Shown: piece by piece, positions 1 to 32,000 of the stretch
Layout: each line of letters begins with the position of its first letter
Numbering within the stretch: position 1 is the stretch's first letter
Assembly: GCA_022402525.1 (NCBI GenBank)
Contig: JAKRSB010000113.1
Span: 1 to 32,000 of the forward strand
Reading direction: 5' to 3'
DNA from: Thermosynechococcaceae cyanobacterium MS004
GTDB lineage: Bacteria; Cyanobacteriota; Cyanobacteriia; Thermosynechococcales; Thermosynechococcaceae
DNA length: 32,000 nucleotides
Program-made: the position numbers and the translations under genes
Notes under the pieces: generated by a model
Told to the model about the DNA's origin: nothing
Seen by the model: only the letters and a program-made list of their open reading frames with translations
Database searches by the model: none

Positions 1-71
1 AGACGAATTCTCAAGGTCTTGTGGACATTATCGCTTAAAAAGCAACAGGTCTTATACACCGCGTCGGATAT

Positions 72-1445
72 ATGGATAGGCGAAATTTCCTGAAAATATT
101 TGGTTTGACACTGGTGGGATCTGTCAATAGTTCCTGTGGCGAAGAATCCCCAAGATATACAGCGACATCCAGCAAGAAGCGCATCGTGGTAATTGGTGCA
201 GGATTGTCCGGCCTTGCTGCTGCCCAAGCATTGCATCGACAAGGACATGAAGTTGTCGTGGTTGAAGCTCGTGAGCGTATCGGTGGTCGAGTTTGGACAA
301 GTTCTAAGTGGACTGATATGCCCCTCGATTTTGGCGCGACATGGATACATGGAACTCAGGGCAATCCGTTAACTGATTTAGCTGAACAAATAAATGCTAA
401 ACGGCTCACAACTAGTTACGACAGGACAGTAACGTACAATACATCGGGACAGCCACTCTCCAAGGCAGAGGAAGTCCGTTTAGAAGATTTCAGGAAGCAA
501 GTGTTTGGGAAGTTGAAAAAGGCTCAGAACAAAGATCCAGATGTCTCGATTCAACAAGCGATCAAACCGTTGATGCGTCAAGTTGACAAATCCTCAGAGT
601 CATACCGTTTCATCAACTTTATTTTGAGTGGTGAGATCGAACAGGAGTATTCGGGAAGCACTGAAAGCCTCTCTGCACAATGGTTTGATAGTGCTCAAGA
701 ATTTGATGGCAATGATGACCTATTCGTTCAAGGATTTAAAGTCATCCCAGAATTTCTAGCCAAAGGGTTACAGATCGAACTGGGTCAGGTCGTGAAAGAA
801 ATTCAATGGCATCAATCGCCTGTTCGGGTGATTACTCAAAAGACCGATTTCCTAGCCGATCGTGTTTTAGTCACTCTACCGCTAGGGGTTTTGCAAGCTG
901 GAAAGGTTCGTTTCACGCCTGAATTACCTCGGAACAAACAGAATGCGATCGCCAAACTGGGCATGGGTGTTCTGAACAAATGCTATCTTCGATTTGCCGA
1001 TGTTTTTTGGGCTGCTAATGTTGATTGGTTAGAGCATATTTCGGCAAGTCATGGTGAGTGGACAGAGTGGGTGAGTTTCAAGCGAGTAGCTAATATGCCC
1101 ATACTGCTAGGATTTAATGCGGCTGATCGGGGAAGAGCGATTGAAGCATGGTCGGACAAACAAATCGTTGCGAGTGCAATGCAAACCTTAAGGACAATCT
1201 ATGGAGTCAGTATTCCTGAACCCATTGACTATCAAATTACCCGTTGGGCAACCGATCCGTTTTCGCTGGGTTCGTATTCATATAATCCTGTTGGTGCAGT
1301 ACCAAAAATGCGTCAAGAACTTGCTGCACCACTCGGAAGGTCTCTATTTTTTGCGGGTGAAGCATCTAATGAGGAGTATTTCGGGACTGCTCATGGTGCA
1401 TATTTATCTGGTCTACGTGCAGCCAAAGAAATCCTGCAAATATAA
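72..1445 (+). CDS. Exported FAD-dependent amine oxidase (flavin monoamine/polyamine oxidase family)
   Basis: 457-aa ORF. Twin-arginine signal MDRRNFLKIFGLTLVG followed by SSCG (possible lipoprotein Cys). Dinucleotide-binding motif VVIGAGLSGLAAA...VVVVEARERIGGR. C-terminal FFAGEA...GTAHGAYLSGLRAA is typical of the amine oxidase fold. Confidence 0.85.
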   Translation: MDRRNFLKIFGLTLVGSVNSSCGEESPRYTATSSKKRIVVIGAGLSGLAAAQALHRQGHEVVVVEARERIGGRVWTSSKWTDMPLDFGATWIHGTQGNPLTDLAEQINAKRLTTSYDRTVTYNTSGQPLSKAEEVRLEDFRKQVFGKLKKAQNKDPDVSIQQAIKPLMRQVDKSSESYRFINFILSGEIEQEYSGSTESLSAQWFDSAQEFDGNDDLFVQGFKVIPEFLAKGLQIELGQVVKEIQWHQSPVRVITQKTDFLADRVLVTLPLGVLQAGKVRFTPELPRNKQNAIAKLGMGVLNKCYLRFADVFWAANVDWLEHISASHGEWTEWVSFKRVANMPILLGFNAADRGRAIEAWSDKQIVASAMQTLRTIYGVSIPEPIDYQITRWATDPFSLGSYSYNPVGAVPKMRQELAAPLGRSLFFAGEASNEEYFGTAHGAYLSGLRAAKEILQI

Positions 1446-1454
1446 TCTAGTGTT

Positions 1455-1542
1455 ACCCAACACCTTTCATGTACGCCGACCGCCGAAAGTTAATCGGCTA
1501 TGATACACAGGTTGTTGGCAGCGGGTGGTAGAAACGTTAGAC
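1455..1542 (+). mobile_element. attC-like imperfect palindrome A (88 bp)
   Basis: Starts 9 nt after the amine oxidase stop. Left end ACCCAAC fits RYYYAAC and right end GTTAGAC fits GTTRRRY. The right arm GCAGCGGGTGG...ACGTTAG is nearly identical to element C. Confidence 0.55.
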
Positions 1543-1940
1543 CTCTGAGATAACTAAGAGGACGCAAGCGGAAAATATTGACAGGAATGAGGCGAAGATA
1601 ATCTTGCGTTTTCGATCTTGACAACCAGAGTTGGCTGTGTTTCGATTTACTCAGGCAGTCGAATATCAATACCTAGATGTTCGTCTCATGGGCATTATCT
1701 CTAGTCCTCAGGTCAATGCATACCCAGTATTTTGGTCTAGCGTTCATTTGAGATGAGGGATTTCATTTCAGGTAAACGCTGGTTCAGCATACTAGATATG
1801 CACTGGTGTGAGGCTTGGAGATAGTGCGCTTGAGACGTTTACCAATAGGTGACAGGCTAGTGGTTTTCCCCGTGGGCGAGAACTTCGATGCTTATCCTGA
1901 TATTCCTTTGCTACAAACCCATGTAGAAAGGAAATTTACT

Positions 1941-2225
1941 ATGAACTCCAAGCAAAGACAAGCAAAGAAGGCTCAACTCATCGGTATCTTTGGTTTGTAC
2001 TGTTGGCATTGTAAGTGTCGCTTCCCTGCCGAGGATCTGACCCTCGACCATCTAGTACCCAAAAGCAAGGGCGGTTCCAATTCTTTAGGGAACTTGTGGT
2101 TAGCTTGTTTCCCGTGCAACAACTCCCGTGGAAACAATTTCTATCCACCCGCACGCTCGTTTGGGCATCTCAGTCAATCTTCAGTCAATGTAGCGAGGAA
2201 AAATGCACAAGCTCTTAATGTTTAA
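1941..2225 (+). CDS. Small stand-alone HNH endonuclease
   Basis: CWHC...LDHLVPKSKGGSNSLGNLWLACFPCNNSRG gives two CxxC knuckles around the H-N-N core. ATG at 1941 is preceded by GAAAGGAAA. The track's TTG start at 1815 adds 42 residues with no recognisable motif. Confidence 0.8.
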   Translation: MNSKQRQAKKAQLIGIFGLYCWHCKCRFPAEDLTLDHLVPKSKGGSNSLGNLWLACFPCNNSRGNNFYPPARSFGHLSQSSVNVARKNAQALNV

Positions 2226-2886
2226 TGATGAGAAACTTCTACGCCGATCTCTAACTCACCGCTCATATGTCAATGAAAATTCTGGGGAAGGTGGAGATAA
2301 CGAGCGCCTAGAGTTTCTTGGTGATGCAATTCTCAATTTCATCAGTGGCGAATACCTTTATCAGGTTCATCCTGAAATGGGAGAAGATGAAATGACAAGA
2401 CGACGAGCAGCACTTGTAGACGAAAAACAACTCGCTAGATTTGCTATTGAAGTTGGATTAGACTTCAGGATGCGACTAGGGCAAGGTGCAATTCGTGAGG
2501 GTGGTTATCAAAATCCAAATCTCCTTAGCAGCACTTTTGAAGCAGTTATTGGGGCTTACTATTTAGATAACAAGCGCGACATTGAAGCACTGCGTCCTTT
2601 AGTAGAACAACTATTTAACTCTGTTCCTGAAGAAGTTATGGTGGTTCGCTCAAATATAGACTCAAAGAATAAGTTTCAGGAACTAGTGCAGGCAAATGGG
2701 GCAAAGACTCCTCCAAAGTATGTCACAGAAAAATTAGGTGGAGCAGATCATGCTCCAGAGTTTTTTTCTAAGGCTTATGTGGATGATAAACTCTATGGTG
2801 AAGGTAAAGGTCGTAGCAAGAAGGATGCAGAAAAACAAGCTGCTGAAGATGCTATAGCCACGCTAAAAAAACGAGGGTTTCTATGA
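2203..2886 (+). CDS. rnc: Ribonuclease III (catalytic domain plus C-terminal dsRBD)
   Basis: LTHRSY...ERLEFLGDAILNF RNase III signature. C-terminal dsRBD (KNKFQELVQ...GEGKGRSKKDAEKQAAEDAI). AGGA lies 4 nt upstream of ATG 2203. The gene overlaps the HNH ORF by 23 nt; an alternative ATG at 2218 gives ATGTTTAA start/stop overlap. Confidence 0.9.
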   Translation: MHKLLMFNDEKLLRRSLTHRSYVNENSGEGGDNERLEFLGDAILNFISGEYLYQVHPEMGEDEMTRRRAALVDEKQLARFAIEVGLDFRMRLGQGAIREGGYQNPNLLSSTFEAVIGAYYLDNKRDIEALRPLVEQLFNSVPEEVMVVRSNIDSKNKFQELVQANGAKTPPKYVTEKLGGADHAPEFFSKAYVDDKLYGEGKGRSKKDAEKQAAEDAIATLKKRGFL

Positions 2887-2896
2887 TGCAGCCGAG

Positions 2897-2983
2897 GGCT
2901 AACAACCGCGCTGCACCGGAACACCTCAAAGCATCAGTTAAGATTCAAAGGTTGTCTGTGTCCGGTGAGGACGACCGTTAGCG
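2897..2983 (+). mobile_element. attC-like imperfect palindrome B (87 bp)
   Basis: Starts 10 nt after the rnc stop. GGCTAAC...GTTAGCG ends pair as GCTAAC/GTTAGC. The inner arm GCACCGGA pairs with TCCGGTG, with a bulged base and an unpaired spacer, as in attC folds. Confidence 0.55.
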
Positions 2984-2998
2984 AGGAAAGCTTTTTCT

Positions 2999-3628
2999 AT
3001 GTTTAACAGACACTCCATTTTGAGCTTTCTTGATAATGCATTTCAGAGCATTGAAATGCCCAATTTTGGCAATGTCAATATTGATTATGTGTCATCACGT
3101 CTATTGGCCTATCGCAGTACAAATAAATGGCTACTGCTATTTAATTCAGTGGTTTGGTGGCCTGCCGCTGAAGGACTTATGGCGATCGTGGAAGCGGTGG
3201 GTACAGGCGTAGTTGGCAGGCAGGGTTTTGATAATGATCGAGCTTTTGTGCCGGGATGCATAGAATTAGATGATGAGGAAAACATTGTCAGTATCCTCGT
3301 TCGAGGAGAAGACATTGATCTCACTGGCTTGGCTATCCAGTCAAACTATGATGTTCAACCGGAATATGGCTTTTGGATATCTGTTGCTCTAGCTGAAAAG
3401 TACAAGGAGAGTTTATTAGCCACACAAACTGAAATTGAGCAATTCATCCCCCCTGACTTTCAGCACTTGCTCACCATTGACGAGTGGGATCATCCAACAT
3501 GGGACATGCCACCGAGTCGGACAGTGGGGTTTCCTCATATTGCGAATGTTTTAGTTGCATCAGATCCGTCACTTTGGATTCCTGTGGAAGCACCTAATAC
3601 GCACTGGTCCCATTGGCATCCAAAATAA
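2999..3628 (+). CDS. Hypothetical protein (209 aa, Trp/His-rich, no motif recognised)
   Basis: Clean ORF that fills the space between attC-like elements B and C. GAGGAAAG lies upstream of the ATG. No domain was recognised by eye. Confidence 0.6.
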   Translation: MFNRHSILSFLDNAFQSIEMPNFGNVNIDYVSSRLLAYRSTNKWLLLFNSVVWWPAAEGLMAIVEAVGTGVVGRQGFDNDRAFVPGCIELDDEENIVSILVRGEDIDLTGLAIQSNYDVQPEYGFWISVALAEKYKESLLATQTEIEQFIPPDFQHLLTIDEWDHPTWDMPPSRTVGFPHIANVLVASDPSLWIPVEAPNTHWSHWHPK

Positions 3629-3637
3629 ATCTGTCAT

Positions 3638-3739
3638 GCCTAACAAGCCGTCTGCACACCGACCTATAAAATCGTTGATTGAAGCCTTGCTGATTGAAGC
3701 CAGCAGCTTTTTAGCAGCGGGTGAGGCATGACGTTACAC
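3638..3739 (+). mobile_element. attC-like imperfect palindrome C (102 bp)
   Basis: Starts 9 nt after the stop at 3626-3628. Left end GCCTAAC fits RYYYAAC. Right end GTTACAC is a near match to GTTRRRY. Left arm TGCACACCGACC resembles element A TGTACGCCGACC, and right arm GCAGCGGGTGAGG resembles A and B. Confidence 0.55.
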
Positions 3740-3766
3740 TACAAAACTAACGATGACAAAATAAAG

Positions 3767-3892
3767 ATGGCAAACACAGACGCCTATGAAGACAAGGTTG
3801 CTGGCGTAGTCGGCGATGCAATGGACAAAGTATGGAAAAGCATTATGAGTAAACTAGCCGCTAGCAATGTCTCAGGTATTGCGTTTCTCTAA
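3767..3892 (+). CDS. Possible 41-aa small ORF (MANTDAYEDKVAGVVGDAMDKVWKSIMSKLAASNVSGIAFL)
   Basis: My own translation; it falls below the ORF-track length cutoff. It lies just after element C and has no following attC-like element. There is no SD and no recognisable family. Confidence 0.2.
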   Translation: MANTDAYEDKVAGVVGDAMDKVWKSIMSKLAASNVSGIAFL

Positions 3893-3986
3893 ATCTGCTT
3901 TCTCGTCCTCACTCAGTTTGATGGGGACTGCGGATAGTCGGGGCATCTTTTGAACCCGTTTAATCTACGACCTCTCAATGGTAAGC

Positions 3987-4577
3987 TCACTTCAGACAAG
4001 CTGTATCAGGAAGATCTATCCCCTCAGCAGCGGACTTTTCATCGGGGGTTGCTGCATTCGACAATTCTTGGATCAACACCAGTAAGGTTTCCGCTACCGA
4101 TTGAGGTTGGGTTGGATTTAGTACAACATACTGATGAGCCGCATCGGTGTCAGCCAAAATCATTTGAATATCTTCAATCTCCCAGGCATCCGGGTGATCA
4201 GCATGAGTAATGCCAATCACCATCGGAATTTGTGTGCGCTGCTGCATAAAAGCTTTGATGCTACGAGCCGCACGCATACTGCCAGGAAGATGGGCAGGAA
4301 CTAGCAGAATATAACCATGGGCACCCTGAATCAGAATATCCCACATAAAGTCAAAGCGAGATTGTCCAGGGGTTCCATAAATTTGTACCCACATTTCATC
4401 CCCTAGGGTGATTCGACCAAAATCCATTGCAACGGTTGTGCCTGATTTCATCTCAGCCGTTTCATCCGTGGGCCTGCGATCAGTATCGACAACCTCTATT
4501 TCGCTGATGGAGCGAATAAACGTTGTTTTTCCTGCACCAACAGGGCCAGTCACAACAATTTTAAGGAGATTTCGCAT
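3987..4577 (-). CDS. Small Ras-superfamily GTPase, CvnD/MglA-like (COG2229-type)
   Basis: P-loop GPVGAGKTT, switch I TTVAMDFG, and G3 YGTPGQSRFDFMWD (GTPGQ instead of DxxGQ, as in CvnD-type proteins). The G4 position reads ITHAD instead of NKxD. Confidence 0.85.
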   Translation of the reverse strand: MRNLLKIVVTGPVGAGKTTFIRSISEIEVVDTDRRPTDETAEMKSGTTVAMDFGRITLGDEMWVQIYGTPGQSRFDFMWDILIQGAHGYILLVPAHLPGSMRAARSIKAFMQQRTQIPMVIGITHADHPDAWEIEDIQMILADTDAAHQYVVLNPTQPQSVAETLLVLIQELSNAATPDEKSAAEGIDLPDTACLK

Positions 4578-4637
4578 CGTTTATCGCTTAGTTCTAGGAG
4601 AAGACAAAGGCTGTGTTCAACTGGCCAAAGGTGTTGG

Positions 4638-5108
4638 TTAACCTACGGGGTCAAACTCAAATACATCTTGATGACTACCTCGCAAAACAGATTCAGTCTG
4701 ACGCCCCCGTAACCGCTTACCAGATACCGTCTCCAAGACACCCTGTACGGCACCCAGCGTAAAGCCACATACCCGGCTCGAACCAAGTTCCTCTCCAGAA
4801 GAGCAGACGGTTTCACGGGTATAAACTTTATAACCTTCACCCTTAGGCTCAATTTTGTCCAAAATCAAAAGGCGAGTACCCTCTTTACCTAAGGCAAAAG
4901 CAACTTTACTGGTGATGTCTTCAAGGGATAGAGATGAATTATCTAGACCAATAGATGCAGCTAGATTTCGGCCACGGGCACGACCGGCGGCAACCAAAGC
5001 AATTTGGGTGGTCTTATCGCCCAGGGCTTCCTCAATTCCTGTAATAATGGCCTTGAGACAAATGATACTGCTAAAGTCTCCCAACTCAGGGCGTAATTCT
5101 GTAGTCAT
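4638..5108 (-). CDS. V4R (4-vinyl reductase/Bet3-like) domain protein, tentative
   Basis: 156 aa. The C-terminal pattern ETVCSSGEELGSSRVCGFTLGAVQGVLETVSG...ESVLRGSHQDVFEF resembles the V4R pattern (C..a......p.C.f..G...G......E..C..G...C.F), with the last two Cys lost. It sits between the Roadblock and GTPase genes. Confidence 0.5.
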   Translation of the reverse strand: MTTELRPELGDFSSIICLKAIITGIEEALGDKTTQIALVAAGRARGRNLAASIGLDNSSLSLEDITSKVAFALGKEGTRLLILDKIEPKGEGYKVYTRETVCSSGEELGSSRVCGFTLGAVQGVLETVSGKRLRGRQTESVLRGSHQDVFEFDPVG

Positions 5109-5161
5109 GACTTACTATTTTGCTCCAAAATCTTTAAGTGTATTTAGCGCTGAGGATTGTT

Positions 5162-5554
5162 TTAAACTGCGGCAAAAGATGAACTAGAGCCCATTGCTGC
5201 ACTTACTTTTTCGCTCATTTGCTTAATTTGTAAAAACAGCATTCCTTGCTTGGCATCTTTACTGGCCAGAGTGAGTAGCATTGCATCATCTCCACAGCTA
5301 GTGAGTACTCCGTAACCAGCATCTCCTTGTACAAAGACTCGATCAATGTTTCCACGAGCCAATTCTTTTCCGATTCGTTCGCCCAGAGAAAGCATTGCTG
5401 CGGACATGGCTGCAGTTTTTTCTTCATCCATCGCATTGGGCAAAACCGATGCTAAGGGCAAGCCATCGGGCGTAACAACCGCTGCGCCCTGAATATCAGG
5501 GCTGCTGACAACGTAACTTTGAAGCAAGCCTTGTAAAGCGGATAAACTGGACAT
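5162..5554 (-). CDS. Roadblock/LC7 (MglB/CvnB-like) domain protein
   Basis: 130 aa. SPDIQGAAVVTPDGLPLASVLP...DRVFVQGDAGYGVLTSCGDDAMLLTLAS is the typical Roadblock/LC7 pattern. Confidence 0.85.
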   Translation of the reverse strand: MSSLSALQGLLQSYVVSSPDIQGAAVVTPDGLPLASVLPNAMDEEKTAAMSAAMLSLGERIGKELARGNIDRVFVQGDAGYGVLTSCGDDAMLLTLASKDAKQGMLFLQIKQMSEKVSAAMGSSSSFAAV

Positions 5555-5907
5555 AGTGCATCTCCATGAAGATAATTCAAAGTCAAGCGAGAAAGCTATT
5601 GCTTATCTTGGTGTGACTGGCATTTTAAAAATCATAAATTTACTAAAGTGTGCCAACTTCACAGCGCAATTAAATTATTTAGCTTTACCCTAGGATGCCC
5701 ATCTCTGTAATGTAATAGACATCATTAAAATATATTCTTATGATCATATTTATTTTTTTTATTTTTATATCGAAATTTATAAATAATTTATTATAAATAA
5801 AGAGATGTGAGTCATGACTGCGATCTGAGTCAGACAGATAAAACAATCAAGACTTCTTCTTTAATTAAAGAGGAAATTAATTATTAAATTCTCATATATC
5901 AAATCAA

Positions 5908-6759
5908 CTAGCGAATTGATTTTAGAACTGATGTCAACCTTTTAAGAAGTGTTAGATTAAGAGTCGAGCTTTCTGACTTTGACGTTTTCAATTCTTTTTG
6001 TAGTGTTGTTGGTTTTTCTGGGCTTGAAGTTAGAGCTTGATCTGTGGGCTGAGTTAAAGATGCTGGAATTTCTTCAATTAAGCCGACTTGCATCAGTCTA
6101 TAACAAGCTTTGCGGGTCTCAAGTAGATCTGAATTCAGCCGCTGTGCAATAACACGCACAGAATTCTGCGGTGCGATTTGCATCCAGGCATTCCATTCTA
6201 AGTCTGAGAGTTTTAGTATCGGGGGTTCGGTAACAATCTTGGTGAAGATGCTATCCGGCAACGGGAGATTTTTATGATTTTGAGTTTGAAGCTCAACTCT
6301 ACGCAGTCCTTCTATGGCTGCATCCATGCCACCTTTACTCATCCCAGTCATTTCATCAAAAGGCGGAGATACGTTGGGAGCAAAGCGAAATTGACCTGAC
6401 TGAAGCGCGAATAAGTCATACAGTCCAACTTGGAGCTGTTTCCGAAAAACAGTCGCAAGCTGAGATGCAGAGATATATGCTCGTTTTTTCAGAAAGATTC
6501 CGATGGGTTCATTTAACGAAAATAGGGTATTTATCTGTGCAATCACTTCTTGATCAATGTCTTGACAGTCCATTAGCAACTGCTTTAAAAGATGTTGTTT
6601 TTCAGGAGAAAGTGTGGCGACAATCCGTCCTTGAAAAAACCAAATCCTATAAATACCATTTTGAGACCAGATGGAGAGTTGTCCGGTCTTGGCAGCACGT
6701 TCAAACATTTGCAATATATCTGCCAAGGAAACCTCAGACAAATCACCTAGCATGGCCAT
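5908..6759 (-). CDS. DUF4388/PATAN-domain protein
   Basis: N-terminal GDLSEVSLADILQMFERAAKTGQLSIW...IWFFQGRIVA matches the DUF4388 (PatA N-terminal, PATAN) signature. The C-terminus is a low-complexity Ser/Thr/Lys tail. Confidence 0.7.
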   Translation of the reverse strand: MAMLGDLSEVSLADILQMFERAAKTGQLSIWSQNGIYRIWFFQGRIVATLSPEKQHLLKQLLMDCQDIDQEVIAQINTLFSLNEPIGIFLKKRAYISASQLATVFRKQLQVGLYDLFALQSGQFRFAPNVSPPFDEMTGMSKGGMDAAIEGLRRVELQTQNHKNLPLPDSIFTKIVTEPPILKLSDLEWNAWMQIAPQNSVRVIAQRLNSDLLETRKACYRLMQVGLIEEIPASLTQPTDQALTSSPEKPTTLQKELKTSKSESSTLNLTLLKRLTSVLKSIR

Positions 6760-6832
6760 AATTAAATGCTCTCTACCCTATCGCACTCAATAAACTATCT
6801 TTCAAGCAAGAGGAGTTTAGTCTCTATATACA

Positions 6833-6868
6833 CTGAAATTAACGTTGAAATTAATGCTGAAATTAATT
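6833..6868. promoter_or_regulatory. Three 12-bp direct repeats (yTGAAATTAAyk) upstream of the PATAN gene
   Basis: CTGAAATTAACG TTGAAATTAATG CTGAAATTAATT, 74-109 bp upstream of the start at 6759, inside a 435-bp AT-rich divergent spacer. Confidence 0.3.
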
Positions 6869-7194
6869 CAAAAATCAAATACTAAAATAATTGAACTTGA
6901 AACATATATACCGTACAAAATGTTCATTTTTTATTGTCTAATGACAATATCTTAGATTTCAAAGAGGAGTAAAAAAAAGACTCGTTCATCTCATCAACTC
7001 TAGATCGTCAAAGACAGAAAGAAAACCTTCTTCAAGGATCTTTAAGCACACTGAGCGCACGAAAACCTTATCTGGTGTAGATTGAACAACGCAGATGCAA
7101 CAAACTATGTGACAAATTTTTTATATGAATTTTTCTAGAGCTATCGACTACCTAGAGCACTAGAGGTCAGGCACCATCCTCATAGTGACTCTAC

Positions 7195-7461
7195 ATGAAT
7201 TTCCATCAGGCTGCACCAGCTTATGTGGACGAAATAAATAGAACGAAAGCTATCCGTATCGTGCCCAGGAAAACAACCATTCCTGAACAGCTTGCAATCA
7301 ATTATTTGAATCTTTATGATAGATTTTATCTATGCTGTTTTGACCAGCATTGCTGGAACCCTTCTGTGTCTGGGGTTAATACTTTAGGAGTATATCAACT
7401 TTGCGATGAATACAGCTACTTAGAGGCAAAATTAAGCTTTCTCAGACTTACTGCTGAGTAA
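7195..7461 (+). CDS. Hypothetical 88-aa protein (Cys-rich), doubtful
   Basis: ORF only. No SD and no recognisable motif, in an AT-rich context. Confidence 0.3.
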   Translation: MNFHQAAPAYVDEINRTKAIRIVPRKTTIPEQLAINYLNLYDRFYLCCFDQHCWNPSVSGVNTLGVYQLCDEYSYLEAKLSFLRLTAE

Positions 7462-7937
7462 TAATTCAGCTAAGAGATCCTTTGACGAAGCCTCTAAATT
7501 TATTAAAGTCCTTGATGTGAAAGGCTTTTGCTTCTGAATATAGTTACTTAGCGCAAAGTAGGAATACATCCAATGCTCTTATTATCCAGTGAGTAAACAA
7601 TGTGGCCTGTACAATAGCTACAGTTCGATAGGTGACTCAGATTGCCATCCCAGCTTTGCGCTGCGCTCGCTAAAAGCTTGCTTGAGAACTTTCTAACATC
7701 TTGCAGTCACCCCCTAAGTTCCCCAAAATGGGGGACTTTATCCATTTTTAAGCTCCCCAGAATGAGAGGTCGGGGGTTGATGATGGCGGACGAACTTTCA
7801 AAACAACCTCTTAGCGGAGACCTAGGCTCAGCTTCTTTGGTCTATACAGGGCATCCGCGTAGACCTGTCCAAAGCCCATGCTTGGATTTTGTCGGAGTAG
7901 TGAACCAGCCAGAGAAATTCGAGGGGGCGTAAGATAA

Positions 7938-8114
7938 CGGCGAATTGCTCAGATCGCTGAGGCAAGCCTGACGACGGCGCGGCGCTGGGAAGTCCTGAAC
8001 AGACATCCGCTATTCACAGGCGGTTGCCCGAATTGTGGTAAGGCGATCGCAGCAGAGATGTTCGTCAACTATGACTGCAAGCAATGTGGCTGGCAGTATG
8101 ACCTCAACCGTTGA
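7938..8114 (+). pseudogene. Possible 5'-truncated zinc-ribbon ORF at the low-GC/high-GC junction
   Basis: High-GC reading frame ...ARRWEVLNRHPLFTGGCPNCGKAIAAEMFVNYDCKQCGWQYDLNR* with CxxC...CxxC. It is closed upstream by TAA at 7935. There is no ATG/GTG/TTG before the zinc ribbon, only CTG at 7968. Confidence 0.25.
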
Positions 8115-8203
8115 GGGTCGTGCTGCACAACCAAGGGTATAATCATTTATTCATAAGGGTTTTATGAATTCTCTACACCACCAAGGGGTTGAGCGTACGT
8201 GCT

Positions 8204-8731
8204 ATGACCATAAAGCTATTATTTGTATGCTTGGGCAACATCTGCCGATCGCCATCGGCGGAGGGAATCATGAATCATTTGATTGCGGAGCAGGGTCTGG
8301 GCGATCGCATTCAGTGTGACTCTGCCGGCACCAGCAATTACCATATTGGCGCTGCCCCTGATGCCAGAATGACCCAAGCCGCTCGTGAGTATGGGATTAC
8401 CCTACGCGGCCAGGGGCGTCAGGTGACTTTCTCAGATTTTGAGACCTTTGACTACATTTTGGCCATGGATCAGGCCAACTATCGCACACTCCTTGCCCTG
8501 GATCGGTCTGGAACCTATCAAGACAAGATCCGGCTGATGTGTAGCTTCTGTCAGCAGTTTTCCGATACGGAAGTGCCTGACCCTTACTATGGCGGCTCGG
8601 ACGGGTTTCGGTACGTGGTGGAACTCCTGATGGATGCTTGCGGGGGGCTGCTAGAGCATATTACCCAAACCCATCTGAGTACGGATTTTAGGGCTGCAGA
8701 CTTGAGGGGTGCAGACTCGTCAGGGGCGTAG
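8204..8731 (+). CDS. Low-molecular-weight protein-tyrosine phosphatase
   Basis: LFVCLGNICRSPSAEG (CX5R-S P-loop) and DPYYG general-acid motif. ATG at 8204 is preferred over the track's TTG at 8189. Confidence 0.85.
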   Translation: MTIKLLFVCLGNICRSPSAEGIMNHLIAEQGLGDRIQCDSAGTSNYHIGAAPDARMTQAAREYGITLRGQGRQVTFSDFETFDYILAMDQANYRTLLALDRSGTYQDKIRLMCSFCQQFSDTEVPDPYYGGSDGFRYVVELLMDACGGLLEHITQTHLSTDFRAADLRGADSSGA

Positions 8732-9421
8732 CTCCTCTTCTTTGGGCCGGAGCGTCACGAGCTGGTGCTCCATCGCATAGCGGACGAGATCTGCGCGGTT
8801 GCTGGTTTCCGTGCGCTGCAGCAGGCGACTTACATATTTTTCAACAGTGCGAGGGCTAAGGTTGAGATTGAGTCCAATCTGACGGTTGGATTGCCCCTGG
8901 CACAAGAAGCCTAAGACCTGTAATTCTCGTTCGGATAGCGCTAGGCTATGGGCCGTGATGTGATGAGACTGGGCAGGCGCAGGCTCCAGGTCTGGAACAT
9001 CCGGCGATCGCGTTTGCCAGTCTGATTGCATCATTTGGGTTTGCATCATTTGGTGACGGTCTAGGAGATTACGCACGATCGCCGACAGCTCAGATAAGTC
9101 AAACGGTTTTGCCACGTAAGCGTCACAGCCCAGTCGATACCCACGCACCCGATCTTCCACCTGCCCGCGCGCGGTCAAAAAAATCACGGGCAGGAGCCGA
9201 TAGGCAGGCAGCATCCGCACCTTACGCACCAGCTCGTAGCCGTCCATCCGGGGCAGCGAAATATCTGCAATCATGAGGTGGGGATGGTAAAGATAAATCA
9301 AATCAAACGCTTCCTCAGCATTGGGAGCCGCAAGCACCGCATAGCCTTCTACCTCAAAATGATCCGTCAGCGCTAGCGCAATGGCTGGATCGTCTTCAAC
9401 AATTAGGACGGTTAAGGGCAT
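8720..9421 (-). CDS. Response regulator, NarL/LuxR family (REC + HTH)
   Basis: VLIVEDDP...ADISLPRMDG...AKPF receiver domain. C-terminal SERELQVLGFLCQGQSNRQIGLNLNLSPRTVEKYVSRLL is a LuxR-type HTH. Its 3' end overlaps the phosphatase gene convergently by 12 nt. Confidence 0.9.
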   Translation of the reverse strand: MPLTVLIVEDDPAIALALTDHFEVEGYAVLAAPNAEEAFDLIYLYHPHLMIADISLPRMDGYELVRKVRMLPAYRLLPVIFLTARGQVEDRVRGYRLGCDAYVAKPFDLSELSAIVRNLLDRHQMMQTQMMQSDWQTRSPDVPDLEPAPAQSHHITAHSLALSERELQVLGFLCQGQSNRQIGLNLNLSPRTVEKYVSRLLQRTETSNRADLVRYAMEHQLVTLRPKEEELRP

Positions 9422-9488
9422 GGGGCTAAGGTTCAGAATCTTTCCCCATCATAGGAACACATGCCCTCTCTCTTGCAAACAAGCATTC

Positions 9489-9558
9489 CTCATGAAGAGA
9501 ACTCATGAAGAAACCTCATGAAGAAGCTCAACCCAGAAATGGCTCAACCCAGAAATGG
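9489..9558. repeat. Tandem repeats: 13 bp x3 (CTCATGAAGArAn) then 16 bp x2 (CTCAACCCAGAAATGG)
   Basis: Read directly in the divergent spacer between the response regulator and the glycosyltransferase. Confidence 0.9.
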
Positions 9559-9696
9559 CTCTCGGAACCGTTGAAGGATAAAGCAATAGACCAATGAACG
9601 AAGCAGCCCAAGAAAAGCTAGAAAAGCGAGAAAGGTTTAAGGGTCTCAAAACGCTATGGTTGGGGTAGCCATTTTCGTCCTTCGGATTGTTCGCCC

Positions 9697-10668
9697 GTGG
9701 ATCGACCGACCTATTCCTTCGTGATTCCGCTCTATAACGAAGCAGAAACCCTCCCCGAACTCTACCGCCAGCTCACCCATCTCTTTGAGGCACTGGAGGG
9801 TGAGGTGGAGCTAATTTTGGTGGATGACGGGAGCCACGATCGCTCTCTGGAAATTTTGCGATCGCTCCAGAGCCGTGACGCGCGAGTCCGATATGTGAGC
9901 CTAGGTCGTAACTTTGGCCATCAGATTGCCCTCTCGGCAGGGCTCCAGTTTGTCACGGGAAAAGCCATTATCGTCATGGATGCCGACCTCCAGGATCCAC
10001 CAGAGGTCGTCTTAAAGCTGATTGAGAAATGGCAAGAAGGTTACGAAGTTGTCTATGCCCAACGCATTAGCCGTTCTCAAGAAAGCTGGCTGAAGCGAGG
10101 GCTGGCCTTTGGGTTCTATCGTCTCCTACAGCAGCTATCCGATGTCAATATCCCCGCCGACACAGGAGACTTTTGCCTAATGGATGAGGCCGTGGTAGCG
10201 GTCTTAACCCACATGCCAGAGCGGAACCGCTATATTCGTGGACTGAGAGCTTGGGTCGGGTTTCGGCAAATTGCGGTACCCTTTGACCGTCCTGGTCGCT
10301 ATGCGGGTTCGGTGAAGTACACCTTTCGTAAATCCTTTGGGCTGGCGCTCAACAGCATTTTAGGGTTTTCCAAAGTACCCCTGCGCCTCTCCACCTACCT
10401 AGGACTATTCTCGGCAGGCTTTGCAGGGCTGATGATGGCGCTCACCCTCTACTGGCGCATTTTTCAAACGTCTACCTCGGCCCATCGGCTAGAGGGCTTC
10501 ACCCTCATTACGATCGCCATTTTTTTCTTGGGCGCAGTGCAGCTAATTTGTATGGGCATTTTAGGGGAATACATTGGCCGCATCTATGAAGAGGTTAAGG
10601 GCCGCCCTCTCTATACGGTCAGAGAGCTTGGCGGCATTCCCAAAGATCGCGGAAGCCTCCCATCATAG
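9697..10668 (+). CDS. Family 2 glycosyltransferase (polyprenol-phosphate sugar transferase, GtrB/ArnC-like)
   Basis: [11 protein letters not shown]...VDDGSHDRS...[10 protein letters not shown] motifs plus two C-terminal TM helices. GTG start. Confidence 0.88.
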
Positions 10669-10684
10669 GATGAGAACAAAGATA

Positions 10685-10731
10685 GGGTTAGGAGAAAGGG
10701 CTAGGAAAAAGGGTTAGGAGAAAGGGCTAGG
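10685..10731. repeat. Tandem repeat, 26-bp period x2 (GGGTTAGGAGAAAGGGCTAGG)
   Basis: Read directly downstream of the glycosyltransferase stop. Confidence 0.9.
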
Positions 10732-10841
10732 CAGGAGTAAGCATTGAAAACACTTACCATAGTCATAGCAGTCTGTTGATTGAAGGCTGTTCCTAGAAGT
10801 TTTTCCGACGACTACGCCTAGAAAATAATCCAGCAACGAGT

Positions 10842-11552
10842 ATGGCTCCAGAAGAACAAATTAGCTTATTTGGCTCCCTGGAGCCGTCCATCAGCCCTGC
10901 TTCAAGTGCGGTTCCAGCTCATTTCGATCCAGCATTAATTCCAACCAGTGCCAAGGTGCCCATTCCAGTGGGGACCTATGGCTCCATTGATGAAATGGTG
11001 CCCCACTGCACCACCTGTCATCGCTGTGAATTGGGGCAGTCCCGAATTAATTCCGTCATTGGTCGCGGCAATCCTCAAGCGCCCATTTTAGTCATCGGGG
11101 AAGGGCCTGGGCAGAACGAAGACGAAACGGGTCTTCCGTTCGTGGGCAGGGCGGGGCAGCTCTTGGAGAAAATTCTGGCATCGGTGAAACTGAGCGCTGA
11201 GCAAGATGTCTATCTCTGCAATATCGTGAAGTGTCGCCCCCCCGGGAACCGAACACCGACAGCCGATGAGTCGGATGCCTGTAAGCCCTATGTCCTAGAG
11301 CAAATTCGTCTGGTGAACCCTAAGATTATTTTGTTGACAGGGGCAACGGCGGTGCGGGGGCTGACCGGGGACAAGCGCGGCATTACAAAAATTCGCGGTC
11401 AGTGGATAGACTGGCAGGGCTATCTCTGTATGCCCATCCTGCATCCCGCCTATCTGCTCAGAAACCCCTCCAAGGAGCCAAATAGCCCAAAATGGCTGAT
11501 GTGGCAAGATATTAAGGCCATCCGCGTTAAGCTGGACGAGCTTACGGCCTAG
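10842..11552 (+). CDS. Uracil-DNA glycosylase, family 4
   Basis: CTTCHRCEL...LVIGEGPGQNEDETGLPFVGRAGQLL (motif A) and HPAYLLRNP (motif B). Confidence 0.9.
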   Translation: MAPEEQISLFGSLEPSISPASSAVPAHFDPALIPTSAKVPIPVGTYGSIDEMVPHCTTCHRCELGQSRINSVIGRGNPQAPILVIGEGPGQNEDETGLPFVGRAGQLLEKILASVKLSAEQDVYLCNIVKCRPPGNRTPTADESDACKPYVLEQIRLVNPKIILLTGATAVRGLTGDKRGITKIRGQWIDWQGYLCMPILHPAYLLRNPSKEPNSPKWLMWQDIKAIRVKLDELTA

Positions 11553-11572
11553 CGGGTAAGGTCTTACTCCGT

Positions 11573-11624
11573 CAGTCAAGGTGTGCAGTCAAGGTGTCCA
11601 ATCAAGCTGTCCAATCAAAGGATC
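11573..11624. repeat. Degenerate 13-bp tandem repeat x4 (CAGTCAAGGTGTG / CAATCAAGCTGTC)
   Basis: Read directly downstream of the UDG gene. Confidence 0.85.
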
Positions 11625-11690
11625 TTTGGTACGATTGAATCCTTTGTTTGTGTCTTTTGCGGGCATTTCGTTGTCAATCATCATTGCTTG

Positions 11691-11720
11691 AGTTCATTAG
11701 TTTTAGTTCATTAGTTTTAG
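11691..11720. repeat. 14-bp tandem repeat x2 (AGTTCATTAGTTTT) abutting the permease ATG
   Basis: Read directly. It ends 1 nt before ATG 11722. Confidence 0.9.
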
Positions 11721-11721
11721 T

Positions 11722-12777
11722 ATGAATGAACAATTTAACAGCGGGCTAACGGTTTTTTTAAGCCTAATTGTGGAGGCCATTCCCTTTTTGCTGATGGGGG
11801 TATTTGTCTCTAGTGTGCTACTGCTGTTTGTGGATGAGCGCCGCTTGATTGAGCTGATGCCCAAAAATCCGCTGATGGGGGCATTAGCGGGAGGAATCTT
11901 GGGGTTTCTGTTTCCGGTCTGTGAGTGCGGCAATGTACCTGTGGCGCGTCGGTTGCTGGTGCAGGGGGTACCCATTCCTGTGGCCATTAGCTTTTTGCTA
12001 GCGGCACCGACCATTAATCCTGTAGTAATCTGGGCGACCTGGACGGCTTTTCGCGATCAGCCTGAGATTGTGGTGCTGCGGGTGATATTTTCTTTGGTGA
12101 TCGCCATTATTGTGGGCTGTGTTTTTAGCGTACAGTCAGACTTTCGCCCCTTTTTGCAGCCTTCCCTTACTCGATGGATGCCCGATCCGGCTCCGTGCAG
12201 CATCTCGGATACGCCTGCTTTACTCCAGTCCGGTACGTTTTTGCTCGACCAGCCCGGTCAGCCCATTGCGCTGAATGCTTCCTTTGCCGCTGCTGCATTA
12301 AATGCGCCTCAAGGTTCCTTTAGTCCTCCAGGTTTACCTAGACAGAAACGTGGAGCGCTAGCGATTCTGCGCGATCGCCTGCCCCTACTGCTGGAGAATA
12401 TGGTCAAAGAGCTGCGGGAGCTGGGAGGTATTCTAGTCCTCGGTAGCCTGCTTGCTGCAATTATTCAGGTTGCTGTCCCGCGCGAATGGATTTTAAGCAT
12501 TGGTCAAGGCTCCGTCACCTCCGTGCTTGCGATGCTAATCTTGGGCGGCGTCATTTCAATTTGCTCCACCGTGGATGCATTCTTTGCCCTATCCTTTGCC
12601 TCCACCTTTACAAGTGGGGCACTGCTGGCCTTTTTGGTCTTTGGCCCAATGTTTGATCTCAAAAGCCTAGGGCTAATGCTGACCGTCTTTCGGCCGCGTG
12701 CGGTCGTTTATATGGTGGGGCTTATTGTACAGCTCACCCTAATTTTGACGCTGTTTGTGAACCTGCATGTGAGTTAA
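11722..12777 (+). CDS. Predicted permease (COG0701/YraQ-ArsP-like, two-repeat membrane protein)
   Basis: Polytopic membrane protein with FPVCECGNVPVARRLL and a second-half ICSTVDAFFALSF motif, typical of this permease family. Confidence 0.8.
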   Translation: MNEQFNSGLTVFLSLIVEAIPFLLMGVFVSSVLLLFVDERRLIELMPKNPLMGALAGGILGFLFPVCECGNVPVARRLLVQGVPIPVAISFLLAAPTINPVVIWATWTAFRDQPEIVVLRVIFSLVIAIIVGCVFSVQSDFRPFLQPSLTRWMPDPAPCSISDTPALLQSGTFLLDQPGQPIALNASFAAAALNAPQGSFSPPGLPRQKRGALAILRDRLPLLLENMVKELRELGGILVLGSLLAAIIQVAVPREWILSIGQGSVTSVLAMLILGGVISICSTVDAFFALSFASTFTSGALLAFLVFGPMFDLKSLGLMLTVFRPRAVVYMVGLIVQLTLILTLFVNLHVS

Positions 12778-13481
12778 GCTGCCCTTTTTAGGGCTTCAAT
12801 ATCTGCCGACACAATCTTATCCAGGTTGTTTGTAATCTTTTCAATTTCCCAATTCCACCAAGCGATTTCCAGTAAGGATTGGATGACCTTATCCTCAAAA
12901 CGCTGACGGATGCACTGAGCTGGATTGCCGCCAAAAATGCTGTAGGGCGGGACATTGCTCACGACGACTGATTTTGCTGCAATGATTGCCCCATCGCCCA
13001 CCTGAACCCCTGGCATCATGACAGATTCATAACCAATCCACACATCGTTGCCGACGACTGTATTGCCTTTGTAGGGAAGCTTTTCGAGCGGAGGGTCTAC
13101 TTTTTCCCAGCCGTTGCCGAAGATCTGAAAGGGATAGGTTGAAAACCCATCTAGCTGATGATTCGCGCCATTCATAATAAACTTTATGCCTCTTGCTAAA
13201 GCACAAAATTTCCCAATGATGAGCTGATCGCCAACAAATGGAAAGTGATATAAAACGTTGCGCTCAAAGTCTTCCGAGTCTTCTGGATCGTCGTAATAGG
13301 TATAGTCCCCAATGATGATATTAGGATTCGATACGGTATTTTGAATGAAGCAGATTTGCGGGAATCCCTTCATCGGGTGCTTATCTTTTGGATCAGCTCC
13401 GAACACAGTAGCCTCCAGCTTCCATAAATGCTTTATTTCCGCATCATAACGGTGAAAGCCAGCGGCGGCAGATGATTTCAA
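12774..13481 (-). CDS. Vat-family streptogramin A / xenobiotic O-acetyltransferase (hexapeptide repeat)
   Basis: NIIIGDYTYYDD...LIIGKFCALARGIKFIMNGANHQLDGFSTYPFQIFGNGWEK...GNDVWIGYESVMMPGVQVGDGAIIAAKSVVVSNVPPYSIFGGNPAQCIRQRF...WWNW closely parallels Vat(A-H) proteins as I remember them. The N-terminus is uncertain (alternative ATG at 13373). Confidence 0.85.
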   Translation of the reverse strand: MKSSAAAGFHRYDAEIKHLWKLEATVFGADPKDKHPMKGFPQICFIQNTVSNPNIIIGDYTYYDDPEDSEDFERNVLYHFPFVGDQLIIGKFCALARGIKFIMNGANHQLDGFSTYPFQIFGNGWEKVDPPLEKLPYKGNTVVGNDVWIGYESVMMPGVQVGDGAIIAAKSVVVSNVPPYSIFGGNPAQCIRQRFEDKVIQSLLEIAWWNWEIEKITNNLDKIVSADIEALKRAA

Positions 13482-13577
13482 ACTCTCACCGATAACCTGT
13501 GCTTCGTCCGCATCAACGCAGGGTTCAGCAGGGTTCGACGGTTGACGCTACTTTCAGGCAAAACGGTGGGATCAGAA

Positions 13578-13622
13578 TACTTGCTTGTATAGCTTGCAAG
13601 TAGATTTTTTAGACAGTAATAT
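13578..13622 (+). promoter_or_regulatory. Putative sigma70-type promoter (TTGCAA-17-TAATAT) overlapped by inverted repeat TACTTGC-N11-GCAAGTA
   Basis: -35 at 13594-13599 and -10 at 13617-13622, 34 nt upstream of the methyltransferase ATG. The IR arms are at 13578-13584 and 13596-13602. Confidence 0.35.
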
Positions 13623-13655
13623 AGGGTACCTAGTTTTAGTTTCGCTTCCGAAATA

Positions 13656-15086
13656 ATGTCTACCCAATACCTTTCTGTGAAAGAAAGCTCTGAAATTCTC
13701 AACTGTTCAGAGCAGTACGTTCGCCAACTACTCCGGCATGGTGAAATCAGCGGCGAAAGGATTAGCAGCCGCTGGATTGTAGCATCAGAGTCTGTGCATG
13801 AGTACCGTTGTAAGGGAGAGGATGCCAATCTAGGCGTTCCCGATCATGGGCGACGATCCTTCAGTAAACCAGACTTCAAAGCCTTAAGTTTTTTCTCTGG
13901 CTGCATGGGTCTAGACTTGGGACTAGAAAAAGAAGGAATCAAGGTATTGCTTGCCTGCGAGATTGATGCAGCCGCACGAAAAACAATAGAGACGAATCGG
14001 CCGGATATGGCTCTGATTGGTGATATTAGGGACTATTCAGCGATAGAAATTCGAGAAAAAGCAGGGTTGAGTTCGACCGATGAGATTGATGTCATTGTTG
14101 GTGGTCCGCCATGCCAAGCTTTTAGCAGTGCAGGTAAACGTCAAGGATTCAATGATGATCGCGGCAATGTCTTTTTAACATTCATCGATTTAATCACTGA
14201 ACTTAAACCCAGATTTGCCGTAATTGAAAATGTTCGAGGATTACTATCGGCTCCACTGAAGCACAGACCCCATGAAATGAGAGGGAAGAATTTTCCATCC
14301 TTATCTCAGGATGAACAACGAGGAGGGGCACTGCTTTTTATTACCCGAAGACTCAAGCAGGCAGGATATAGTATTTCGTTTAACTTATACAATTCCGCTA
14401 ATTTTGGATCACCTCAACAGCGAGAAAGAGTTGTTATTACTTGTAGCCGTGATGGCGAAAAACTTCCCTATCTTATGCCAACTCATGCTGAGAAAGGTTT
14501 GTATGGGCTTCCACAATGGCGGACATTGAGAGAAGCTCTGGAAGGACTGCCCAAAGACGGACATCATTTTGTCAAGTTTCCTGAGAAGCGACTCAAATAC
14601 TACAAGCTTCTGAAATCTGGGCAATATTGGCGAGATTTGCCAGCAGAGTTACACCAAGAGGCGCTTGGGGCTTCGTATCATGCAGGAGGTGGAAAAACTG
14701 GTTTTTATCGGAGGTTAGCTTGGGATAAACCTTCTCCAACACTGGTCACTCATCCAGCCATGCCCGCAACCGATCTGGCACATCCAGAAGAGGATAGACC
14801 ACTCAGTATTGAAGAGTACAAGCGCATCCAAGAGTTTCCTGATGATTGGGCGATCGCGGGAAGTTTACTGGATCAGTATCGGCAAGTTGGAAATGCTGTG
14901 CCCTGTTCTCTGGGAAGGGCGATCGCTAGGATGTTGTTAACTCATCGTTCGGGGGAAACACCGATCATCTATCCAGACTTTCCCTACTCGCGTTATCACA
15001 AGACAGATGATGTAAGTTGGACGATTGAAACTTTAGGTGATCTTGAAGAATCCTCGGAAACACAGCTTTCTTTGAATTTAGTTTGA
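13656..15086 (+). CDS. DNA (cytosine-5) methyltransferase with N-terminal excisionase/MerR-type HTH
   Basis: HTH YLSVKESSEILNCSEQYVRQLLRHGEISGERISSRWIV. Motif I FFSGCMGLDLG, motif IV GGPPCQAFS, motif VI AVIENVRGL, motif VIII QQRERVVI, motif X QVGNAVP. Confidence 0.92.
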   Translation: MSTQYLSVKESSEILNCSEQYVRQLLRHGEISGERISSRWIVASESVHEYRCKGEDANLGVPDHGRRSFSKPDFKALSFFSGCMGLDLGLEKEGIKVLLACEIDAAARKTIETNRPDMALIGDIRDYSAIEIREKAGLSSTDEIDVIVGGPPCQAFSSAGKRQGFNDDRGNVFLTFIDLITELKPRFAVIENVRGLLSAPLKHRPHEMRGKNFPSLSQDEQRGGALLFITRRLKQAGYSISFNLYNSANFGSPQQRERVVITCSRDGEKLPYLMPTHAEKGLYGLPQWRTLREALEGLPKDGHHFVKFPEKRLKYYKLLKSGQYWRDLPAELHQEALGASYHAGGGKTGFYRRLAWDKPSPTLVTHPAMPATDLAHPEEDRPLSIEEYKRIQEFPDDWAIAGSLLDQYRQVGNAVPCSLGRAIARMLLTHRSGETPIIYPDFPYSRYHKTDDVSWTIETLGDLEESSETQLSLNLV

Positions 15087-15830
15087 CGGCTCAGACAAAA
15101 ATTGCCAAGGATTGTTTACCTCCACCGCTAAAGCATGTGGATTTTCTGTCAAAATCTGCTGAACAAACATGGCAAAGTTTTCTTCGGAAAAACGAGTCGT
15201 TCCATACTTATCATTGAAGTAAGACCATCGATATGATCCTGTCCTAGCATCAACTCTGTACCACTTTTCGATGGGTTGGCTGATTCTAACCCTAGAAGAC
15301 GAGCTATTTTCTGAATTACTGCGGTTTTTCACCTGAAAGAGAGAACCATCAACATTACAAAAATCGACATGGCGAACGGACTCGCCCCAGCAGCAATACC
15401 AGCCATATTCATCTAACTGTTCAGCCAGAAATTCTTCGAGGAGTAATCCCTGAATATTTTCGGCTGACATGGACAGCCTGTGAGCATACTGGATCTGCTC
15501 AAGATGATCTGATGTTAACCGTGTCAATCTGGCATTGATGATTGTATTAACAATTGGATCAGCAACTGTTTTTGGTGGTTGCGAGATTCGTCTTGAAATT
15601 CTGTTCTCATAGCTATCACTGTACTTTTTCAGCCAAGACTGAGCTAAGTCTTCCAGCGTAGTGCCTTTCAGGGCTGGAGAAAGCCCTGGATTTCTGTAAC
15701 AGGCAGTTAAAATCGTGCGATGAGCTTCTAGGAATGGCTGGCCATGCTGGGAAAAAGCATTTTGAAAGATTTGTAAAAATAGTTCTTCAGAACTAGATGT
15801 ACTAATGATTTCATCAAATGTAACAGACAT
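15078..15830 (-). CDS. Putative type II restriction endonuclease (PD-(D/E)xK-like), cognate to the adjacent methyltransferase
   Basis: 250 aa, convergent with the MTase and overlapping it by 9 nt. Candidate catalytic pattern LLEEFLAE...HVDFCNVDGSLFQVKNRS (E...D-x10-QxK). The family assignment was not verified. Confidence 0.5.
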   Translation of the reverse strand: MSVTFDEIISTSSSEELFLQIFQNAFSQHGQPFLEAHRTILTACYRNPGLSPALKGTTLEDLAQSWLKKYSDSYENRISRRISQPPKTVADPIVNTIINARLTRLTSDHLEQIQYAHRLSMSAENIQGLLLEEFLAEQLDEYGWYCCWGESVRHVDFCNVDGSLFQVKNRSNSENSSSSRVRISQPIEKWYRVDARTGSYRWSYFNDKYGTTRFSEENFAMFVQQILTENPHALAVEVNNPWQFLSEPSN

Positions 15831-15887
15831 AAAAATTTTCTTTATTCAGGCAAGAAAATTACGAATCAGAAATGCTCAGATTGTATG

Positions 15888-16055
15888 TCATAATGCTCGT
15901 TCTGCACATTGATTCAGATAGAAAAAATCTTGCAAATGACAGATTAAGCTCTCAACTACTTGACTAACGGCTTGGGCGTCAGTGGTGGCAAGTGCTTTCG
16001 AGTCATTGCCAGAGCGTTGAAGCCATCCGCTGCGCGCACTGGCTAGATATTTCAT
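15888..16055 (-). CDS. Possible 55-aa small ORF / GC-rich gene remnant
   Basis: My own translation: MKYLASARSGWLQRSGNDSKALATTDAQAVSQVVESLICHLQDFFYLNQCAERAL. About 90 bp of it is visibly GC-richer than the surrounding AT-rich island. It lies between the AAA+ and endonuclease genes on the same strand. Confidence 0.2.
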   Translation of the reverse strand: MKYLASARSGWLQRSGNDSKALATTDAQAVSQVVESLICHLQDFFYLNQCAERAL

Positions 16056-16081
16056 AGAGTAAGCTCAATGTGATTGTCAAT

Positions 16082-17005
16082 TTATTCGGGAATGTCTTCA
16101 GGAGCAATTGTAATTAGCATTTCTTTGCTAACTTTAGAGAGTTTAGACAACCTGTTTGCCTGTTTCTCAACAGTTTTGTCAAAAATATTTCTAACTAGCC
16201 TACCATTCCCAAATCTGCTATCTCGATTTTCGTACAAAAGCGTCATTTTTTTGAGTAAGACATCTCTAGATTGCTCAGCCAAACTCAAATAACTTTGCTC
16301 ACAAATTTTATCAAAAATCATCAATAATTCATCAGGATTATAGTCTTGAAAATTAAAGTATCGATTAAAACGTGATTGCAAACCAGGGTTGGCATTGATG
16401 AAACGTGACATTTCTTCAGTATAGCCAGCAACGATGACCACTAACTTGTCTTTGTAGTCTTCCATTCTTTTAAGCAAAGTATCAATTGCTTCCTGTCCGA
16501 AATCTTTGGAAGCAGAAGTTTCGGATGCCAATGTGTAAGCTTCATCAATAAACAGGACACCATCTAAAGCTGACTCAACTACCTTATCTACCTTAATTGC
16601 TGTTTGACCAATGTAGCCTGCAACCAAGCCTGACCGATCTGTTTCAACAACATGTCCTTTTGAAAGTACACCCAACTGTTTGTATATTTCACCCATTAAA
16701 CGAGCAATTGTCGTCTTACCCGTACCAGGTGGCCCACAGAAAACGGAGTGCAAAGTAACAGAAACACTTGGCAAATTCTCTAATTCTCTCATTTTCTGAA
16801 TCTTCAAAAAGTTAATGAGAGTGTGAATGTCATCCTTCACATCCTGCATTCCTACTAAGTGGCTGAGCTTATCGGAAATATCGGCTAAATCATTAGATGA
16901 GCTATCAAGGCTACCTGGCATTTTGCTTCCAGAGCGCTTTAGCTCATCTTTCATTCGTTGTAATTCAGCTTCAATTCTATAGCTATGCCAGGAGTTATTT
17001 AGCAT
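16082..17005 (-). CDS. AAA+ ATPase, SpoVK/CbbX/EccA-type, with short N-terminal coiled coil
   Basis: LVGMQDVKDDI...LHSVFCGPPGTGKTTIARLMGEIYKQLGVL (Walker A), GVLFIDEAYTL (Walker B), VIVAGY...NPGLQSRFNRYFNFQDY (sensor / Arg finger region). Confidence 0.9.
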   Translation of the reverse strand: MLNNSWHSYRIEAELQRMKDELKRSGSKMPGSLDSSSNDLADISDKLSHLVGMQDVKDDIHTLINFLKIQKMRELENLPSVSVTLHSVFCGPPGTGKTTIARLMGEIYKQLGVLSKGHVVETDRSGLVAGYIGQTAIKVDKVVESALDGVLFIDEAYTLASETSASKDFGQEAIDTLLKRMEDYKDKLVVIVAGYTEEMSRFINANPGLQSRFNRYFNFQDYNPDELLMIFDKICEQSYLSLAEQSRDVLLKKMTLLYENRDSRFGNGRLVRNIFDKTVEKQANRLSKLSKVSKEMLITIAPEDIPE

Positions 17006-17554
17006 GTTTTTTCTTTGATTACTGATAACTGCAATTCATAGAATGCTTTTTTTGAGCAAAGATGCCAGTCCACTAATGTTATCGTTTTTTTGTAAGCGAA
17101 ATTTAATCAACATCTAGTGATCTTTTCTAAGATTCTTCTGATATCTAGTTATATGTAGAATTCAAAATGGATTCCATGTTATTTTAATAATTGTTCATAG
17201 CACTATGAGTATATAAAATTTCACATTATACTAATCTTTTGCTTTTAAGAGGTATGTCTTAAAAGCTTAAAGATAGAAGCCTTACTTATCAACTTTCATC
17301 GTTTCTGCACGTCAGTATTTTTGAACTTTTTCTTTATCAGAATGAAATGATCTTAGGCTGCACAATATCATTCTAACTGACAAAAATTGGATCTTATCCT
17401 TGCAATACAGCAGTTTGCTGTGATGAGCGGGCAGTCTAATGAGTTCTAGATTTCAGGAGCGTTTAGGAAAAAAAGATTTTGTGAATTTAGACGTCCTTAA
17501 ATACTGCCGCTCTAGAGCCGCGCCCAAAGACAATCTGGGATGTGTTGGGTGAAT

Positions 17555-18853
17555 TTAATCTAATTCTTCTGGTTGCAGAGGCAGGATTGTGACCTGTACC
17601 CGTTGTCCATCGGGCAAAACCGTTAGCTCGACACCCTCAATTTCAAGGCGATCGCCGGATTCTGGCACTTTCTCTAGCTCGTCTAGAAATAGACCAGAGA
17701 GGGTCGCTGCATCTTCGCGGGGGAGGCGCACATGCATTTCGTTATTGACGGTAGACAGACTAGCGCGGATTTTGAAAATGCCGCTATGCTCATCCACGCG
17801 CTGAAACTCACGCTCTTCCTCAGCATCGTACTCATCGCGGATTTCGCCCACAATTTCTTCCAGCACGTCTTCCAGAGTAACGAGGCCAGCAGTCCCCCCA
17901 AACTCATCGGTCACAATCATCAAGTGCTGCCGATTTTGCTTCATGTCGCGCAGGAGGTCAGCCACAGGCTTGGTCTCTGGCACAAACCGCACGGGGCGCA
18001 CCAGTTCGCGGATTGTGACGGGGGTTGGGTCGTCAGCAGCCTCAGCCCGGATCAGGTCTTTGACATGGAGAATGCCCACCATATGGTCTAGGTCGCCTTC
18101 GCAGACCGGAAAGCGCGTGTGCGAGGTTTCACCCGTAATGCGATAGGCTTCTTCGATAGTGGTGGAAGTTTTGAGGTGCTGCATCTGGACGCGGGGCACC
18201 ATAATGGCGCGGACGGTGAGGTTGCCAAGCTCGACGGCACCATCAATGATGCGCTGCTCCTGTACGCCAACGGTGCCGCCCAGGCGCGCCGCATTCACGA
18301 GGGCGCGAATTTCTTCCACATGGATGGTGGTGTTTTCCGCTTCGGCAGAGCCGCCCAAGAGCCTCAGAATAGTTGTAGTCACAAAGCTCAAGAAGGTGAC
18401 GACAGGAGAAGTGAGCCGCTGTAGCCACAAAATGGGCATCACGGAGGCCAAGGCGATGGTCTCGGCTTTCCCCAAGGCAAGCCGCTTGGGAACCAGTTCT
18501 CCAAAAATCAGGCTGATAAAAGCGATCGCGATAGTAACGAGAATAAAGCCCACGGTTCCTGCTGCACTGCCCAGGAAGGGCTGGAGTAACTTCACCACGG
18601 GGGCAGCCAATTTTGAGGCAGCCGTGGCGGAGGTAAAGAAGCCAGCCAGGGTGATGCCCACCTGAATCGTCGCGAGGAATTGTGTACTGTCTTGGCTAAT
18701 TTTCTCGATTTGGCGGGCACGGCGATCGCCTTGCTCAGCCAGGGTGCGCAGTTTAGTTTCGCTGGCCGTGACCACCGAAATTTCGGCTGCGGCAAAAAAG
18801 GCGTTGACCAAAATCAAGAGGACGATCGTAAACAGCTCAACAGTAATATTCAT
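17555..18853 (-). CDS. CNNM/DUF21-CBS-CorC_HlyC family transporter (hemolysin-like TlyC family)
   Basis: N-terminal 4-TM DUF21 domain, a CBS pair (VRAIMVPRVQM...VGILHVKDL), and a C-terminal CorC/HlyC transporter-associated domain. Confidence 0.9.
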   Translation of the reverse strand: MNITVELFTIVLLILVNAFFAAAEISVVTASETKLRTLAEQGDRRARQIEKISQDSTQFLATIQVGITLAGFFTSATAASKLAAPVVKLLQPFLGSAAGTVGFILVTIAIAFISLIFGELVPKRLALGKAETIALASVMPILWLQRLTSPVVTFLSFVTTTILRLLGGSAEAENTTIHVEEIRALVNAARLGGTVGVQEQRIIDGAVELGNLTVRAIMVPRVQMQHLKTSTTIEEAYRITGETSHTRFPVCEGDLDHMVGILHVKDLIRAEAADDPTPVTIRELVRPVRFVPETKPVADLLRDMKQNRQHLMIVTDEFGGTAGLVTLEDVLEEIVGEIRDEYDAEEEREFQRVDEHSGIFKIRASLSTVNNEMHVRLPREDAATLSGLFLDELEKVPESGDRLEIEGVELTVLPDGQRVQVTILPLQPEELD

Positions 18854-19074
18854 AGAGGATTGATATTCATAGCGACTTGATGTTGGTAGAGGCTTTATAA
18901 ACGCCTCGGCAATCCCTAAAGCTCAAAGGATGAACTTAGAACGCTTTTTGGCAAAACAGCTTGAGAACTGGATAAAAAGGTGCGCTCAACGCCATGCATT
19001 GGACTCAAGATCTAGTGGATCGTCTCGTGATTCTCTCATGCGCCCATCTCATTCTCTAAAGATCCAGGGCTTAT

Positions 19075-19106
19075 AATTACAGCCATAGCTAATTACAGCC
19101 ATAGCT
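19075..19106. repeat. 16-bp tandem repeat x2 (AATTACAGCCATAGCT)
   Basis: Read directly. Confidence 0.9.
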
Positions 19107-19126
19107 ATCGCCACCGAACCGCAGGC

Positions 19127-19199
19127 ATTTCCCCAGATACATTTCCCCAGATACATTTCTCCAGATACATTTCCCCAAATACATTTCCCTAGATACATT
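19127..19199. repeat. 14-bp tandem repeat x5 (ATTTCCCCAGATAC) just upstream of pyrD
   Basis: Five consecutive copies with single-base variants (CTCC, CAAAT, CCTAG). The array ends 11 nt before the GTG at 19211. Confidence 0.95.
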
Positions 19200-19210
19200 G
19201 AGAGATAGGC

Positions 19211-20371
19211 GTGGACTTTTATCAGATCGGCATCCGTCCCCTAGTATTTCAAGGGCTAAAAGCTGACCCAGAGACCGTTCATTCCCAGTTCATGAAGACC
19301 TGCGCCTATCTGGATCGCACCTGCGATCGCCCTTGGAGTCAGTGGGTCCTAAACCAAGCCCATCAGTCCCTCGGCTATGCTGACGATGAGCGCCTCGCCC
19401 AGTCACTTTGGGGTCTTTCCTTTCCAAATCCGGTGGGATTGGCAGCAGGCTTTGATAAAGATGGGGTTGCCAGTAACGTCTGGCCAGCCTTTGGGTTTGG
19501 CTTTGCAGAGCTGGGCACCGTCACCGCCCACGCCCAGCCAGGAAACCCGCAGCCCAGACTGTTTCGCCTCCCCAAAGACCAGGCCGCCATCAACCGCATG
19601 GGGTTTAATAACCAGGGAGCCGCAGCAATGGCGCAGACGCTGCACCAGTCCCAGACGCGACGGGCCGCAGCCAATCTCCCGACCATTCCAATCGGCATTA
19701 ACTTAGGGAAGTCAAAAGTCACGCCCCTAGAGTCTGCCGCCGAAGACTACGGCCAAAGCTTCCGGCTCTTAAAAGACTACGGCGATTACGGCGTGGTCAA
19801 TGTAAGTTCCCCCAATACACCAGGGCTGCGATCGCTTCAGTCCGTGGAGCAGCTCGAGCTGATTCTAGACACCCTCCAGCCAGAGAATACGGCGCATCAG
19901 CCTATTTTTGTCAAAATTGCGCCGGATCTTGCCTGGGAAGACATTTCCGAAATTTTGGCGCTGGTGCAGTCCTACGGGCTGGGGGGCGTCATTGCTACCA
20001 ATACCACCATCAGCCGCGATGGACTCAAGACGGATGTGGTGCAGCGCACAGGGCGATCGCCAGTAGACGAGGCGGGGGGACTCAGCGGTGCGCCCTTAGG
20101 CACCCGCGCCACAGAGGTCATTCGCTTTATTCGTACCTCCACCCAAGGTCAGGTTCCCATTATTGGGGTGGGGGGAATTTTTACAGCCAGAGATGCATGG
20201 GAAAAGCTGGCGGCTGGCGCGAGTCTAGTGCAGGTCTATACGGGCTGGACCTATGAAGGGCCCTGGATGGTGCGCCGCATTTTGCAGGGGCTGGTGCAGG
20301 CACTCCAGATTTATGAACTTCGTCATATTAGTGAAGTTGTAGGCACGGATTTACCCTACCGCGATCGCTAG
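19211..20371 (+). CDS. pyrD: Dihydroorotate dehydrogenase (quinone), class 2
   Basis: [48 protein letters not shown] motifs in the canonical order. Confidence 0.9.
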
Positions 20372-20497
20372 CACAATCTCGGCGGCAACCTAGTTAACAT
20401 AGAAAGAGTAAAGAATTGTAAGGCCAGCCCTGTTGGCCCATTCATGCGCATCTTTATTTAGGCTCATCTTCAGGATCATCATTGAAAGGTTGGTTTT

Positions 20498-21958
20498 GTG
20501 TCCCTTCATTTACCCCTCGTTGGAAAAGTGCGTCGTCCGGCCCCTTGGATTTGGGTTGTCGTGGGGCTGGGCATTGTCGGCATTGGCGCGGGAGCCTTTG
20601 TCTGGGCCAGAAACAGCGCCGCACCCTCTGACCTCGCAGACTATACCATTGACGTGACGCCAGAGGCATTAACCCTCCGCATCACGGCCAGCGGTACCGT
20701 TGTACCTGTCCAAAGCGTGAACCTTAGCCCCAAGACAGCAGGTGTCCTGCAAGAGCTATTTGTTGAGCAGGGCGATCGCGTCGTGCAGGGGCAGATCATC
20801 GCCCGCATGGATCAGCAAGACTTAAGGGGGCAGCTTCTCCAGGCTCAAGGCGGGGTAGAGCAAGCCGAGGCGCGGCTGAGGCAGCTCCAAAACGGCAGCC
20901 GCCCCGAAGAAATCGCCCAGGCCAAAGCGCGGCTAGATCAAACCCAAGCGCAGCTCAATACCGCCCAGTCTGGCAATCGCCTGCCCGAAATTGCCCAGGC
21001 CCAGGCCCAAGTGACCTCTGCTCAGGCGCGGCTGGATCTCGCTAACTCAAAGCTGACTCAGTATCGTCAGCTCAAAGAAGCAGGGGCGATCGCCCAAGAG
21101 CGCTTCAATGAAGTCGAAGCCGATGCCAAAACTGCCAATGCCAGCCTTGCCGAAGCGCGTCAGCGCCTAGCCTTGCTAGAGCAGGGCACCCGCACAGAAG
21201 AGATCCAGCGGGTGCAGGCCAGCGTCCGGGAGGCGGGCGCAGCCTATGCCTTGGTGCGGAATGGCACCCGTGCCGAAGAAATTGCCCAGGCCCAAGCTCA
21301 GCTCACCACCGCCATCGGGCAGCTTCAGGTGATTCAGGCAAGGCTCTCAGATACTGTTATTCGTGCACCCTTTGCGGGCGTGGTGACGCAAAAATACGCC
21401 ACCGAAGGTGCCTTTGTGACGCCGACCACTTCCGCATCCAGCACCACCTCGGCCACCTCCACCTCCATTGTGGCGATCGCCAAGGATCTAGAAGTTCTGG
21501 CCAAGGTGCCGGAAGTTGACATTGGCCAAATCCGTCCGGGGCAGTCCGTGGAGATTGCCGCAGATTCCTATCCCGGCCAGACCTTCAAAGGACGCGTGCG
21601 GCTCGTGTCCCCAGAAGCCGTCATTGAGCAGAGCGTGACCTCTTTTCAGGTGCGAGTCACGATGCTCACTGGACAGCGGCAGCTTTTGTCCGGCATGAAC
21701 TCCGACCTTACCTTTTTGGGAAAGACGGTGCAGAATGCCCTGGTGGTGCCCACCGTGGCGATCGCCACCCTCAAGGGGCAGACGGGGGTCTATGTTCCCG
21801 ATTCAGCCAATAAGCCGAAGTTCCAGTCCATCACCATTGGCTCAACCGTCCAGAATAAAACCCAGGTGGTGGAGGGGCTAAACGCAGGGCAGAAGGTGTT
21901 TATTGATTTCCCCAAAAACCTCAAGCCCAAAGAATTAGAAGACCCCAGCGCTTCTTAG
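20498..21958 (+). CDS. Membrane-fusion/periplasmic adaptor protein, DevB/HlyD/MacA-like
   Basis: N-terminal TM helix. The coiled-coil region has four GxRxEEIAQAxAxL-type repeats (RPEEIAQAKARL, LPEIAQAQAQV, RTEEIQRVQASV, RAEEIAQAQAQL). The C-terminus has beta-barrel segments. Confidence 0.85.
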   Translation: MSLHLPLVGKVRRPAPWIWVVVGLGIVGIGAGAFVWARNSAAPSDLADYTIDVTPEALTLRITASGTVVPVQSVNLSPKTAGVLQELFVEQGDRVVQGQIIARMDQQDLRGQLLQAQGGVEQAEARLRQLQNGSRPEEIAQAKARLDQTQAQLNTAQSGNRLPEIAQAQAQVTSAQARLDLANSKLTQYRQLKEAGAIAQERFNEVEADAKTANASLAEARQRLALLEQGTRTEEIQRVQASVREAGAAYALVRNGTRAEEIAQAQAQLTTAIGQLQVIQARLSDTVIRAPFAGVVTQKYATEGAFVTPTTSASSTTSATSTSIVAIAKDLEVLAKVPEVDIGQIRPGQSVEIAADSYPGQTFKGRVRLVSPEAVIEQSVTSFQVRVTMLTGQRQLLSGMNSDLTFLGKTVQNALVVPTVAIATLKGQTGVYVPDSANKPKFQSITIGSTVQNKTQVVEGLNAGQKVFIDFPKNLKPKELEDPSAS

Positions 21959-22097
21959 GAGCGACTGAGGCTTTCAAGAAAGTCTTGGCGCAGTTCTGGA
22001 TGCCTTTCTTGGATACCGTCTTGGATACCGTTTGGGATATGGTTCGGGGTTAAGTTCGGGGCGGCAACCTATAGCAGTTCAACCACTAGGCTCAATC

Positions 22098-23315
22098 ATG
22101 GATTTTGTTGAAAGTATCAAAATGGCCACCACCACGCTCACAGCCAATCGGCTGCGGAGTGTGCTAACGATGCTGGGGATGATCATTGGTAACGCCTCGG
22201 TGGTGGCGATGATTGGCATTGGGGAGGGTGCCCAGCGTTTTGCCTCGGCTCAGTTTGAGTCCTTAGGCCCCAACGTTTTGTTTATTACCGCTGGCAATGA
22301 TCGTGCCCGCAACCGCACCAATGTCCTGCCCAAAACCCTGGTCTTACAAGATGCTGAGGCGATCGCCAGTCAGGTGCCGACGGTTGCCCATGTTGCGCCC
22401 CAACTCCAGAACCAGGTGCCCGTCGTCTATCGGAATCAAAATAAGCCAACCCTTGTGATTGGCACCACGGAGCTATTTCCCATTGTGCGCGACTACGACG
22501 TGGCGCAGGGGCGATTCATTACAGCCCAGGATGTGCAGCGCGGGAATTCCGTTGCCGTGGTGGGGTCTGACCTGGCAACCAACCTGTTTGGCACGACTAA
22601 CCCCATTGGCCAGCAGCTTCGGATTAAAAATATTACCTTTCGCGTGGTTGGCCTTTTAAAGCCCAAAGGCGCTTTTCTGGGAAACAACCAGGACGACGTT
22701 ATTTTTGTGCCCATTTCAACCATGGCAGACCGCATTATTGGCCGCACCTCGCCCTTTGGCACCGAAGTCACCTTTATTTCCGTCTCTGCCCAAGACGAAT
22801 CTAAGATGGCGGCGGCCAAAACCCAAATCACCAACCTGCTGCGCCTCCGTCACAAGATCGTCGCAGAAGACGATTTTACCGTGCGCTCCCAGGATGAAGC
22901 GCTGAATATTATTGGTGCCGTGACGGGTGCCCTCACCATCATGCTGGTGGCGATCGCCGGAATTTCGCTGATTGTGGGCGGCATTGGCATCATGAATATC
23001 ATGCTGGTCTCCGTCACCGAGCGCACCCAGGAAATTGGCCTCCGCAAAGCCATCGGCGCAACCCAGTCCGATATTTTGGTGCAGTTTTTAATTGAGTCTA
23101 TTATTTTGTCCGCCGCTGGCGGCATCCTTGGGATTGTTATTGGGGCAGGCACCGTGTTTCTGGTGGGTGCATTAACCCCCCTGCAAACTAGCGTTTCGGT
23201 TCCGGCGATCGCCCTTGCGTTTTCAGTCTCCGGGGGAATTGGCGTCTTTTTTGGCGTTGTGCCAGCACAGCGCGCCTCTCGCTTAGACCCCATCGTGGCG
23301 CTGAGGAGTGCCTAG
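22098..23315 (+). CDS. ABC exporter permease, MacB/DevC-like (MacB periplasmic core + FtsX domain)
   Basis: LTANRLRSVLTMLGMIIG N-terminal TM helix, a large periplasmic domain, and a C-terminal FtsX-type 3-TM region (ERTQEIGLRKAIGA). ATG at 22098 is preferred over the track's TTG at 22032. Confidence 0.85.
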   Translation: MDFVESIKMATTTLTANRLRSVLTMLGMIIGNASVVAMIGIGEGAQRFASAQFESLGPNVLFITAGNDRARNRTNVLPKTLVLQDAEAIASQVPTVAHVAPQLQNQVPVVYRNQNKPTLVIGTTELFPIVRDYDVAQGRFITAQDVQRGNSVAVVGSDLATNLFGTTNPIGQQLRIKNITFRVVGLLKPKGAFLGNNQDDVIFVPISTMADRIIGRTSPFGTEVTFISVSAQDESKMAAAKTQITNLLRLRHKIVAEDDFTVRSQDEALNIIGAVTGALTIMLVAIAGISLIVGGIGIMNIMLVSVTERTQEIGLRKAIGATQSDILVQFLIESIILSAAGGILGIVIGAGTVFLVGALTPLQTSVSVPAIALAFSVSGGIGVFFGVVPAQRASRLDPIVALRSA

Positions 23316-23355
23316 AATGCCAGGACCAGGGGTGCAGTAGGATCTTTTTCTTTTT

Positions 23356-24111
23356 ATGAACACCATGCTCTCAACATCGGCGGAATTCCAAGTCCCATCC
23401 GCTGCCACCATCATTCGCCTCGAAGGGATTGCAAAGCGCTACGGGGAGGGCGAGACGACCGTGGATGCGCTCAAGGGGGTCAATCTAACGGTTGAAGCGG
23501 GAGAATATTGCTCCATCATGGGGGCTTCCGGCTCCGGCAAGTCCACGATGATGAATATTATTGGCTGTCTCGACCGTCCGACCGCTGGCCGTTACTACCT
23601 AGATGGCGAAGCCGTCGACCAGATGGATGATGACCAGCTTGCCCATATTCGCAATCGTAAGATTGGGTTTGTGTTTCAGCAGTTTCACTTACTCTCCCAG
23701 GTCAGCGCTCTAGAAAACGTGATGCTGCCCATGGTCTACGCCAATGTTCCGGCAGCAGAACGTCGTGAACGGGCGATCGCCGCCCTAGAGCGGGTGGGGC
23801 TAGGTGCACGACTTCAGAATCGACCCAACCAGCTTTCTGGCGGTCAGCAGCAGCGGGTGGCGATCGCCAGGGCGATCGTGAATCAGCCCGTGATGCTATT
23901 GGCGGATGAGCCGACGGGAGCGCTGGACAGCAAAACCACTCAGGAGATTCTAGAAATTTTTGGTGCGCTCAATGAAGCCGGAATGACCGTGGTGATGGTG
24001 ACCCACGAAACCGAAGTGGCCCGCTGCACCCGTCGCGTGGTTTGGTTTAAAGATGGCCAGGTCGTTCATGCCAACCTCAACCCCGAAGACCTGTCCCAAG
24101 CTGCATTTTAG
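23356..24111 (+). CDS. ABC transporter ATP-binding protein, MacB/DevA/LolD-like
   Basis: Walker A GASGSGKST, Q-loop, signature LSGGQQQRVAIARA, Walker B MLLADEPTGALD, H-loop VTHE. Confidence 0.92.
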   Translation: MNTMLSTSAEFQVPSAATIIRLEGIAKRYGEGETTVDALKGVNLTVEAGEYCSIMGASGSGKSTMMNIIGCLDRPTAGRYYLDGEAVDQMDDDQLAHIRNRKIGFVFQQFHLLSQVSALENVMLPMVYANVPAAERRERAIAALERVGLGARLQNRPNQLSGGQQQRVAIARAIVNQPVMLLADEPTGALDSKTTQEILEIFGALNEAGMTVVMVTHETEVARCTRRVVWFKDGQVVHANLNPEDLSQAAF

Positions 24112-24121
24112 GTTGATTTTC

Positions 24122-25039
24122 ATGAAATTCTGGGTTGTTTTCACGGGCTTATTTTTCACGGGCTTATATTTATTGCTGGCGCGACCTGCCGCCATGCCTG
24201 CGATCGCCACACCGCCGCCCATCACTCAAAAGCGTCCCGATGTCTTGCGGAAAATCCTGCGGGCTCCCATTGTGTATCTAGGCGAAACCCACGATCATCC
24301 GCCAGACCACGACGCACAGCTCGATATTATTCAGCGCATCCACGCCCGCCAGCCCAACCTGGCGATCGCCCTGGAAATGTTCCAGAAACCCTTCCAAGCA
24401 AGCCTTGACCAATACCTTAAAGGCACCCTCACCGAAGCTGAACTGCTGGCTCAAACTGAATATAAAAAGCGCTGGGGCTTTAGCTGGGATTTTTACGCCC
24501 CCATTTTGCGGTTTGCCAAGGCCAACCAAATCCCCGTTCTGGCCATCAATACCCCCAGTGAAGTCACCCGCAAGGTCGCCAGAACTGGCCTGGAAAGCCT
24601 CGCGCCAGAAGACCTAAAATGGATTCCGCCATTGGCTGAAATTGAAACCACCAACGAGCAGTACCGCCAGCGTCTCCTGGAAATTTATCAGTCCTCCCAT
24701 CAAGGCCACGGCAACAGCGCCGGATTTGATCGGTTCTTCCAGGCTCAAGTCCTCTGGGATGAAACTATGGCCGATGCGATCGCCCAGTATTGGCGTAAGC
24801 ACCCAGACCGTAAAGTGGTCGTCCTCGTCGGTCAGGGACATTTGCTTTACGGCGACGGTATTCCGAGCCGTGTTAAGCGCCGCCTGCATCAACTCCCCAA
24901 CTGGCAGCAGCACTCCGTCCTCATCAACCCCTCCGCAGAACACCAGATCCCGCCAACCTCCAAGTCATCTTCCAATCCATCCTCCAGTCCAAACCGTGCG
25001 ATCGCGGATTCCTTCTGGTTTAGCTCAAGTCAGCCCTAG
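24122..25039 (+). CDS. ChaN-family (Cofac_haem_bdg/DUF399) protein with N-terminal signal/TM segment
   Basis: VYLGETHDHPPDHDAQLDII...IALEMF...RWGFSWDFYAPILRFAKANQIPVLAINTP is characteristic of ChaN/Tiki-like proteins. ATG at 24122 avoids the overlap created by the track's 24053 start. Confidence 0.78.
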   Translation: MKFWVVFTGLFFTGLYLLLARPAAMPAIATPPPITQKRPDVLRKILRAPIVYLGETHDHPPDHDAQLDIIQRIHARQPNLAIALEMFQKPFQASLDQYLKGTLTEAELLAQTEYKKRWGFSWDFYAPILRFAKANQIPVLAINTPSEVTRKVARTGLESLAPEDLKWIPPLAEIETTNEQYRQRLLEIYQSSHQGHGNSAGFDRFFQAQVLWDETMADAIAQYWRKHPDRKVVVLVGQGHLLYGDGIPSRVKRRLHQLPNWQQHSVLINPSAEHQIPPTSKSSSNPSSSPNRAIADSFWFSSSQP

Positions 25040-25041
25040 CC

Positions 25042-25100
25042 AATCTCTATCTCACTGAATCTCTGCATCTCACTGAATCTCTATATCTCACTGAGTCTAC
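25042..25100. repeat. 18-bp tandem repeat x3 (ATCTCACTGAATCTCTnn)
   Basis: Read directly, immediately downstream of the ChaN stop. Confidence 0.9.
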
Positions 25101-25227
25101 GCCAAACCAGTCTCGTCACAGTAGTTGATAAAGTAGAGGCACAACCGAGACACAACCGAGGCACACTAAGGAATAGACAAGCGCCTTACTGGGGTAGCAT
25201 CCATCCAACCTCGTCCATAAAACCTCC

Positions 25228-26232
25228 ATGAAAAACGTCAAGCTTTTTTCCCTTCAACTTGCCTGCACTGCTCTGGTGACAAGTCTAGGAACCTTGCTGA
25301 CCCTAGCGCCCCACCATCCCAGCCAGACCTCCTTCAGCGCCCTACAGGTCGGAGAAATAGCGATCGCGAGACGCACTGGAGGACGCGCAGGCGGCGGCTC
25401 TTTCCGGCGCTCTTCTCCCTCCCGCAGCGGGGGCTCTTTCCGGCGCTCACAGCCACGCCCTAACTATGGTGGCGGTGGGCCTGTCTTTGTCCCTGTACCC
25501 TACGGCCAGCCAAACTACCGGGCCTCATCCTACGATTCTGAGGGCGGCTTTTCTGTTTTGCTAGTGCGGCTCATTTTAGGCGGATTGGTTATCGCTGCGT
25601 TTTTGTGGGTTCTGCACAAGCGCAGAAGCAGTAGCGGCCTTGTCTCTGGAGCGAGCGAAGTAGACAACAATATTTTTACAGTCAGCAAAGTGCAGATTGC
25701 ACTCTACGCTCAAGCCCGTGAGCTTCAGGCCGAACTCAGCGCCCTCAGCCTAGCGGTAGATACAGAAACTTCCGAGGGGCTTCTACAGCTCTTGCAGGAG
25801 TCAGCCCTCGCCTTACTGCGCCATACGGAATACTGGACTCATGTCTCTGCTAGCTCTCAAGTGGCACGAGATGCCCTAGAAGCAGAGCGCTTGGCCAATA
25901 AACTATCCATTGAGCAGCGTCGGCAGCTCAGTGCCGAAACCCTCGTCAACGTAGGCGGCAGCAAGCGGCAGACCGCCATTCAAGCTGCAGGTTTAGAAGA
26001 GGGGCCAGCGGCCTATATCGTTGTGACCTTCTTAGTGGGGTCTGCCCACGATCAGCCCCTGTTTGACAAAATTCAGTCCGTAGACGAACTTCAGCATGTT
26101 CTTGAAACCTTGGCAGCTCTGCCGACTGAATACCTGATGACCTTTGAGCTCATCTGGAGCCCTCAAGACACTAGCGACAGTCTCACGGATGATGAGCTGT
26201 TAACGGGATATTCGGATCTAGTTCAACTCTAA
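25228..26232 (+). CDS. DUF1517-like membrane protein (Gly/Arg-rich N-terminal region)
   Basis: Signal/TM segment, GGRAGGGSFRRSSPSRSGGSFRRS repeats, a second TM helix, and a conserved C-terminal domain ending FELIWSPQD. This is the pattern I associate with cyanobacterial/plastid DUF1517. Confidence 0.65.
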   Translation: MKNVKLFSLQLACTALVTSLGTLLTLAPHHPSQTSFSALQVGEIAIARRTGGRAGGGSFRRSSPSRSGGSFRRSQPRPNYGGGGPVFVPVPYGQPNYRASSYDSEGGFSVLLVRLILGGLVIAAFLWVLHKRRSSSGLVSGASEVDNNIFTVSKVQIALYAQARELQAELSALSLAVDTETSEGLLQLLQESALALLRHTEYWTHVSASSQVARDALEAERLANKLSIEQRRQLSAETLVNVGGSKRQTAIQAAGLEEGPAAYIVVTFLVGSAHDQPLFDKIQSVDELQHVLETLAALPTEYLMTFELIWSPQDTSDSLTDDELLTGYSDLVQL

Positions 26233-26483
26233 AGCTATCCTCAATGCCGCATAGCTGCCTCAAACTTGCCTCAAAATCCAGTTGCGAGGGGTTCGTCCAA
26301 GATCGGGCAGGGGGCACTTAGCACTCAGGCAGGACGTCTCAATAAAGAGAGCAATAAAGATAGCTTCAGATCAATCGTTTCTTCTGCGGGAATGTTGCGC
26401 TCCTGTAGACAGCGATCGCCTTTGAGAGGCAAGATGGAAAAGGTCGGCCCGTGTGAAGATCACGCATCCTGTCAGATACGCCT

Positions 26484-27479
26484 ATGCCAAGCATTGATGT
26501 TTTAGGGGTGCCCCACGCATACGAGTTAACGGATGCGGTGGAGGGCAGACCCACCTTTGTATTTGTACATGGCTGGTTGCTGAGTCGGCACTACTGGCAG
26601 CCGCTCGTCCAAAAGCTGTCGCCCTTCTATCAGTGCCTAACCTACGATCTCAGAGGGTTTGGGGCATCTCAGGAAGTGGATCGGCCTATTCCGCAGAAAG
26701 ACTCCCTCTCTTGGCAAGAAAGTTTAGGGCCAGAAAACTTGGCGATCGCCCATTCACCCTTCAGCCTGGGCCCTCATCTCCACCCTAGTCTGCACCATAC
26801 CCCCACGCGCTATAGCCCTGCGGCCTACGCGCAAGACCTAGTTGCGCTGCTCGAAGCCCTCAATCTCTCTAAAGTCTGGGTGGTGGGGCACTCCTTGGGT
26901 GGCAGTATTGCCCTCTGGGCAGGTGCAATCGCCCCTGAGACCGTTCAAGGCGTTGTTTGCCTCAATTCTGGGGGCGGCATTTACGTGAAAGAAGCCTTTG
27001 AGCGCTTTCGAGGGGCAGGGCAACAAATGATCAAGTTTCGTCCGGGCTGGCTGTCTTCGGTGCCGCTCCTTCACTTAGCCTTCAGTCGCATCATGGTGCA
27101 TCGGCCCCTTGCAAGACACTGGGGGCGGCAGCGCGCAATAGATTTTGTAGCAGCCCAACCAGAAGCAGCGCTTCAGTCTTTGCTAGACTCAACGGCTCCA
27201 GAGCAAATTCATCTTTTACCGCAGGTGGTAGCTCAGCTTCAGCAGCCGGTGTATTTTCTGGGGGGACAAGAAGATCAGGTGATGGAATTAAAGTACGTCT
27301 ATCATCTCGCCAGCTTTCATCCGAGCTTTCGGGCTGGAGAAACCAACGTGATCGAAATTCCTAACTGTGGACACATGGGAATGCTAGAGCGCACCACTGC
27401 GATCGCCCTTACCCTCCAGCAGCTTCAGGAGAAACATCAACCGTCTTTCCCATACCCTTCGGCCTCTCTATTGGGCTAG
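26484..27479 (+). CDS. Alpha/beta-fold hydrolase
   Basis: FVFVHGW oxyanion region, nucleophile elbow VVGHSLGG, and a C-terminal NCGHM catalytic His region. Confidence 0.85.
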   Translation: MPSIDVLGVPHAYELTDAVEGRPTFVFVHGWLLSRHYWQPLVQKLSPFYQCLTYDLRGFGASQEVDRPIPQKDSLSWQESLGPENLAIAHSPFSLGPHLHPSLHHTPTRYSPAAYAQDLVALLEALNLSKVWVVGHSLGGSIALWAGAIAPETVQGVVCLNSGGGIYVKEAFERFRGAGQQMIKFRPGWLSSVPLLHLAFSRIMVHRPLARHWGRQRAIDFVAAQPEAALQSLLDSTAPEQIHLLPQVVAQLQQPVYFLGGQEDQVMELKYVYHLASFHPSFRAGETNVIEIPNCGHMGMLERTTAIALTLQQLQEKHQPSFPYPSASLLG

Positions 27480-27492
27480 TCTCCAATGAACT

Positions 27493-27530
27493 AAAAAAGC
27501 GCCGCAGATTTTTCTGCAGCGCCTTTATTG
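27493..27530. terminator. Bidirectional intrinsic terminator candidate
   Basis: AAAAAA GCGCCGCAG-ATTTTT-CTGCAGCGC CTTTATT: a 9-bp stem with one mismatch, flanked by an A-run and a T-rich run. It lies between the convergent hydrolase and petA genes. Confidence 0.5.
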
Positions 27531-27580
27531 GAAAGAATCAGCTCAGCCTATACCTGAAATCCTGGGCTGAGTAGTACAGC

Positions 27581-28558
27581 TTAGAAATTTAGTTCAGCAG
27601 CCTGAACCTTTTCAACCTGTTTCTTCTTCAGCACCAGCAGGGTCTGAGACAGCATGATTGCCGCAAAAAACGCAATCAGCCACTTCACCCGTGTGGGGTT
27701 TTGGAGCACAATTTCGGTGTCGTGTTGACCGAAGCCACCCACGTTAGGATTGTCCGTCAGCGCATCCCCATTATTGACTTGCTGGCCTTTAGTGACGACC
27801 AAAGTAGGGCCAGCGGGAATGGTTTCCGTGACCTTTTGGCCATCGCTTGCGGCGATCGTCACCACATGGCTACCCGCATCTCCATCTGCAATTTCAGTCA
27901 CGACGCCAGAAGCGGGCGCAGTAAAGATATTGTTGTTGGACTTATCACCCGTGGGATAAACCTGACCGCGACCGCGATTCCCTGCGGCATGAACCGCATA
28001 CTTTCCGAAGTGAATCGCTTTGTTTGTATTGGGGTCTGGAGAAAGAATGGGGAAGACAATTTCCTGATGCTCATCACCGGGAATTGGCCCAATGACAATG
28101 ATATTTTTCTTGTCTTCGCTATAGGGCTGGAAGTACAGGCCATTAACTTTTTCCTGAAGCTCCTCAGGGATACGGTCTGATGGCGCTAGCTCAAACCCTT
28201 CGGGCAGCACGAGCAGGGCACCCACGTTCATGGGGCCTTTTTCACCGTTGCCAAGGACTTGCTGAACTGACGTATCGTAAGGAATTTTCACCACGGCTTC
28301 AAAAACCGTGTTAGGCAGTACCGACTGAGGCACTTCAATTTCGGTGGGCTTTTGAGCCAAGTGGCAGTTGGCACAAACAATCCGACCCGTTGCTTCACGC
28401 GGATTTTCGTAAGCCTGTTGCGCAAAAACCGGATAAGCCTGCGCTGTCAGTGGAAGCGCGAGGCTAGTAGCCAAAAAAATACCAAGAGCAGCCAGAAGCT
28501 GAAGGCTTCTTTGGGACAGTTTGGTTAGGGATAATTTAGAAATTAAGGTTCGCTTCAT
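27581..28558 (-). CDS. petA: Cytochrome f (apocytochrome f precursor)
   Basis: Signal peptide, then mature N-terminus [27 protein letters not shown] (CxxCH haem site), and a C-terminal TM anchor. Confidence 0.96.
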
Positions 28559-28561
28559 TAT

Positions 28562-28625
28562 GGTTCAGAAGTTTCAGTGGTTCAGGAATTTCAGAGGTTC
28601 AGAAGTTTCAGTGGTTCAGGAACTG
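28562..28625. repeat. 17-bp tandem repeat x4 (GGTTCAGrAryTTCAGw) in the petC-petA spacer
   Basis: GGTTCAGAAGTTTCAGT GGTTCAGGAATTTCAGA GGTTCAGAAGTTTCAGT GGTTCAGGAACTGC, starting 4 nt upstream of the petA start codon. Confidence 0.95.
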
Positions 28626-28717
28626 CAATGCAAGGGGTTGGGGTCAAGGGGAGTCAGGCGGGCGGTACTGGGCTTAGCAACGCCGAGCCGGAGCTTTAGA
28701 GACTGGCCCTGGCTCAG

Positions 28718-29260
28718 TTAGCTCCACCAAGGCTCTTTATCTGTCCGGAAATCGGTTTCTGTCCACTGTGTAAACACCAGCTTGTCTGCTTCATTCACTC
28801 CAGCATGAACCAGCGGAAGAGAGAGGGGGGCAGGGCCACGCACCACTTTGCCAGTTTCGTCATACTGAGAGCCGTGACAAGGGCACATAAATTTGTTCTG
28901 TCCGGCATTCCAGGGCACCACGCATCCAAGGTGGGTGCAGACTGCATTGATGCCGTAGCTTTCGATGGTGAGGTCTTCTTTTACCACGACGTAGGTTGGA
29001 TCTCCTTTAAAGCCTTGAGCTAGGGAGCGATCGCCTGCTGCATGGGTCGTCAGATAGTCGCTGACGACGATATCGTTGCCTAGGGCATCCTTTGCAATGA
29101 GTCCACCACCAGCACTGCCGCTGGCCGCTGGAATAAAGTACTGCACAACCGGATACAGCCCACCCAGGGCAGTTCCGGTGATTGCACCAAAGGTCAAAAA
29201 GTTCATAAATTGACGACGCCCCATATCGGGCACGTCAGGAGATCCAGAAACTTGAGCCAT
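28718..29260 (-). CDS. petC: Cytochrome b6f Rieske iron-sulfur subunit
   Basis: Twin-arginine N-terminus MGRRQFMNF and Rieske boxes [10 protein letters not shown] and [11 protein letters not shown] at 29260 (MAQVSGSPD...) is preferred over the upstream start at 29314. Confidence 0.95.
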
Positions 29261-29318
29261 GATAAATGTCGCTTCTTGTATGTTTATGATGTGCGTTTTA
29301 TGACCTGTGAGCACCCTA

Positions 29319-29370
29319 GCCCTTTCTGAGAGCCCTTTCTGAGAGCCCTTTCTAAAGGCCCTTTCTGAGA
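29319..29370. repeat. 13-bp tandem repeat x4 (GCCCTTTCTGAGA) upstream of petC
   Basis: Read directly. The third copy is a variant (CTAAAG). Confidence 0.95.
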
Positions 29371-29681
29371 GACAATGCGCTTCTTTCCCTCAAGGCTCTT
29401 TTCCACAACTTGGCAGCCTGCGAGATGCCTTCACCAAGATACCCCCGCAAAGATGCAGGTTGAATCCGAGGGGCACCATTACATTTCTTGACACATTATC
29501 TCACTTGATGCCCGGTATTTTCATCCTAAATGTAAACAAATGTAAGAGCTGAGCGATCGCCCTCTGAGTCTTTTGCGGCGCTGTTTGTGTTGGGTGTGCC
29601 CAGGAGCTAACCCCAGAAGCAGCGCTGGCGCGAGGGGTAAAGGCCCAGCGGAACCGTTAAGCGTTAGGATTCAAGCTGACG

Positions 29682-29779
29682 CATCTCTCAGAGTTCATCT
29701 CTCAGAGTTCATCTCTCAGGATTCATCTCTGAAACCCAATTCCTCAACGTTAATTCCTCAAAGTTAATCCCTCAAAACC
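29682..29779. repeat. Two adjacent 14-bp tandem arrays (CATCTCTCAGAGTT x3-4, AATTCCTCAAnGTT x3)
   Basis: Read directly. The arrays end 20 nt upstream of ATG 29800. Confidence 0.9.
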
Positions 29780-29799
29780 AATCGCGGAAGGAGGTTGCC

Positions 29800-30117
29800 A
29801 TGAATGCAGAACATCTTCAGCGTCTGCTGTTAGAAAAATGGGGTAAGTCTTACGACGTGCAGCTCCGGCGGACGCAGGGCAAAATCTTTGTGCAGGTGAT
29901 GTGGCGCTATCTGGAGCAGGCCTCTTTCCCCATGACCGTGCAGGAATACCAAGACCATCTCGAAGCGATCGCCACCTATCTCCAGGGCTGGGGAGCTTTT
30001 CCCCAGGTGATTCACTATATCCAAACCACCCGCGATCGGCCTCGTCTTGGCAAGGCGGTCAGCATCCCCCTTGAGCTAGGGGAAAGAGCCTCGGAGTGGA
30101 TCATTGAGGATTTTTAG
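29800..30117 (+). CDS. DUF3067-like conserved cyanobacterial protein
   Basis: 105 aa. LLEKWGKSYDVQLRR...IFVQVMWRYLEQASFPMT..EYQDHLEAIA is a pattern I associate with DUF3067. GGAGG SD lies 9 nt upstream. Confidence 0.65.
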   Translation: MNAEHLQRLLLEKWGKSYDVQLRRTQGKIFVQVMWRYLEQASFPMTVQEYQDHLEAIATYLQGWGAFPQVIHYIQTTRDRPRLGKAVSIPLELGERASEWIIEDF

Positions 30118-30122
30118 TCCTG

Positions 30123-30170
30123 CCTTAGTTAAGGTCTTAGTTAAGGCCTTAATTAACGCCTTAGTTAACG
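30123..30170. repeat. 12-bp tandem repeat x4 (yCTTAGTTAAsG) spanning the tatC stop codon
   Basis: CCTTAGTTAAGG TCTTAGTTAAGG CCTTAATTAACG CCTTAGTTAACG. The last copy contains the tatC stop (30165-30167, minus strand). Confidence 0.9.
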
Positions 30171-31007
30171 CCGTAAGGCCAGCACCAATCCGGTGCCTGC
30201 CATGTAGAGCGCCAGCACCGCACCACCCAGCAAGCTTTGAGTGAGCGGGTCAGTAGAGGGTGTCAGGACAGCACCCAGCACCACCGCCCCTAACAGCACG
30301 TAGCGCCAAGCCGCCAGCATTTGCTTGCCGGAGACAATGCCCACCAGCCCCAGCAAAAGCTGAATGACCGGAATTTGAAACGCTAGCCCGGTACTAAACA
30401 TCAGCAGCAGCACAAACTCAAAGTATCGATCAATCGACCAGAGCTGCTCAACGACTTCACCGCCGTACTGAATAAAAAAGTTGAGCGCAGCCGGAATGAG
30501 GGCAATGTAGGCAAACCCCAGTCCCGCTGCAAACAAAATCGACGACCCAAACACAATCGGCCCCAAAAAGCGCCGCTCCCGTCGGGTTAGACCGGGCAGC
30601 ACAAAGCGAATAATCTGGTACAAAATCAATGGGCTGGCAACCAGAATGCCGCTGTAGCCTGCCACTTTAATGGAGACAAAAAAATACTCCCCTGGCGCAA
30701 GCTGCAAAAACTTAGCCCCGTTGGCTGGCAGCTCTAGCGCTTTGACAATCCAGTTCACCTGCCAAAAGCACAGCACAACTCCGCCTACAACTCCCAGGAG
30801 CGCGTAAAAGATGCGCTGACGCAGCTCTTCAAGATGGTCAAACAGGGACATCTCTACGTCGTCAGGCAGGTCATCTGGGTCAGGCTCTAGCTCAGTCCTG
30901 GCAGGGCTGGCCGCGTCAAGCGCTGATGTTGTTGGCCTGGAGGTTTCAGCGTCAAGGGTGGAAACATCGGCCTGCATGGGTGGGATGGGAAACTCAGAAG
31001 AAGTCAT
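30165..31007 (-). CDS. tatC: Twin-arginine translocase subunit TatC
   Basis: [16 protein letters not shown] opening of the conserved core, six predicted TM helices, and a variable acidic N-terminal extension. Confidence 0.9.
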
Positions 31008-31266
31008 GGAGGTTTGAGTTAAGGCGTCCTTTACCCCTGATTATAGGTTTCCCAATTTCCAATGAGGGAAAGCGGGGCTATTGCGTTCACTCCACTATAG
31101 AGAGGATTGAGACGCATCATTAAGAGCACATCACCAAAAGCGCATCACTAAACATTAGAAACACTAGAGATGATGCAAAGATAGAGCACGACTCCCTTCA
31201 ATGCTCGACACCAATCCTGAACGGTTACAGACTATACTGAAGAAAGTATAAATTTTTGTAACAAAA

Positions 31267-31995
31267 ATGACTGTGCCTAACCTCCAGGAAATTTCCCAGC
31301 AGCTTGATAGTGAAAGCACCCGCGATCGCAGGCTGGCGCTGGCGGCGCTGCGAGATGTTTCGCCGGAGGATGCGGTGCCGCTGATTAAAAAAGTGCTGCA
31401 TGACCCCAGCATTGATATTCGCTCAATGGCAGTGTTTGCCTTGGGTATTAAGCAAACCCCTGAATGCTACGAGCTATTGATTGAAGTCTTGGCCGACAGA
31501 GACTACAGCATTCGCGCATCGGCGGCGGGGGCTTTGGGCTACCTGGCTGACGCACGCGCCTTTGAGCCACTGGTGCGGACGCTGATGGAAGACACCAACT
31601 GGCTGGTGCAGTTTAGTGCGGCGGTGTCTCTGGGCAACTTAAAAGACCCGCGCGCTCGCGAAGTTTTAATGCAGTCGCTCAAGAGCGATACGGTGGTGAT
31701 TCAGCAGGCTGCGATCGCGGCGCTGGGTGAAATTAAGGCCGTGGAGGCGGTGGACGACATGCTGGCCTTTGTGCAGTCTGAGGACTGGCTGGTGCGGCAG
31801 CGGCTAGCCGAAGCTTTGGGCAACTTGCCTACGCCTAAAAGCGTTTCGGCGCTGAAGTATTTGGCCAAAGATGAACATGCCCAGGTTGAAGCGGCGGCAA
31901 CGCTATCCTTACAGCGTCTTGAAGCGGTACAGTCCTTGAGCGTCCCTGAACGTGGGTCTAAGAGTGGATCTGAGCATGGGCCTGACAATGGATAA
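31267..31995 (+). CDS. HEAT-repeat protein (PBS-lyase HEAT-like repeats)
   Basis: Repeated D..VR..AA.ALG units (IRSMAVFALG, IRASAAGALG, VQFSAAVSLG, VIQQAAIAALG, VRQRLAEALG). Confidence 0.8.
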   Translation: MTVPNLQEISQQLDSESTRDRRLALAALRDVSPEDAVPLIKKVLHDPSIDIRSMAVFALGIKQTPECYELLIEVLADRDYSIRASAAGALGYLADARAFEPLVRTLMEDTNWLVQFSAAVSLGNLKDPRAREVLMQSLKSDTVVIQQAAIAALGEIKAVEAVDDMLAFVQSEDWLVRQRLAEALGNLPTPKSVSALKYLAKDEHAQVEAAATLSLQRLEAVQSLSVPERGSKSGSEHGPDNG

Positions 31996-32000
31996 TGGAT

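Follow-up and report, generated by a model that had tools for sequence, protein, structure and literature searches.

Three imperfect palindromes, each lying shortly after the stop codon of a + strand gene, raise the question of whether the start of this contig of Thermosynechococcaceae cyanobacterium MS004 is an integron-type array of gene cassettes and, if so, whether an integrase belongs to it. On its bottom strand an attC site forms a hairpin in which the R box (R''/R') is paired, the spacer is unpaired, the L box contains extrahelical bases and the loop varies. This hairpin is bound by IntI, a tyrosine recombinase, which cuts opposite the G/TT of R'. A circular cassette is released when two attC sites recombine, and one is inserted when attC recombines with attI or with a genomic GWT site.

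In the window (the whole stretch of DNA that was analysed, 32,000 nucleotides), positions 1-3739 are very probably a + strand array of three integron gene cassettes, each ending in an attC site (A, B and C; Table 1). The element type is already well known, and the MS004 locus is a further example of it rather than a new concept: both integrons and integrase-less attC clusters have been documented in Cyanobacteria (PMC4889954, PMC8352920, PMC8618304).

Table 1. Features of the cassette array and of the second attC cluster (positions in the window)
Feature	Positions	Strand	Remarks
Array as a whole	1-3739	+	amine oxidase; HNH plus RNase III; DUF7003
Cassette 1	1-1536	+	right boundary between G1536 and T1537; left boundary outside window or undefined
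Flavin amine oxidase ORF	72-1445	+	Pfam PF01593; N-terminal MDRRNFLK signal-like start
attC A	1455-1542	+	degenerate
Cassette 2	1537-2977	+	between R' boxes of A and B; 400-nt leader, then HNH/RNase III
Imperfect hairpin, about 75 bp	1682-1837	+	inverted repeat I1 in cassette 2 leader
HNH endonuclease	1941-2225	+	Pfam HNH_5/HNH; overlaps RNase III
RNase III	2203-2886	+	Pfam Ribonucleas_3_3 and dsrm; NCBIfam TIGR02191 214.8, cutoff 166
attC B	2897-2983	+	well formed; crossover between G2977 and T2978
Cassette 3	2978-3733	+	holds DUF7003 ORF
DUF7003 protein ORF	2999-3628	+	Pfam PF22535
attC C	3638-3739	+	crossover between G3733 and T3734
Vat-family acetyltransferase	12774-13424	-	Pfam; NCBIfam NF000311 Vat 328.8, cutoff 300
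attC D	13444-13530	-	
SinI-like methyltransferase (M)	13656-15086	+	Pfam
SinI-like restriction gene (R)	15078-15830	-	Pfam
attC E	15962-16048	-	
AAA ATPase gene	16082-17005	-	

Palindromes and attC models

The original prediction located the three palindromes from the sequence alone, and every coordinate and sequence detail proved correct on re-checking. They measure 88 bp (A), 87 bp (B) and 102 bp (C), all inside the 57-141 bp span of attC sites, and begin 9, 10 and 9 nt past stop codons that finish at 1445, 2886 and 3628. The outer boxes reported for them are all present (ACCCAAC...GTTAGAC in A, GGCTAAC...GTTAGCG in B, GCCTAAC...GTTACAC in C), as are the arm strings said to be shared, GCAGCGGGTG (A and C) and GGTGAGG (B and C). 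Pfam confirmed the proposed amine oxidase, HNH and RNase III identities, and the 209-aa ORF is a DUF7003 protein. All three sites have the invariant AAC and GTT. Site A fits the RYYYAAC/GTTRRRY consensus exactly in both boxes, and B and C are off at one or two degenerate positions. Deviations of this size also occur among the 80 seed sites described below. The orientation is canonical, with a co-oriented ORF ending a short gap before each site and with the unpaired bases on the 5' arm of the top strand.

We built a covariance model (R1) from 80 attC sites, 70 metagenomic and 10 from class 1 integrons and none from the window; IntI homologues are present in the arrays that supplied it. Paired bases fill 90% of the pair cells of its seed, and sliding the partners lowers this to 27-39%. 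R1 gives full-length matches exactly at the three palindromes, and in its alignments each of them has the R and L helices as well as the unpaired G and A. We also used the cyanobacterial attC profile of Ghaly et al. 2021 (PMC8352920 supplement), applied as a sequence profile; the scores given here are therefore not those of the full Cyanobacteria covariance model, which has a 61-bit taxon cutoff (PMC8352920).

Site B is significant with both models (R1, 41.2 bits, E=3.3e-8, full length; published profile, 29.2 bits, E=3e-8), and its bottom strand gives the expected bulged hairpin on folding. Its L'' arm is GCT[G]CACCGG[A], where brackets mark unpaired bases, and its L' arm is CCGGTGAGG. Sites A and C score at noise level: with R1, A reaches 10.4 bits (E=1.4 window-wide, 0.19 locally over 4.2 kb) and C 11.3 bits (E=0.84 and 0.11), and the published profile gives 7.3 bits (E=0.22) for A and E=5.6 for C. 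Nevertheless, two such matches about 10 nt past co-oriented stops and beside a 41-bit attC are very unlikely to be chance, since 64 kb of searched strand held one clearly spurious in-gene R1 match (850-887) of comparable score. The loop of C contains a 15-nt tandem duplication, with TGATTGAAGCC at 3676-3686 and again at 3691-3701. Judged from these structures, B looks fully competent as an attC. Site A (six non-canonical pairs) and C (an extra bulge and the loop duplication) look partly decayed and probably recombine poorly.

When the whole window was scanned strictly for RYYYAAC(N)GTTRRRY, only site A and one 41-nt pair came up. Folding energy was a poor discriminator, as A and B have z of about 0 to -0.5 relative to shuffled sequence and C has z = -3.9 (DNA). 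A home-made stem-plus-box heuristic was dropped after it gave 8 matches against 0-5 in shuffles and missed A and C. No Rfam family covers the attC sites or the 1682-1837 hairpin.

Cassette boundaries and exchange between arrays

Comparison with contigs from other samples locates the cassette ends. The DUF7003 gene occurs in six independent contexts in which homology begins exactly at GTTA, 22 nt before the ATG, and mean identity rises from 0.30 on the left of GTT to 0.70 on its right. In one of the other arrays (L157), an 84%-identical DUF7003 gene lies between two significant attC sites and has different neighbours. Site C is homologous end to end to the L157 attC at 3106-3193 (29 bits, E=3e-5), with 70% identity including the indel, compared with at most 56% for shuffles.

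Around the amine oxidase, homology to relatives covers only about 68 to 1460-1482. In L158, the site behind a 97%-identical amine oxidase shares 82% identity with site A, and positions 1747-1835 of L159 are a further homologue (18.9 bits, E=0.005). Site A aligns with the sites after the amine-oxidase homologues of L158, L159 and L160, and also with the upstream attC sites of L159 and L160 (up to 29.5 bits). In the last two, the amine oxidase has attC on both sides and different neighbours, and in a Chamaesiphon MAG (L002) an attC of 34.9 bits lies directly upstream of it. The possibility that A is a composite, with an inner attC (R' GTTGGCA at 1512-1518) plus a remnant, was considered, and the full-length orthologues in L158-L160 favour a single site. 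The 5' leader (1-50) has no homology to the leader of L159-type cassettes or of L158, which leaves cassette 1 without a defined left boundary. An exact search of the metagenome collection with the first 34 bases of the window gave no match, and the only contig with the exact amine oxidase begins at window position 26.

The orthologues of A and C in other arrays have E=1e-5 to 5e-3. Past the R' of both sites, similarity drops to 44-48%, the level of shuffled sequence, and in contigs from other samples the homology around the DUF7003 and amine oxidase genes ends at the R' GTT. This is the integron crossover point. The A/C subfamily of attC sites has eight members, in which 85.6% of pair cells are paired (29-48% when slid) and seven pairs carry changes on both sides. 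Two relatives (L002 and L140) have the MS004 cassettes singly or in pairs between core genes and lack IntI. The presence/absence variation that the original prediction had proposed to look for, with breakpoints at G/TT, is found for the DUF7003 and amine oxidase cassettes, in agreement with its claims that the units between sites are cassettes and that the palindromes are attC sites, A and C being diverged orthologues of sites in other arrays.

Two readings without an array deserve consideration. Only B might be a true attC, in an isolated cassette or SALIN, with A and C being terminators or chance palindromes. The near-background R1 scores of A and C, the equally high in-gene match, the fact that A folds no better than shuffles and a terminator-like stem with a T-run inside C (3687-3706) would all fit this idea. 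We consider it highly improbable, as A and C are matched over their full length at exactly the predicted ends, on the correct strand and 9 nt past a stop, are orthologous to sites after the same genes in other arrays (up to 29 bits), lose similarity at R' and have compensatory changes in their type of arms. Still harder to sustain, to the point that we give it almost no weight, is the proposal of a generic cyanobacterial repeat family (REP, MITE, HIP-associated hairpins or terminators), unrelated to integrons, as the source of the palindromes. Short repeats are abundant in cyanobacterial genomes; HIP1 (GCGATCGC) occurs 37 times in the window and a long MITE-like palindrome occupies 1682-1837. 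However, the sites match attC-specific models derived from IntI-carrying arrays and class 1 integrons, there is no terminator T-run after A or B, and the attC moves with its gene between genomes with a breakpoint at GTT. The five model sites in the 32-kb window do not have the distribution of REP, MITE or terminator elements: all are intergenic, A, B, C and E each lie past the 3' end of a co-oriented gene, and D lies behind a divergently arranged restriction-modification (R-M) pair.

A second attC cluster and the search for an integrase

Sites D and E are oriented opposite to the A-C array and bracket the SinI-like R-M pair. Site E, which starts 33 nt past the stop of the AAA ATPase gene, has a full-length R1 match (24.4 bits, E=4.8e-4). 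Site D, between the R-M pair and the Vat-family acetyltransferase gene, is recognised by the published cyanobacterial profile (24 bits, E=1.3e-6) and scores only 8.9 bits with R1. The 476-aa gene divergent from D was examined as an integrase candidate and rejected, as Pfam shows it to be a C5 DNA methyltransferase. No IntI was found within 16 kb on the expected side of this cluster.

Searches of the 32-kb window by tblastn, using IntI1 and cyanobacterial IntI, returned no IntI homologue, and no attI was identified in the window. Within the window there is no TIGR02249-type tyrosine recombinase with the IntI-specific insertion beside an attI and a first cassette, the hallmark of a complete or sedentary chromosomal integron. 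CALINs are defined as at least two attC sites within 4 kb on one strand with no intI nearby (Cury et al. 2016). The A-C array has three co-oriented sites within 2.3 kb, and the side on which its intI would lie falls to the left of position 1, beyond the window. Elsewhere, in another lineage (L150), an integron integrase (TIGR02249, 479 bits, cutoff 265) adjoins a DUF7003 homologue, and three further contigs (L151-L153) contain partial copies of the same integrase gene.

It is possible, though we lean against it, that a complete sedentary chromosomal integron has its intI and attI just to the left of position 1 and that the array is its distal end. The cassettes point away from the left edge, as expected with intI on that side, and a second, independent assembly of this organism is interrupted at window position 26, a break typical of repeated attC arrays. 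With a source contig of 141 kb, upstream sequence may exist. Against this, the second cluster lies 10 kb away in the opposite orientation with no IntI on its expected side, and the MS004 genome therefore does carry integrase-less clusters. In addition, L002 and L140 have the same cassettes between core genes without IntI, and A and C appear decayed. Whether the array is a CALIN or the distal end of an integron, its cassettes would move only by means of IntI supplied in trans. Continuing recombination in MS004 and the way in which the cassettes are expressed are both things that we infer.

Cassette contents and comparison with known integrons

In this MAG, the amine oxidase, HNH/RNase III and DUF7003 genes can be annotated as accessory, horizontally exchangeable cassettes. 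DUF7003 recurs as a cassette of cyanobacterial integrons, which gives it a genomic context. Chromosomal cassettes have been viewed as stores of defence and resistance functions, and both the R-M cassette and the Vat-type acetyltransferase gene next to an attC accord with this view. Orthology to an attC that travels with the same gene also offers a way to recover diverged attC sites that general models miss.

The HNH/RNase III unit is a candidate cassette on the basis of its position. Homologues of its RNase III that are more than 80% identical occur in many cyanobacterial genera, and this gene could be a conserved resident that cassettes have come to surround, rather than a mobile cassette. 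A tblastn search of plasmids with RNase III gave only a 39%-identical match in Bacillus. The hairpin in the leader has a predicted RNA minimum free energy of -83.3 kcal/mol on the + strand and -70.9 on the - strand, with z of about -9.3 on both, and no second copy was present in the sequences examined. A speculative and, in our view, unlikely reading is that cassette 2 is a mobile RNA-processing or defence module made up of the HNH nuclease, the full-length RNase III and the strand-biased hairpin of about 75 bp. On this reading RNase III might cleave the 1682-1837 hairpin and so autoregulate the operon, by analogy with the E. coli rnc leader. Integrons would then spread the module among cyanobacteria, which could account for the high RNase III identity across distant genera.

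Among the closest known relatives of these sites are cyanobacterial chromosomal attC, for which the published consensus is GcCUAAC-AAgUC-GcU[G]cAGCGG[A]C...GCCGCUgAgC-UuaGuC-GUUAGgC (Ghaly et al. 2021, PMC8352920). Site B agrees with this family in its two arms, its two unpaired bases and the loop motif AAGGTTxTCTG (E=3e-8), and D also fits it (E=1e-6). Sites A and C form a diverged, low-scoring subfamily whose L'' arm has one more bulged base, the third; in the arms they read CAC[A]CCG / CGGGTG in place of the consensus CAGCGG / CCGCTG. As in a CALIN (Cury et al. 2016, PMC4889954), there are at least two co-oriented attC within 4 kb, the array is small, with three cassettes, and intI was undetected in the window; its absence is established, within the window, for the 13444-16048 cluster only, as the left side of the 1-3739 array extends beyond the window. 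The cassettes found elsewhere between core genes lie beside a bare GTTAG, as expected of off-target insertion, and in this respect resemble SALIN/attG insertions (Loot et al., bioRxiv 10.1101/2022.09.11.507474).

The sedentary chromosomal integrons of Vibrio and Xanthomonas likewise have related, lineage-specific attC between mostly uncharacterised or defence-type cassettes, the latter represented in MS004 by the R-M pair between E and D. They contain tens to hundreds of sites, whereas the MS004 window has three (plus two), and the MS004 array differs further in its heterogeneous attC (B type and A/C type) and in having no integrase in the window. The attC of class 1 mobile integrons (estX, cmlA1, aadA) have the same architecture as the MS004 sites, although the MS004 setting is chromosomal and cyanobacterial, with no Tn402/IntI1 context and no antibiotic-resistance cassettes in the 1-3739 array. 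Site B has L arms nearly identical to those of estX (GCTGCACCGGAA...TTCCGGTGAGC), and cmlA1 conforms to the same consensus. The first unpaired top-strand base is G in the MS004 sites (C on the bottom strand) and C in aadA-type sites (G on the bottom strand).

Integron cassettes and their attC sites

Positions 1–3739 of the window are a three-cassette integron array encoding an amine oxidase, an HNH plus RNase III pair and a DUF7003 protein. Site B is a well-formed attC, and A and C are eroded yet recognisable. [quoted passage not shown] More unusual are the long hairpin before the HNH and RNase III genes, a restriction-modification pair between two attC sites, and a Vat-family gene directly after site D.

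Features of the array and of the second cluster (profile, published cyanobacterial attC profile; R1, covariance model built here; E values for the window unless noted)
Feature	Position	Strand	Evidence or context
Amine oxidase ORF	72–1445	+	Pfam; stop 9 nt before A
attC A	1455–1542	+	R1 10.4 bits, E = 1.4 (0.19 for search of 1–4200), full-length; profile 7.3 bits, E = 0.22
HNH ORF	1941–2225	+	Pfam HNH_5; overlaps start of RNase III
RNase III ORF, 227 aa	2203–2886	+	Pfam; stop 10 nt before B
attC B	2897–2983	+	R1 41.2 bits, E = 3.3e-8, full-length; profile 29.2 bits, E = 3e-8, almost full length
DUF7003 ORF	2999–3628	+	Pfam; stop 9 nt before C
attC C	3638–3739	+	R1 11.3 bits, E = 0.84 (0.11 for search of 1–4200), full-length; profile 2.8 bits, E = 5.6
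Vat-family streptogramin A O-acetyltransferase gene	12774–13424	-	NCBIfam NF000311 328.8 bits, cutoff 300
attC D	13444–13530	-	Profile 24 bits, E = 1.3e-6 (13446–13525); R1 8.9 bits only
C5 methyltransferase gene	13656–15086		Between E and D
SinI-like restriction enzyme gene	15078–15830		Between E and D
attC E	15962–16048	-	R1 24.4 bits, E = 4.8e-4, full-length
AAA ATPase gene	16082–17005	-	Followed by attC E

Reading of positions 1–4500 with the ORF list confirmed the palindrome coordinates and stop-codon gaps of the original prediction; its end boxes and common arm strings were found in the sequence, and Pfam bore out its gene identities. At the protein level, the amine oxidase is identical to MCG9892460, the RNase III to MCG9892461 and the DUF7003 protein to MCG9892462, all from a 141,360-bp contig of the MS004 MAG. 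As the first two accessions are consecutive, the HNH ORF, a clear Pfam match, appears to lack a protein annotation there.

Scanning the full window strictly for RYYYAAC...GTTRRRY returned only A and one 41-nt pair. Plain DNA folding was not discriminating: C folds unusually stably (z = -3.9 on both strands), and A and B behave like shuffled sequences. We transcribed the profile-HMM part of a Cyanobacteria attC covariance model built on 51 sites (Ghaly et al. 2021 supplement, PMC8352920) and ran it on the window by nhmmer, which also identified the unforeseen site D. R1 was built from 80 attC sites, none from the window: sites from metagenomic contigs bearing the consensus L'' motif, and ten class 1 sites from plasmid integrons found via IntI1. 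The source contigs carry up to 17 co-oriented sites apiece, some with IntI homologues (L046, L106, L020). In this alignment 90% of pair cells are paired, versus 27–39% with partners slid, and both sides change at fourteen pairs, which supports the canonical attC structure. With filters off, R1 placed the end points of A, B and C exactly as predicted and added site E; B was strongly recovered, and A and C did not reach significance. The L arms of B are almost the same as those of the class 1 estX attC.

Cassette relatives and boundaries

Integron cassettes move by formation of a bottom-strand attC hairpin, cleavage by the integrase IntI, excision as circles and reinsertion. By analogy, the bottom strands of these sites would form hairpins, IntI would cleave opposite G|TT of R', and the cassettes could be excised as circles and reinserted at attI or genomic sites. 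Because an attC travels with its cassette, we examined homologues of the genes linked to A and C.

DUF7003 homologues (78–89% identity) occupy six or more distinct neighbourhoods. In contig L157, whose array has four attC sites and small co-oriented ORFs, the gene is flanked by sites of 37.8 and 29 bits. The 29-bit site begins 8 nt past the stop codon, and its alignment with C spans R'' to R' at 70% identity, counting a 15-nt tandem duplication present in the window copy alone (shuffles, at most 56%). The loop of C (3676–3701) contains two copies of TGATTGAAGCC 15 nt apart and the L157 orthologue a single one; thus, the duplication in the window is recent.

The amine oxidase gene lies between attC sites in contigs L159 and L160 (upstream sites 29.5 and 21.9 bits; downstream site in L159 18.9 bits). 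In L158, which encodes a 97% identical protein, the downstream site is 82% identical to A, and in the Chamaesiphon MAG L002 a 34.9-bit attC lies immediately upstream of the gene. Eight A/C-type sites have a common fold in which the L'' arm carries three bulged bases; pairing is seen in 85.6% of pair cells, versus 29–48% when slid, with both-side changes at seven pairs. With only eight related sequences, this pattern is supportive of the fold, not proof. L160 also encodes an ApeA-like HEPN protein (1406–2884; Pfam ApeA_NTD1 and HEPN_Apea), a defence-type gene in cassette position, with a 23-bit attC (2898–2983) 13 nt past it in a related cassette array.

A comparison of relatives for breakpoints at the R' crossover had been proposed as a check, and its outcome agrees with cassette boundaries there. 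GTTA lies exactly 22 nt ahead of the DUF7003 ATG in six contexts, with mean pairwise identity of 0.30 left of GTT and 0.70 from GTT rightward; the left-hand sequence is one of three different attC sites or ordinary chromosomal DNA. Past R' of A and C, similarity to orthologous loci drops to 44–48%. Judged from these alignments, the boundaries form the pattern of breakpoints that crossover at G|TT would leave. Three DUF7003 copies (L140, L148, L150) have a bare GTTAG alone on the left, consistent with off-target insertion (attG, GWT) as described in bioRxiv 10.1101/2022.09.11.507474.

Integrase and the second cluster

No IntI was identified in the window by tblastn with IntI1 and a cyanobacterial-context IntI; with the search limited to the window, the array may be a CALIN or the far end of a chromosomal integron. 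Contig L150 encodes a complete 321-aa integron integrase (3571–4536, - strand; TIGR02249 479 bits, cutoff 265) 53% identical to IntI1, and L151–L153 carry partial copies. It is convergent with the DUF7003 homologue, about 220 nt away, whose attC is cut off just past R''. Thus, this gene lies behind the integrase, not in its array.

Sites E and D are oriented opposite to the first array. Since tblastn of the window found no IntI within 16 kb on the expected side, the cluster qualifies, within the window, as a CALIN with a restriction-modification cassette. The Vat-family gene starts 19 nt past D, lacks its own attC and is convergent with an ArsP-type permease gene. Here, a resistance-type gene occupies a cassette position in an environmental cyanobacterium.

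The putative HNH and RNase III cassette

This is the least certain of the three cassettes. RNase III homologues more than 80% identical (81–95%) are found across numerous cyanobacterial genera, among them Leptolyngbya, Calothrix, Scytonema, Richelia and Myxacorys. Such identity, unusually high for such distant taxa, suggests that the gene is either strongly conserved or has spread horizontally.

The leader (1543–1940) upstream of both genes contains an imperfect hairpin (1682–1837), roughly 75 bp long. As RNA the hairpin folds at -83.3 (+ strand) and -70.9 kcal/mol (- strand), with z about -9.3 for both, and G-U pairs favour the sense strand. Rfam gave no match to it, and it occurred only once among the sequences examined. 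It may serve as an RNase III substrate that controls the operon, or it may have arisen as a MITE-like insertion.

A Logan contig assembled independently from this organism (SRR15669396, 26,788 bp) starts at window position 26; the break falls at the array's left edge, as is often so at repeated sequence. HIP1 (GCGATCGC), a cyanobacterial signature, is present in 37 copies in the 32-kb window, versus about 0.5 expected from base composition.

Follow-up and report, generated by a model that had tools for sequence, protein, structure and literature searches.

The HNH-rnc locus analyzed here is one instance of a three-part operon that is conserved in cyanobacteria and comprises a leader, a nuclease gene in an exchangeable position (referred to as the slot), and the gene for RNase III. 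It is located in a 32,000-nucleotide stretch of contig JAKRSB010000113.1 from Thermosynechococcaceae cyanobacterium MS004 (the window, to which all coordinates refer; all features described are on the + strand). A predicted sigma-70-type promoter is followed by a 5' leader of approximately 290 nt, the slot gene, and a full-length rnc gene. The chief feature of the leader, overlooked in the original prediction for this locus, is a hairpin of 156 nt with approximately 62 to 65 base pairs and conserved 1x1 mismatches (1682–1837), which is the presumed RNase III substrate. It is proposed, with moderate confidence, that RNase III cuts this hairpin, so that rnc and a swappable, probably toxic nuclease would be feedback-controlled by the activity of RNase III; a conflict-type role is the likeliest.

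Operon layout and leader RNA

The original prediction described a 94-aa HNH open reading frame (ORF) overlapping a complete RNase III ORF, and this arrangement is real: the overlap amounts to 23 nt, and the RNase III start at 2203 is conserved in homologues. As also claimed, the region of approximately 400 nt preceding the pair (1543–1940) contains no convincing ORF, and the 7-bp inverted repeat formed by ACGCAAG (1562–1568) and CTTGCGT (1603–1609) was found again. Both reported TTGACA hexamers are present (1578–1583 and 1618–1623), but only the second one is conserved in homologues. Translational coupling of the two genes, which had been assumed, is not a conserved property, with the distance between the HNH gene and rnc ranging from −16 to +272 nt across loci. 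The unit is indeed low in GC (0.433, compared to 0.494 for the window) and free of HIP1 sites, but neither feature is specific for it: the whole block 1–8042 has a GC content of 0.434 and contains one of the 37 GCGATCGC sites present in the window. Low GC and HIP1 scarcity are traits of a block of approximately 8 kb and not of the HNH-rnc unit alone. The 5' end of the unit (1537–1617), comprising the inverted repeat followed by TTTTCG as well as the non-conserved TTGACA hexamer, is conserved in the closest relatives only (loci L003, L004, L026, L029, L002, and L005).

The predicted promoter (1618–1646) consists of the −35 hexamer TTGACA (1618–1623), a 17-nt spacer ending with TG (1638–1639), and the −10 hexamer TTCGAT (1641–1646), with the predicted transcription start at approximately 1653–1655. 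This call is based on conservation across homologues; the promoter escaped a generic scan requiring an A at position 2 of the −10 hexamer, which TTCGAT lacks. The distance from the −35 hexamer to the hairpin base is 64–67 nt in Leptolyngbya-type and 80–81 nt in Nostoc-type leaders, and this fixed spacing holds in most of the 37 distinct loci.

Folding of the region 1640–1880 resulted in −99 kcal/mol (z = −7.2), and the hairpin was found in 45 loci, 39 of them being distinct. Across loci, the duplex is nearly continuous, is 62–85 bp long, and stands on an invariant GUCUCA/UGAGAC base, which reads CGUCUCA/UGAGACG, likewise invariant, in its longer form. Compensatory changes were detected in 14 out of the 62 hairpin pairs, with 94% of the alignment cells pairing, as compared to at most 42% in slid controls. 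For the whole leader, 20 out of 82 pairs were compensatory versus 3–7 in slid controls, and none of 500 shuffles reached 20. The + strand was the more stable one in 36 of the 39 hairpins, featuring 6–16 G.U pairs compared to 1–7 on the − strand. At the DNA level, leaders are 73–87% identical over 200–400 nt across orders. The lower stem is conserved in sequence as well as in structure; the sequence of the upper stem varies freely, its pairs being kept. Hairpins of the Nostoc, JS3, and L080 loci occupy the same position with divergent sequence, keeping the GUCUCA...GAGAC base, which is extended to GUCUCAG...CUGAGAC in Nostoc and L080. A gapless repeat finder missed the hairpin. These results support a leader encoding a conserved structured RNA, as deduced from sequence comparison. 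Of the original suggestion of a structured or antisense RNA, the former part stands by virtue of the conserved fold; a conserved antisense promoter or RNA was not seen.

The leader had no family match in an Rfam search of the whole window at the gathering score, and relaxing the threshold to E values of up to 10 over 1440–3000 yielded only chance-level matches to miRNA precursors and snoRNAs. Homology to the described rncO RNA was not found by this search, rncO presumably being included in the Rfam release used. On the basis of the aligned homologues, the leader is a conserved RNA element of approximately 290 nt without an Rfam match.

Beyond the long hairpin, the leader is predicted to be closed by a helix between GAAUAUCA (1661–1668) and UGAUAUUC (1898–1905). 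In the RNAalifold consensus, this closing helix (helix 1) was 97% paired, with one-sided changes only (U-A to U-G), and analogous 5'/3' closing helices are present in Nostoc-type leaders (GACAGCA/UGCUGUU) and L080. Between the long hairpin and the ribosome-binding-site region lies a small hairpin (1858–1888) of variable sequence, the stem of which is kept in most homologues according to the alignment, but was not captured by the RNAalifold consensus. The 3' arm of the closing helix and the stem around the Shine–Dalgarno (SD) sequence, together spanning 1898–1935, share nucleotides: AUUCC (1902–1906) pairs with GGAAU (1930–1934), and GCUAC with GUAG inside. The SD sequence of the HNH gene, AAGGAAA (1928–1934), lies within this predicted stem (helix 5), which shows compensatory changes in three of its six pairs, and is predicted to be mostly paired (unpaired probability of 0.2–0.36 in most homologues). 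Simulating how accessible the SD sequence is when the leader's 5' arm is present or removed revealed a weak, inconsistent trend for Nostoc-type leaders, L105, and L080, and no change for the Leptolyngbya type.

Slot genes and RNase III

In the window, the slot is occupied by a gene for a 94-aa HNH nuclease (1941–2225; ATG at 1941, TAA at 2223–2225), for which profile searches returned the Pfam families HNH_5 (6e-12) and HNH (2e-10). In 18 HNH homologues, C21, C24, C56, and C59, forming the zinc site, as well as H37, N51, and N60 are invariant, and D36 is nearly so; the catalytic histidine, the N...N/H residues, and the four-cysteine zinc site of the HNH family are all represented. The dN/dS value of 0.18 indicates purifying selection. 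A neighbourhood survey placed rnc directly downstream of HNH in all 22 genomes found to carry HNH, the neighbourhoods being otherwise unrelated, which rules out that the pairing is unique to one genome. The same arrangement occurs in approximately 20 metagenome contigs. By sequence, the HNH core is most similar to the corresponding domains in Cas9, IscB, and group II intron proteins; the IscB model aligns only at its positions 191–238 of 314, with 38.6 bits against a cutoff of 175. HNH pseudogenes were identified in L016 and L017 and remnants in L023, L024, L075, and L096, remnants lying upstream of several seemingly HNH-less rnc genes. Judging from these degenerate copies, HNH is dispensable in some lineages. 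Outside the operon, a paralogue with 49–51% identity is encoded on three Nostocales conjugative plasmids upstream of genes for hypothetical, DUF1822, and CHAT-TPR proteins, where both the hairpin (z = −0.9) and RNase III are absent, and HNH relatives in viral contigs are only 34–48% identical.

The same leader and rnc also flank other slot genes, encoding either an NYN-domain protein or an all-alpha protein featuring an R-N-x4-H motif (protein X), and the slot proteins span 75–270 aa. Comparison of L014 (HNH) with L046 (NYN) showed that only the leader (83%) and rnc (85.5%) are shared, and in L096, L034, and L105, protein X stands in place of HNH codons ~7–58; the exchange has clean breakpoints. 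NYN slot proteins of L046, L059, and L080 matched PF01936 at 1.8e-18, 2.5e-18, and 4e-22 (67–80 bits, cutoff 24.2), and the NYN variant also occurs beside an RNase III of only 54% identity. In protein X, F-R-N-x3-A-H is invariant in 23 sequences, and its AlphaFold model is all-alpha (pLDDT 84.7). Searches of this protein against Pfam, NCBIfam, and PADLOC remained without a match, and a fold search of the model against the PDB gave no significant hit, Csm6 and AbiV appearing only at E > 1. Based on the motif, protein X may be a HEPN protein. It was also found at the C-terminal end of restriction-endonuclease-like proteins, and in L034, its gene overlaps the rnc start. Taken as a class, the slot gene is an exchangeable, frequently lost, and probably harmful nuclease. 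With PADLOC, HNH matched only generically (PtuB), and RNase III and DUF7003 had no match; in this search, nothing else in the module resembled a known defence system.

Downstream of the slot, the window encodes a full-length class-1 RNase III of 227 aa with catalytic domain and dsRBD (2203–2886), assigned by TIGR02191 and Pfam. It scored 214.8 bits against the NCBIfam equivalog TIGR02191 (cutoff 166) and matched Pfam Ribonucleas_3_3 (5e-30) and dsrm (6e-18, residues 155–221). The translation contains the signatures NERLEFLGD and FEAVIGA; the catalytic signature, the second acidic cluster, and the C-terminal dsRBD of a bacterial class-1 RNase III are all present. More than 120 cyanobacterial RNase III clusters are 81–100% identical, rnc shows a dN/dS of 0.09, and the RNase III tree is broadly vertical through the cyanobacteria. 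Rather than being an odd extra copy, the enzyme is a member of this highly conserved orthogroup, which also occurs without HNH in ordinary chromosomal contexts. Because of this conservation and the broadly vertical tree, the RNase III may simply be the housekeeping enzyme. In L024 and L025, rnc orthologues that have entirely lost the slot gene are also devoid of the hairpin, linking the hairpin no less to the slot gene than to rnc.

attC-like sites and genomic setting

The bracketing of the unit by attC-like elements, as originally described, is real, and the cassette reading is supported in the window and the closest relatives. The first element (e1, 1455–1542; R'' ACCCAAC at 1455–1461, R' GTTAGAC at 1536–1542) follows an amine oxidase unit and contains the putative cassette boundary G|TT at 1536/1537. 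The second (e2, 2897–2983; R'' GGCTAAC at 2897–2903, R' GTTAGCG at 2977–2983) closes the unit, and the third (e3, 3638–3739) follows a DUF7003 gene (2999–3628), resulting in an array of at least three sites. These related elements of 88–102 nt each succeed one of three co-directional genes. The attC assignment was made by comparative alignment and a consensus fold of ten attC-like elements; the consensus features TAAC/GTTA boxes, and 11 out of 20 pairs are compensatory. The R''/R' boxes fit the consensus RYYYAAC/GTTRRRY exactly in e1 and nearly in e2 and e3, and an extra unpaired G in L'' is readable in L003. When folded as single sequences, the flanking attC-like regions did not exceed shuffled controls in stability.

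Homology of the window to L003, L004, L002, and L026 begins exactly at GTTAG. An e2-type element follows rnc in L003, L004/L028, L023, L029, L031, L034, and L045 and, in truncated form, in L001, L026, and L032. Sites on both sides of the unit are present in the window, L003, L004, and L045, and an upstream site was seen in L041. The genes flanking the attC-bounded unit differ between genomes, which speaks for mobility. Neither an integron integrase nor another tyrosine recombinase was found among the ORFs of the 32-kb window, and the attC arrangement would count as a CALIN-type cluster. As the attC site is absent from the Nostoc copies, cassette mobility is not a general property of the operon. 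Genes for tRNA or tmRNA are absent from the window. No copy of the module was detected in the plasmid collection or among viral contigs; two exact 19-nt matches to a leader motif in viral contigs were attributed to chance, the hairpin and rnc being absent there.

Proposed regulation, alternative explanations, and related systems

The layout of the operon, its conservation, the structure of its RNA, the exchange of slot genes, and the attC setting are shown; that RNase III cuts the leader, in which direction control runs, that the slot product is toxic, and that there is a conflict role is what we infer. The operon-encoded RNase III would cut the leader duplex of its own mRNA, like E. coli RNase III at rncO, and the message for the slot nuclease and rnc, in its amount or translatability, would go down at high RNase III activity and up at low activity. 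Leader processing could also change translation of the slot gene, because the ribosome-binding-site stem shares nucleotides with the closing helix. An exchangeable, often lost, and probably harmful nuclease, together with the attC flanks and own promoter of the unit in the window's clade, suggests an accessory conflict-type module in which RNase III would restrain the nuclease and the pair would serve for addiction or as a guard; participation in a core RNA-maturation pathway appears less likely. A conflict or addiction role is plausible and gains indirect support from the swapping of three unrelated nuclease-type genes in the slot and the repeated decay of HNH. More tentatively, the operon may be a hitherto undescribed immune or addiction system, in which RNase III steadily cuts the decoy hairpin and keeps the exchangeable effector (HNH, NYN, or X) silent; upon loss, inhibition, or dsRNA saturation of RNase III (e.g., by a phage), uncut message would build up, and the effector would be made and would kill or arrest the cell or destroy the invader, the unit being mobile as a promoter-bearing cassette in one clade.

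A possible, albeit rather doubtful, alternative to this conflict-type reading is a housekeeping RNA-processing operon, in which the main RNase III is controlled by an rncO-like operator hairpin and the slot holds a cooperating RNA-maturation or decay enzyme subject to non-orthologous displacement, without any conflict role. Such an operon would agree with the strong conservation of the RNase III orthogroup (dN/dS of 0.09; over 120 clusters with an identity of at least 81%), its roughly vertical spread in the cyanobacterial tree, the ordinary genes neighbouring the chromosomal copies, the well-known autoregulation of rnc, and the prediction of NYN domains (PF01936), and likewise of X if HEPN, as RNases. 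It is difficult to reconcile, however, with a slot gene that is repeatedly pseudogenised or deleted and a hairpin that vanishes together with it while rnc remains. HNH, moreover, belongs by sequence to the DNA-cutting type of Cas9, IscB, and group II introns, X is also found C-terminally in restriction-endonuclease-like proteins, and the unit resides in an attC array with its own promoter. That the palindrome acts as DNA, being a recombination site, a MITE-like repeat, or an HNH-targeted cruciform, is highly improbable. A 156-bp imperfect palindrome does adjoin a DNA-type nuclease in a region holding folded-DNA recombination sites (attC), but in 36 of 39 hairpins, the RNA of the sense strand owes to its G.U pairs a stability markedly above that of the antisense strand. 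The element, moreover, occurs once per locus, is positioned at a fixed distance downstream of the conserved promoter and upstream of the ribosome-binding site, and is retained in loci with NYN or X, neither of which is an HNH enzyme. For these reasons, a MITE or DNA palindrome was rejected.

The patchy distribution of the small, stand-alone HNH, with degenerate copies and remnants resembling a cycle of gain, decay, and loss, would also be expected for a selfish free-standing homing endonuclease upstream of rnc, with the leader as its expression signal and the association reflecting target-site preference. The close HNH family is nevertheless confined to a single locus type (22 out of 22 genomes) and under purifying selection, introns, inteins, and second copies were not seen, and upstream flanks are unrelated between genomes, leaving no second arm for homology-dependent homing. 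Given further that NYN or X can take the place of HNH between this leader and rnc, and that the leader is as conserved as coding DNA and structured on the RNA strand, a homing endonuclease gene is very unlikely and was rejected as a candidate. Very little probability is likewise assigned to the hairpin being a small-RNA precursor diced by RNase III into trans-acting regulators or guides for the slot nuclease. Its length, regular mismatches, and shape recall eukaryotic hairpin precursors, weak, chance-level Rfam matches include miRNA precursors, and the lower stem is conserved in sequence and not just in structure. Against this, the slot proteins have no recognisable guide-binding domain (the 94-aa HNH comprising the catalytic core only), free variation of the upper-stem sequence with pairs kept argues against a conserved trans target, and no complementary target was seen in the window.

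The statement that no described system has this architecture was borne out by the Rfam, PADLOC, and literature searches, none of which yielded one. Autoregulation of RNase III by cleavage of its own transcript is established for E. coli, S. coelicolor, and S. aureus (PMC3386247), and rncO of the E. coli rnc-era-recO operon, with analogous feedback in S. coelicolor absB and S. aureus rnc, is a stem-loop in the transcript of rnc itself, positioned for cleavage of this message by the enzyme, which thereby restricts its synthesis (PMC3386247). The operon studied here is similar in that a stable stem-loop is predicted for the 5' untranslated part of the rnc message, following a conserved promoter. 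In contrast to rncO, the duplex is three to four times longer (62–85 bp), contains conserved mismatches, and stands on the invariant GUCUCA/UGAGAC base; a nuclease gene with its ribosome-binding site in a conserved stem is situated between leader and rnc, the hairpin is lost when the slot gene is lost, and cleavage by RNase III is presumed.

According to Durand et al. (2012), as cited in PMC10989914, RNase III of B. subtilis is essential only through the silencing of toxin genes. The type I toxin–antitoxin systems txpA/yonT resemble the conflict-type reading in that a harmful product is held down by RNase III destroying a double-stranded mRNA region, which here would have to apply to the slot nuclease, and loss of RNase III would release the toxin (Durand et al. 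2012, in PMC10989914). Unlike in type I systems, where an antisense RNA forms the duplex, a hairpin provides it in cis; nucleases of 75–270 aa take the place of small membrane peptides as putative toxins, and rnc resides in the same operon. With soluble nuclease-type slot proteins and no conserved antisense promoter or RNA seen, the operon was not classified as a type I toxin–antitoxin system.

The only related report found in the literature is a HEPN-RNase III-dsRBD fusion in a cyanobacterium (a Lyngbya protein), interpreted as a two-headed defence RNase (Anantharaman et al. 2013, PMC3710099), in which a second nuclease domain is likewise joined to a full RNase III. Considering its R-N-x4-H motif and the overlap of X with rnc in L034, the X-rnc variant may represent the same association. 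The published case is a single fused protein, and the report does not mention a leader hairpin, HNH or NYN variants, or attC sites. In Cas9 (type II CRISPR) and IscB, an HNH nuclease acts together with RNA that is structured or processed by RNase III, and RNase III and a structured RNA are present here as well. The resemblance is limited to the catalytic core: RuvC, guide-binding domains, a CRISPR array, and a match to tracrRNA or omega-RNA are all absent. As only the HNH core aligns and an RNA-family match is lacking, a link to CRISPR or IscB was rejected.

If the proposed mechanism is true, a universal RNA-processing enzyme would report its own activity via a dedicated RNA decoy and thereby control a second, swappable nuclease. 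Such a natural circuit would bring together three fields, namely autoregulation of RNase III, toxin or defence modules whose effectors can be swapped, and cassettes of integrons. The operon, carried by many cyanobacteria, may be a new way to tie a harmful nuclease to a dsRNA enzyme and may assign a function to one of the multiple, so far unexplained RNase III genes found in cyanobacteria. Should the conflict reading fail, the leader would remain of note as a novel RNase III operator of unusual complexity.

Cyanobacteria are known to contain integrons and attC sites (PMC4889954, PMC8352920), and integron cassettes for defence are known as well (bioRxiv 10.1101/2024.07.02.601719). The unit resembles integron cassettes with an own promoter, such as those for toxin–antitoxin systems or phage defence in chromosomal and mobile integrons, in its R''/L''...L'/R' attC bounds, the array of at least three sites, its promoter, and its different neighbours across genomes. 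It differs from them in the absence of an integrase within 32 kb, its length (1.44 kb) and two genes, the many homologous loci without attC (Nostoc, Calothrix, Acaryochloris, and others), and the membership of its rnc in a conserved chromosomal orthogroup. An operon that is found in some genomes at an ordinary chromosomal locus and in others flanked by attC sites is a rare case, which bears on the origin of integron cassettes.

Conservation of the HNH–rnc pair and its structured leader

The original prediction of a stand-alone HNH endonuclease gene overlapping a complete RNase III gene (rnc) was confirmed for both genes. The open reading frame at positions 1941–2225 (plus strand) encodes 94 aa matching the Pfam families HNH_5 (6e-12) and HNH (2e-10); rnc (2203–2886, plus strand) was recognized by the NCBIfam RNase III equivalog model with 214.8 bits (cutoff 166), and the HNH stop codon (2223–2225) is located inside the rnc reading frame. 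The enzyme components are ordinary members of their own families. One genome per species was scanned for the HNH gene. The same RNase III was found immediately 3' of the HNH gene in all 22 genome loci detected, and other neighbours from the window were common to none of them. Close relatives of the HNH protein were few, all being cyanobacterial proteins of 75–94 aa; carriers include Leptolyngbya, Stenomitos, Kaiparowitsia, Phormidesmis, Myxacorys, Acaryochloris, Chamaesiphon, Phormidium, Calothrix, Scytonema, Nostoc, Prochloron, and others. Identities across the 22 loci ranged between 72% and 95% for RNase III and between 51% and 78% for HNH, and dN/dS values of 0.09 (rnc) and 0.18 (HNH core) indicate that both are under purifying selection. 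A metagenome scan added 77 loci with RNase III, many of them also featuring HNH and the leader hairpin, these family sizes being lower bounds set by pattern-based scans. The proposed translational coupling would fit the gene overlap in the window but is not conserved, since the HNH–rnc gap varies between −16 and +272 nt across the 22 loci.

The leader is the key feature of the unit. As claimed, positions 1543–1940 contain no credible open reading frame, and the two TTGACA hexamers as well as the 7-bp inverted repeat were both found there. In 14 of the 22 genome loci, 200–400 nt of leader DNA show 73–87% identity, and every such match also aligns to its own reverse complement. Folding revealed a hairpin of 156 nt (1682–1837) with approximately 65 pairs and 1 × 1 mismatches at regular spacing, the fold of 1640–1880 reaching −99 kcal/mol (z = −7.2). 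The RNAalifold consensus of the 14-sequence alignment comprises 82 pairs, of which 94% of cells are paired, compared to at most 42% with slid partners. Compensatory changes were detected at 20 of these pairs versus three to seven in slid controls, a value reached by none of 500 shuffles. Moreover, the sense-strand RNA was more stable than the antisense RNA in 36 of 39 distinct hairpins and richer in G.U pairs (6–16 per hairpin versus 1–7 on the opposite strand), indicating constraint on the transcript and not on the DNA alone. The suspected structured leader RNA is supported by its stability, its covariation, and its strand specificity. Nostoc loci, in which no similarity of leader sequence was detectable, encode a hairpin of 186–223 nt at the same place with the same GUCUCAG…CUGAGAC base.

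A conserved promoter precedes the hairpin (TTGACA at 1618–1623, a 17-nt spacer ending in TG, then TTCGAT), and the two are separated by a constant distance in most of 37 distinct loci. At the start of the predicted transcript, GAAUAUCA (1661–1668) can pair with UGAUAUUC (1898–1905) to form a closing helix. The latter segment overlaps a conserved stem over the HNH Shine–Dalgarno sequence, at the stem's outer arm. Analogous 5'/3' closing helices beside a ribosome-binding-site stem are readable in the Nostoc-type leaders and in that of locus L080.

Two peculiarities of the hairpins were also recorded. The invariant base CGTCTC…GAGACG (1682–1688 and 1831–1837), present in all homologous hairpins, corresponds to an inverted BsmBI/Esp3I recognition pair, with a GTCTC version in the Nostoc and L080 hairpins; this likeness is probably incidental to a constraint imposed by RNA or protein recognition. 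In Phormidium lacuna (L009, approximately 4550–5000), the hairpin is shortened to 95 nt, and about 250 nt are added between hairpin and ribosome-binding-site stem.

Exchange and decay of the slot gene

At some metagenome loci, the same leader and rnc flank a gene other than HNH, showing that the position between them represents an exchangeable slot. A NYN-domain protein (PF01936, down to 4e-22) fills it in L046, L059, and L080. Comparison of L014 (HNH) with L046 (NYN) revealed homology only in the leader (83%) and rnc (85.5%). In L080, the RNase III is only 54% identical to that of the window, and the promoter and the GUCUCAG-based hairpin (z = −6.8) are kept. A third occupant, termed protein X (216–245 aa), was found in the slot of L096/L065, L034, L075, and L105/L106 (e.g., L096, 363–1016; L065, 369–1019; L034, 208–945; L105, 2501–3160). 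Its gene keeps the first HNH codons and is followed by a remnant of HNH residues 58–75, indicating insertion into the HNH gene, with breakpoints at window positions 1959 and 2115. Protein X is all-alpha in its AlphaFold model (pLDDT 84.7) and carries an invariant F-R-N-x3-A-H motif; searches returned neither a family match nor a significant fold match, and the protein may represent a HEPN-like effector domain not described before. Three unrelated nuclease-type genes thus alternate in the slot, although the nuclease nature of one is only putative.

Protein X also occurs as the C-terminal end of restriction-endonuclease-like proteins, further X loci being L107 (740–1765) and L108 (766–1434). The domain thus has two settings, the rnc slot and the C-terminal part or neighbourhood of such proteins, which bear the JGI label "type III restriction enzyme" and match the end of NCBIfam BPTD_3080.

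RNase III orthologues at 81–100% identity are numerous, and some of them lack HNH. L024 and L025 feature only 74–147 nt upstream of rnc and no hairpin, HNH fragments are kept directly 5' of rnc in L023, L024, L075, and L096, and the HNH genes of the Nostoc loci L016 and L017 are interrupted behind an intact hairpin. In an RNase III tree, roughly built by neighbour joining, the hairpin-plus-slot state extends across the whole clade of at least 71% identity and reappears in the 54% outgroup. Slot-less lineages are nested inside the hairpin-plus-slot clade. Most simply, the arrangement is old, and its slot gene has repeatedly decayed and been replaced.

In Prochloron sp. (L015, OZ240666.1), the HNH core and the C-terminal dsRNA-binding portion of RNase III are encoded in one 166-aa open reading frame (5001–5501) that lacks the RNase III catalytic domain, and a GC-rich hairpin replaces the usual one. 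It represents either a deletion pseudogene or an HNH–dsRBD fusion.

Cassette form and regional context

The unit was described as a cassette bracketed by attC-like elements, and this holds for the window. Related elements are located at 1455–1542 (3' of an amine oxidase gene), 2897–2983 (3' of rnc), and 3638–3739 (3' of a DUF7003 gene at 2999–3628), the three genes ahead of them being co-directional. These elements share …TAAC/GTTA… boxes, spacers, and paired inner arms with compensatory changes at 11 of 20 pairs; the architecture is that of integron attC sites, the assignment being derived from comparison of the elements. The element of L003 additionally shows one extra, unpaired G. Within the upstream site, GTTAG marks the precise point at which homology between loci begins. 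An element 3' of rnc was also found in L003, L004, L023, L029, L031, L034, and L045, and one ahead of the unit in L003, L004, L041, and L045. Integrons and attC sites are known from cyanobacteria (PMC4889954, PMC8352920). No integrase is encoded within the 32-kb window and Nostoc-type loci carry no attC, so that the cassette form, although real, is confined to part of the family. With three sites and no integrase in 32 kb, the array is similar to CALIN-type clusters, here in the chromosome of a cyanobacterium, and the DUF7003 gene would be a neighbouring cassette.

Low GC content and absence of HIP1 sites, regarded as marks of the unit, were verified (GC 0.433 compared to 0.494 for the window) but are not specific to it, as both belong to a block of approximately 8 kb. 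Positions 1–8042 have a GC content of 0.434 and, of 37 HIP1 sites in the window, a single one (at 945), compared to 0.514 and 36 sites in the remainder. Horizontal acquisition may explain this block, or it may be a segment distinct in another way. Besides the cassette array, it contains an MglA/MglB-like set on the minus strand (3987–6759), consisting of a small GTPase-like protein (3987–4577), an open reading frame without family (4638–5108), a Roadblock/LC7 protein (5162–5554), and a DUF4388 protein (5908–6759), with a very AT-rich spacer (approximately 5551–6000; GC 0.25–0.29).

Possible role of the unit

The sequence anatomy corresponds to a putative promoter–leader–slot–rnc operon. In the folding models, the ribosome-binding site of the slot gene is structured, and the leader duplex has a length sufficient for cleavage by any bacterial RNase III, for which about two helical turns suffice. 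RNase III would cut its own operon's transcript in the leader, as it does in E. coli (rncO, the autoregulatory leader), S. coelicolor, and S. aureus (PMC3386247), and expression of the slot nuclease and rnc would be inversely tied to RNase III activity. Simulated accessibility of the ribosome-binding site did not separate repression of translation by cleavage from activation. The leader would behave like an rncO-type operator, but it is a member of none of the described RNA families, and Rfam contained no matching family.

Whether such a unit serves a core RNA-maturation step or an accessory, conflict-type function was weighed on its evolutionary pattern. Loss of the hairpin together with the slot gene, the exchangeable and often decayed nature of this gene, and the ability of the promoter-bearing unit to reside in an attC array point to the accessory role. 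In an analogous case, RNase III of B. subtilis owes its essentiality solely to the silencing of toxin genes (Durand 2012, as cited in PMC10989914), and a cyanobacterial HEPN–RNase III fusion was interpreted as a two-headed defence RNase (PMC3710099). On these grounds, the unit was rated as a candidate combination of RNase III feedback with a harmful gene restrained by RNase III; that a sensing or addiction system of a new type, based on RNase III, is present is considered rather unlikely. In line with the earlier statement that no such system was known, literature searches yielded no account of RNase III combined with a long conserved hairpin and an exchangeable nuclease slot, an arrangement that at times takes cassette form, the 2013 note on the HEPN–RNase III fusion being the nearest report.

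Other gene sets were observed as well. In the window, a C-5 cytosine DNA methyltransferase (13656–15086) is convergent with a SinI-type restriction endonuclease (15078–15830, minus strand), forming a type II restriction–modification pair. An HNH paralogue (49–51%) was found on three Nostocales conjugative plasmids (e.g., L103, AP018310.1, 2992–3252 and 3366–6210; L104, NZ_CP117771.1). These plasmid loci contain neither RNase III nor a leader hairpin; the paralogue adjoins a downstream 231-aa protein without family, a DUF1822 protein, and a CHAT–TPR protein, an arrangement suggestive of a separate and as yet uncharacterised cluster of conflict type.
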